Part shown: one piece after another, positions 1-39,628 of the stretch
How positions within the stretch are numbered: position 1 is the first letter of the stretch
How the letters are laid out: each line of letters starts with the position of its first letter
Assembly: GCA_964458565.1 (NCBI GenBank)
Contig: CAYWJO010000031.1
Location: forward strand, 1 to 39,628
DNA length: 39,628 bases
Direction of reading: 5' to 3'
From: an uncultured archaeon
Lineage (GTDB): Archaea; Asgardarchaeota; Thorarchaeia; Thorarchaeales; Thorarchaeaceae
Translations under genes and position numbers: made by a program
The notes under the pieces: generated by a model
The model's input: only the letters and a program-made list of their open reading frames with translations
Told to the model about the DNA's origin: nothing
Database searches by the model: none

Positions 1-1
1 T

Positions 2-78
2 GGGCCGGTAGATTAGCCCGGCAGATCGCATGGTTTGCATCCATGAGGCCGCGAGTTCAAATCTCGCCCGGTCCACCA
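2..78 (+). tRNA. tRNA-Ala(TGC), CCA encoded, no intron
   Basis: Cloverleaf: acceptor GGGCCGG/CCGGTCC with the G3:U70 alanine identity pair, anticodon arm CATGG-TTTGCAT-CCATG (TGC), T-loop GTTCAAATC, ends ACCA. Confidence 0.97.
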
Positions 79-234
79 TTTTCTTATAAATCTGTGTCAG
101 TGAATTAATATAAGAGTCCAATAAGATATTCTTAGAAAACGATGCAATGACTTGCGATTTTCAATACGGCGCAAATAGAATCCATTAATATATGAGAAAC
201 CCGAGTCAATCTAGAGTTCGCGTGAGGCGATTTG

Positions 235-609
235 ATGGTAGAACGTAATTTGATATCAACCGCTCTTAGATTCAATGAACGAATAAATGCCAGAGACCTC
301 ACTGGTCTTGGAGAATTGATGACTGAAGATCACGTATTCATTGACATTCCGGGGGAAGTCCTCGAAGGTCGTGAGAGAATGATATCCGGATGGTTTGAAT
401 TTTTCAAGAGTTATCCCGATTATCGCAATAACTTCACTCGAGTCGAACGTCATGACAACGTTGTGATTATGATAGGATTCTCTGAGTGCTCGCATGAACC
501 ATTAGATGGTCCTTCAATATGGACTGCAAAAATCAGATATGGTTTGGTCGCTGAATGGAGAGTCTATAAAGACAATGAGGAAACACGAAAGAAGCTTGGG
601 ATACTCTAA
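235..609 (+). CDS. SnoaL-like / NTF2-family protein
   Basis: N-terminal 'F.E.INARDL..L.ELMTEDHVFID.PG...GRE' and C-terminal 'IRYGLVAEWRVY' pattern typical of SnoaL_2. ATG at 235 (TTG at 232 is the alternative start). Confidence 0.8.
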   Translation: MVERNLISTALRFNERINARDLTGLGELMTEDHVFIDIPGEVLEGRERMISGWFEFFKSYPDYRNNFTRVERHDNVVIMIGFSECSHEPLDGPSIWTAKIRYGLVAEWRVYKDNEETRKKLGIL

Positions 610-965
610 ATTCATTCTCTATGCTTACTAGGAATCTTTCTTTCCAGTGAAGATTCAAGGGCTCTCATATTGATTCTCTTCACCAATATATGGACTATTG
701 AATGCACGAACATGTCCAGAACAATTGTATGTTGCCTGGTATAAAATTTTCACACAACTTAATCGAACCACTTTCTTGCTCTTCTGTATTGTACAATTAA
801 ATCATGATTTGTTATGATAATCATTCACGTTTCTGTCCGTCTATATTGGTACTAATCGTATACTGTCTTAAAGTAATCCTTAAAGGGAGCCTTAATTGGC
901 CTGAGCTTCAAAAATACACTACACTCTAGACTTTGCCTATGCAAAATCCAAGGACGAAGCACTAG

Positions 966-3359
966 ATGTCACATGTGGTGAATTACAAAATGCAATTATT
1001 CGAGACATTCATTGGAATGGAGATCATTGAAGCCGCGATGATTCTTATTGTTATCGCCGCAGCCATTGCAAGTCTTGTTTATGCCTATTGGCTCAGAAGT
1101 GGTGTTCTTAAAGAGGACATGGGTACTGAGCAAATGAAGAAAGTGTGGTCTGGCATCAAGGAAGGAGCTAACTCCTATCTTGATCGTCAGCTCAAGACAA
1201 TAATCCCTATCCTTTTCGTGTTGTCTATCCTACTATTCTTCACGGTCTACATAACAACTCCAGAGAGAGGAACAGAACGTCTATTTGCAGCTGATCCAGA
1301 GCTCGGCAAGATTCTTGTCGGTATTGGACGTGCAGTTGCTTTCATTGTAGGTGCAAGCTTCTCATTGGCGGTTGGTCAGTTAGGAATGCGTATAGCTGTG
1401 GATTCCAATATTAGAGTCGCACAAGCTACTCGTGTAGGTGAGAACAGGTATAATCGAGCTCTAACAATCTCATATCGTGGTGGAACATTCACTGGAATGC
1501 TCACCGACGGTTTGGGCCTTCTAGGTGGTACAATCATCTTCATCATATACGGGATTGCTGCTCCTGATGCACTTCTTGGATTTGGTCTTGGAGGTACTCT
1601 ATTGGCTTTATTCATGCGTGTAGGTGGAGGTATCTACACAAAAGCTGCAGATGTTGGCGCAGATTTAGTAGGTAAAGTTGAACAAGGATTACCTGAAGAC
1701 GATCCCAGAAATGCTGCTGTTATAGCTGACCTTGTTGGAGACAATGTAGGTGACTGCGCAGGAATGGCAGCTGATATCTTTGAATCCTATGAGGTTACAA
1801 TAGTTTCCGCATTGATACTAGCAATTGTCATTATCCTTGATAGCACTTTACCTGGTCAGCTCCCTGGTATCTTCCCATTGGCTGTGATTGTATTTCCGCT
1901 ATTTGTAAGGGCAATTGGAGTTATTTCTTCAATGATTGGTACCGTTATGGTTCCAGTATGGCCTAGAATACTGAAGAAATCAGCAGTTTATGCTGAGAAG
2001 GCGATGTTCCTTTCTTATGAAGCATCTAGTGTCTTTACAATCTGTATCACTTTTGTACTATCATGGTTATACATTGGCGATCTCCGTTTCGGAATATTGA
2101 TTGCAGTTGGTGTCATGTTGGCTGTTTCATTCAATCCTATCACGAGCTACTTCACATCAATCAAAAAGCCTCCTGTCCAAGAGATTGTGAAATCAGCGGA
2201 CACAGGGACAGCTACATTCATTCTGCAGGGATTAGTTGCTGGTTATGAATCAACAGTTGCTGCATTGATAGTAATTGTAACGTCATTTGGTATTGCAGCT
2301 TTCCTATTCATAGCACCTGTGGCAGCACTCTTTACTCCGCTTGTTAACACTGATGTTAACCCTCTCTGGGCACTCTATGGTATTGCTCTGATTGGTATTG
2401 GAATGCTCTCTCACACCGGTAATAATGTAGCTATGGACTCATATGGACCGATTAGCGATAATGCCGCTGGTATTGGAGAACTCTCTCCAGGAGATTTTGA
2501 TGAAGAGGCTATGAAAACAATGGCTGAATTAGATGCAGTTGGAAACACAACAAAAGCTATCACAAAGGGAGTTGCTATTGCTTCAGCAGTGATTGCGGCT
2601 GTCAGTCTATTTGATAGCTATGTTGTCGTTGCTAAATTAGACCATCTTCTTCTAGACAATCCATTAGTATTCTCAGGGCTCCTCCTAGGTGCTGCTCTAC
2701 CTTGGTTATTCTCCGCACTTAACATCAAAGCAGTCACACGTGCTGCTGGTGAGATGGTCAGAGAAGTGCGTCGTCAATTCAGGATACCCGGTATACTTGA
2801 AGGCACAAGGAAACCTGATTATGATAGAGCTGTGGAAATCTCTACAACTGCAGCACAGAAAGAACTAGTCGCTCTTGCAGCACTCACAGTTTCAGTCCCG
2901 CTCATGGTTGGGATTCTATTAGGTGAAGCTGCATTAGGTGGCTTCCTTGGAGGTATCATTGTTTCAGGACAACTCCTTGCAGTGTTTATGTCAAACGCAG
3001 GTGGTGCATGGGATAATGCCAAGAAATCCATTGAGGATGAACCAAGCGATATTGAGGCTAACACTGGTAAAGGATCTGAACGTCACAAATGTGGAGTAAT
3101 TGGAGATACCATTGGTGACCCATTGAAGGACACTGCTGGTCCAGCTCTGAATCCAATGATCAAGGTAGTCAATCTGCTTGCCCTGATTGTTGCTCCGCTC
3201 CTTGTTACATATAAGCTCGGATCTGCTGATCCAATGATTAATGCGATTCTTCTCGGTGCACTGTTAATTCTGTTCCTAATGACATTATGGGCAATCAGAA
3301 AGAGTAACAGGCCAGCTGACTTTAGTGCCCCTCCTGAAGAACTACAAGTGTCGAATTAA
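966..3359 (+). CDS. hppA: Membrane-bound H+-translocating pyrophosphatase, K+-independent type
   Basis: Signature motifs GGGIYTKAADVGADLVGKVE, EDDPRN, DNVGD, DSYGPISDNA, GGAWDNAKK, GDTIGDPLKDTAGP; many TM helices; GNTTKA (Lys) determinant. True start may be a downstream Met. Confidence 0.96.
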   Translation: MSHVVNYKMQLFETFIGMEIIEAAMILIVIAAAIASLVYAYWLRSGVLKEDMGTEQMKKVWSGIKEGANSYLDRQLKTIIPILFVLSILLFFTVYITTPERGTERLFAADPELGKILVGIGRAVAFIVGASFSLAVGQLGMRIAVDSNIRVAQATRVGENRYNRALTISYRGGTFTGMLTDGLGLLGGTIIFIIYGIAAPDALLGFGLGGTLLALFMRVGGGIYTKAADVGADLVGKVEQGLPEDDPRNAAVIADLVGDNVGDCAGMAADIFESYEVTIVSALILAIVIILDSTLPGQLPGIFPLAVIVFPLFVRAIGVISSMIGTVMVPVWPRILKKSAVYAEKAMFLSYEASSVFTICITFVLSWLYIGDLRFGILIAVGVMLAVSFNPITSYFTSIKKPPVQEIVKSADTGTATFILQGLVAGYESTVAALIVIVTSFGIAAFLFIAPVAALFTPLVNTDVNPLWALYGIALIGIGMLSHTGNNVAMDSYGPISDNAAGIGELSPGDFDEEAMKTMAELDAVGNTTKAITKGVAIASAVIAAVSLFDSYVVVAKLDHLLLDNPLVFSGLLLGAALPWLFSALNIKAVTRAAGEMVREVRRQFRIPGILEGTRKPDYDRAVEISTTAAQKELVALAALTVSVPLMVGILLGEAALGGFLGGIIVSGQLLAVFMSNAGGAWDNAKKSIEDEPSDIEANTGKGSERHKCGVIGDTIGDPLKDTAGPALNPMIKVVNLLALIVAPLLVTYKLGSADPMINAILLGALLILFLMTLWAIRKSNRPADFSAPPEELQVSN

Positions 3360-3366
3360 ATGTAAT

Positions 3367-3410
3367 AGATGGTGGCGCTAGCCATCATCTCATCTCTCTT
3401 TTTTGATTTT
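3367..3410 (+). terminator. Hairpin plus T-rich terminator of hppA
   Basis: AGATGGTGGC-GCTA-GCCATCATCT stem (one G-U pair) followed by CTCTTTTTTGATTTT, just after the hppA stop. Confidence 0.7.
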
Positions 3411-3681
3411 AGCAGTTCAATGGAAACTAGGATTGGACTAGTTTACATACACTCATCTAAAGGAGAGCTATGAATGTTGTAACCTGTATTCTAGGAAACT
3501 ATCGAATTTGACCTGATTAATCTCGTTCGGTTACAAAAAGCGTAGCTTCAAATACAAATGAAGAGATGGATAATTCACAATCTTTATGATTTACTCCGTG
3601 AAGAGGAAGAGAGGTAATCGCTGGGAGTAAAGTTTGAGGCGGATATGAGGGCCTACCAGAATCATAATATATAGTTGATTT

Positions 3682-4704
3682 TTGAATCAATATACTATGC
3701 TGAATCGCCGCATACTTACTCTTGGGTTCCTCTTATCACTAGGATTATTCATTACGTCTGTGAACGGGCATATCCCGGTTGTTCCGGATGGTGGAACAAC
3801 ATTGGAAACAGCAACAGAAATTGTAAATCCTGAGTATTCCTGGTTTTACTATACAACACTCGAATCTGGTGATGTTCATTATTATAAATTCGAAGCAACA
3901 CAAGATGAACGTATCCGCTTTATGCTTAATCTACCAATTCCTGAGGGGGATAGAGGATTCAATCCTAGTCTGGTATTGATGGGTCCTGGAATTATCGATG
4001 GGGGTGTAATCCCCGGAAGTATCGAATTACCTGTTGGAGCTGGGATTCGTCTGTTTGAGCCTGAAGGACTCGAACCAGAATATGAGGGCTTTACACCAAT
4101 GTCGCAATACAAGACTATTGATTTGAATATGAGTGCACCCCAAACTGGAACCTACTACATTGCAATATATGATGAAACATACAGTGGACGATATGCGTTA
4201 GTATCAGGTTATATCGAAGCATATAGTATCTTGGAGTGGATTTCTATTCCATTTATGGTAGTTACACTATTGCAATGGTCAGGACAGAATATACTTCTGA
4301 TTCTTCTTCCCTCTCTGATACCATTGATTATTGGCCTTCCAATTCTTTACAAACGCGAATCATATGACATTACCACGAATAGCGTAGTTCCAATAATTGG
4401 GGGTCTCCTCTTCCTAGGATCTGGATTGTCAACTCTGGTGCAGATGGTGTACGCTCTTCTTCAAGCACCTGCAAATTGGACTGTTATTCTAACTCCTATT
4501 TTCGCCTCTTTGCCTTTCATATTGGGATTATCAGTCCTATACATAATTCGAGAGAATCGATGGATACAGAATCGTAGGAATGGCGTAAAGCTCATCATCG
4601 TTGGTATCCTTGCGCCTTTTGTTTGGGCTGGTTTCTTACTCGGACCGATTTTGGTGATTCTAGCAGGTTTGACACCATTTTGGGTTAAAATAGATGACTC
4701 GTAG
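3682..4704 (+). CDS. Membrane protein: signal peptide, extracellular beta-rich (PPC-like) domain, about 5-6 C-terminal TM helices
   Basis: Hydrophobic N-terminus ending ...SVNG|HIP; 'GDVHYYKF' and 'APQTGTYYIAI' PPC-like strands; hydrophobic C-terminal half. ATG at 3697 is an alternative start. Confidence 0.7.
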   Translation: MNQYTMLNRRILTLGFLLSLGLFITSVNGHIPVVPDGGTTLETATEIVNPEYSWFYYTTLESGDVHYYKFEATQDERIRFMLNLPIPEGDRGFNPSLVLMGPGIIDGGVIPGSIELPVGAGIRLFEPEGLEPEYEGFTPMSQYKTIDLNMSAPQTGTYYIAIYDETYSGRYALVSGYIEAYSILEWISIPFMVVTLLQWSGQNILLILLPSLIPLIIGLPILYKRESYDITTNSVVPIIGGLLFLGSGLSTLVQMVYALLQAPANWTVILTPIFASLPFILGLSVLYIIRENRWIQNRRNGVKLIIVGILAPFVWAGFLLGPILVILAGLTPFWVKIDDS

Positions 4705-4718
4705 TCCGACTGTATGCC

Positions 4719-4729
4719 AACCTTAATAT
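4719..4729 (+). promoter_or_regulatory. BRE-TATA-like promoter AACCTTAATAT upstream of the sORF
   Basis: The identical 11-mer also occurs at 11134-11144 (-) and 26250-26260 (+), each time upstream of a transcript candidate. Confidence 0.5.
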
Positions 4730-4872
4730 GCACTGGTTAGAATCTTGTTATAATCTAGTAGATGAAATGAGATTCAGCATCTATCTTATACGAATGCTGT
4801 GAATAGGACCCGATATTTGTCCTGTTTTGATGTTCCATCTGTTGGGGAAATTGAACGAGGTGAAATAATAAT

Positions 4873-4992
4873 ATGACAAAATACACCAAACCCGACAAAG
4901 ATACGTCTGATGAGTTCCAATATTTCAGATTCACTTGTGATGTGCAACCAAAGATGTATCTATATGATATATTCGACCACATTGAAAATTAG
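4873..4992 (+). CDS. Unannotated 39-aa small protein MTKYTKPDKDTSDEFQYFRFTCDVQPKMYLYDIFDHIEN
   Basis: Archaeal SD GAGGTGA at 4857-4863, ATG 4873, TAG 4990-4992, followed directly by a long hairpin plus T7. Confidence 0.6.
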   Translation: MTKYTKPDKDTSDEFQYFRFTCDVQPKMYLYDIFDHIEN

Positions 4993-5003
4993 TCAATGTG
5001 TTA

Positions 5004-5058
5004 TGTTTCAAACCCGCTCTGAGAATTGTATTCGGAGCGCGGATTGAACACTTTTTTT
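5004..5058 (+). terminator. Long imperfect hairpin plus T7 tract
   Basis: TGTTTCAA..CC-CGCTCTGA / TCGGAGCG..GG..TTGAACA followed by CTTTTTTT. Confidence 0.7.
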
Positions 5059-5169
5059 AGATGTCCTGAAAATGATGTCGGTGAAGATAAAATAGGTTGA
5101 ATCTATTGTCTATGAAATTAGAGTTGAAATATCTAGGAGTCTCCCAATTTTCTCGACCTTCCGACAGAA

Positions 5170-5385
5170 ATGCAATCGAAAGGTCATGAGGTAATCTTGT
5201 TGTTTAAAAGCCGTGACGCTGGAGTGACAGGTTTTATTCCTTCCATAACAGAAGATTATGTTGCCATGCGAAGGAGAAAAGACAATCGTCCTTGTGAATT
5301 TATCAAGATTGTGGAGATAGGGGGTATTTGGATTAAACGGTGGGCGCCGGATTCAGAAGATTGCATTCAACCGACTGCTACTTGA
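5170..5385 (+). CDS. Small hypothetical protein, possibly Sm/SH3-like beta barrel
   Basis: 71-aa ORF; strand pattern EVILLF..G VTGFI..ITEDYVAM..FIKI.EIGGIWI resembles Sm-like folds. It overlaps the convergent gene by 19 nt. Weak call. Confidence 0.35.
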   Translation: MQSKGHEVILLFKSRDAGVTGFIPSITEDYVAMRRRKDNRPCEFIKIVEIGGIWIKRWAPDSEDCIQPTAT

Positions 5386-6740
5386 TTAAATAGTGATACA
5401 TATTTTGAGTCATTATACTGATTGGCACTCCACTTTTTAAACCGATTTCTGAATATTAGATATGCAAACACTACAATAACGAGAAATGAACCGGCTGATA
5501 TCAGGATGCTAATCCAGAACCAGATATCTAGCAATTCTATTATATTTTCTGTGGTAGTTTCTGATGTTGTATTTGATGTAGTCGGTGTAATTGATTGATG
5601 CGGTGTGTGATATATTTCTTCTGCATTCCATAAAAGAGGAAAAGGTTCATTTTCCAGAAATTTTCTAATGAACACATCGTCGATGTAGCTTGTTCTTTCG
5701 GTTCCACCTACGTCATAGTTATTGTCCAAATCTGGATTGGCATAAGCCGAACTAGAATATCCCTTTCCCACAACAACGAGACTTGGCACTCCATCCCATG
5801 AACTTGGTCGGCTTAGTGGGGATAATTCATTCCAATTAATTCCGTCATACGAATAGTCTGCAGAAATTAGAGATTCACTCACCCTGATCCTGTAATGATA
5901 CCACACTCCACCATACCCTGCGCCACCGCTCACGCTAGAAGAAACTCCCTCAATCATTATAGACGAGACAAATGTATTCTCAGAATGTGCCCATAGACCA
6001 ATTCCCTGCCAGTTATATGGATCCCAATACACGTAGATACTATTTTTCCAACTTTGTGGTTCACCAACGTGGCTGTTTATTTTCCCTCTTATTACAAACT
6101 CTGAAACAGAAGAAATACTCCTCTCTATGTGACAATAGTAATTTTCAAACTGATGAACTCTTAGTGTAGAGGACTCAATGTCCAATGATCCAACTCCGTC
6201 TCCCTCATCTTCTATCCAACCGTTTCCTACCAATGTTGAATTTGGTCTATTGAAATCATCGAATATAGGAAACGTACTGAACCCATCATCAATAGTCGAC
6301 ACCATTTTGTTTCCATAGTAAATATAGATCAGTCGATTCTCTGAGAGATCATCAGCAACTTCCACCCAGACTCTAGCAACAACATTGACTTCAAGATATT
6401 CTATCCAATAATCCAGCAACGATACTCCATCATCATCAGTAAAGCGAATGTCACGAAAGTCAGGTTGGCATTTATTTTCCAGAAATACTCTATAACCCGA
6501 GTTTGTTCCTGCTAAGTGATGTACTGCTATTCGGATTTGATAATTCGTTCCTGCATTTTCAGAACCATTGACAATCAACGACCTTCTATAACTCCATCCA
6601 CTTAGCCATGAATCTCCTTGACCCAAGATAATATCCTTTGAGATTTGAAGTTGATTGTCTAGTCTACTAGGAGAGTCAATAATGAACAATGATTGGCTAA
6701 GAATCAGGAAACAAACAATAGCAAAAAACCTGAGTTTCAT
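5367..6740 (-). CDS. DUF2341-domain cell-surface protein with beta-sandwich domain and C-terminal TM anchor
   Basis: W.YRRS.I...NYQI.I....CQPDFRDIRFTDDDG..LLDYWIE...VWVEV....IYIYYGN matches DUF2341; signal peptide from ATG 6740; Thr-rich linker and TM helix near the C-terminus. Confidence 0.85.
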   Translation of the reverse strand: MKLRFFAIVCFLILSQSLFIIDSPSRLDNQLQISKDIILGQGDSWLSGWSYRRSLIVNGSENAGTNYQIRIAVHHLAGTNSGYRVFLENKCQPDFRDIRFTDDDGVSLLDYWIEYLEVNVVARVWVEVADDLSENRLIYIYYGNKMVSTIDDGFSTFPIFDDFNRPNSTLVGNGWIEDEGDGVGSLDIESSTLRVHQFENYYCHIERSISSVSEFVIRGKINSHVGEPQSWKNSIYVYWDPYNWQGIGLWAHSENTFVSSIMIEGVSSSVSGGAGYGGVWYHYRIRVSESLISADYSYDGINWNELSPLSRPSSWDGVPSLVVVGKGYSSSAYANPDLDNNYDVGGTERTSYIDDVFIRKFLENEPFPLLWNAEEIYHTPHQSITPTTSNTTSETTTENIIELLDIWFWISILISAGSFLVIVVFAYLIFRNRFKKWSANQYNDSKYVSLFNQVAVG

Positions 6741-6853
6741 GTTCTGCTCCCACCTAGTATCTGTATTAAAAGTCCACATATCAATAATTAGCTTTTCTTT
6801 TCTACTTGGTTCATTTTTTATGCTAGTTCTAATATATAGAGGGAGTGATATAG

Positions 6854-7987
6854 ATGAACCTCGAACTTTTCGCCCTAGAACGAATTCAATCTGAGTGGGA
6901 AAATCTAGTTGATATCAATCTTACTGAGAGTGGCGTTGAGCCAATCTCCATTTCCGAATTGGTGACTGATGAAGAAAAGCTCAGAGAAATTCTGGGTACG
7001 CCACTTGGATACTCACAGACAAATGGTACTCCTCAGCTACGCGAGATCATCTCATCCATCTATGAAGGAGCAACAGCTGAGAACGTGCTTGTGACTAATG
7101 GATGTGCTGAAGCTAATTTTCTCACTATCTGGAATCTTCTTCTTGAGTCAGATAGCAGAAAAGAAATTGTTATGATGCAACCCAACTACAATCAGATTCT
7201 TGGTCTTACTAGGGCTCTCGGTGGAAAATTGAAACCATTTCATCTCCAAATTCAAGGTGGGGAATGGGTTCCCGATATTGAAGAGTTGAAAGAGGTTGTA
7301 TCGAAGAATACACTCGCAGTGACAATCTGCAATCCAAACAATCCTACAGGAGCTACTTTTAGTACAGACTATCTCAAGGCAATCGGGGAGATCTCAGAAG
7401 ATATAGGAGCATGGATATTATCAGATGAGATATATCAAGGCGCAGAACTAGAAGGACCTCCAACTCCAACCATGTTTAATTTATCAGAAAGAGTAATTGT
7501 GACCAACAGTCTATCAAAAGCATATGGCTTACCAGGATTGCGGCTGGGATGGATTGTTACTTCCGATAAGAAACAGATCGATGAACTCTGGGCGTATTCT
7601 GACTATACTACAATTGGTCCATCAAATGTTAGCGATATGCTTGCAACGATTGCCTTACAGTATGAGATGAGAGAGTGGCTATTGAAACGGGCGAGTCAGA
7701 TTGTAAGTAGACACTGGGATTTGATGAAGAAATGGTTGGACGAACGTGCTGGAATCTTTGATTATGTAGCTCCGAAAGCGGCAAGTATCTGTTTTCCTAG
7801 ATATGATTTACCAATCAGCTCTCTTGAATTAGTAAACCGGCTTTTACGTGAAAAGAGACTATTAATTGCACCTGGAGCATATTTCGGAGTGGAGAATCAT
7901 TTGAGGATAGGTTTTGGATATGATGAAAACCATCTAGAAAAGGGTCTTGCATTGTTTGATGAGATGATTCAATTTCTATGTAAATAG
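6854..7987 (+). CDS. PLP-dependent aminotransferase class I/II
   Basis: NPNNPTG, SDEIY, SLSKAYGLPGLRLGW (PLP lysine) and RIGFG motifs. Confidence 0.93.
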   Translation: MNLELFALERIQSEWENLVDINLTESGVEPISISELVTDEEKLREILGTPLGYSQTNGTPQLREIISSIYEGATAENVLVTNGCAEANFLTIWNLLLESDSRKEIVMMQPNYNQILGLTRALGGKLKPFHLQIQGGEWVPDIEELKEVVSKNTLAVTICNPNNPTGATFSTDYLKAIGEISEDIGAWILSDEIYQGAELEGPPTPTMFNLSERVIVTNSLSKAYGLPGLRLGWIVTSDKKQIDELWAYSDYTTIGPSNVSDMLATIALQYEMREWLLKRASQIVSRHWDLMKKWLDERAGIFDYVAPKAASICFPRYDLPISSLELVNRLLREKRLLIAPGAYFGVENHLRIGFGYDENHLEKGLALFDEMIQFLCK

Positions 7988-8018
7988 ATGTAATAAAATA
8001 CCGGAGGATGAGGAAAAA

Positions 8019-9221
8019 ATGGTACCTGAACAGCCATTATATCCGGGAGTGCATATAGAGGAAACGCCCGGTGGAGAAAGGGCTATCACTGGTGTATCGA
8101 CTTCAATTACTGTTTTCATAGGACTAGCGTTTGTTGATAGACGGGATGATCCAACTGTTACCTTCAAACCAACACCAATTCTCTCATATTCAGAATATGA
8201 GGCTACATTCGGTCCACCCCATCCCAATTCTGAATTGGCAACAGCTGTCCGGTTGTTCTTTCTTAATGGTGGAGATAGATGCTATGTGGTTAATGTAGCT
8301 AATGATGTTGAGGAGATAGCAGCAGACAACATTGTCAATGTATACAAAAATGCTATTAAATCACTAGATTCTGTGGACATCTTCAATCTGATGGTAGTCA
8401 CACGAATTTCAATAATGTCTGACATTGATTACCTTGAGATTATAGATGAAGGAAGTAAATATTGTAGAGATAGAAGGGCATTCTTATTGATAGATCCTTT
8501 GGATGAGTGGAATCTATGGTATGCACCGTTAGATGCTTCAAAGATAAATATTTCACATCTTCGAGAATCTGTTGTGAACGAATATACTGCGATCTACTTC
8601 CCAAGGTTACTTGTAAGAGAGTATGATATTGTCAGCGATAGTTATTTGTTGAAAAAAATCGGTCCTGCTGCAGCGGTTGCAGGTGTTTTTGCTAGAGTTG
8701 ATTCTAAAAGTGGAGTATGGAAAGCCCCGGTTGGAACCAATGCTACAATATTTGGTTCAAATGGTGTCGACATTTACATCGCTGATAAACAGAACAGACT
8801 GCTTAATGATGAAGCAATAAATTGTATTCGGCTTTTCAATGTAGGTACAGTGTGTTGGGGCGTACGGACAATTGCTGGATTTGTTCCTGGAGAATGGAGA
8901 TATATCCCCGTTCGGAGACTGGCTCTCTTCATTGAGGAGTCAGTGTATCGTGGTACTCAATGGGCTATGTTTGAGCCTAATGATGAACCAACTTGGGCTG
9001 CAGTGCGTACTAGTGTAAGATCTTTCATGATGGACCTCTTTAGAAAAGGAGTTTTCCAGGATGGAAGTCTAAATGAGGCATTCTTTGTCAAATGCGATGG
9101 AGAAACTACTACAGAACACTACCGTAGTCTAGGAATTATGAACATCATTGTTGGTTTCGCTCCTTTGAAGCCAGCTGAGTTTATTGTATGTGAGATACAG
9201 CAGTATTCAGAATTGTCATGA
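8019..9221 (+). CDS. Contractile tail sheath protein (phage tail sheath / eCIS Afp2-3-like family)
   Basis: N-terminal YPGVHIEE...RAITGVSTSITVFIG; LFFLNGG..CYVV; GVWKAP; WGVRT; WRYIPVRRL..FIEES...GTQWA.FEPNDE..W; AFFVKCD; VGFAPLKPAEFIV. Confidence 0.92.
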   Translation: MVPEQPLYPGVHIEETPGGERAITGVSTSITVFIGLAFVDRRDDPTVTFKPTPILSYSEYEATFGPPHPNSELATAVRLFFLNGGDRCYVVNVANDVEEIAADNIVNVYKNAIKSLDSVDIFNLMVVTRISIMSDIDYLEIIDEGSKYCRDRRAFLLIDPLDEWNLWYAPLDASKINISHLRESVVNEYTAIYFPRLLVREYDIVSDSYLLKKIGPAAAVAGVFARVDSKSGVWKAPVGTNATIFGSNGVDIYIADKQNRLLNDEAINCIRLFNVGTVCWGVRTIAGFVPGEWRYIPVRRLALFIEESVYRGTQWAMFEPNDEPTWAAVRTSVRSFMMDLFRKGVFQDGSLNEAFFVKCDGETTTEHYRSLGIMNIIVGFAPLKPAEFIVCEIQQYSELS

Positions 9222-9353
9222 ATCTATGAGAGTCAATCCGTTTATCCTTTGAAATTCTATGTTTACGTGATGCAAATTGAAGGGTATAGAGTGGGATACC
9301 ATCCGAATTCTGAAAGATTATTGTTATTTTCTAATTCATGGAGTCTTCCGTAG
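9222..9353 (+). pseudogene. Possible eroded N-terminal remnant of a tail tube (gp19/Afp1-like) gene
   Basis: Stop-free 43 codons with no start upstream of the motif, reading ...YPLKFYVYVMQIEGYRVGY..., loosely in register with the tube N-terminal pattern (DP....F.F.VEIDG..V.GF). It sits where tube genes normally follow the sheath. Confidence 0.25.
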
Positions 9354-9384
9354 AAGAGAGAAGGAAAAATCAAGATGAGTTGAT

Positions 9385-9397
9385 AAAGGTTAATAAC
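9385..9397 (+). promoter_or_regulatory. BRE-TATA-like promoter of hicBA (AAAGGTTAATAAC)
   Basis: Ends about 20-30 nt upstream of the hicB start codons (9417/9426), consistent with a short or absent leader. Confidence 0.5.
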
Positions 9398-9416
9398 ATA
9401 ATAACCAAAGTGAATA

Positions 9417-9632
9417 ATGATAACAATGCTACTCTCTGCAGTCGTTACTCGTGATGGCAAATTTTACGTTGCTCTTGCTCCGGATGTGGATATAGCAAGT
9501 CAAGGCGAATCCATCGAAGAAGCATTATCCAATTTAAAGGAAGCATTGGATTTGTATTTTGAGGACGAGGATGCAATAAGACCCGAAACGAGAGAAAGAC
9601 CTATCATAACTGTGGTCGAGACATCATCTTGA
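9417..9632 (+). CDS. hicB: HicB-family antitoxin (short, no DNA-binding domain)
   Basis: YVALAPDVDIASQGESIEEALSNLKEALDLYFE HicB/UPF0150 signature; overlaps the hicA start (TTGA). Confidence 0.9.
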   Translation: MITMLLSAVVTRDGKFYVALAPDVDIASQGESIEEALSNLKEALDLYFEDEDAIRPETRERPIITVVETSS

Positions 9633-9859
9633 AGGCACCTGTAGTATCAGGAACGGAGATTATAAAGTTCTTATCTAAACGGGGTTTCAAAATAGTAGGT
9701 AGAAAGGGGTCTCATATTCGGATGAAGAAGCAATCATCTCCCAGAAATCTCATTGTCATAATTCCAGATTATGCTGAAATAGCACAGGGAACTCTTCGTT
9801 CCATTCTTCGTCAAGCAGGAATTACTTTTGACGAGTTTGTAGAGCTTTGGTCAAAATGA
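9629..9859 (+). CDS. hicA: HicA-family mRNA interferase toxin
   Basis: P.VSG.EIIKFL...GF....RKGSH..M and GTLRSILRQAGI motifs; TTG start coupled to the hicB stop. Confidence 0.92.
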   Translation: MKAPVVSGTEIIKFLSKRGFKIVGRKGSHIRMKKQSSPRNLIVIIPDYAEIAQGTLRSILRQAGITFDEFVELWSK

Positions 9860-9882
9860 GATGGGGCTTTACACAGAATCTT

Positions 9883-9927
9883 TTGAAGATTCCAGTCATC
9901 TCTGGGAACGAGATGATTATGTTCTCA
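9883..9927 (+). pseudogene. 5' fragment of a second hicA paralogue
   Basis: TTG-started LKIPVISGNEMIMF versus HicA (L/M)KAPVVSGTEIIKF: 9 of 14 positions identical, after which similarity stops. Confidence 0.55.
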
Positions 9928-9963
9928 TTGAGCCTTTGGCATTACCAGTTTCCCTTTGCAACA

Positions 9964-10782
9964 CTATCCTTTCTTGAGATATATCACTGCAATAATTACA
10001 ACAACAACAACTCCAATTCCGACCACAATCAATGGAATAGTTAGATCCATACCTGGACTAGTAGGAGTTGTACTGGCAGCAGTTGTGGATGTATCAAATT
10101 CTATTGAATCATACACCTCGATGTTGTCGATTGCAGGTCCTGCTGGAGTGGAGAATCTGAAATATTCTGATGAAGTGATTGATTGATCCTGAGTAGCCAT
10201 GCGATGAGTTCCATTGATCCAGATATTGAATTGACCCGATGAGTCTCTTGTTATATCAATATGATATCCACCTAGAACATCCTGATTGGTCTGGTATTGT
10301 GCCAATTGTTGACTATCTCCATCAGTGAATTTCTCTAGCTCAAAACCACGAAATCCCAAGTACAGTGTCATTTCTACTTTAAAGGCGTAGCCATCTGGAA
10401 TACCATCCACAAAATCTGTATCCGCTGACATGAAGAAGACATAGAAATGGGTTAGACCAGGTTCAACTTCTGGTGAATCTATATCGAAGCTCCATGTTCC
10501 AGTTGCTACTGTACTTGCATGAGAAGCTAAATTCCATATCCATCCTCCTCCCTCACCTGTTGCTCGTAGTAGATCATCATCTACAGAGTAATCTCCATCA
10601 ACCAACACTGAGGGGACAACCGTCATATTTATGCCAGTTACTGTCCAACCATCATGATTCCCATCATTGAAGTTGTCGGACCATACCATTGTTGCATCAC
10701 ATGTTGATGGTGAATAAAATAGAATCATCAACAAAATAAATATGACAAAGCTGTAAAATGGCTGTTTCTTCTGTGTGTCCAT
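9964..10782 (-). CDS. Secreted, C-terminally anchored surface protein with concanavalin/lectin-like beta sandwich
   Basis: Signal peptide; WSDNFNDGNHDGWTV start; YHIDITRDSSGQFNIWING and IDNIEV strands; Ser/Thr linker; TM helix and KK tail. Confidence 0.75.
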   Translation of the reverse strand: MDTQKKQPFYSFVIFILLMILFYSPSTCDATMVWSDNFNDGNHDGWTVTGINMTVVPSVLVDGDYSVDDDLLRATGEGGGWIWNLASHASTVATGTWSFDIDSPEVEPGLTHFYVFFMSADTDFVDGIPDGYAFKVEMTLYLGFRGFELEKFTDGDSQQLAQYQTNQDVLGGYHIDITRDSSGQFNIWINGTHRMATQDQSITSSEYFRFSTPAGPAIDNIEVYDSIEFDTSTTAASTTPTSPGMDLTIPLIVVGIGVVVVVIIAVIYLKKG

Positions 10783-10996
10783 TCCTAATCACCTTCCTGC
10801 AAAATTACGAATTGTATGACACGGGACAGACTTTTAAATAAATCATTCGCTATTCTTCTTTATTATAAAATTGGATTATATTTCTAAAAAAATCTGGTCA
10901 ATACTGATATAATTCAGAATTGTGAAGGTAGGACTCCAACTTTATGCTTACTCATTCAAATAACTCGCTGTTCGGATATATCATTATCAAAATAAG

Positions 10997-11114
10997 ATGG
11001 GGCCTTCCGCAGAAGAGAAAGAGAAAGGTATTCGCGTGGTTATTCCCTGCATGGCCCGAAGTGGACCACACTGGAGGGGAGATATGAAGTTTGTCTTCTG
11101 CATTGGACCCCTAT
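10997..11114 (-). ncRNA. Candidate structured small RNA (~118 nt)
   Basis: On the minus strand the ends pair (GGGGUC/GGCCCC, then GCAGAAGA/UCUUCUGC); internal hairpin GUGUGGUCC-ACUUC-GGGCCAUGC with G-U pairs; GC-rich island in an AT-rich spacer; TATA upstream and TTATTTT downstream. Confidence 0.65.
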
Positions 11115-11132
11115 AGTAGTGATTTTTTATCA

Positions 11133-11144
11133 TATATTAAGGTT
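11133..11144 (-). promoter_or_regulatory. BRE-TATA promoter (AACCTTAATATA) for the candidate sRNA
   Basis: The TATA element ends about 20 nt before the 5' GGGG of the structured element. Confidence 0.55.
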
Positions 11145-11300
11145 TGAGTTAAGTGCATTTTCAAATTGAAAGTATCGACAAACATCTCACCAAAAATGAG
11201 TTATAACTCGCAACTAAGTAATCGCATTCTAAGGTATTCTCGTAACTGTTTTATGCAGCTATCAGCAAGAACATATGGATAATTAACAATAGTTATTCAA

Positions 11301-11597
11301 GTGAAAATAATGAACCGCACGCTAGACGGAAAGATTTACTCTACACAACTCGGAATATTCGGTAGTAACGATGTAATGTATGGATTTCTTGGAATTGAAA
11401 CTAATGATCTCCGGCACATCACGTTCAAGGTTGATGCCTACACGTGGTACGAGACCCTTGAACTTGGTGATACTGTCATGATTGAATATGTGCAACTTGG
11501 TGAAACAAAAATTCTTGTCGCTCGAAAGATATCCTTGATAGAAAAAGAACAAATGAGAATCGACTCAATCTCCGAGCCTATTGAGACTCCTGCGTAA
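11301..11597 (+). CDS. Small hypothetical protein, possibly OB-fold
   Basis: 98-aa ORF with beta pattern 'FKVDAYT.YETLELGDTVMIEY.....LVARKI' reminiscent of small OB folds. Confidence 0.6.
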   Translation: MKIMNRTLDGKIYSTQLGIFGSNDVMYGFLGIETNDLRHITFKVDAYTWYETLELGDTVMIEYVQLGETKILVARKISLIEKEQMRIDSISEPIETPA

Positions 11598-11673
11598 TTA
11601 ACTATCAAAATGTGTTTCTTGAAGGTTTGATAAAAAGAGAGTCTTCTAAGTGGCAGAATTGGATACTATCTAC

Positions 11674-12030
11674 TTAGTATCCCCATTCTTGGCCAAGTCT
11701 CTGTCTGTACCAACGTCGCCCATGCTTTGACAGGGCATAGATGCCGCCAATCTCGGTGATGAGACCCATATTCACCATATTCTGAAGAACTTCATAGAGT
11801 TTATCGTCAGAGGCACCGGTCATATCACGGAGTTTGTTGAAATCAAGTCGTCCTTCCTGTGAAAGGTGCTGTGCAATCTGGAATTTTCCGACAGCTCTTG
11901 TTTCACTTCTCGTGACGATGTGTCCACAATTTGTACAGATGAGATCACCTTTGAGATCGTCCCGGGCAACTTCTTTAGCACCGCATATGGGACAGGTCGA
12001 TTTTGAGAACCTAAGTGATCTACGTGACAT
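11674..12030 (-). CDS. TFIIB-type zinc ribbon fused to a winged helix-turn-helix
   Basis: CPICG-x12-ICTNCGHIV ribbon with D...GDLIC; C-terminal wHTH (LDFNKLRDMTGAS...LQNMVNMGLI..GGIYALSKHG). ATG 12030 chosen to avoid overlap with the upstream gene. Confidence 0.75.
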   Translation of the reverse strand: MSRRSLRFSKSTCPICGAKEVARDDLKGDLICTNCGHIVTRSETRAVGKFQIAQHLSQEGRLDFNKLRDMTGASDDKLYEVLQNMVNMGLITEIGGIYALSKHGRRWYRQRLGQEWGY

Positions 12031-12088
12031 CTCAATCATAATGAATTTGTCGTGATGTCTTGATAAAACTAGCGAAGGCGCACACAAT

Positions 12089-12616
12089 TCATTCTTCATC
12101 ATTTGATTCTGTCGAAGCAAGCTTTCTGAAAAATGATTCATAATCGATTTCAAAAGCAACTCGAGAACCGGGTCGTACTCTTTTCCCCTTCTTATCTATC
12201 TCAACATATCCTAAATCTGAGAGTTCCCGAAGGTCTTCTCTTATACCTCTTATCGATTTATTTCTGAATTCCTTTACTCTGGTGAACGGAATCCATTCAC
12301 CCTCTTGATATGTTAATGTGATGACAACAAGCAATGTTGCAGCTAATCTATCAGGTAAGGGAGTTTCTTCTTCAGCAATTTCAATGGAACCAAGAGTGTC
12401 GAGATAAAACACATTGTTAACAGGATTGTGACGAATCATCAACCCCAATCGCTGGAGATGTTTGTGTAGTCCTGCTAAATGTCGTATGACGATATGATTG
12501 CCTGATCCGTCCGGAAGTCCTAACGCATCAAGGATATCCTCCATCCCTGCACCCATGGGATTTCCAGATCGTGTGATGAGTTTCATAATGATTGCATATT
12601 CATTTGATATGACCAC
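12089..12616 (-). CDS. KITE subunit (tandem winged helix), MAGE/Nse3/Nse1-like
   Basis: 175 aa with two WH-like halves. LQRLGLMIRHNPVNNVFYL, LLVVITLTYQEG and GYVEI...RPGSRVAFE resemble the MAGE/Nse3 FG..L.E, LL..IL.LI...G and WGPRA..E segments. Follows the kleisin with a 1-nt overlap (TAGTG). Confidence 0.65.
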   Translation of the reverse strand: MVISNEYAIIMKLITRSGNPMGAGMEDILDALGLPDGSGNHIVIRHLAGLHKHLQRLGLMIRHNPVNNVFYLDTLGSIEIAEEETPLPDRLAATLLVVITLTYQEGEWIPFTRVKEFRNKSIRGIREDLRELSDLGYVEIDKKGKRVRPGSRVAFEIDYESFFRKLASTESNDEE

Positions 12617-13278
12617 TATTCCTTCCTCTCAACTGTGCGTTTCTTTGAATTGAAGATCAGATCTCCTTTTGATATTAGAATTACAATGTACAGGAATCTC
12701 TTGAGGAATTCCTCGAAATTATTGTCTGCTATCAGGTCTTCAATTGGAATTTCCTTGTTGGGTTGAATACCCTCCAAGAACAACTCAAGATCTCTGATAT
12801 AGACTGAATCCTCTGATTCAAATTTAAAATCATCAGGAATTTCTGACATTAGTGGTGGTTCTTCTTCAGGTAATTCTTTTGTGATATTCTCTTTGAAGAG
12901 AAGCATTCGCTCGAGGGCCCTTTGAAGAGTTTTTGGTTCAAGGTGTGTAACTCTAATTGGTCGTTCGTAGCTAATGAGTTTTGCAAGCTCTCGTGCATTT
13001 AATTTTCGTAATTTCTTGACATAGTACTCAGGAGCCTGAAGAATCCGAGCGATTTCTTGAACCCTTGTAACTTTCGACTCAAGAAGCTCATTCAACACTT
13101 CATCTAAACCAAGCTTGGACTCAATATCTGCAACTATCTCCTGCAGGTCTTGGTAAGAGGATGATAGTTCGATGTCGATTGGATCGGTTTCTCCTGACTG
13201 AACTTCTTCAGCCATCTTAAGAACACGACGAGTGAGTTGTTCAGTTTCGTCCAATTTTATCTTCCTCCTCATCTCCAA
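12616..13278 (-). CDS. Kleisin subunit (ScpA-like)
   Basis: N-terminal helical DP.DI.L and LL.SK segments as in ScpA; acidic/Pro linker; C-terminal WH (IPIEDLI...EEFLKRFLYIVILISKG.L); overlaps the SMC stop. Confidence 0.72.
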   Translation of the reverse strand: MEMRRKIKLDETEQLTRRVLKMAEEVQSGETDPIDIELSSSYQDLQEIVADIESKLGLDEVLNELLESKVTRVQEIARILQAPEYYVKKLRKLNARELAKLISYERPIRVTHLEPKTLQRALERMLLFKENITKELPEEEPPLMSEIPDDFKFESEDSVYIRDLELFLEGIQPNKEIPIEDLIADNNFEEFLKRFLYIVILISKGDLIFNSKKRTVERKE

Positions 13279-16200
13279 ACTTTGGACTCTCTATGATAAC
13301 AGATGGTTCTACTCCTCCCGGAGAAACAACTCCAATCCTCTTATCTGCATGTTTTAGAAGATGCGTACTCTTTGCTGGTGTGAAAAGAATGAATTGGCTT
13401 CTTCTGGATGAATCATGTAGTAACCTGCTTACCATTTCAGTATTGGTAGCATCAAGAAATGTATCTATTTCATCCAATGCGTATACCGGTGCAGGATTAA
13501 ACCTCTGAAGAGAGAGGATAAGTCCAATTGCTACGAGAGACCTTTCTCCACCTGAACCTGCACTCAGATTGCTGAATTCATCACCCCTAATCCTCGTCTT
13601 GAATTCAACACCATATTCATTATCTATTGTAGTAAGATTGAACCTTACCTGTCCAGCAAACTCAACTGTTGACAGGATTGTATTAACTTCAGACTCGACC
13701 CTTCCAAGTGTTTCATTCATTCCATCCTGATACTGTTTTCTGATTCCATCCAGCGTCCTGCTTGCTTCATCCAATTCTATGTCTAGTTCTGCAATCTTCT
13801 CTGAAAGTTGTGAAAGTCTCTGTTTCAATTTGTCTTCAGTTGTGGCTATAGATTCATCAACATCTCTATAGTCATCGAGAAGTGTTTGCACTCTGAGTAA
13901 TTCTTCACGAACTTGTTCAAGCGACCTCACACTCGCTGGTTTTTCACTAATCTTTAGTGATTCCGAAAGAGCATTGAGTTCATGCTCTAGGTTTCCAAGT
14001 TGTCTACGGGCTTGCATTACAAATAGACGCTTATTTCTCACTGCAAGATTGATTTCAACCAATCGTTCACTGACTTCTCTCAATGAAGTACGAATGGATG
14101 CAATTTCATCTCTATAATTATTATAACCCTCTTCCATCTTGGATTTGCTTTCTTTCAGTTCCTCGATGCGCCGAAGTATTTGAGAGGCTGTATCCTTAGA
14201 TTGACTCATCTCTTCATTTAATTCAGTAAGACGCGAGGCATAGACATCTATTGATTCCTGAACTTTTTCCAATTCGATTCGCCCAACGATTTGGTCCTTT
14301 TCAATGGTAAACAATCCCGATTCTGCCTTAGACAGATCTTGACCTAATCTTCTAAGTTTTCCTCTGATGGCAGTTTGTTGAGCAGCAAGTCTAGTTCGCT
14401 CTGGGGGTTGAGTTTGATCAAGTCCTTTGAGTCGTTCTTCAGCCTCGGTGAGATCTTTATCTAGCTGCTTCATTTCATCATCGACAGCAGCAATACGTTC
14501 TTCAATTTCTGGAATACTCTCTGTGAGTTTCTTACGCCGTTCCCAGGTACCACTCCAACGTGTTACCTGCCCAAGGACATCTGAGATACTCTCTCGTTCC
14601 TTTGAGAGCGACTCAAGTTTTGTCATAATATCTGTGATGTCCTTGCTTGCTTTTGATAGCTGCGTCTCAAGGGTAGATAGCTTTTCCTCAACGGGAGCTG
14701 TTGATATTATTCCCCGTGGTTCGTCAAGAGGATGACCGAGGATACGATTAGATTCAGGAATCATCACATGACCCTTGAGTGATACCGTCTTGTATTGATT
14801 TCGTAGAGCTAGTCTTTCGGCTGTACGGTTATCTTTCACTAGTATAAACTCGCCTACTGCTTGTCCGATAATCTGCCTCGTATCAGAATCAAGCCCTACA
14901 ATATCCCAAAGCCATCCCTCAACTCCCTTACCTGCTGGTAGACTTGGTAATGATTTATGGGTCGAGTCCTCAGACAATAGAATTATTGTTGAAGGTGATT
15001 CAATCTTATTTCGAAGTCTGAGTAATAACTGATAATCTGATTCATTTCTACATATAAAGGCAAAAGCCATTCCGCGTGGAAGAACTGCTTCAATCGCTGC
15101 TGAGAGTTCAGTAGACCCTGATACATAATCAATCACTGGTCCTAATACGTCCTTTAATTCATGTTCTTTCAATGCTTCTCTAAGTTCCTTGACTTGAGGA
15201 GGAATCCTCTTCGAACCCTCTGATAGACTTCCTCTGATTTCATCGATCTCTTTCTGTAATTGTGAAACTCGACTAGATTCTCGATATCTTGTTTCATTCA
15301 AACTTGCAATCTCACGTTCAATTTGTGATTTTCGAGTGACCAATTCCCTCTCATCAGTTTCTTCTAATGTGTCCCACATGCTGCCCCATTTTGTTTCAAT
15401 GGCATGGAGTTCAGCTTCTTCTACTTGAAGTCGTTCTTTTAGACTACGTGAAAGAAGGTCTTTTCCTTGTAACTCAGTCTGTAGATTTCTATAAACTCCT
15501 CGAGCTTCAGCTCGTTGAGTATTCCACTCTGCGAATTCATTCAATTTCTGCTCTATCTCAAGTGCTTCTTCTTCCAAGCTCTCAATATCGCTCTGAGCTG
15601 TTCTTTGCTGTTCCATAAACTTCTCTTTTGATTCTGATAATCGTTCTAACTGAGTTTTATCATGTTGGAATTTATCCCTCTCTTTTTTTAGAACCGCCTC
15701 AAGTTCACGTTTCTCAAGGACTGTCTGTTTCTCGTCATCTTCAAGCTGTGAGAGTCTACGTTCCTCTTCGTCAATGTTCGCATCTATCCTTCCGATTTCC
15801 ATTCGGGATGATTCTAGTTTCTTATCAATCTCCGAAATCTTCTCTTCATCGGTAGTTCTTCTCTCCTCAAGAGTACCTTGTTCTTCAAGCACTTCTCCTA
15901 AACCGGATTCGTTCTCATCGATATCCCTCTTAACTGCATTAACTTGATTTTCTAAATCTTCCAATCTTGCCCAATCTAGTTCGTCCTTCAATTCTTTTTG
16001 CTGTGCCTGAAGATCGCGTTTTCTGAGAAGACGTTTGATATCGTGTTGAAGTAGATCAATTTCCTTCTCAACAATTCTTGATTCAGAGGTGGTTTCCTGT
16101 AGTCTTCTACGGCTATCTGAAACCCGAACTTCTTCAATCCCTATTCTGTCTCGAAGAAGATGTAATCCTGTACCCTCCTCTACGAGACGTCTTACTTCTA

Positions 16201-16636
16201 TAGGGTTCATATTTCTTAAGGCGTTAATTCTCTCCTGTGGCATGAAGACGAGAGTGTTATCGACTTCTAGAGAAAATGCATCAGTTATCGCTCTCAGTTC
16301 AGCAGCTTTCACACGCTTCCCATCAACGTAAGCTCGCGGTATTCCGTCCCGACTGATTTTCCTTAGAAACCTTCGATTCTGACCGTTTATTGAAACGCAT
16401 ACTTCGACCTCTGCTGCATTTGCACCATGACGGATAAAATCACTCCATTTAGAATATCTGTTCTCCCTCTGATTGGAACCAAGAGCAAATTTTAGTGCAT
16501 GAAATATGGTTGTCTTTCCTGAACCATTAGGACCAAGTATAACTGTGAGACCTGGTGCGAACTCCACCTCTCCTTCAAAGAAGGAGAGAAAATTGTGAAG
16601 TCTGACCGATGCAATGTATACTTGGCTATCAACCAA
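13241..16636 (-). CDS. smc: SMC-family ATPase, SMC5/6-related
   Basis: Walker A GPNGSGKT, Q-loop FMPQERI, two long coiled coils around a hinge (GPVIDYV...AAIEAVL...AFICRNESD), signature SGGERS, Walker B/D-loop ALDEIDTFLD, QFILFTP. TTG start with AGGAG SD. Confidence 0.93.
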   Translation of the reverse strand: MVDSQVYIASVRLHNFLSFFEGEVEFAPGLTVILGPNGSGKTTIFHALKFALGSNQRENRYSKWSDFIRHGANAAEVEVCVSINGQNRRFLRKISRDGIPRAYVDGKRVKAAELRAITDAFSLEVDNTLVFMPQERINALRNMNPIEVRRLVEEGTGLHLLRDRIGIEEVRVSDSRRRLQETTSESRIVEKEIDLLQHDIKRLLRKRDLQAQQKELKDELDWARLEDLENQVNAVKRDIDENESGLGEVLEEQGTLEERRTTDEEKISEIDKKLESSRMEIGRIDANIDEEERRLSQLEDDEKQTVLEKRELEAVLKKERDKFQHDKTQLERLSESKEKFMEQQRTAQSDIESLEEEALEIEQKLNEFAEWNTQRAEARGVYRNLQTELQGKDLLSRSLKERLQVEEAELHAIETKWGSMWDTLEETDERELVTRKSQIEREIASLNETRYRESSRVSQLQKEIDEIRGSLSEGSKRIPPQVKELREALKEHELKDVLGPVIDYVSGSTELSAAIEAVLPRGMAFAFICRNESDYQLLLRLRNKIESPSTIILLSEDSTHKSLPSLPAGKGVEGWLWDIVGLDSDTRQIIGQAVGEFILVKDNRTAERLALRNQYKTVSLKGHVMIPESNRILGHPLDEPRGIISTAPVEEKLSTLETQLSKASKDITDIMTKLESLSKERESISDVLGQVTRWSGTWERRKKLTESIPEIEERIAAVDDEMKQLDKDLTEAEERLKGLDQTQPPERTRLAAQQTAIRGKLRRLGQDLSKAESGLFTIEKDQIVGRIELEKVQESIDVYASRLTELNEEMSQSKDTASQILRRIEELKESKSKMEEGYNNYRDEIASIRTSLREVSERLVEINLAVRNKRLFVMQARRQLGNLEHELNALSESLKISEKPASVRSLEQVREELLRVQTLLDDYRDVDESIATTEDKLKQRLSQLSEKIAELDIELDEASRTLDGIRKQYQDGMNETLGRVESEVNTILSTVEFAGQVRFNLTTIDNEYGVEFKTRIRGDEFSNLSAGSGGERSLVAIGLILSLQRFNPAPVYALDEIDTFLDATNTEMVSRLLHDSSRRSQFILFTPAKSTHLLKHADKRIGVVSPGGVEPSVIIESPKFGDEEEDKIGRN

Positions 16637-16648
16637 TCTGACATTCTC

Positions 16649-17749
16649 CTAGCTCTGTCTGCCTAGTACTCTTCTCAAACGATCTGATGCTCTCTTGGCT
16701 CTCAGTAGTCTAGTCAATCGCTCTTCTGAACTCCCTGTAAGTATGTAAGGATGTCTGCTTAAGAACTGCCTATTTTTCTCTGTTAGCGGCAAGTTTGAGT
16801 TCAGTGTTTCAATTACTCTTTGAGTTTCCTGATAGTCTTCTCCAACGGCCATCAAATAAAGCTGGTCCAGAAAATCGTCAGGATACTCTGCATCAATTTT
16901 CGTAATTCGCTGTGAATCATCTTGTTTAGAGAGCGCAATATAGGATTGAAAAGAATTCTCACTACCTACTGGAAGTACTCTACTCTCCTCAATCACCTTT
17001 TCAAGTTGATCTCGAGTCATTTGAGTAGTTTCCTCACTGGAATAAAACAATAAATTCACTGCGAGTCTCTTAATATCTGAAAAACTCCATTCTCCGGTTA
17101 ACTCCGCTATTGTTGCGGGATCCATATCACTTCTGTCTTGAAGAACCTGCTCAAGTACTCGAATTCTATCTTCTAAAGTTGAGCCCACTAATTGGTAGGT
17201 TCTTTCCATTTGACTGACTACTTCTCGATCTATCTTTTCTGGTGATGTGGTTGATGCAACGATGATTACCTCATCTGTAGCCCATCCAACATTACGGATC
17301 TCTTCCTCGATAATTCGGGATTCAAAAGATCCGGATTGAGTGAGTGAATCGAAATTAGGTAAATAAAGTACACTCGGCGCATTTCGCTTTGCGAATTCAA
17401 TAGCCTCAATCAGTTGTTCAGCAAATATCTCTCTTTTGATGTTCTTCATTCTAATTCGAATAAGATTCAGTGGAATTTCCCTAACTAGATAGTATACAAA
17501 ACTTTCAAAGTCACACCCAGGTGGTCCGATGAGCAAGGTTCGCCCACTTAATCCAGCACCAGCCTGCTCAAGCTTTGGTTTTAGTGCATCAAGTCTAGAT
17601 AGTATTGTATGAAGTTCTCTAGCATACTTCTCAACTGATTCTTGACTTAGATACCTCTCAGGAAGGTCCTCGGGACCGAGTATATCTACAAGTTCGGATA
17701 TTCTATTGTCTGTGCCCACGTGCAATCCCGCCGTATGAATCTCGGCCAC
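16649..17749 (-). CDS. Classic-clade AAA-fold protein with degenerate catalytic motifs (pseudo-ATPase)
   Basis: LLIGPPGCDFE (Walker A lacking GKT), AKRNAPSVLYLPNFDSL (Walker B lacking DE), IIVASTTSPEKIDREVVSQM (SRH lacking Arg fingers), lid IAELTGEWSFSDIKRL. Confidence 0.75.
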   Translation of the reverse strand: MAEIHTAGLHVGTDNRISELVDILGPEDLPERYLSQESVEKYARELHTILSRLDALKPKLEQAGAGLSGRTLLIGPPGCDFESFVYYLVREIPLNLIRIRMKNIKREIFAEQLIEAIEFAKRNAPSVLYLPNFDSLTQSGSFESRIIEEEIRNVGWATDEVIIVASTTSPEKIDREVVSQMERTYQLVGSTLEDRIRVLEQVLQDRSDMDPATIAELTGEWSFSDIKRLAVNLLFYSSEETTQMTRDQLEKVIEESRVLPVGSENSFQSYIALSKQDDSQRITKIDAEYPDDFLDQLYLMAVGEDYQETQRVIETLNSNLPLTEKNRQFLSRHPYILTGSSEERLTRLLRAKRASDRLRRVLGRQS

Positions 17750-17854
17750 CGAGACACGAACGCATATTACATCTTCGGAGTTAGCATATAATCGCGCCCT
17801 TTACATTCCAATACACAATTATTAAGACAGATTGTCAACAGGATTCAGACTCCC
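17750..17854. promoter_or_regulatory. Divergent promoter region between the SMC operon and the MoxR-vWA operon
   Basis: 105-bp head-to-head gap; TTATTAAG at about 17819-17826 (+, ~29 nt before ATG 17855) and TTATATG on the minus strand at about 17785-17791. Confidence 0.5.
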
Positions 17855-19561
17855 ATGAGTGCATCAAGTGAAAAGCTACGAGAAAAGGTCATTGAAGTAA
17901 TGACAACGGTAGAAAGTAGAGGATTATTTGTTCATTCTACTGACCTTCTAGTAAAATACAACGAAGGTGCTACATCAAAGAGAGCCAAGACAGCACGATT
18001 ACCACTAATAGTAGGATCTTGTATTTTGAACGCGCTTGTTCCACGGTCTGCTATGTTACTTGTAGGGGGGCATGGTGGAGGGAAGACTACACTCTGTAAA
18101 CTATTGGGTAGAATGATGACCGGTGTTGGACTTGATGAGATAGAAGAAGGTATACTCCGTGGTCATCCGCAACTGACCGAAGAGAAAATGATTGCCACGC
18201 TTCGACCTGGTCCTTTGATGAAGGAGGGAATTGAAGTTGTTGTCTGGAGGAAATTCGTTACCGGTTTCTGGAAGATAATAGATGAGGTGAATCGATTAAC
18301 ACCTCATGCACAGAATATCTTACTCTCGATGCTGGCCGAAGGTGAGTTGAAGTATTATGATGAGATAAAAAGGTGCGAAGAGTTCTGTCTATTCGCCACA
18401 ATGAATCCTACTGATTCAGGAACATTTGATATGGCTCCTCCCTTCTTGGACCGTTTTGGAATAGCAGTTCCAATCACCATGCCTTCTGTTGATGACTTGG
18501 AGCTTATTCTAGCATCTCGCGATGAGAAGTTATTTGGATATGATGAACTTTGGCAAGTCCCTTCGTTACTTGACGAGGAAGAGCTTCTTACAATCTGGAA
18601 TCTTGCTGATAAGGTTCCTGTTACCTCGAATGCATCTGAGTTTATGCGTGCACTCATCAGAGAATTTGGTGCTTGTATCCGTGTTGACAAAAGTCAATCA
18701 AGTGGGTTAAATCCAAATACTGGACTTTGCGATAATTGTCACTTCAACACAGCTAAGAGCCTGTGCAATAAAATCATAACACCGATTAGCGTTCGAGCTG
18801 CAAAAGACCTCAATCGTTTTTGCAAAGCTACTGCTTGGCTCATTGGAGCTTCGGAAGTAAGTGTTGAGATAGTCAAGTCTATTGCACCTTTGGTCTTCTG
18901 GCATCGTGCTGAGTATGTTAGAGATGAGTTGGAACGATCTCCATATTATGGGAACAAATACGAATACACATGTCATCTGGTTGAACAATCATCTGCTCAT
19001 TTCGCTCAGAGAGAACCTGCTGTTAAGATAATGGAGGAGCTTCGTTCCGGTAGGGCACCCAAAGGAGCTATGGATGAGCTTCGGGAGATTGCAAAGAGCG
19101 ACCTCATTGTTAACATAGATTATCTGAGATTTGCAAAAGAACTCCAACGTTCTGGATACAGCAAAATGGTTAAGAGTATTGAGCAAGCAATTGAGAAGGA
19201 AGATGCAAAATCCCTCTCAGAAACTCGCGATTCTCTTCTGCATGACCCGGAGTTTCCAAATCGTAATGTGCTTCTAAAACGTGTCACAGAAACGCTTCAT
19301 CGCCTTACACTGTCTCAATTTGAATTGACTTTTGAACAATGGCAAGACCTCTGGACCATAATCAGCATGAGCTTTCCGAAACTCACCTCTCTACTAAAAG
19401 AAACACTGAATCCTCCCAAACGAAAAATCGTCCGTTCTGAGGACTTGACACTTGTTGTCTACACAACTGGTTCTTCTCCCACATCTCCTGTCTTTCTTGA
19501 AGTATCTGGAGGCGAAGCCGCCCTACAAATGAAAGATGAGATAACTAAGCAAATTGGGTGA
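17855..19561 (+). CDS. MoxR-like AAA+ ATPase with Cys-rich insertion and C-terminal extension
   Basis: Walker A GGHGGGKT, Walker B IIDEVNR, QN.LLS.L.EG, FATMNP, LDRF, sensor-2 ISVRA. Confidence 0.88.
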   Translation: MSASSEKLREKVIEVMTTVESRGLFVHSTDLLVKYNEGATSKRAKTARLPLIVGSCILNALVPRSAMLLVGGHGGGKTTLCKLLGRMMTGVGLDEIEEGILRGHPQLTEEKMIATLRPGPLMKEGIEVVVWRKFVTGFWKIIDEVNRLTPHAQNILLSMLAEGELKYYDEIKRCEEFCLFATMNPTDSGTFDMAPPFLDRFGIAVPITMPSVDDLELILASRDEKLFGYDELWQVPSLLDEEELLTIWNLADKVPVTSNASEFMRALIREFGACIRVDKSQSSGLNPNTGLCDNCHFNTAKSLCNKIITPISVRAAKDLNRFCKATAWLIGASEVSVEIVKSIAPLVFWHRAEYVRDELERSPYYGNKYEYTCHLVEQSSAHFAQREPAVKIMEELRSGRAPKGAMDELREIAKSDLIVNIDYLRFAKELQRSGYSKMVKSIEQAIEKEDAKSLSETRDSLLHDPEFPNRNVLLKRVTETLHRLTLSQFELTFEQWQDLWTIISMSFPKLTSLLKETLNPPKRKIVRSEDLTLVVYTTGSSPTSPVFLEVSGGEAALQMKDEITKQIG

Positions 19562-19565
19562 AATT

Positions 19566-21272
19566 ATGATTCGTAGTGATAGTGAAACAGCCCGATCTGC
19601 AAGCCTCGCATCAGTTGCTCAAAGAGCATGGGCTCAAGCACTAGGTGATTTCTACCATCCGCCGCTCCCAGAAGTTATAATTGAGCATGACGATAAAAAG
19701 TGCAGCTACTTCTATATTGACGCAACAACTTGGACTGTTCATCTGAACACAGTAGGAGTGCCCTTTCAGTTTGATATGAACGAGGCTGAGTCGTATTTGC
19801 GTTCAATATGTCACCATGAGCTCAATCATTATTTGAGATGCCCATATGATGGTGTCACAAACGGAATGATGTTTGCAGCTGCACGAAGACATGTGAATGA
19901 TGCGACCGCCATGTTCACCTGCAATCTCTTTGCAGACCTGGTTATTGATTCAGCTCTTCTGAAACGGTTTCCGTCTTTAACTTATGATAGAATCAATTCC
20001 TCGATTCAGGACTCAGCGACGCGTATGTCCAATCATAGCGAACTCTGGAATCTCATTATATCCTGCTATCATACTATGTGGGGTTTTCCATTGCCCTCTG
20101 GTGTGAGGATGAGTGATAACACACTTATTGCTGGTAAGGAGATTGTAAAAGTAACAATGAAATATATGAATCGAATGGATCAATGGAACACTGCTACTGC
20201 TAAAATTGCTAAGATCATTTCTGAGTGGGCTCCTACTGAGGATGAACCCCTTGCAGGATCTGGGGCGCCTGGCGATTCCGAATCCTCTGACTTAATCGGT
20301 GTGCCACTTGATGTGGACTCAATTATGGGGGACCCGATTGAACCAAGGAACAGCACTCGTGTCAGAAGATGTATAGAAAATAGTGTTGAAGAAAATCTCG
20401 AAGAATTCATTGAACGATTAGCTGACGAAGTTGAGAATCGGGGTGGTTCAATAGACGATTTAGAAGGGGTTCTCTACGTTGCTGGTATAGGAGATTCTAG
20501 GCGGAATTGGATTCGATTCTGGTATCGTGCCAAAGCAAAGAAAACAATTAGGATTGAAATATCCAGACCGAAGACTCAAGGTAGTTCACCTCTATCTCCT
20601 GATTTGTGGCGTTTAGGAGACCCAATTGAGGAACTCGATATCGTTCAATCTTTACAGGCTTTTCCAGTACTCGTTCCAAATATGTCAACACGAAAGTGGA
20701 TACATCATGAATATCATGGACAAGAATCTGGTTCTAACGTTCCTGACCTATTGCTTGTTATTGATTCGAGTGGTTCGATGACATGGTCCATGAATCGAAA
20801 ACAATTAACCGGATTGTATCACACCGCTCTTCTTAGTGCCTTTGCCGCGCTGGAACTTGCTCTAGTATCAGGTAGTCGCGTCGCTGCAATCAATTTTTCT
20901 GACGGTGTTCGAAAGAGTACTTGGTCTAGAGACCGTGCATCCGTGGAGCAAATTCTGACTGCTTATCAAGGAGGGGGAACTGTGATGCCGATGAAGTATA
21001 TAGTCGAACTAGCTTACGAGGGAAAAGAGTCTATTCTTGTTCTGATGATAACTGATGCGGAGGTAGCAAACTGGGACAATATGATTGATGGGATTGCTCA
21101 CATGGTTTCACGGAATCATCGCATTGTCTTATTCCATATTGGTTCTTCTGGACGAGATGTCATGACACGAGAATTAGAAAAAGCCGGAGCCATAGTTTAT
21201 CCAATAATCAAGGAGATTGATCTCCAAGGATTAGTGGTTAGAGAGGCACGAAGAGCTTACATTCCTGAATGA
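19566..21272 (+). CDS. vWA-domain protein with N-terminal HExxH metallopeptidase-like domain
   Basis: HHELNH motif followed by N...DLVID; C-terminal MIDAS IDSSGSM, GGGT, ITDAE. ATG 19566 with GGGTGA SD overlapping the MoxR stop. Confidence 0.88.
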   Translation: MIRSDSETARSASLASVAQRAWAQALGDFYHPPLPEVIIEHDDKKCSYFYIDATTWTVHLNTVGVPFQFDMNEAESYLRSICHHELNHYLRCPYDGVTNGMMFAAARRHVNDATAMFTCNLFADLVIDSALLKRFPSLTYDRINSSIQDSATRMSNHSELWNLIISCYHTMWGFPLPSGVRMSDNTLIAGKEIVKVTMKYMNRMDQWNTATAKIAKIISEWAPTEDEPLAGSGAPGDSESSDLIGVPLDVDSIMGDPIEPRNSTRVRRCIENSVEENLEEFIERLADEVENRGGSIDDLEGVLYVAGIGDSRRNWIRFWYRAKAKKTIRIEISRPKTQGSSPLSPDLWRLGDPIEELDIVQSLQAFPVLVPNMSTRKWIHHEYHGQESGSNVPDLLLVIDSSGSMTWSMNRKQLTGLYHTALLSAFAALELALVSGSRVAAINFSDGVRKSTWSRDRASVEQILTAYQGGGTVMPMKYIVELAYEGKESILVLMITDAEVANWDNMIDGIAHMVSRNHRIVLFHIGSSGRDVMTRELEKAGAIVYPIIKEIDLQGLVVREARRAYIPE

Positions 21273-21355
21273 TTCCTCACCCAAACTTTTATCATTCACA
21301 GGAATCGGGCTACGATGAGCCTAGAACCCTTCTAACATGGGAGGATCCATAGAGA

Positions 21356-22186
21356 ATGTATGAAATCATAGAAAAACGGGAGCTCAATGATATGACCAAG
21401 ATGATGGTCATCAAGGCTCCTGATGTAGCTCGTGTATGTCTTCCGGGTCAATTCGTTATTATCCGTGTAAATGAAACTGGGGAACGAATACCTCTCACTG
21501 TCGCTGACTATGACAGGGAACATGGTACTGTGACAATTGTCTATCAAGAAGTCGGTAAGTCCACAAAATTACTCGGCAGTCTGAAACAAGGGGAAAGCAT
21601 TCTTGATTTTGTTGGTCCGCTTGGTAGAGCCACTGAAACTGAGAATGTTGGTACGGTTTGTGTCATAGGTGGTGGGTGTGGTACGGCAATAGCATATCCT
21701 GTTGCCAGAGCCTATAAAGACGCAGGTAATAAGATCATCGCCATTAATGGTGCTAGAAGCATGTCTCTGCTTCTCTACAGAGACCAAATGGCGGAAATCA
21801 GTGACGAGTTCTATGAAACAACAGATGACGGTTCTTGTGGGGTTCATGGCTTTGTAACCACCGTTCTGGGTGATCTTATTCAACAGGGTCGCCAGATTGA
21901 TCTAGTATTCGCTGTTGGCCCAGTTCCGATGATGAAGTTTGTTGCAAAGACCACTGAATCAGCAAAGATCCCGACAATTGTGTCTTTGAATAGTATTATG
22001 GTAGATGGCACAGGTATGTGCGGTGCATGTAGAGTAAATATTGGCGGACAGATGAAGTTCGCCTGTGTTGATGGTCCTGAATTCGATGGTCATAAAGTGG
22101 ATTTCAATGAGTTGATGGGTCGCTTGAACGCTTATGTCGAGAAGGAGAAGATCTCAGTAGAGGCATGGGAAAAGGGAGGCCATTGA
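21356..22186 (+). CDS. nfnA: NfnA/NfnS (SudB-like) FAD/[2Fe-2S] subunit
   Basis: PGQFVI..GERIPLT, GPLG, GGG.G.A, GPVPMM, DGTGMCGACR...FACVDGPEF. Confidence 0.9.
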   Translation: MYEIIEKRELNDMTKMMVIKAPDVARVCLPGQFVIIRVNETGERIPLTVADYDREHGTVTIVYQEVGKSTKLLGSLKQGESILDFVGPLGRATETENVGTVCVIGGGCGTAIAYPVARAYKDAGNKIIAINGARSMSLLLYRDQMAEISDEFYETTDDGSCGVHGFVTTVLGDLIQQGRQIDLVFAVGPVPMMKFVAKTTESAKIPTIVSLNSIMVDGTGMCGACRVNIGGQMKFACVDGPEFDGHKVDFNELMGRLNAYVEKEKISVEAWEKGGH

Positions 22187-22188
22187 GC

Positions 22189-23604
22189 ATGAGTGAAAAA
22201 CCAAAACGAGAGCGAAAACCCCCAACAAAGAAGGTTCCAATTCCTGAACAAGATCCCAAGAAACGAGTGAAGAATTTCAATGAAGTTGCTCTTGGTTATA
22301 CTGAAGAGCAAACATTGATGGAAGCCGAGAAATGCCTTCAGTGTCGTAATCCTAAGTGTATCAGTGGTTGTCCTGTTGAAGTTCCAATTAAGGAGTTCAT
22401 CGAATTAATTCGTGAACGCGATTATATGGCTGCAGCTGCAAAGATCAAAGAAACAAACAGTCTGCCAGCTGTATGTGGTAGAGTATGTCCCCAAGAAACG
22501 CAATGTGAGGAGCCTTGTATTTATGGGATTCGAAATGAACCCATAGCCATTGGAAGATTGGAGCGTTTTGTAGCTGACTATGCTCGTGAAAGAGGTGAAC
22601 CACTACCTGAACTGACACCGAAGAATGGTATGAAGGTCGCAGTTGTGGGTGCTGGACCTGCCGGTCTCACATGTGCTGGAGACCTGATTAAATTGGGATA
22701 TGATGTCACAATCTTTGAAGCCTTTCACAAACCTGGCGGAGTGCTCATGTATGGAATACCCGAATTCCGACTTCCCAAGGATATTGTTGAAGCAGAAGTA
22801 GATTATCTCCGAAAGCTTGGTGTAGAACTTAGATTGAATTTTGTTGTTGGGAAAATACGTACAATTCTCGAGTTGATGGAACTAGATGGATACGGAGCTG
22901 TTTTCATAGGTTCAGGCGCTGGTGCACCTAATTTCATGAAAATCGAGGGAATGAATTTAATCGATGTTTTTTCAGCTAACGAATTCCTCACCCGTGTCAA
23001 TTTGATGAAAGGATACCTTTTCCCAGAATATGATACTCCTGTGCGTATCGGTAACAATGTTGCCGTCATTGGTGGTGGTAACGTAGCTATGGATGCTGCA
23101 AGAACATCGCTTCGTCTTGGTGCAAAGAATGTCTACATTGTGTACAGACGGGCACGAGAACAGATGCCTGCACGAGCTGAGGAGGCACATCACGCTGAAG
23201 AAGAAGGTGTTCAATTCAGGCTCCTTCAGAACCCTGTTGAAGTCATCGGGGATGAAAAAGGGCATGTCATTGGGATGAAGTGTATTAAGATGGAATTAGG
23301 TGAACCAGACGATTCTGGTAGACGAAGACCTGTTCCGATCAAAGGTTCTGAGTTCATCTTGGATGTGGATAGTGTCATTGTAGCGATTGGTAATTCGCCA
23401 AATCCAATAATACCTCAGACTACTCCTGGTCTCGACGTTTCTCCTTGGGGAACGATTGTGATTGATGAAGATACTGGTATGTCTTCAGTTCCTGGTGTAT
23501 TTGCAGGTGGGGATATTGTCACTGGTGCAGCGACTGTTATTAGTGCGATGGGTGCTGGTAAGAAGGCAGCTCGAGGTATCCACGAGTATCTTACAAAGAA
23601 GTGA
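22189..23604 (+). CDS. nfnB: NfnB/NfnL (SudA/GltD-like) FAD/2x[4Fe-4S] subunit
   Basis: CLQC...C..GCP, CGRVCPQETQCE, IGRLE, GAGPAG, GGGNVAMD, YRR, GGDIVTG; no glutamate synthase large subunit adjacent; paired with nfnA. Confidence 0.9.
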   Translation: MSEKPKRERKPPTKKVPIPEQDPKKRVKNFNEVALGYTEEQTLMEAEKCLQCRNPKCISGCPVEVPIKEFIELIRERDYMAAAAKIKETNSLPAVCGRVCPQETQCEEPCIYGIRNEPIAIGRLERFVADYARERGEPLPELTPKNGMKVAVVGAGPAGLTCAGDLIKLGYDVTIFEAFHKPGGVLMYGIPEFRLPKDIVEAEVDYLRKLGVELRLNFVVGKIRTILELMELDGYGAVFIGSGAGAPNFMKIEGMNLIDVFSANEFLTRVNLMKGYLFPEYDTPVRIGNNVAVIGGGNVAMDAARTSLRLGAKNVYIVYRRAREQMPARAEEAHHAEEEGVQFRLLQNPVEVIGDEKGHVIGMKCIKMELGEPDDSGRRRPVPIKGSEFILDVDSVIVAIGNSPNPIIPQTTPGLDVSPWGTIVIDEDTGMSSVPGVFAGGDIVTGAATVISAMGAGKKAARGIHEYLTKK

Positions 23605-23721
23605 ATAACAGACTACCACCACATATGAATGAGATTAAACAAGGCAATACTAGAATCAATATAGTTCATATTTCATCAGCATTCATAAAGAACCGATGTT
23701 GCTTCTAGAGCGTGATATATC

Positions 23722-25233
23722 ATGGATTCTCTACCCCTGACCACAGAAGAAATGCAAGTGCTAGAACTCAACGCTGAGTATCTAGGTGTTACTCATAGCA
23801 TGCTTATGCAAAATGCTGGTAGAGAGGTTGCCAGAGTCATTTCACAGAATGAGATTGTCAAAGGAAAAGACATCACTATTCTTTGTGGACTGGGTGGTAA
23901 TGGGGGGGATGGAATGGTGGCTGCTCGATACCTCCAAGAACTTGGGGCACAGCTGAGAGTTTTTCTAATTGGTTCAGTAAATGATATTTCAAATCCCGAT
24001 ACAATTGCAAACTGGGATATCTTGAATAATATTGTAGAGATTGAGAATTCTCAGTTAAAGAGCGAGTCACAGATTAAAGCAGAAAAATCAATCAAAACTG
24101 CTGATATTCTCATTGATGCAATGATGGGGTTTGGACTTAGAAGCAAGCTTAGAGATCCCCTATTGACCGCTGTTAAAGAATTCAATAAATCCACTGCCGT
24201 GAAATATGCGATTGATGTTCCCACCGGAATTGACTCAGACAATGGTAATATTTTGGGTGAAGCAGTGAAGGTAAAATCTACTATTGCATTGCACGCTCCG
24301 AAAGCTGGCTTGTCAAAAGCCTTGGATTTTTCTGGAGTAATTAAGGTAGTATCAATTGGAATTCCTGCAGAAGCTGGGAAAATCTGTGGACCTGGTGATT
24401 TATCCATATTTAATCGTCCTAGGGCCAAGGAAACGAGGAAGGGTGACTATGGGAAAATTCTCGTAATAGGTGGTAGTGAAACTTATTCAGGTGCTCCTGC
24501 TCTCACTGGTCTTGCAGCCCTTAAGACAGGAGCTGATTTGGTGTCCATTGCCGCACCCGAACCTGTGGTGTCAGCTATACGATCCTATAGTCCAAATCTC
24601 ATGGTGACCTCAATTCGTGCCATGCATATAACACCAGAAAATCTGGAAGCTCTGATAGAACTTGTAAAGACACAAGATGTCATTGCTTTAGGTCCAGGAC
24701 TTGGCATCGCTCCAGACACTAAGAAAGCAACAAAGACACTCTCAGAGCAAATCGTGGGGCTTGGTGTCAAGATGGTTATTGATGCTGATGGATTGAAGGG
24801 AATTGCTGGTACGGGAATCAAGTTGAACCCAAGTAAGTGCATTCTCACACCTCATTTCGGAGAAATCCAAATATTGTTAGGAGAGAAGAGCAAGAAAAGT
24901 GCAAGTCTTGACACTCGGATTGATCATGCATTAAGTGGTGCGAAGCTGTATAATTCGGTGATCCTACTAAAAGGAGCTGTTGATGTAGTAGCTCATCCTG
25001 ATGGCAGATACAAACTGAATCGTACAGGTGTTCCTGCAATGAGTGTTGGAGGAACTGGTGATGTCCTGACTGGAATTGTAGCAGCCCTTTTAGCTCATGG
25101 AAAAGGGGCATTCAACTCTGCTGCTGCAGCAGCATTCATCTCAGGAAAAGCTGGTGAGCTTGCATTTGAGATTCTTGGCGATCATCTGATGGCAACAGAC
25201 TGTATTGAACAGATTCCTGCAGCGATGAAGTGA
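23722..25233 (+). CDS. nnr: Bifunctional NAD(P)H-hydrate epimerase/dehydratase (YjeF/Nnr)
   Basis: LMQNAG, CG.GGNGGDG, DA..GFG, AIDVPTG (YjeF-N); KGDYG, GGS..YSGAP, GPGLG, IDADG, TPH.GE, LKG, GGTGDVLTG. Confidence 0.95.
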   Translation: MDSLPLTTEEMQVLELNAEYLGVTHSMLMQNAGREVARVISQNEIVKGKDITILCGLGGNGGDGMVAARYLQELGAQLRVFLIGSVNDISNPDTIANWDILNNIVEIENSQLKSESQIKAEKSIKTADILIDAMMGFGLRSKLRDPLLTAVKEFNKSTAVKYAIDVPTGIDSDNGNILGEAVKVKSTIALHAPKAGLSKALDFSGVIKVVSIGIPAEAGKICGPGDLSIFNRPRAKETRKGDYGKILVIGGSETYSGAPALTGLAALKTGADLVSIAAPEPVVSAIRSYSPNLMVTSIRAMHITPENLEALIELVKTQDVIALGPGLGIAPDTKKATKTLSEQIVGLGVKMVIDADGLKGIAGTGIKLNPSKCILTPHFGEIQILLGEKSKKSASLDTRIDHALSGAKLYNSVILLKGAVDVVAHPDGRYKLNRTGVPAMSVGGTGDVLTGIVAALLAHGKGAFNSAAAAAFISGKAGELAFEILGDHLMATDCIEQIPAAMK

Positions 25234-25237
25234 TGAA

Positions 25238-26218
25238 TCATCTGATAACTGGCATATTCTCCAGCAACTCTCGAGCGAGTTTCTTGTTTTCTTGATTGAT
25301 TGGTACCCAAATTATACCTACATCCGGTTGTCCATATAACAGAACAGAACCCTCTGGGGCTAACAAGACTGCTGGGAATCCCATAAGATCTTCTTCACCA
25401 TCAACAATGATGAGTGTCTTCTCTTCCTTCGTGATAGCTGTTGAAATGGTCGACCATACCTCTGGATATAGAACAGCTGGGGGATTATACACGTGATATT
25501 CACACTTGCTCCTAAATGCGTACTCATACTTACCTCGCTTTGTTATACCATCGATTATTCTCACATCTGGTATAATTTTCTGACTCTCTAGTGTAGCACA
25601 AGTAACATCGCCAACTCCTATGATCATTCGAGGGTTTTCTTTGTGAATTCTTTCTGCTACTCTGATTTCAGGCGAACCATCTTTAGTATGAAATACTTCT
25701 CCCTTTGGAGTCTGAAGAGTAGATCGGTTATTTACTTCAAGCTGTCGTGGGGGTTCTGAAGTTCCTACAAGTACTCGTCCCTCTCTATCGAGTTCTCCCT
25801 TTCTCAAACGAGCGGAGGTCAGCTTATCACCGTCTTGTGCCATAACCGGTTTGAGATATTCTATATTGTCGTTATATCCTAAGCTTTTGCGTTTTGGAAT
25901 AATCTGATTACTTATCTCATCACAGCAGGGTCCAATATACATCAGAATGTGCATACTCTCAGAAATGTCTAATAATTTTGAATATTTGTCGATGATTTCG
26001 ATATGGATTTCCGTCATCTCCACGTCTTCAAGGTATTCTCTCAAACGTTGAGCTCTATGATATGCCGGTTGAATGATCTGGTTTAATTCAAGTTCTCCAA
26101 CCAGTTCACCATCAGTTACAACCGCAACAGGATTCCTATGAGATGATAGTTTATCAAGGAGTAATCTGTGTCCTAGGTGAAGTCTATCAAACAGATTTAA
26201 CGCGCGAGTAGTTAACAT
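25238..26218 (-). CDS. coaD: Fused phosphopantetheine adenylyltransferase + GTP-dependent dephospho-CoA kinase (DUF359)
   Basis: FDRLHLGH (HxGH) and LTSARLRKGELDREG (archaeal PPAT); VGDVT, IIDG.TKR, NPP, VDGEEDL, YGQP (DUF359). Confidence 0.87.
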   Translation of the reverse strand: MLTTRALNLFDRLHLGHRLLLDKLSSHRNPVAVVTDGELVGELELNQIIQPAYHRAQRLREYLEDVEMTEIHIEIIDKYSKLLDISESMHILMYIGPCCDEISNQIIPKRKSLGYNDNIEYLKPVMAQDGDKLTSARLRKGELDREGRVLVGTSEPPRQLEVNNRSTLQTPKGEVFHTKDGSPEIRVAERIHKENPRMIIGVGDVTCATLESQKIIPDVRIIDGITKRGKYEYAFRSKCEYHVYNPPAVLYPEVWSTISTAITKEEKTLIIVDGEEDLMGFPAVLLAPEGSVLLYGQPDVGIIWVPINQENKKLARELLENMPVIR

Positions 26219-26249
26219 TATTGAAATCCTTGTGTTGAATCAGACTTAA

Positions 26250-26260
26250 AACCTTAATAT
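26250..26260 (+). promoter_or_regulatory. BRE-TATA-like promoter AACCTTAATAT
   Basis: Lies in the divergent gap upstream of the metallophosphoesterase; identical to the elements at 4719 and 11134. Confidence 0.5.
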
Positions 26261-26307
26261 CTGTCTTCTGAAATAGTAACATAACAATCACGGTATTGAG
26301 TAGTATC

Positions 26308-27003
26308 ATGCGAATCTTGGCAGTAGCAGATGTACATAGCCCACGCTTTCTCCAGATCTTTGTTGATAGTATTTCAAAATTTGAGTCTCCTGACCTATTT
26401 CTAATGGCTGGAGATATGGTGAACAGGGGTTCTATCGATGAATTCCCTCGTGTGCTAGATATAATGGATGAAGCGCTCGGAAACAATTTTCCAATAGTCG
26501 CATGTTATGGAAATGATGAATACTCTGAGCTTAGAGATGATCTTGTATCTATAGCAAAGAATCGAGTTACCTTCCTAGATGAAATCTCAATTGTTGTTGA
26601 GATCTTAGGTAAGCGTATTGGTATTGTTGGTACACAGGGCTCTCTAGATCGACCAACAACATGGCAAAGAAGCAACTTGCCCAATATTCGTGAAGTATTT
26701 TCTAGACGAGCTCGACGTGCTTCAAATCTTCTTTCAAAGCTAAAAGGTAGTGTGGACTATCGAATTCTCCTAATGCATTATAGCCCATGCTTAGAAACAT
26801 GTGAAGGTGAAGATTTTCGTTCATTTGCATGGTTAGGCAGTCGTAAATTCTACAAAGTAGTTGAGGAACAACAACCTGATCTTGTTATTCATGGACATGT
26901 CCACAATTCGTATGTTTACGAAGCGAAACTTGGCTCGTCATTAATCCAAAATGTGAGCCTTCCTGCAGTGAAAGACGTCACTGAACTCGTGCTTTGGGAA
27001 TAG
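26308..27003 (+). CDS. Calcineurin-like metallophosphoesterase
   Basis: DVH, AGD, GNDE, MHY and HGHVH motifs. Confidence 0.9.
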   Translation: MRILAVADVHSPRFLQIFVDSISKFESPDLFLMAGDMVNRGSIDEFPRVLDIMDEALGNNFPIVACYGNDEYSELRDDLVSIAKNRVTFLDEISIVVEILGKRIGIVGTQGSLDRPTTWQRSNLPNIREVFSRRARRASNLLSKLKGSVDYRILLMHYSPCLETCEGEDFRSFAWLGSRKFYKVVEEQQPDLVIHGHVHNSYVYEAKLGSSLIQNVSLPAVKDVTELVLWE

Positions 27004-27005
27004 CG

Positions 27006-27428
27006 TTACTCGTGTCCAGTGACCTTCATCGTAGGTTCGAACTTGTATCCATATATGATGATTCCACCCGCACCCTGTTCCGAAATTTTACGGAAACATG
27101 CACGAACTCGCATTCCGATTTTAACATCTTCAGGATCAACATTCACGATTTGGGCTGTTAATCTAGCCCCTTCATCAAGTTCAACCTGCGCTACAACGTA
27201 AGGCATTTGTCGTTTAAATTCCTCAGGTGCCTGTCTTACTATCGCAAATGTATGAATTTTCCCTAAACCTTTGAATACATAATCGACCAGCTGACCTTTC
27301 CTTCGACATGTTGGGCAGACAGGTCTGGGGGGAAAATAGTACGTCTTACAGGTCTTGCATTGCTTCCCCTGAATATTGTAAATTGCTCTAATTCGACGCC
27401 AGACTGATGCTACTCCTCTTTCTGCCAT
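27006..27428 (-). CDS. DUF35 Zn-ribbon/OB-fold scaffold protein of the thiolase/HMG-CoA synthase complex
   Basis: CKTC...FPPR.VCP.C plus OB fold (PY.VA.VELDEG...IGMRV...FR); directly downstream of the thiolase. Confidence 0.93.
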   Translation of the reverse strand: MAERGVASVWRRIRAIYNIQGKQCKTCKTYYFPPRPVCPTCRRKGQLVDYVFKGLGKIHTFAIVRQAPEEFKRQMPYVVAQVELDEGARLTAQIVNVDPEDVKIGMRVRACFRKISEQGAGGIIIYGYKFEPTMKVTGHE

Positions 27429-27434
27429 CTTATA

Positions 27435-28598
27435 TCACCTCCCAAGAATGTGAACTATCGAGGTGGCTCCTGTACCACCAATATTCACTGCCATTCCCTT
27501 TTCAGCACCATCAACTTGACGACCTTCTGCTTCGCTGCGTAGTTGAAGAACGAGTTCAACGATTTGAGCAACACCTGTTGCACCTATCGGATGGCCTCTG
27601 GCTTTTAAGCCCCCTGAAGTGTTTACTGGGAACTTGCCGCCTATTTCAGTAATACCCTCTTCGAGAGTTTTGCCACCTTGACCCTTTTTACAAATCCCGA
27701 TATCTTCCATGATTGTAATCTCACTAATTGTAAAACTGTCATGTAGTTCAAAGACATCAATATCATTTATTGAAATTCCAGTTTCCTTTAGTGCTGATCG
27801 TGATGATGTAATAACAGAGTCCATCTTACATATATCCCGTCTATCATGGAGAGCTAGCTTATCGCTTGCTTGCTCAGATGAATTGATGTAGATCGGTGTG
27901 TCTGTGTATTCCTTAGCCTTTTCTGCTGAACACATAATCAATCCAGCTGCACCATCACTGACCGGTGATGAATGCAAGACTCGGATTGGATCTGCTATCA
28001 TCCCTGAACTCATGACAACCTCCTTTGAGACAGCTCTTTGGAATTGCGCCCAGGGATTGTGAGCTGCGTTTGCATGATTTTTCACTGCAGGTAATGCAAG
28101 ATGTTCCTCAGTGGTTCCATATTCCATCATGTGTCTTCGTGCAATGAATGCATAAAGAGCTGGAAATGTAGCACCAAACATACCTTCCCATTCCCAATCA
28201 GATGCTACTGAAATTGTGTTCATGGCTTCGGTTTGATTCACATCGCTCATTTTCTCACAACCGAGGACGAGCATTGTGTCATGTTCTCCTGATTTGATTG
28301 CCATATACGCATGACGAACAGCCGCTCCTCCACTTGCACATGCAGCTTCAACACTATATGCTGGAATATTTCCCAGACCTCCTCTGTCAGCTGCGAGTGC
28401 ACCAAGATGTTCCTGTCCTGTAAATCTGCCTGCACTCATATTGCCTATTATGAGGGCATCAATATCTGCACCACGAACTCCAGAATCGAATATTGCAACC
28501 ATACCAGCCTCAAGAGCGATATCAAGGAGGTTCTTGTCCCAAATCTCACCAAATTTACTCATTCCGACTCCTACAATGGCAACGTCTTTTTCACCCAT
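27435..28598 (-). CDS. Acetoacetyl-CoA thiolase (archaeal type)
   Basis: VEAACASG, SDGAA, ELHDSF, VNTSGGLKARGHPIGATG. Confidence 0.95.
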   Translation of the reverse strand: MGEKDVAIVGVGMSKFGEIWDKNLLDIALEAGMVAIFDSGVRGADIDALIIGNMSAGRFTGQEHLGALAADRGGLGNIPAYSVEAACASGGAAVRHAYMAIKSGEHDTMLVLGCEKMSDVNQTEAMNTISVASDWEWEGMFGATFPALYAFIARRHMMEYGTTEEHLALPAVKNHANAAHNPWAQFQRAVSKEVVMSSGMIADPIRVLHSSPVSDGAAGLIMCSAEKAKEYTDTPIYINSSEQASDKLALHDRRDICKMDSVITSSRSALKETGISINDIDVFELHDSFTISEITIMEDIGICKKGQGGKTLEEGITEIGGKFPVNTSGGLKARGHPIGATGVAQIVELVLQLRSEAEGRQVDGAEKGMAVNIGGTGATSIVHILGR

Positions 28599-28609
28599 CT
28601 AATCATCTC

Positions 28610-29653
28610 CTATCCTAGTGCCTTTATCTTTCGTCTATATTTGGCATAGACTGCATAGTCAACATACGTCTTTCTTTCGATATAATCGTCCACAGTTGGG
28701 ACTTTCCCTCTGTGGTTTTCAATTTCATCTTCAACTGTAATAGAGAATGCATCACTACCTGCGCCAGATCCATATGAAACCATGAAAATTCGTGATCCTG
28801 GTTTTGCAATATCCAGAACTCGTGCAAGTCCCATCATAGAAGAGCCTGAGTAAGTATTCCCGATATATCTCACGACAAGACTATCCTCAAGCTTCTCTTT
28901 CGGAACTCCAAGTTGTTTTCCCATATTGACTGGAAACTTACCATTGGGCATGTGGAATACAAAATAATCGTAATCATCAACTGTTGTATTTGTCTTCTTG
29001 AACAGTAGTTTCGCTCCTTCACCTACATGTCTGAAATACGCAGGTTCACCTGTAAACCGAGCACCGTGACTTGGAAAATCCTCTCCTTCTCTACGCCAGA
29101 AGTCAGGTGTGTCAGTTGTGAATGAAGTTGTAGTTTCAATTGTAGCTACAGGATTTTCCTTACCAATGATGAAAGCAGCTCCTCCAGCTGCAGCTGAATA
29201 TTCTAGAGCATCCCCAGGTCTTCCTTGTGCAGTATCAGCTCCAATTGCTAATCCTAGTTTTATCATGTTCGAATCTACAAGTCCCATGCATGCCTGAACT
29301 GCAGCAGTCCCGGCTTTACATGCAAACTCAAAATCTGCCGCTGTAATATTATATGAAGCTTCGATAGCCTCTAAAACAATTGTACCTGTTGGTTTCACAG
29401 CATATGGATGTGATTCTGAACCAACATAAATCGCTCCAATATCTAAAGGATTAATTCCACCGTGTTTAATTGCATTTCTGGCTGCTTCGACCGATATGGT
29501 CGCAACATCTTCATCTGGTCCTGGAAGTGATTTTTCAAAGACGCCCAAACCATTCGCAAGAGTTGGACCATCTTCACCCCAGACTTTAGCAATCTCTTCG
29601 GTTTTGATCCTATATCGTGGTATGTAGACTCCATAGCCTACTATTCCGACCAT
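28610..29653 (-). CDS. Hydroxymethylglutaryl-CoA synthase (archaeal)
   Basis: [40 protein letters not shown]. Confidence 0.96.
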
Positions 29654-29903
29654 CTATTTTTCTCCTCCTTAGTTAGCAAACTGTCGAATTATAATACGTC
29701 ATTATTAAACTTTCTAATTTGTAGTCTGTCTTAAGAAATTTACTGTGAGTTAGATGATCACGAACATCAGTCATCATGCGTTCATGACCACTTCGCATTT
29801 CTGTCCTAAATCGATTTCTTGGATTGCCCTATATAATAGCACCGAAAACAACTTCTATGGCTATATAATACATATAATGACTTTTTTAGCTCTAAAAGGT
29901 GCA

Positions 29904-31418
29904 TCACAATTGATTGACTTTCAATGCTGCGAGAAGTCTATCTAGCGGCTCCCTTTCAAACGAGATATTCTCTTGTATTGTCCGAGTAACTGGATAACCA
30001 ATCTCATGAGCCATCGTATCAAGTACAGACTGGATGAGTTCTAAACATACTTTACGACTTACGTCTGAAACCCCTTTGCAATGAGTTGCCATTGATTCAA
30101 ACATTGCTCTTGATGTTCCAGAGCTATATTGCGTTGCTTTTTTGGGTCGCATTGCCAACTCGGTTGGGAGTCCAAGTTTCCTTGCTAACTGTCTGAATAT
30201 TACTTTCCTTGGAATCTGTCTTGTTGAATCAATCTTGAATTTACTTGGAATGCTTAGTGAATACCGGACAAATTCTGGGTCGGTATAGGGAAAGAAGATA
30301 CGCAATCCATGATAAGCCACAGCTCTTTCATCACGCTCAAGATTGTTGTCATGAGTTAGGGAAACCTCGTGTTTCAGCTGTTCTTCTAATGCTTTCTCTC
30401 CCTTTTCTTGAAACAGCTTGAGATGTTTCGCATAACCTGCAAACAACTCATCTGGTCCTTGCCCAGAAATCACCATTAGATAGTCCAACTCAGATGCAGT
30501 CTTAGCAGAAATGAAGAACGGCAGAGCTATTTCAATTTGCATTCGATCACTCGATTCAATAGCATAAATCAGCTCTGGAATTGTCTGCCAGATTAAATCC
30601 TCATTAATTGGTGTCACTATAAGTGGTAATCCTAGAAGTTTAGCTGAATTAATTACTACATCATCATCATGGGATTTCTCAGCAAAAGCAGAAAATAAGA
30701 CGGTGTCTTCACAAAATCTACTTGTCAGCAGCGCAGCTAGTGAGCTATCTACACCTCCTGAAAAAAGAATTCCGCATTTTGAGATTCCTGCTATCCTCTT
30801 GAATGAATTCAGCAAGATTGTTTCAAGTGTTGCTAATTGGGTGTTCTCATCATGTTGTGTTTCAGGAAGGATTTCAGGTAAGTGTGACTTGATTATAGCT
30901 CCATCTTTAGAATTCCAGATGATGTGTTCGCCAGGTTCAAGTTTCTCTGGATTCTTCTGAAGAGATCTATAGAAACCTTTTTTCTCAGTGCAAAATGCAA
31001 ACATTGTTTCATCCATAACATAGTGCACTGGAAGCGCTCCATCCTTGGAGCGATACAGGTGGATTTCATTATTTTTCCAAAATAGGATAACATATCCTAT
31101 GACATTGAGCGTTGTGTCAAGATATTCAGTAAGAACCTCAACTGGTTTTCCTTTCATTTTTTTCAGAATTCTATCCCAATGTTCATCACTCAGATAGAAT
31201 GTATCTATCAGAACGAAAGACTGATCTATTTCTATCAATCTACAATCTTGATTTTTTCCGAGCATAATACTCAAACTAAATTGATATGTCGAGTCTGATG
31301 GTGTAAAGCAGTTGAACAGGTTCTTTTCGAATCCACGATTTGATATTGATTCTCTTAGTTGGGAGAATACTGATTTGTGTCTATTACTCTTGCTTAAGAG
31401 ACCTACAATACCCGTCAT
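29904..31418 (-). CDS. Asparagine synthetase B-like protein (Ntn domain + adenylation domain), N-terminal Cys absent
   Basis: FSGGVDSS PP-loop, SGQGPDELFAGY, NLERD, KKATQYSSG; N-terminus MTGIVG instead of MCGI. Confidence 0.85.
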   Translation of the reverse strand: MTGIVGLLSKSNRHKSVFSQLRESISNRGFEKNLFNCFTPSDSTYQFSLSIMLGKNQDCRLIEIDQSFVLIDTFYLSDEHWDRILKKMKGKPVEVLTEYLDTTLNVIGYVILFWKNNEIHLYRSKDGALPVHYVMDETMFAFCTEKKGFYRSLQKNPEKLEPGEHIIWNSKDGAIIKSHLPEILPETQHDENTQLATLETILLNSFKRIAGISKCGILFSGGVDSSLAALLTSRFCEDTVLFSAFAEKSHDDDVVINSAKLLGLPLIVTPINEDLIWQTIPELIYAIESSDRMQIEIALPFFISAKTASELDYLMVISGQGPDELFAGYAKHLKLFQEKGEKALEEQLKHEVSLTHDNNLERDERAVAYHGLRIFFPYTDPEFVRYSLSIPSKFKIDSTRQIPRKVIFRQLARKLGLPTELAMRPKKATQYSSGTSRAMFESMATHCKGVSDVSRKVCLELIQSVLDTMAHEIGYPVTRTIQENISFEREPLDRLLAALKVNQL

Positions 31419-31509
31419 GAGTTAAATATACACTCCGAGGGGTTCATTTTTTCTGATTCAGAAGGTATGGTATCTTTGTAAGAATATTCTTGCTTTCATA
31501 TCCTATTTC

Positions 31510-31929
31510 CTAACCAGAAACTGGCACTTGGTTTAATACAACCTTCCTCACACCAGACATTTCATTAAGCCGATTCTTGATTTGGTCTACTTTTTTAGTA
31601 AGCTGCTGCGGGGTGAAATAACATTCATAGAAGCATCGATCAGTGGACTGACATATACCACTTGTAAAGAGAATGTCTTCAAGACCCGATTCTTCAAATA
31701 TAGTAGTCAGTTCTTCTAAAAAGCTCTTACTGAGTTTTTCAATTTCTAATCTCAGATAATAAACCACCTCCGAATCAACTGGGTAGAGCTTCACGTTTCG
31801 GTCTTTCAATACCATGATTGCAAGACCATAGGGTTGCCCAATACCCCTAACAAAATCAATTGGTAATGTTATCGCATTACCCTCTGTTATTTTCAAGACT
31901 TTTGCATTTGTCATGTCCGCATCTGTCAT
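31510..31929 (-). CDS. Small AbrB-like + ACT-like regulatory protein (tentative)
   Basis: GGAGGT SD before ATG 31929; KITEGNAITLP (AbrB-like) N-terminus; C-terminal ferredoxin-like pattern ending L..MSGV.KV. The longer ORF-track start overlaps the upstream gene. Confidence 0.55.
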   Translation of the reverse strand: MTDADMTNAKVLKITEGNAITLPIDFVRGIGQPYGLAIMVLKDRNVKLYPVDSEVVYYLRLEIEKLSKSFLEELTTIFEESGLEDILFTSGICQSTDRCFYECYFTPQQLTKKVDQIKNRLNEMSGVRKVVLNQVPVSG

Positions 31930-32011
31930 GTGATTTACCTCCGGACTATATAGAATACGGAAAGAGTCGGCTGGATTATAATTCTTGTGGGAGGGACTTG
32001 AATTAGGATAC

Positions 32012-33643
32012 TCAGTCACCAGACTTGAGAATTCCTCCCATTTTCCGCCTGAGCTTCGAGAAAAAGCTGGACTTAGTACACCAATCATCTGATTTTTGTT
32101 GATGCACTTTCCCTCGTTTGTCAAGGGCAAGCAGGTTCCAATTTGATTTCTCCCTTTTGATAAATTCGAGTAGTGCCATTCCATTCTCTTCTCGAATTAT
32201 TGACATTGATTGTAATTGTCCATGTAATCGAGCTTTTTGACTAACAGGGATATTTGATGTAGCTTTATCAAAGAGGGTAGGGTGCAAATCAAAAATGTAC
32301 GCTCGCGTATTCATGTATTCAAGCACGCCCTCCTCCAGTGTTTTACTAATGTTTTCTGGAGATGTATAAAATGATGCGGCAACAGAAATGTTAGGATATT
32401 TCTCTGGTAATTTTAAAGCGAATCTAAAGGACCTCTTGAACTTGGAAAGATGGGTTGCTGAATCGAGGAATATAACAGTTTTTGGTTTTCCTTCATATTC
32501 TCCTTCTAACAATTCAGCTAGAACCGTTTCCTTCTCATGTCCTTCCATAATCCTTTGAATCAGTTTATCTGTGACCGGAGGCAAATCGGATTCTTCAATT
32601 TCATCATAGCTTAAGTCTATATCATCCCAATCATAATTATCAACAACACCCGTATCTGAGGTACTTCGTGGATCTCTTCTGCGTCTTCTATGCGGTGGAA
32701 CATATCCTATCTCCTCAACGAGGTATTGTAAAGCCAGAGGTAGAAAAAGGTCATAGAGTGTATCTCGAGTTTCCAATAATAGAAGCACTCCTCTTTTCTT
32801 CTTTATTGCCTCAATTATTTGCCCACTTTCATTTTCTGTAATGTCAAAGAATCCTCTCAAATTTTCTTCACTAAATTTGTCTTCCACTCTTTGTTTCCAT
32901 TCATCATAGACTTCTTTGACTTCTTGCTTTCTTCTATCCATGAGAATAGACATGAATTTACCTAGATATCGGACACCTTTTGATACCGCAGTCGCTGGAT
33001 TTACCAAAGATGCCATTATTCCCGCTGCTTCCCCAGCAATTTCGCTTGTGTGTCCTTCTCGCACTTTACCTAGAACTTCTTCAGTAAGAGAGGGCGGTCC
33101 CATTTTGTTAACCAAAACTTCATGCATAGATTTCAAATCATTAAAAGCTGCATCTCCAGGGCCAATGTCTTCCCCAATTGGGGATGCATCTGAGAGGACC
33201 TCAGCGAAAATATTTGGTCTTTTAACCAACCATGAAAGAGGAATCTTTAGAGCGGGGTATCTATGCAGCCATGCTCTTTCAGATGTCTTAGGACCAAAAT
33301 AGAATTTCGCGGAATACGGAAAAATACTATCGTATAATGTGATATACGAATCAAATCCCTCTTCATTGCTGAGCTTTAGATCTCCTGTCTGTAAGGTGTC
33401 AACCACAAAAACAATAGCTGAATCTACCAAGTTTGATTTTTCAGCTACAGCTAGAAGTGCTTGTTTAGGACCTAAATAAAATTCATTACTATCATAGTAT
33501 GGACCATCATAAAATGCAAACAACCCGATTTTATTCCACGATTTCTTCAAGCCTATTTCAATTAACTTACTGAATCCAGTATATCCTCTAACGTATCTTT
33601 CAGGCGTTTTTACATTCTTTAAATTCTGCACCATCAACACCAT
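32012..33643 (-). CDS. Hypothetical protein, possibly a degenerate HerA/FtsK-like P-loop fold
   Basis: 543-aa ORF; VFVVDT..GD, TVIFLDSATHL and EKY.NISVA...TSP.NIS...LEYMNT.AYIF.L follow HerA-type motif order; no Walker A found. Confidence 0.5.
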   Translation of the reverse strand: MVLMVQNLKNVKTPERYVRGYTGFSKLIEIGLKKSWNKIGLFAFYDGPYYDSNEFYLGPKQALLAVAEKSNLVDSAIVFVVDTLQTGDLKLSNEEGFDSYITLYDSIFPYSAKFYFGPKTSERAWLHRYPALKIPLSWLVKRPNIFAEVLSDASPIGEDIGPGDAAFNDLKSMHEVLVNKMGPPSLTEEVLGKVREGHTSEIAGEAAGIMASLVNPATAVSKGVRYLGKFMSILMDRRKQEVKEVYDEWKQRVEDKFSEENLRGFFDITENESGQIIEAIKKKRGVLLLLETRDTLYDLFLPLALQYLVEEIGYVPPHRRRRRDPRSTSDTGVVDNYDWDDIDLSYDEIEESDLPPVTDKLIQRIMEGHEKETVLAELLEGEYEGKPKTVIFLDSATHLSKFKRSFRFALKLPEKYPNISVAASFYTSPENISKTLEEGVLEYMNTRAYIFDLHPTLFDKATSNIPVSQKARLHGQLQSMSIIREENGMALLEFIKREKSNWNLLALDKRGKVHQQKSDDWCTKSSFFSKLRRKMGGILKSGD

Positions 33644-33698
33644 AAATAGGTGATATAGGTTTCAGATGCAGGCGGAATATGATAAAGCTATTGCATCA

Positions 33699-34907
33699 TT
33701 AATCCAATCGAAGAGCTATGACTCCAAGAACTACCGCTACAATGAATATGATGATTATCAGTCCATAGCGCCAATCGAACATAGGTTCGCCAATATTATT
33801 GGGATCCTCTTCTGCCATAAATGTCTGAACGTTGCCAAACATATCTAATGCTTCCATGGCGAGGGCTGCATATTCAAGAGAACCGTCTTCTTGTTCTGGC
33901 ACGAATCCCCAAGCACCGTCCACAGCTTGAGAATCAAGAATAAACTCAGTTACAGTTGAATTTACTTCATCCAGTCGATTTGTTAGTTCTAGAACTCGGA
34001 GTGCATAGTAAGTTGAAACGATATTTGGATCAGCTGTCTGATTCGCTTCTTCAAAGCCTCCTGCAAATATAGAATCATCCTCAATTTGTCTACCGAGAAT
34101 CCAATTACTGATGGCATTAATTCCGCTGACGGTCTCTCCTAGCATTCCAAGTGTTAACACTGCGGCGGCAGTGGGAGTAACACCTACACCCTGAGAGGCT
34201 GGTGATAGCTTGAAGGCGTCACCAACTCGACAGCTTTGAATCCAACTTATAACGGCAGATTTGTTGAAGAAATCTGTAACTGTGACTGGATAACCTCTGT
34301 CTGATTCAATTTGTGCCAAACTATAGATTGTGTAAATAGCTTGATACGTAGACATCATTTCCGGAGAAGTACCTTCTTGAGGTCCGAAACCACCACTCGC
34401 TGCTTGAGCTTTGCTAGCATAGAAGATAGTACGTGTCCCGTTGATTTCAACATCATCCATGTTGAGTGGAGGATTTGAACTTGTTTCATGTCCCCAGAGA
34501 ATCTCATACAATTTTACCGCCATGAATGTGCTTTCAATATCCGGAATTCCGGATATGAATCTTGAAAATCCACCAAAACGAGAATCATCCTCAGAAAGGG
34601 GAGGTTTCCATTGCAGTTTCCATGTGAAATTCTTTACTATTGCCATATTAATGATAGGTGGTCGATATGCAAGATATCCAAGATAGTCCAATGATGTGAC
34701 AGCACCGTATGTTGCTTCAACTCTCTTTGATTCACCATTAACAAGGACATATCCGCTCTCAGTAACACCTTCATCGTAGCGTTCGTCAATGTATGCCTTA
34801 AGTGACTGTTGCCGTGTAGTTGGATTGGCGGATGCTGGTTGAATGGCGATTGATATAGTAACTAATGCTAGTATAACGAAAAGAGTAGCAGCTTTTACAT
34901 TCTTCAT
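33699..34907 (-). CDS. Secreted, membrane-anchored prenyltransferase/squalene-oxidase-repeat (alpha-alpha toroid) protein
   Basis: Signal peptide; repeated Q...GGF.......T..A...L units (GGFSR, GGFGP, GGFEE, GAWG); C-terminal TM helix. Confidence 0.8.
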   Translation of the reverse strand: MKNVKAATLFVILALVTISIAIQPASANPTTRQQSLKAYIDERYDEGVTESGYVLVNGESKRVEATYGAVTSLDYLGYLAYRPPIINMAIVKNFTWKLQWKPPLSEDDSRFGGFSRFISGIPDIESTFMAVKLYEILWGHETSSNPPLNMDDVEINGTRTIFYASKAQAASGGFGPQEGTSPEMMSTYQAIYTIYSLAQIESDRGYPVTVTDFFNKSAVISWIQSCRVGDAFKLSPASQGVGVTPTAAAVLTLGMLGETVSGINAISNWILGRQIEDDSIFAGGFEEANQTADPNIVSTYYALRVLELTNRLDEVNSTVTEFILDSQAVDGAWGFVPEQEDGSLEYAALAMEALDMFGNVQTFMAEEDPNNIGEPMFDWRYGLIIIIFIVAVVLGVIALRLD

Positions 34908-35024
34908 GGACTCATCTCGAATTCGTTTAATATGACTCAGCGTGGATAGCTGATTGATGTGGTTCGGACTGAAAAGCCGTTATTAACGTTTCCGTCAATT
35001 TGAGAGATGTACCAATCTGATTTT

Positions 35025-35981
35025 CTATCCATATCCTCGAGCGAGACCTTTGTCGACTTTCCTCAGGTATTTATATGCAGAATCTGCGGCCACTGCACCA
35101 TGCCCGACAGCAACTACTATCTGCTTCATTCCTTCTGCGACGTCCCCTGCTGCGAATAAGCCCTCTATATTGGTTTTTTGCCCTTCATGAATGATAATCT
35201 CGCCTCTGTCATTTGTTTCAACTCCTAGACCTGCTACTAATTGACTTTCTGGGTCAGAACCTAATGCAACAAAAATTCCATCAAGCGCAAGGTCTCTTTC
35301 TTCATTAGTTTTAAGATCCTTTATTTTAACTGCTCGAATTAAATTATCTCCTTTCATTTCGGTTACTATGTGGCTCCATAAAATCTCAATATCTGAATTC
35401 AAGATGATATCTTGTACAGCTTGCTCTGCTCTTAGTTTATCTCTTCTATGAATCAGGTATACTTTCTTGCATAATTCACCAAGATACAACGCCTCTGTAA
35501 CAGCTGTATTTCCTCCACCAATGACTGCGACCGTCTTCTCTCTGAATAATGGTCCATCACAGGTGGCGCAATAAGACACACCACGACCCGTTAGGTCTTC
35601 TTCACCTGGTATTCCTAATTTTTTATGTCCTCCCCCTGCTGCATAAATCACCGCTGGTGCCTGATACACACCACGTCTTGTTTCAAGTAGAAAAATGCCA
35701 TCTTCCTTATTGTGCTTAATACTCTTGACTTCGGTAATCTCTTTGATGATTGCACCACTCATCCTGACTTGTTCCTTCATCCTGTTTGCAAGGTCGAGCC
35801 CTATGATGAATGTGAAGCCGGGATAATTCTCAATTCCAGGACTAGTTGCCTGAGCACCTCCAAGGACTCTTGATTCAAGTAGAAGGGTCTTCAATCCATA
35901 TCGTGCTGCGTAGATGGCAGAAGTCATTCCTGCAGGACCGCCACCAACAATAATCACATCCCAGTTCAAGTCTTCACTCAT
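35025..35981 (-). CDS. trxB: Thioredoxin reductase (NADPH-dependent, low Mr)
   Basis: GGGPAG, IENYPG, GVSYCATCDG, GGGNTA, HRRDKLRA, AAGD. Confidence 0.95.
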   Translation of the reverse strand: MSEDLNWDVIIVGGGPAGMTSAIYAARYGLKTLLLESRVLGGAQATSPGIENYPGFTFIIGLDLANRMKEQVRMSGAIIKEITEVKSIKHNKEDGIFLLETRRGVYQAPAVIYAAGGGHKKLGIPGEEDLTGRGVSYCATCDGPLFREKTVAVIGGGNTAVTEALYLGELCKKVYLIHRRDKLRAEQAVQDIILNSDIEILWSHIVTEMKGDNLIRAVKIKDLKTNEERDLALDGIFVALGSDPESQLVAGLGVETNDRGEIIIHEGQKTNIEGLFAAGDVAEGMKQIVVAVGHGAVAADSAYKYLRKVDKGLARGYG

Positions 35982-36020
35982 ATACAACACGTCCGGTTTT
36001 TTTTTCTTCAATACCCTTAA

Positions 36021-36887
36021 TCATTCTTTCTCCAATATCCTATCTCGAAGATACTTGAAATCCTCATCACGAATTCCATCGCGTGGTAGTAATTCAAAGC
36101 TAAGTTCTGGTTTGAGATATTCACTGACTCGTCTAAATGTAATCTCTCTAATCCTATCTCTCGAGTTATCTAGAAGGTATACTGCTTTTTTAAATCTCTC
36201 TGGATTATAGGACGCAAGTTGGCCTGGTCTCACAGCTAGAACCATGTCAACATGATCTATGCCTGACCAAGGCCATACAGTATCATTGAATGATTCAATT
36301 ATAGCTAAATCAGAGTTTTCTTCAATAGCATCGAAACAACTACTCACAGCGTGATTGAAGTGATTTTGTTCGTATACCTTAACTTCTTCCAAAGTATTTA
36401 CTTTGATTTTTTCTCCTGAGTTGACTAGAGACTTTATCGTGTTCGAATCCAAAATCAATGTTTGAGTATCTATCAAATCCTCTGCCACTAAATAGACTGA
36501 TTTGGTCTCTTTGCGATTGATCGATGTAATACGTTCAAGTGCAAAGACTGAGTCATAGTCCCCTAAAGTTAGTGAGCTGAACACAATTTGATCTGGAGCG
36601 ATGGATTTGAATGGAACATATAATCTATGCACTGGATTAGAGATCTCAACTGATAACCTAGATGAATATAGATTCCTGACTTTTCTCGCGTCATAGGAGT
36701 ATAGGCTACCCTCTTCTAGACATTTTTGAGAATGCTCAAAGTGCAACCAATAATTATGGCCACTCATAGGTTTGAAATATTCTGTATTCAAACCTGTTGA
36801 ATTAAATAATCTGGTCAATTGTTGTGATACTACTGTCTTTCCTGAATCAAATGCGTTCATTCCAACAATTAGCAATCGCTTGCTCAT
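36021..36887 (-). CDS. Archaeal predicted P-loop ATPase (COG4028-like, dethiobiotin-synthase-related fold)
   Basis: LLIVG...FDSGKT, FKP.SGHNYW, NPVHRL, IIESFND. Confidence 0.72.
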   Translation of the reverse strand: MSKRLLIVGMNAFDSGKTVVSQQLTRLFNSTGLNTEYFKPMSGHNYWLHFEHSQKCLEEGSLYSYDARKVRNLYSSRLSVEISNPVHRLYVPFKSIAPDQIVFSSLTLGDYDSVFALERITSINRKETKSVYLVAEDLIDTQTLILDSNTIKSLVNSGEKIKVNTLEEVKVYEQNHFNHAVSSCFDAIEENSDLAIIESFNDTVWPWSGIDHVDMVLAVRPGQLASYNPERFKKAVYLLDNSRDRIREITFRRVSEYLKPELSFELLPRDGIRDEDFKYLRDRILEKE

Positions 36888-36897
36888 TCAGGTCACC

Positions 36898-36929
36898 AAA
36901 AAAGAAAGAGAAAGGAGCCAAATGGCTCC
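36898..36929 (-). terminator. Hairpin plus pyrimidine tract terminator of the thermosome gene
   Basis: Minus strand GGAGCC-ATTT-GGCTCC followed by TTTCTCTTTCTTTTTT. Confidence 0.72.
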
Positions 36930-36944
36930 AGTAGTATTCTGTGA

Positions 36945-38609
36945 TTACATCATGCCGGGCATTCCGCCCATGCCGCCCATTCCACCCATGCCACCCATCT
37001 CGCCACCTGGTGGGCCTCCGGGTGATGCTCGTGCGGCAATCACATCATCGATTCGTAGAATCATTTGGGCTGCCTCAGCTGCTGCTAGAATTGCTTGACG
37101 CTTTACTCTAGCTGGTTCAATGACACCTGCCTTCAACATATCAGTTGTCTTGCCTTTAGTAACATCAACGCCTGACCAAAGACCAGATGCTTCAGCATGA
37201 TCCTTGTTTAGATCAGCAATGATATCAATTGGGTCATGACCACCGTTCTCAGCTAGTGTCTTGGGTATGATTAGAAGTGCTTCAGCAAAAGCTTCGATTG
37301 CTAATTGCTCACGACCACCTACTTTTGTGGCGTACATCTCTAATCGCTTTGCAATCTCAGACTCTGTTGAACCCCCACCTGCAACGTATGTGGTATCCTC
37401 GACAACATTTCGGACTACACAGAGTGCATCGTGAATTGCTCTGTCTGCTTCATCAACTACATGCTCGGTACCACCACGAATCACAATGCTCACGGCTTTC
37501 GGATCCTTGCAGTTACGGACATAGACTAATTTGTCATCACCTATCTTGACTTCGTCAACGCTTCCGGCAATGCCAAGATAATCAGCAGATAGCTCATCGA
37601 AGCTAGTTGCAACGGTCGCACCTGTTGCTTTGGCGAGCTTCTCTAGAGTGCTCTTCTTTGCACGACGAATTGCCATTACTCCTGCTTTAGCAAGGTAATG
37701 TTGAGCAACATCATCAATTCCTTTCTGACAGACAAGCACATTTGCACCAGTAGCAATAACTTTGTCAACCATCGCCTTTAGCATTCGTTCTTCCTCTGCT
37801 AGGAATGCTTGAATCTGGTCAGGTGTTTCAATCTTGATCTCTGCATCGAACTCGGTCTTTTCAATTTCGATTGCAGCGTTTAGAAGCACGATTTTTGCCT
37901 TCTCAACATTTCTAGGCATTGATGCGTGAACGATCTCTTTGTCAATGACCATTCCATTGACAAGCTCGGTCTCAATCAGGCTTTTGCCTTGCTTCTTGAT
38001 GATTTCAATCATATCGATATCTGCATCGATTTTACCATCGGTTTCCTCTGCAATCTGAAGAATAGCATCAACTGCAATTTTTGCGAAGTGATCCTTAGCA
38101 CCACTGATAGACTTGCTATTCATTGAAGTTACAGCAATTCCCAGCAGTACTTTCTTATCTCTACCATCCATGATGATTGAGATATCCTCAAGGTCCTTTG
38201 TTGCCTGTTCAGCAGCTTTTTGATACCCTCTTACGATGATAGTTGGATGTATCTTCTTCTCTAGGAGTTCTTGAGCTCGCTTTAGCAGCTCACCAGCAAT
38301 CACAACTGAGGTTGTGGTGCCGTCTCCGGTTTCCTGATCCTGACTCTTTGCAACTTCAACAAGCATCTTAGCTGCTGGGTGCTGTACATCTATCTCTTTG
38401 AGAATTGAAGCACCATCATTTGTGATTGTAACATCACCGAGTGAATCAACAAGCATCTTATCCATCCCACGGGGTCCAAGTGTTGACTTGACTGCGTCGG
38501 CGATTACTATTCCTGCCATGATGTTGTTTTCTTGAGCAGACCTCCCACGTGTACGGGAGGTTCCTTCCTTCAGAATCAGAACGGGTGTTCCTGATAACTG
38601 TCCGGCCAT
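36945..38609 (-). CDS. ths: Thermosome subunit (group II chaperonin)
   Basis: [40 protein letters not shown]; GGM tail. Confidence 0.98.
36960..36998 (-). repeat. 9-bp degenerate tandem repeat encoding the (MGG)4-M chaperonin tail
   Basis: ATGGGTGGC ATGGGTGGA ATGGGCGGC ATGGGCGGA ATG on the minus strand. Confidence 0.85.
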
Positions 38610-38759
38610 TTTTTATTCCCCTAAATTATTATCTTCCACACATTACTGCAAATCAACAGGGTAGATTCCATTGTCATAGAATCCACTGTCTTTTGACTTG
38701 CAACTAATTGTGGTACATGGACTTCGTATTCTTTAATTACATAAAAACATTAGCTTCTG

Positions 38760-39164
38760 TCAAGGGAGTGCGCTTATTTTCCGAGACCGTATACTTCCTT
38801 TCCATCTCATAGCAGCCCAGTGTATCCAGCTAACGAGTTTGATATTAGGCGGTAGTTCGTATGGATATGTTTCTAGTACATTGTCAGTATGGAAAATTGG
38901 CGTGACGTCTATGGACTCAATCGGATTACCTCCAATATCAATCCATGTATGGTTTAATTTCCTAAAGGATGATAAGTCAAGATTCGACAATCTATTATTT
39001 CTCAAAATAATGTTGCTGTGAGTGTTATTCTCAGCAAGTTGTATGATTTCTATAGAGATGAGATTCTCATTTTCCATACTCAAAGTATTCATATCTGAAG
39101 GATAACAATATCTCTTGGTTACTCCGTCTTCTGCAATACCCAATAGAATAGTTTCCATTTTCAT
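38760..39164 (-). CDS. Short leucine-rich-repeat protein (about 3 repeats), possibly truncated
   Basis: LSMENENLISIEI, ILRNNRLSNLDLSSF and IDIGGNPIESIDVTPI LRR units. Confidence 0.65.
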   Translation of the reverse strand: MKMETILLGIAEDGVTKRYCYPSDMNTLSMENENLISIEIIQLAENNTHSNIILRNNRLSNLDLSSFRKLNHTWIDIGGNPIESIDVTPIFHTDNVLETYPYELPPNIKLVSWIHWAAMRWKGSIRSRKISALP

Positions 39165-39293
39165 ATCTGCGCCCTCAGTTCAAGTTTTTATGTAAAAAGG
39201 GTTTGGAGTCACCGTTTATTTCTTCACAAGTCGATAGTTCAGTAATCATTCCCCAACCTGTCTTCTCGATTATGAAATGTATGATCAACTGAC

Positions 39294-39628
39294 TTGTCTT
39301 TAGAATCCTTTCAGTTCGTTGATGACCCTGACCTGTTTCTCTCGATGGAAGTTGAGACTTTCAAGGAATATGTGTACAATCCCATCGAGGTCTATTTTCC
39401 AACGAATGACCAATTCTCTGCATACGTCACAACCCACAACTCGAGTCAGACTTCAATCAAGCAGCTGTCAGTGAAATTGGGTACAGGTAAGAATTATTCC
39501 ATCTATGTCTATGAATGCTCACACATAATCTCTTTTGTCAATCTGAGTCTGGGAACCTATAAGCATTTTGACTACAATTGTACTGGTGCACTGAATCTCT
39601 ACATTCAGCACTCTCTTCAGACAGACGA
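39294..39628 (+). CDS. Partial ORF running off the window end; possibly an extracellular protein fragment
   Basis: Stop-free frame from 39285 to the end (LSLESFQFVDDPDLF...HSLQTD) with sequons NSS, NYS, NLS, NCT; start uncertain (TTG 39294 or ATG 39345). Confidence 0.4.
   Translation, partial: MSLESFQFVDDPDLFLSMEVETFKEYVYNPIEVYFPTNDQFSAYVTTHNSSQTSIKQLSVKLGTGKNYSIYVYECSHIISFVNLSLGTYKHFDYNCTGALNLYIQHSLQTD

Follow-up and report, generated by a model that had tools for sequence, protein, structure and literature searches.

A predicted second SMC complex of Asgard archaea, its dead AAA+ gene and a linked MoxR-vWA pair

Six genes of Asgard archaea, encoding an SMC protein, a kleisin, a probable KITE subunit, a dead AAA+ protein and a MoxR-vWA pair, may form a vertically inherited system of chromosome maintenance. 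In the reading that we prefer, at a probability of roughly 0.4, the MoxR-vWA pair would be an ATP-driven remodeller and protease that opens or turns over the SMC ring, and the dead AAA protein would be an adaptor bound to it; both the binding and the cleavage are suggested by genomic context. We favor this reading because the AAA and SMC genes are coupled in 62 of 63 genomes, MoxR-vWA joins them in three gene orders, the genes co-occur and were lost jointly in one genus (g4), and the HExxH motif of the vWA protein is invariant.

Gene arrangement

The window (the whole stretch of 39,628 nt of Thorarchaeales DNA that was analyzed) contains all seven open reading frames of a preliminary description, with the order, overlaps and divergent gap given there; only the starts of the AAA and vWA genes needed slight correction. 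The features are:

11674-12159, minus strand: Zn-ribbon/wHTH open reading frame (TFIIB ribbon, 8e-7); homologs use the ATG at 12030, which gives a gene at 11674..12030
12089-12616, minus strand: probable KITE gene, without a Pfam family match, assigned on position, size and winged-helix matches
12616-13278, minus strand: kleisin gene, without a Pfam match, related to Atlas clusters that bear Nse4_C
13241-16636, minus strand: SMC gene, 1131 aa (SMC_N, E 2e-37; SMC_hinge, 1.5e-8)
16649-17749, minus strand: AAA gene of a proposed accessory subunit, open reading frame present at this place (PF00004, E 1e-11)
17763-17798, minus strand: conserved, non-coding intergenic motif preceding the dead AAA gene
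17855-19561, plus strand: MoxR gene (AAA_5, 8e-14)
19554-21272, plus strand: vWA gene (VWA_2, 5e-5)

The AAA and SMC genes are 12 nt apart, and the SMC gene overlaps the kleisin gene by 38 nt if the longest kleisin start is taken (an alternative ATG lies 6 nt after it). Kleisin and KITE overlap by 1 nt, and 58 nt separate the KITE stop from the Zn-ribbon/wHTH ATG at 12030. Measured from the longest AAA start, the divergent gap between AAA and MoxR is 105 bp. The database AAA protein (P0004) has 356 aa, which places the probable start of this gene at 17719 and widens the gap to ~135 bp. Likewise, the database vWA protein (P0217; 568 aa) points to 19566 as the probable start, 4 nt after the MoxR stop. 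MoxR-vWA stands head-to-head with AAA-SMC-kleisin in every family-level locus that reaches far enough, so this gene order is not due to chance. Base composition of the locus shows no anomaly, and its neighbors are housekeeping or metabolic genes; in the window, MoxR-vWA lies upstream of metabolic genes, on the strand opposite to the SMC operon.

The intergenic motif occurs at the equivalent position in 10 of 36 loci and stays with the AAA gene where another gene sits before moxR (L118-L120). Its likely role is that of promoter for the AAA-SMC operon. Apart from one loose match, the motif has no second copy in the genome, and we rejected it as the mark of a regulon on this count. A scan for bacterial-type promoters and terminators, with models unfit for archaea, returned matches at chance level.

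The SMC-kleisin-KITE core

The SMC protein has a hinge and, conserved in the alignment, Walker A, Q-loop, a variant signature and Walker B/D-loop motifs. A proline follows the switch-strand, which we take to be a feature shared with Smc5/6; the histidine at the switch-strand position is absent, as it also is from Pyrococcus and yeast condensin-type sequences. In a tree without eukaryotic sequences, the window-type SMC forms its own clade (support 98/96), apart from canonical Smc, and there is a third Asgard SMC clade. Among eukaryotic matches, Smc5 is best for the N-lobe, while SMC2/3 rank higher for the full length and the C-lobe. None of several comparisons with solved structures places the protein in one SMC type. 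The SMC genome search scored four candidates per genome, and distant SMCs (families f5, f14 and f22) may be missed; a search of genome contigs with a single SMC sequence returned one, unrelated, locus.

The kleisin resembles Nse4, given that its Atlas clusters bear Nse4_C at 0.93 (18% of members) and 0.84 (76%), a measure of feature similarity and not of tree position. It also matches the ScpA C-terminus weakly (E 0.007), and an acidic, proline-rich linker precedes its C-terminal winged helix. The gene that always follows it (12089..12616) encodes a probable tandem winged-helix KITE subunit. Leads for this protein are winged-helix Pfam matches, weak similarity to MAGE and DUF4194 (0.78) and a comparison with ScpB at E 0.13; searches of PDB sequences with profiles of KITE and of the kleisin yielded no significant match. 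The SMC domains, the Nse4_C-bearing kleisin clusters and the clade separate from canonical Smc bear out the earlier proposal that these genes encode a second complex. Judged from sequence, it is a non-condensin SMC complex beside an ordinary Smc-ScpA-ScpB, which is encoded elsewhere in the same genome (L058).

SMC5/6-related smc-kleisin-kite operons have been published for TACK and Asgard archaea (van Hooff et al., 10.1101/2024.01.07.573240; Yoshinaga and Inagaki, PMC8665677). The operons of van Hooff et al. share with ours the presence of a second smc-kleisin-kite operon besides the condensin-type one, the gene order and an Nse4-like kleisin. They differ in that the text and supplement of that paper mention neither the dead AAA nor MoxR-vWA, and none of the papers searched, which did not extend to subscription journals, describes these partners. 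The claim that no SMC system of this composition had been described thus stands for the dead AAA and MoxR-vWA partners and falls for the core, which is a published operon type.

The dead AAA gene

As claimed previously, the AAA protein is predicted to be catalytically dead. Walker A is intact in none of 44 aligned sites, its lysine being absent in 44/44, and Walker B is degenerate. The structural model (pLDDT 84.6) matches PAN, p97 and spastin AAA folds. Sequence and model together indicate that this is a dead AAA+ protein of the classic clade with a Cdc48/PAN-like fold; an active member of the clade (Cdc48/PAN/FtsH) was rejected on the Walker A result, though the fold belongs there. The most conserved part of the protein is a family-specific, C-terminal helical tail (~residues 285-364).

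The gene is present in 63 of 151 Asgard genomes and lies directly upstream of the window-type SMC in 62 of these, as well as directly before it in five further distant contigs. We propose that the protein is an accessory subunit of the second SMC complex. A complex prediction with vWA 14-570, KITE and dead-AAA residues 186-365 scored 0.36, against 0.27 for a control with the vWA part replaced; we count this result neither for nor against the proposal.

The MoxR and vWA proteins

MoxR matches AAA_5, AAA_3 and AAA_lid_2, its Walker A and Walker B motifs are invariant, and it has an insert with a Cys3-His/Cys metal site and is extended at the C-terminus. It is single copy in the genome. Its vWA partner consists of an N-terminal HExxH zincin-like domain, a middle helical region and a C-terminal vWA domain with a MIDAS. 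In 34/34 sequences from four families, the zinc-site residues (H88, E89, H92, N124 and D128) are invariant, as are those of the MIDAS (D404, S406, S408, T476 and D501). In the model, H88, E89 and H92 lie on helix 75-94 and N124 and D128 on the next long helix, a region that may supply the third zinc ligand. With HExxH on a helix and a downstream ligand, the N-terminal domain is zincin-like, a putative metallopeptidase. No Pfam peptidase family matches it, and the match lists of fold searches with the whole protein were filled by the vWA domain (Z 18.6; alignment with NorD over residues 290-570 of the model).

HExxH is kept in L191, L199, L203 and L204. It was lost in families f15/f20, which form one clade (100/100) without a detected dead-AAA tail and with another partner upstream of moxR. 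Profile comparison left that 440-490 aa gene unsupported as a diverged dead AAA (probability 0.4%).

Distribution and linkage

Presence was counted across 151 Asgard genomes, among which kin are not independent. Both vWA and the window-type SMC occur in 57 genomes, vWA only in 8, SMC only in 6 and neither in 80. The moxR-vwa adjacency is kept in all loci but for one insertion, and the pair meets the SMC operon in three gene orders. It is head-to-head with AAA-SMC in Thorarchaeota; Jordarchaeales and family f8 have MoxR-vWA-AAA-SMC-kleisin-KITE on one strand; and AAA-SMC-kleisin-KITE-MoxR-vWA, also on one strand, is found in L199 and L204 and in part in L191 and L203. These orders and the 57 of 151 genomes with both tie the MoxR/HExxH-vWA pair to SMC well beyond close relatives, as the preliminary description had proposed. 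MoxR and SMC trees of this single-copy system are congruent at the family level. All six genes are missing from genus g4 (genomes 96% and 88% complete), where both flanks are joined, indicating one contiguous deletion. This loss and that of HExxH are one event each, which limits their weight for the preferred reading.

Loki-type genomes have MoxR-vWA unlinked to the window-type SMC, and in most of them the pair adjoins no smc gene. In five Loki-type genomes and four contigs it is tail-to-tail with canonical smc-scpB, a linkage that permits a different or broader client. The pair was not found in families with canonical Smc only. In six Loki-type genomes (86-100% complete), the window-type SMC is present and vWA was not detected. 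Families f15/f20 keep MoxR-vWA without the window-type SMC and have another short SMC operon; the pair therefore has a function independent of both the zinc motif and the dead AAA. This retention, the mostly unlinked Loki-type pairs and the six Loki-type genomes without detected vWA speak against the preferred reading.

The Zn-ribbon/wHTH protein (~118 aa) combines a TFIIB-type zinc ribbon with a winged helix. It occurs in 32 of 151 genomes, all of families f1 and f2 (Thor order). Two genomes missing the other six genes retain it fully conserved (220 bits), next to gltD, and it was not found in 37 genomes of f7, f8, f9 and f23, most of which carry the complex. Of the seven genes expected to co-occur, six do so widely and this one is confined to the Thor order; having also outlasted the loss of the others, it does not fit the role of dedicated subunit first suggested for it. 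It is probably a transcription factor and a Thor-order-specific neighbor, not a core part. That all seven genes make up one complex is highly improbable on these absences and this retention, even if the gene is highly conserved, comes after KITE at almost every Thor-order locus and shifted together with it in one inversion (L036).

Proposed mechanism and alternatives

In the preferred reading, an SMC homodimer, the Nse4-like kleisin and KITE would form, by homology, a second ring beside the ordinary condensin. The near-perfect gene coupling suggests that this ring has the dead AAA protein as a stoichiometric accessory; the conserved helical tail of the protein would attach it, and without hydrolyzing ATP it would act as an adaptor or handle. 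By analogy with NorQ-NorD, a MoxR hexamer would thread and twist its vWA partner, and the vWA MIDAS would grip an acidic residue of the client, which may be the ring or its dead-AAA accessory. The zinc site may then cut the loosened chain, the obvious candidate being the kleisin linker, and this would open the ring, release it from DNA or lead to its turnover. The Zn-ribbon/wHTH protein, a lineage-specific neighbor, would stand outside this mechanism. There is mechanistic precedent for remodelling by MoxR-vWA (PMC13036017), and assembly and proteolytic processing have been proposed for MoxR with a metallopeptidase-fused vWA in jumbo phages (PMC7824862).

A possible, if doubtful, alternative is that MoxR-vWA is a general chaperone for SMC assembly or loading, serving both the second ring and canonical Smc-ScpAB, in which force opens an interface without cutting and the zinc site has a structural, self-processing or secondary role. 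Known MoxR-vWA pairs do remodel rather than cut (PMC13036017; list in PMC7159879), the pair adjoins canonical smc-scpB in several Loki-type genomes, and HExxH-less versions persist in f15/f20 beside another short SMC operon. However, the invariance of the catalytic glutamate and both histidines exceeds what a structural site needs, and a general chaperone would sit poorly with the absence of the pair from families with canonical Smc only.

The preferred reading also has a narrower form, rather unlikely in our estimate, in which a dedicated release machine would perform regulated, ATP-dependent kleisin cleavage, the dead p97-like subunit recruiting the MoxR motor and the zinc protease. If true, prokaryotes of the lineage closest to eukaryotes would have a functional counterpart of separase-type ring opening that is made of unrelated components.

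We consider it unlikely that the dead AAA alone is a genuine partner of SMC and that MoxR-vWA serves another client, merely co-regulated in a DNA-damage or cell-cycle program. The unlinked pairs of most Loki-type genomes, the retention in f15/f20 beside a different neighbor and the opposite strand, upstream of metabolic genes, in the window would fit this idea. Tight same-strand operons in two further gene orders argue against it, as do the re-association with canonical smc, the joint loss in g4 and the fact that most other families lack both.

Restriction of extrachromosomal DNA is an activity of eukaryotic SMC5/6 and of Wadjet, and a defence role had been raised for this locus. In such a role, the ring would sense small or foreign DNA as in Wadjet or the MoxR-vWA ternary systems, with the peptidase as effector and the dead AAA as third component. 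A conflict role has been predicted for MoxR-vWA systems whose third component is an inactive AAA+ protein (PMC7159879); IetA and JetC profiles match weakly, and the family-level distribution is patchy. The role is nonetheless very unlikely. A mobile defence island is argued against because the MoxR and SMC trees are congruent by family and the neighbors are housekeeping genes; the system is single copy and of normal composition, the dead AAA tracks SMC and not moxR, and the conserved block has no variable effector slot or nuclease. IetAS was rejected, since IetA scores 39 bits where the cut-off is 510 and no S8 protease is a neighbor. Wadjet (JetABCD) was rejected as well, with generic coiled-coil JetC matches for SMC and none for kleisin, KITE or the other proteins.

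Comparison with known systems and significance

Eukaryotic Smc5/6 (with Nse2 and Nse5/6) and Wadjet JetABCD add enzymatic or regulatory partners to an SMC-kleisin-KITE core. The system described here differs from them in its single SMC and single KITE gene and its AAA+ and zincin-like accessories; RING, SUMO ligase and solenoid partners are missing, as is a JetD/TOPRIM nuclease. To our knowledge, prokaryotic SMC complexes with an accessory subunit of the AAA+ type, or with a protease or remodeller as partner, have not been described.

As in NorQ-NorD, RavA-ViaA and CbbQ-CbbO, a MoxR ATPase adjoins a MIDAS-bearing vWA partner. The Thor proteins differ from these remodellers in the N-terminal HExxH domain of vWA and the Cys/His insert and long C-terminal extension of MoxR, and the genomic partner is an SMC complex instead of a metalloenzyme. 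The jumbo-phage pair has the same two-gene layout, a likeness of architecture alone (PMC7824862); its proposed client is the virion, whereas the Thor pair is cellular, vertically inherited and SMC-linked. The FtsH-type/iSTAND ternary systems of Kaur et al. (PMC7159879) also have an inactive AAA+ domain in the same neighborhood as MoxR and vWA, but their third protein combines an inactive with an active FtsH domain, and they have variable effectors and occur in multicellular bacteria. We rejected such a system here, where a single dead domain tracks the SMC gene and the conserved block contains no effector gene.

The function of archaeal SMC5/6-related complexes has been stated as an open question (10.1101/2024.01.07.573240). 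The six-protein set and its mutable sites (MoxR Walker B, vWA E89, the MIDAS and the AAA tail) give defined means to address ring loading and removal, and a reconstitution limited to the three core subunits may leave out a fourth. Since all six genes are found in Loki-type genomes, work with cultured Asgard strains is probably feasible. The gene set points to an undescribed machinery of ring opening or recycling in close archaeal relatives of eukaryotes.

Gene content and the SMC-kleisin-KITE core

On re-reading the window sequence, the seven open reading frames of the preliminary description, with their strands and spacings, were all as stated; database gene calls shift the starts slightly later for the AAA (17719), vWA (19566) and zinc-ribbon (12030) genes, and database homologs are labeled Thorarchaeota. 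The SMC (1131 aa) has head and hinge domains with conserved ATPase motifs, the kleisin (220 aa) is similar to archaeal and eukaryotic clusters bearing Nse4_C, and the 175-aa protein is probably a KITE, judging from position, size and winged-helix hits. Because a canonical Smc-ScpA-ScpB operon is present on a separate contig of the same genome, the window SMC represents a second SMC complex. In a tree built without eukaryotic sequences it forms its own clade, distinct both from canonical Smc and from the short third SMC that families f15 and f20 possess; the argument for its SMC5/6 affinity thus comes from the kleisin and from van Hooff et al. (10.1101/2024.01.07.573240), who described second, SMC5/6-related operons of this kind in TACK and Asgard archaea. 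A core of this type was therefore already known.

At L032, L117, L120, L122 and L126 (homologous loci of one Thor group), the operon is broken after the kleisin gene, ahead of KITE, by an MFS transporter encoded on the opposite strand; a separate promoter may therefore drive KITE and the zinc-ribbon gene. The third SMC (1056-1088 aa; loci L101-L105) belongs to a conserved operon that also contains two small genes, the gene for the primase large subunit and a ThiF/E1-like one, and no dead AAA lies ahead of it; one member is labeled Korarchaeota/Thermoproteota.

A dead AAA gene coupled to the SMC

The firmest new result is that the dead AAA, proposed earlier as an operon partner, is an accessory gene coupled to the SMC as tightly as the kleisin and KITE. 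Its predicted structure combines a PAN/p97-like AAA domain with a C-terminal helical tail. Walker A is intact in 0/44 homologs and Walker B is degenerate; in Jordarchaeales the nucleotide-binding core is partly deleted, with lid and tail retained. A tail profile search found a single copy in 63 of the 151 Asgard genomes surveyed, immediately ahead of a window-type SMC in 62, the remaining copy being at a contig end. Among 1.84 billion representatives searched there were 104 dead-AAA clusters; this SMC comes next in five of the six distant clusters checked, and the sixth contig stops just past the AAA gene.

A conserved non-coding motif (window 17763-17798), with a TATA-like core and upstream GC box, accompanies this gene at 10 loci.

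The MoxR-vWA pair

The Walker motifs of MoxR are intact, and it carries a conserved Cys/His insert, possibly a zinc or iron-sulfur site:

17855-19561, plus strand, MoxR: possible metal-site insert, residues 274-304, Cys-x17-Cys-x2-Cys-His-x7-Cys, conserved

In the vWA partner the MIDAS is invariant, as are HExxH and a downstream Asn and Asp (34/34 sequences); structure comparison confirmed the C-terminal vWA fold, which aligns with NorD. MoxR hexamers pull and twist their vWA partner, thereby remodelling the client (PMC13036017), and jumbo phages encode MoxR with a metallopeptidase-fused vWA, proposed to unite assembly and processing (PMC7824862). With remodelling as precedent on one side and an invariant HExxH on the other, a chaperone acting without cutting seems rather unlikely. 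In f15/f20 and related contigs HExxH is gone from the vWA, moxR has a different upstream partner, and the tail profile did not find the dead-AAA tail (genomes 81-91% complete); this coincidence, confined to a single clade, counts as one suggestive event.

Ahead of HExxH-less pairs lies a conserved gene whose 440-490 aa product matches no Pfam family (L072-L075, L190, L192, L193, L195, L205). Directly upstream of a six-gene operon, L199:1-7947 holds another pair of MoxR (337 aa) and HExxH-vWA (555 aa), as well as four unannotated genes. In several Loki-type metagenome contigs (L143, L161, L162, L166, L174, L177, L180, L181, L187) frameshifts or stop codons seemingly break moxR, at positions that recur between contigs, with vWA whole; this may reflect assembly error, decay or recoding.

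The proposed tie between pair and SMC operon was borne out by three gene orders: head-to-head in Thorarchaeota; MoxR-vWA-AAA-SMC-kleisin-KITE on a single strand in Jordarchaeales and family f8; and AAA-SMC-kleisin-KITE-MoxR-vWA, also on a single strand, at L199 and L204. Loki-type genomes have the pair away from the SMC operon, in several tail-to-tail with canonical smc-scpB. Both vWA and this SMC occur in 57 of the 151 genomes (vWA alone in 8, SMC alone in 6, both undetected in 80), a descriptive table because the genomes are related; the two lie ≤10 kb apart in 31/151. SMC, KITE, dead AAA, MoxR and vWA are all missing from the searched genomes of one genus, g4, where gltD stands immediately before the zinc-ribbon gene, as a single clean deletion of the six genes would leave them. 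Given adjacency in some lineages and joint absence in g4, mere co-regulation of the pair is unlikely.

Maintenance, defence and the zinc-ribbon gene

Between the maintenance and defence roles first suggested, a mobile defence island is unlikely: families are recovered as clades in both MoxR and SMC trees, the genes are single copy, metabolic genes flank a block of unshifted composition, and the block includes neither a nuclease nor a variable effector. Defence profiles gave generic hits only against the window proteins; a defence system is improbable, with room left for a fixed surveillance role. A lone gene bearing phage tail-sheath domains (window 8019-9221 (+), Phage_sheath_1C, E 9e-9) has no further tail genes among the annotated window genes.

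The zinc-ribbon/winged-helix protein, cast as a dedicated accessory, is not a required subunit. Its gene occurs in 32/151 genomes, every one of the Thor order, was undetected in four other families of this set that possess the complex, and is kept intact in g4. In most Thor loci it comes after KITE, and a single inversion carried the two together; they may therefore be co-regulated. That all seven genes encode subunits of one complex is very improbable.

Proposed role

The claim of an undescribed composition stands for two elements, the dead AAA as a putative subunit and the linkage of the MoxR/HExxH-vWA pair, neither of which we found described in the papers searched; it does not extend to the core. 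Some bacterial MoxR-vWA systems also include an inactive AAA+ as their third component, in a different architecture (PMC7159879). Beyond the gene content, motif states, linkage and co-occurrence established here, our preferred, tentative reading (probability about 0.4) is that the dead AAA would bind the ring through its tail and MoxR-vWA would engage the ring or this accessory, cutting a loosened chain so that the ring may be opened or recycled.
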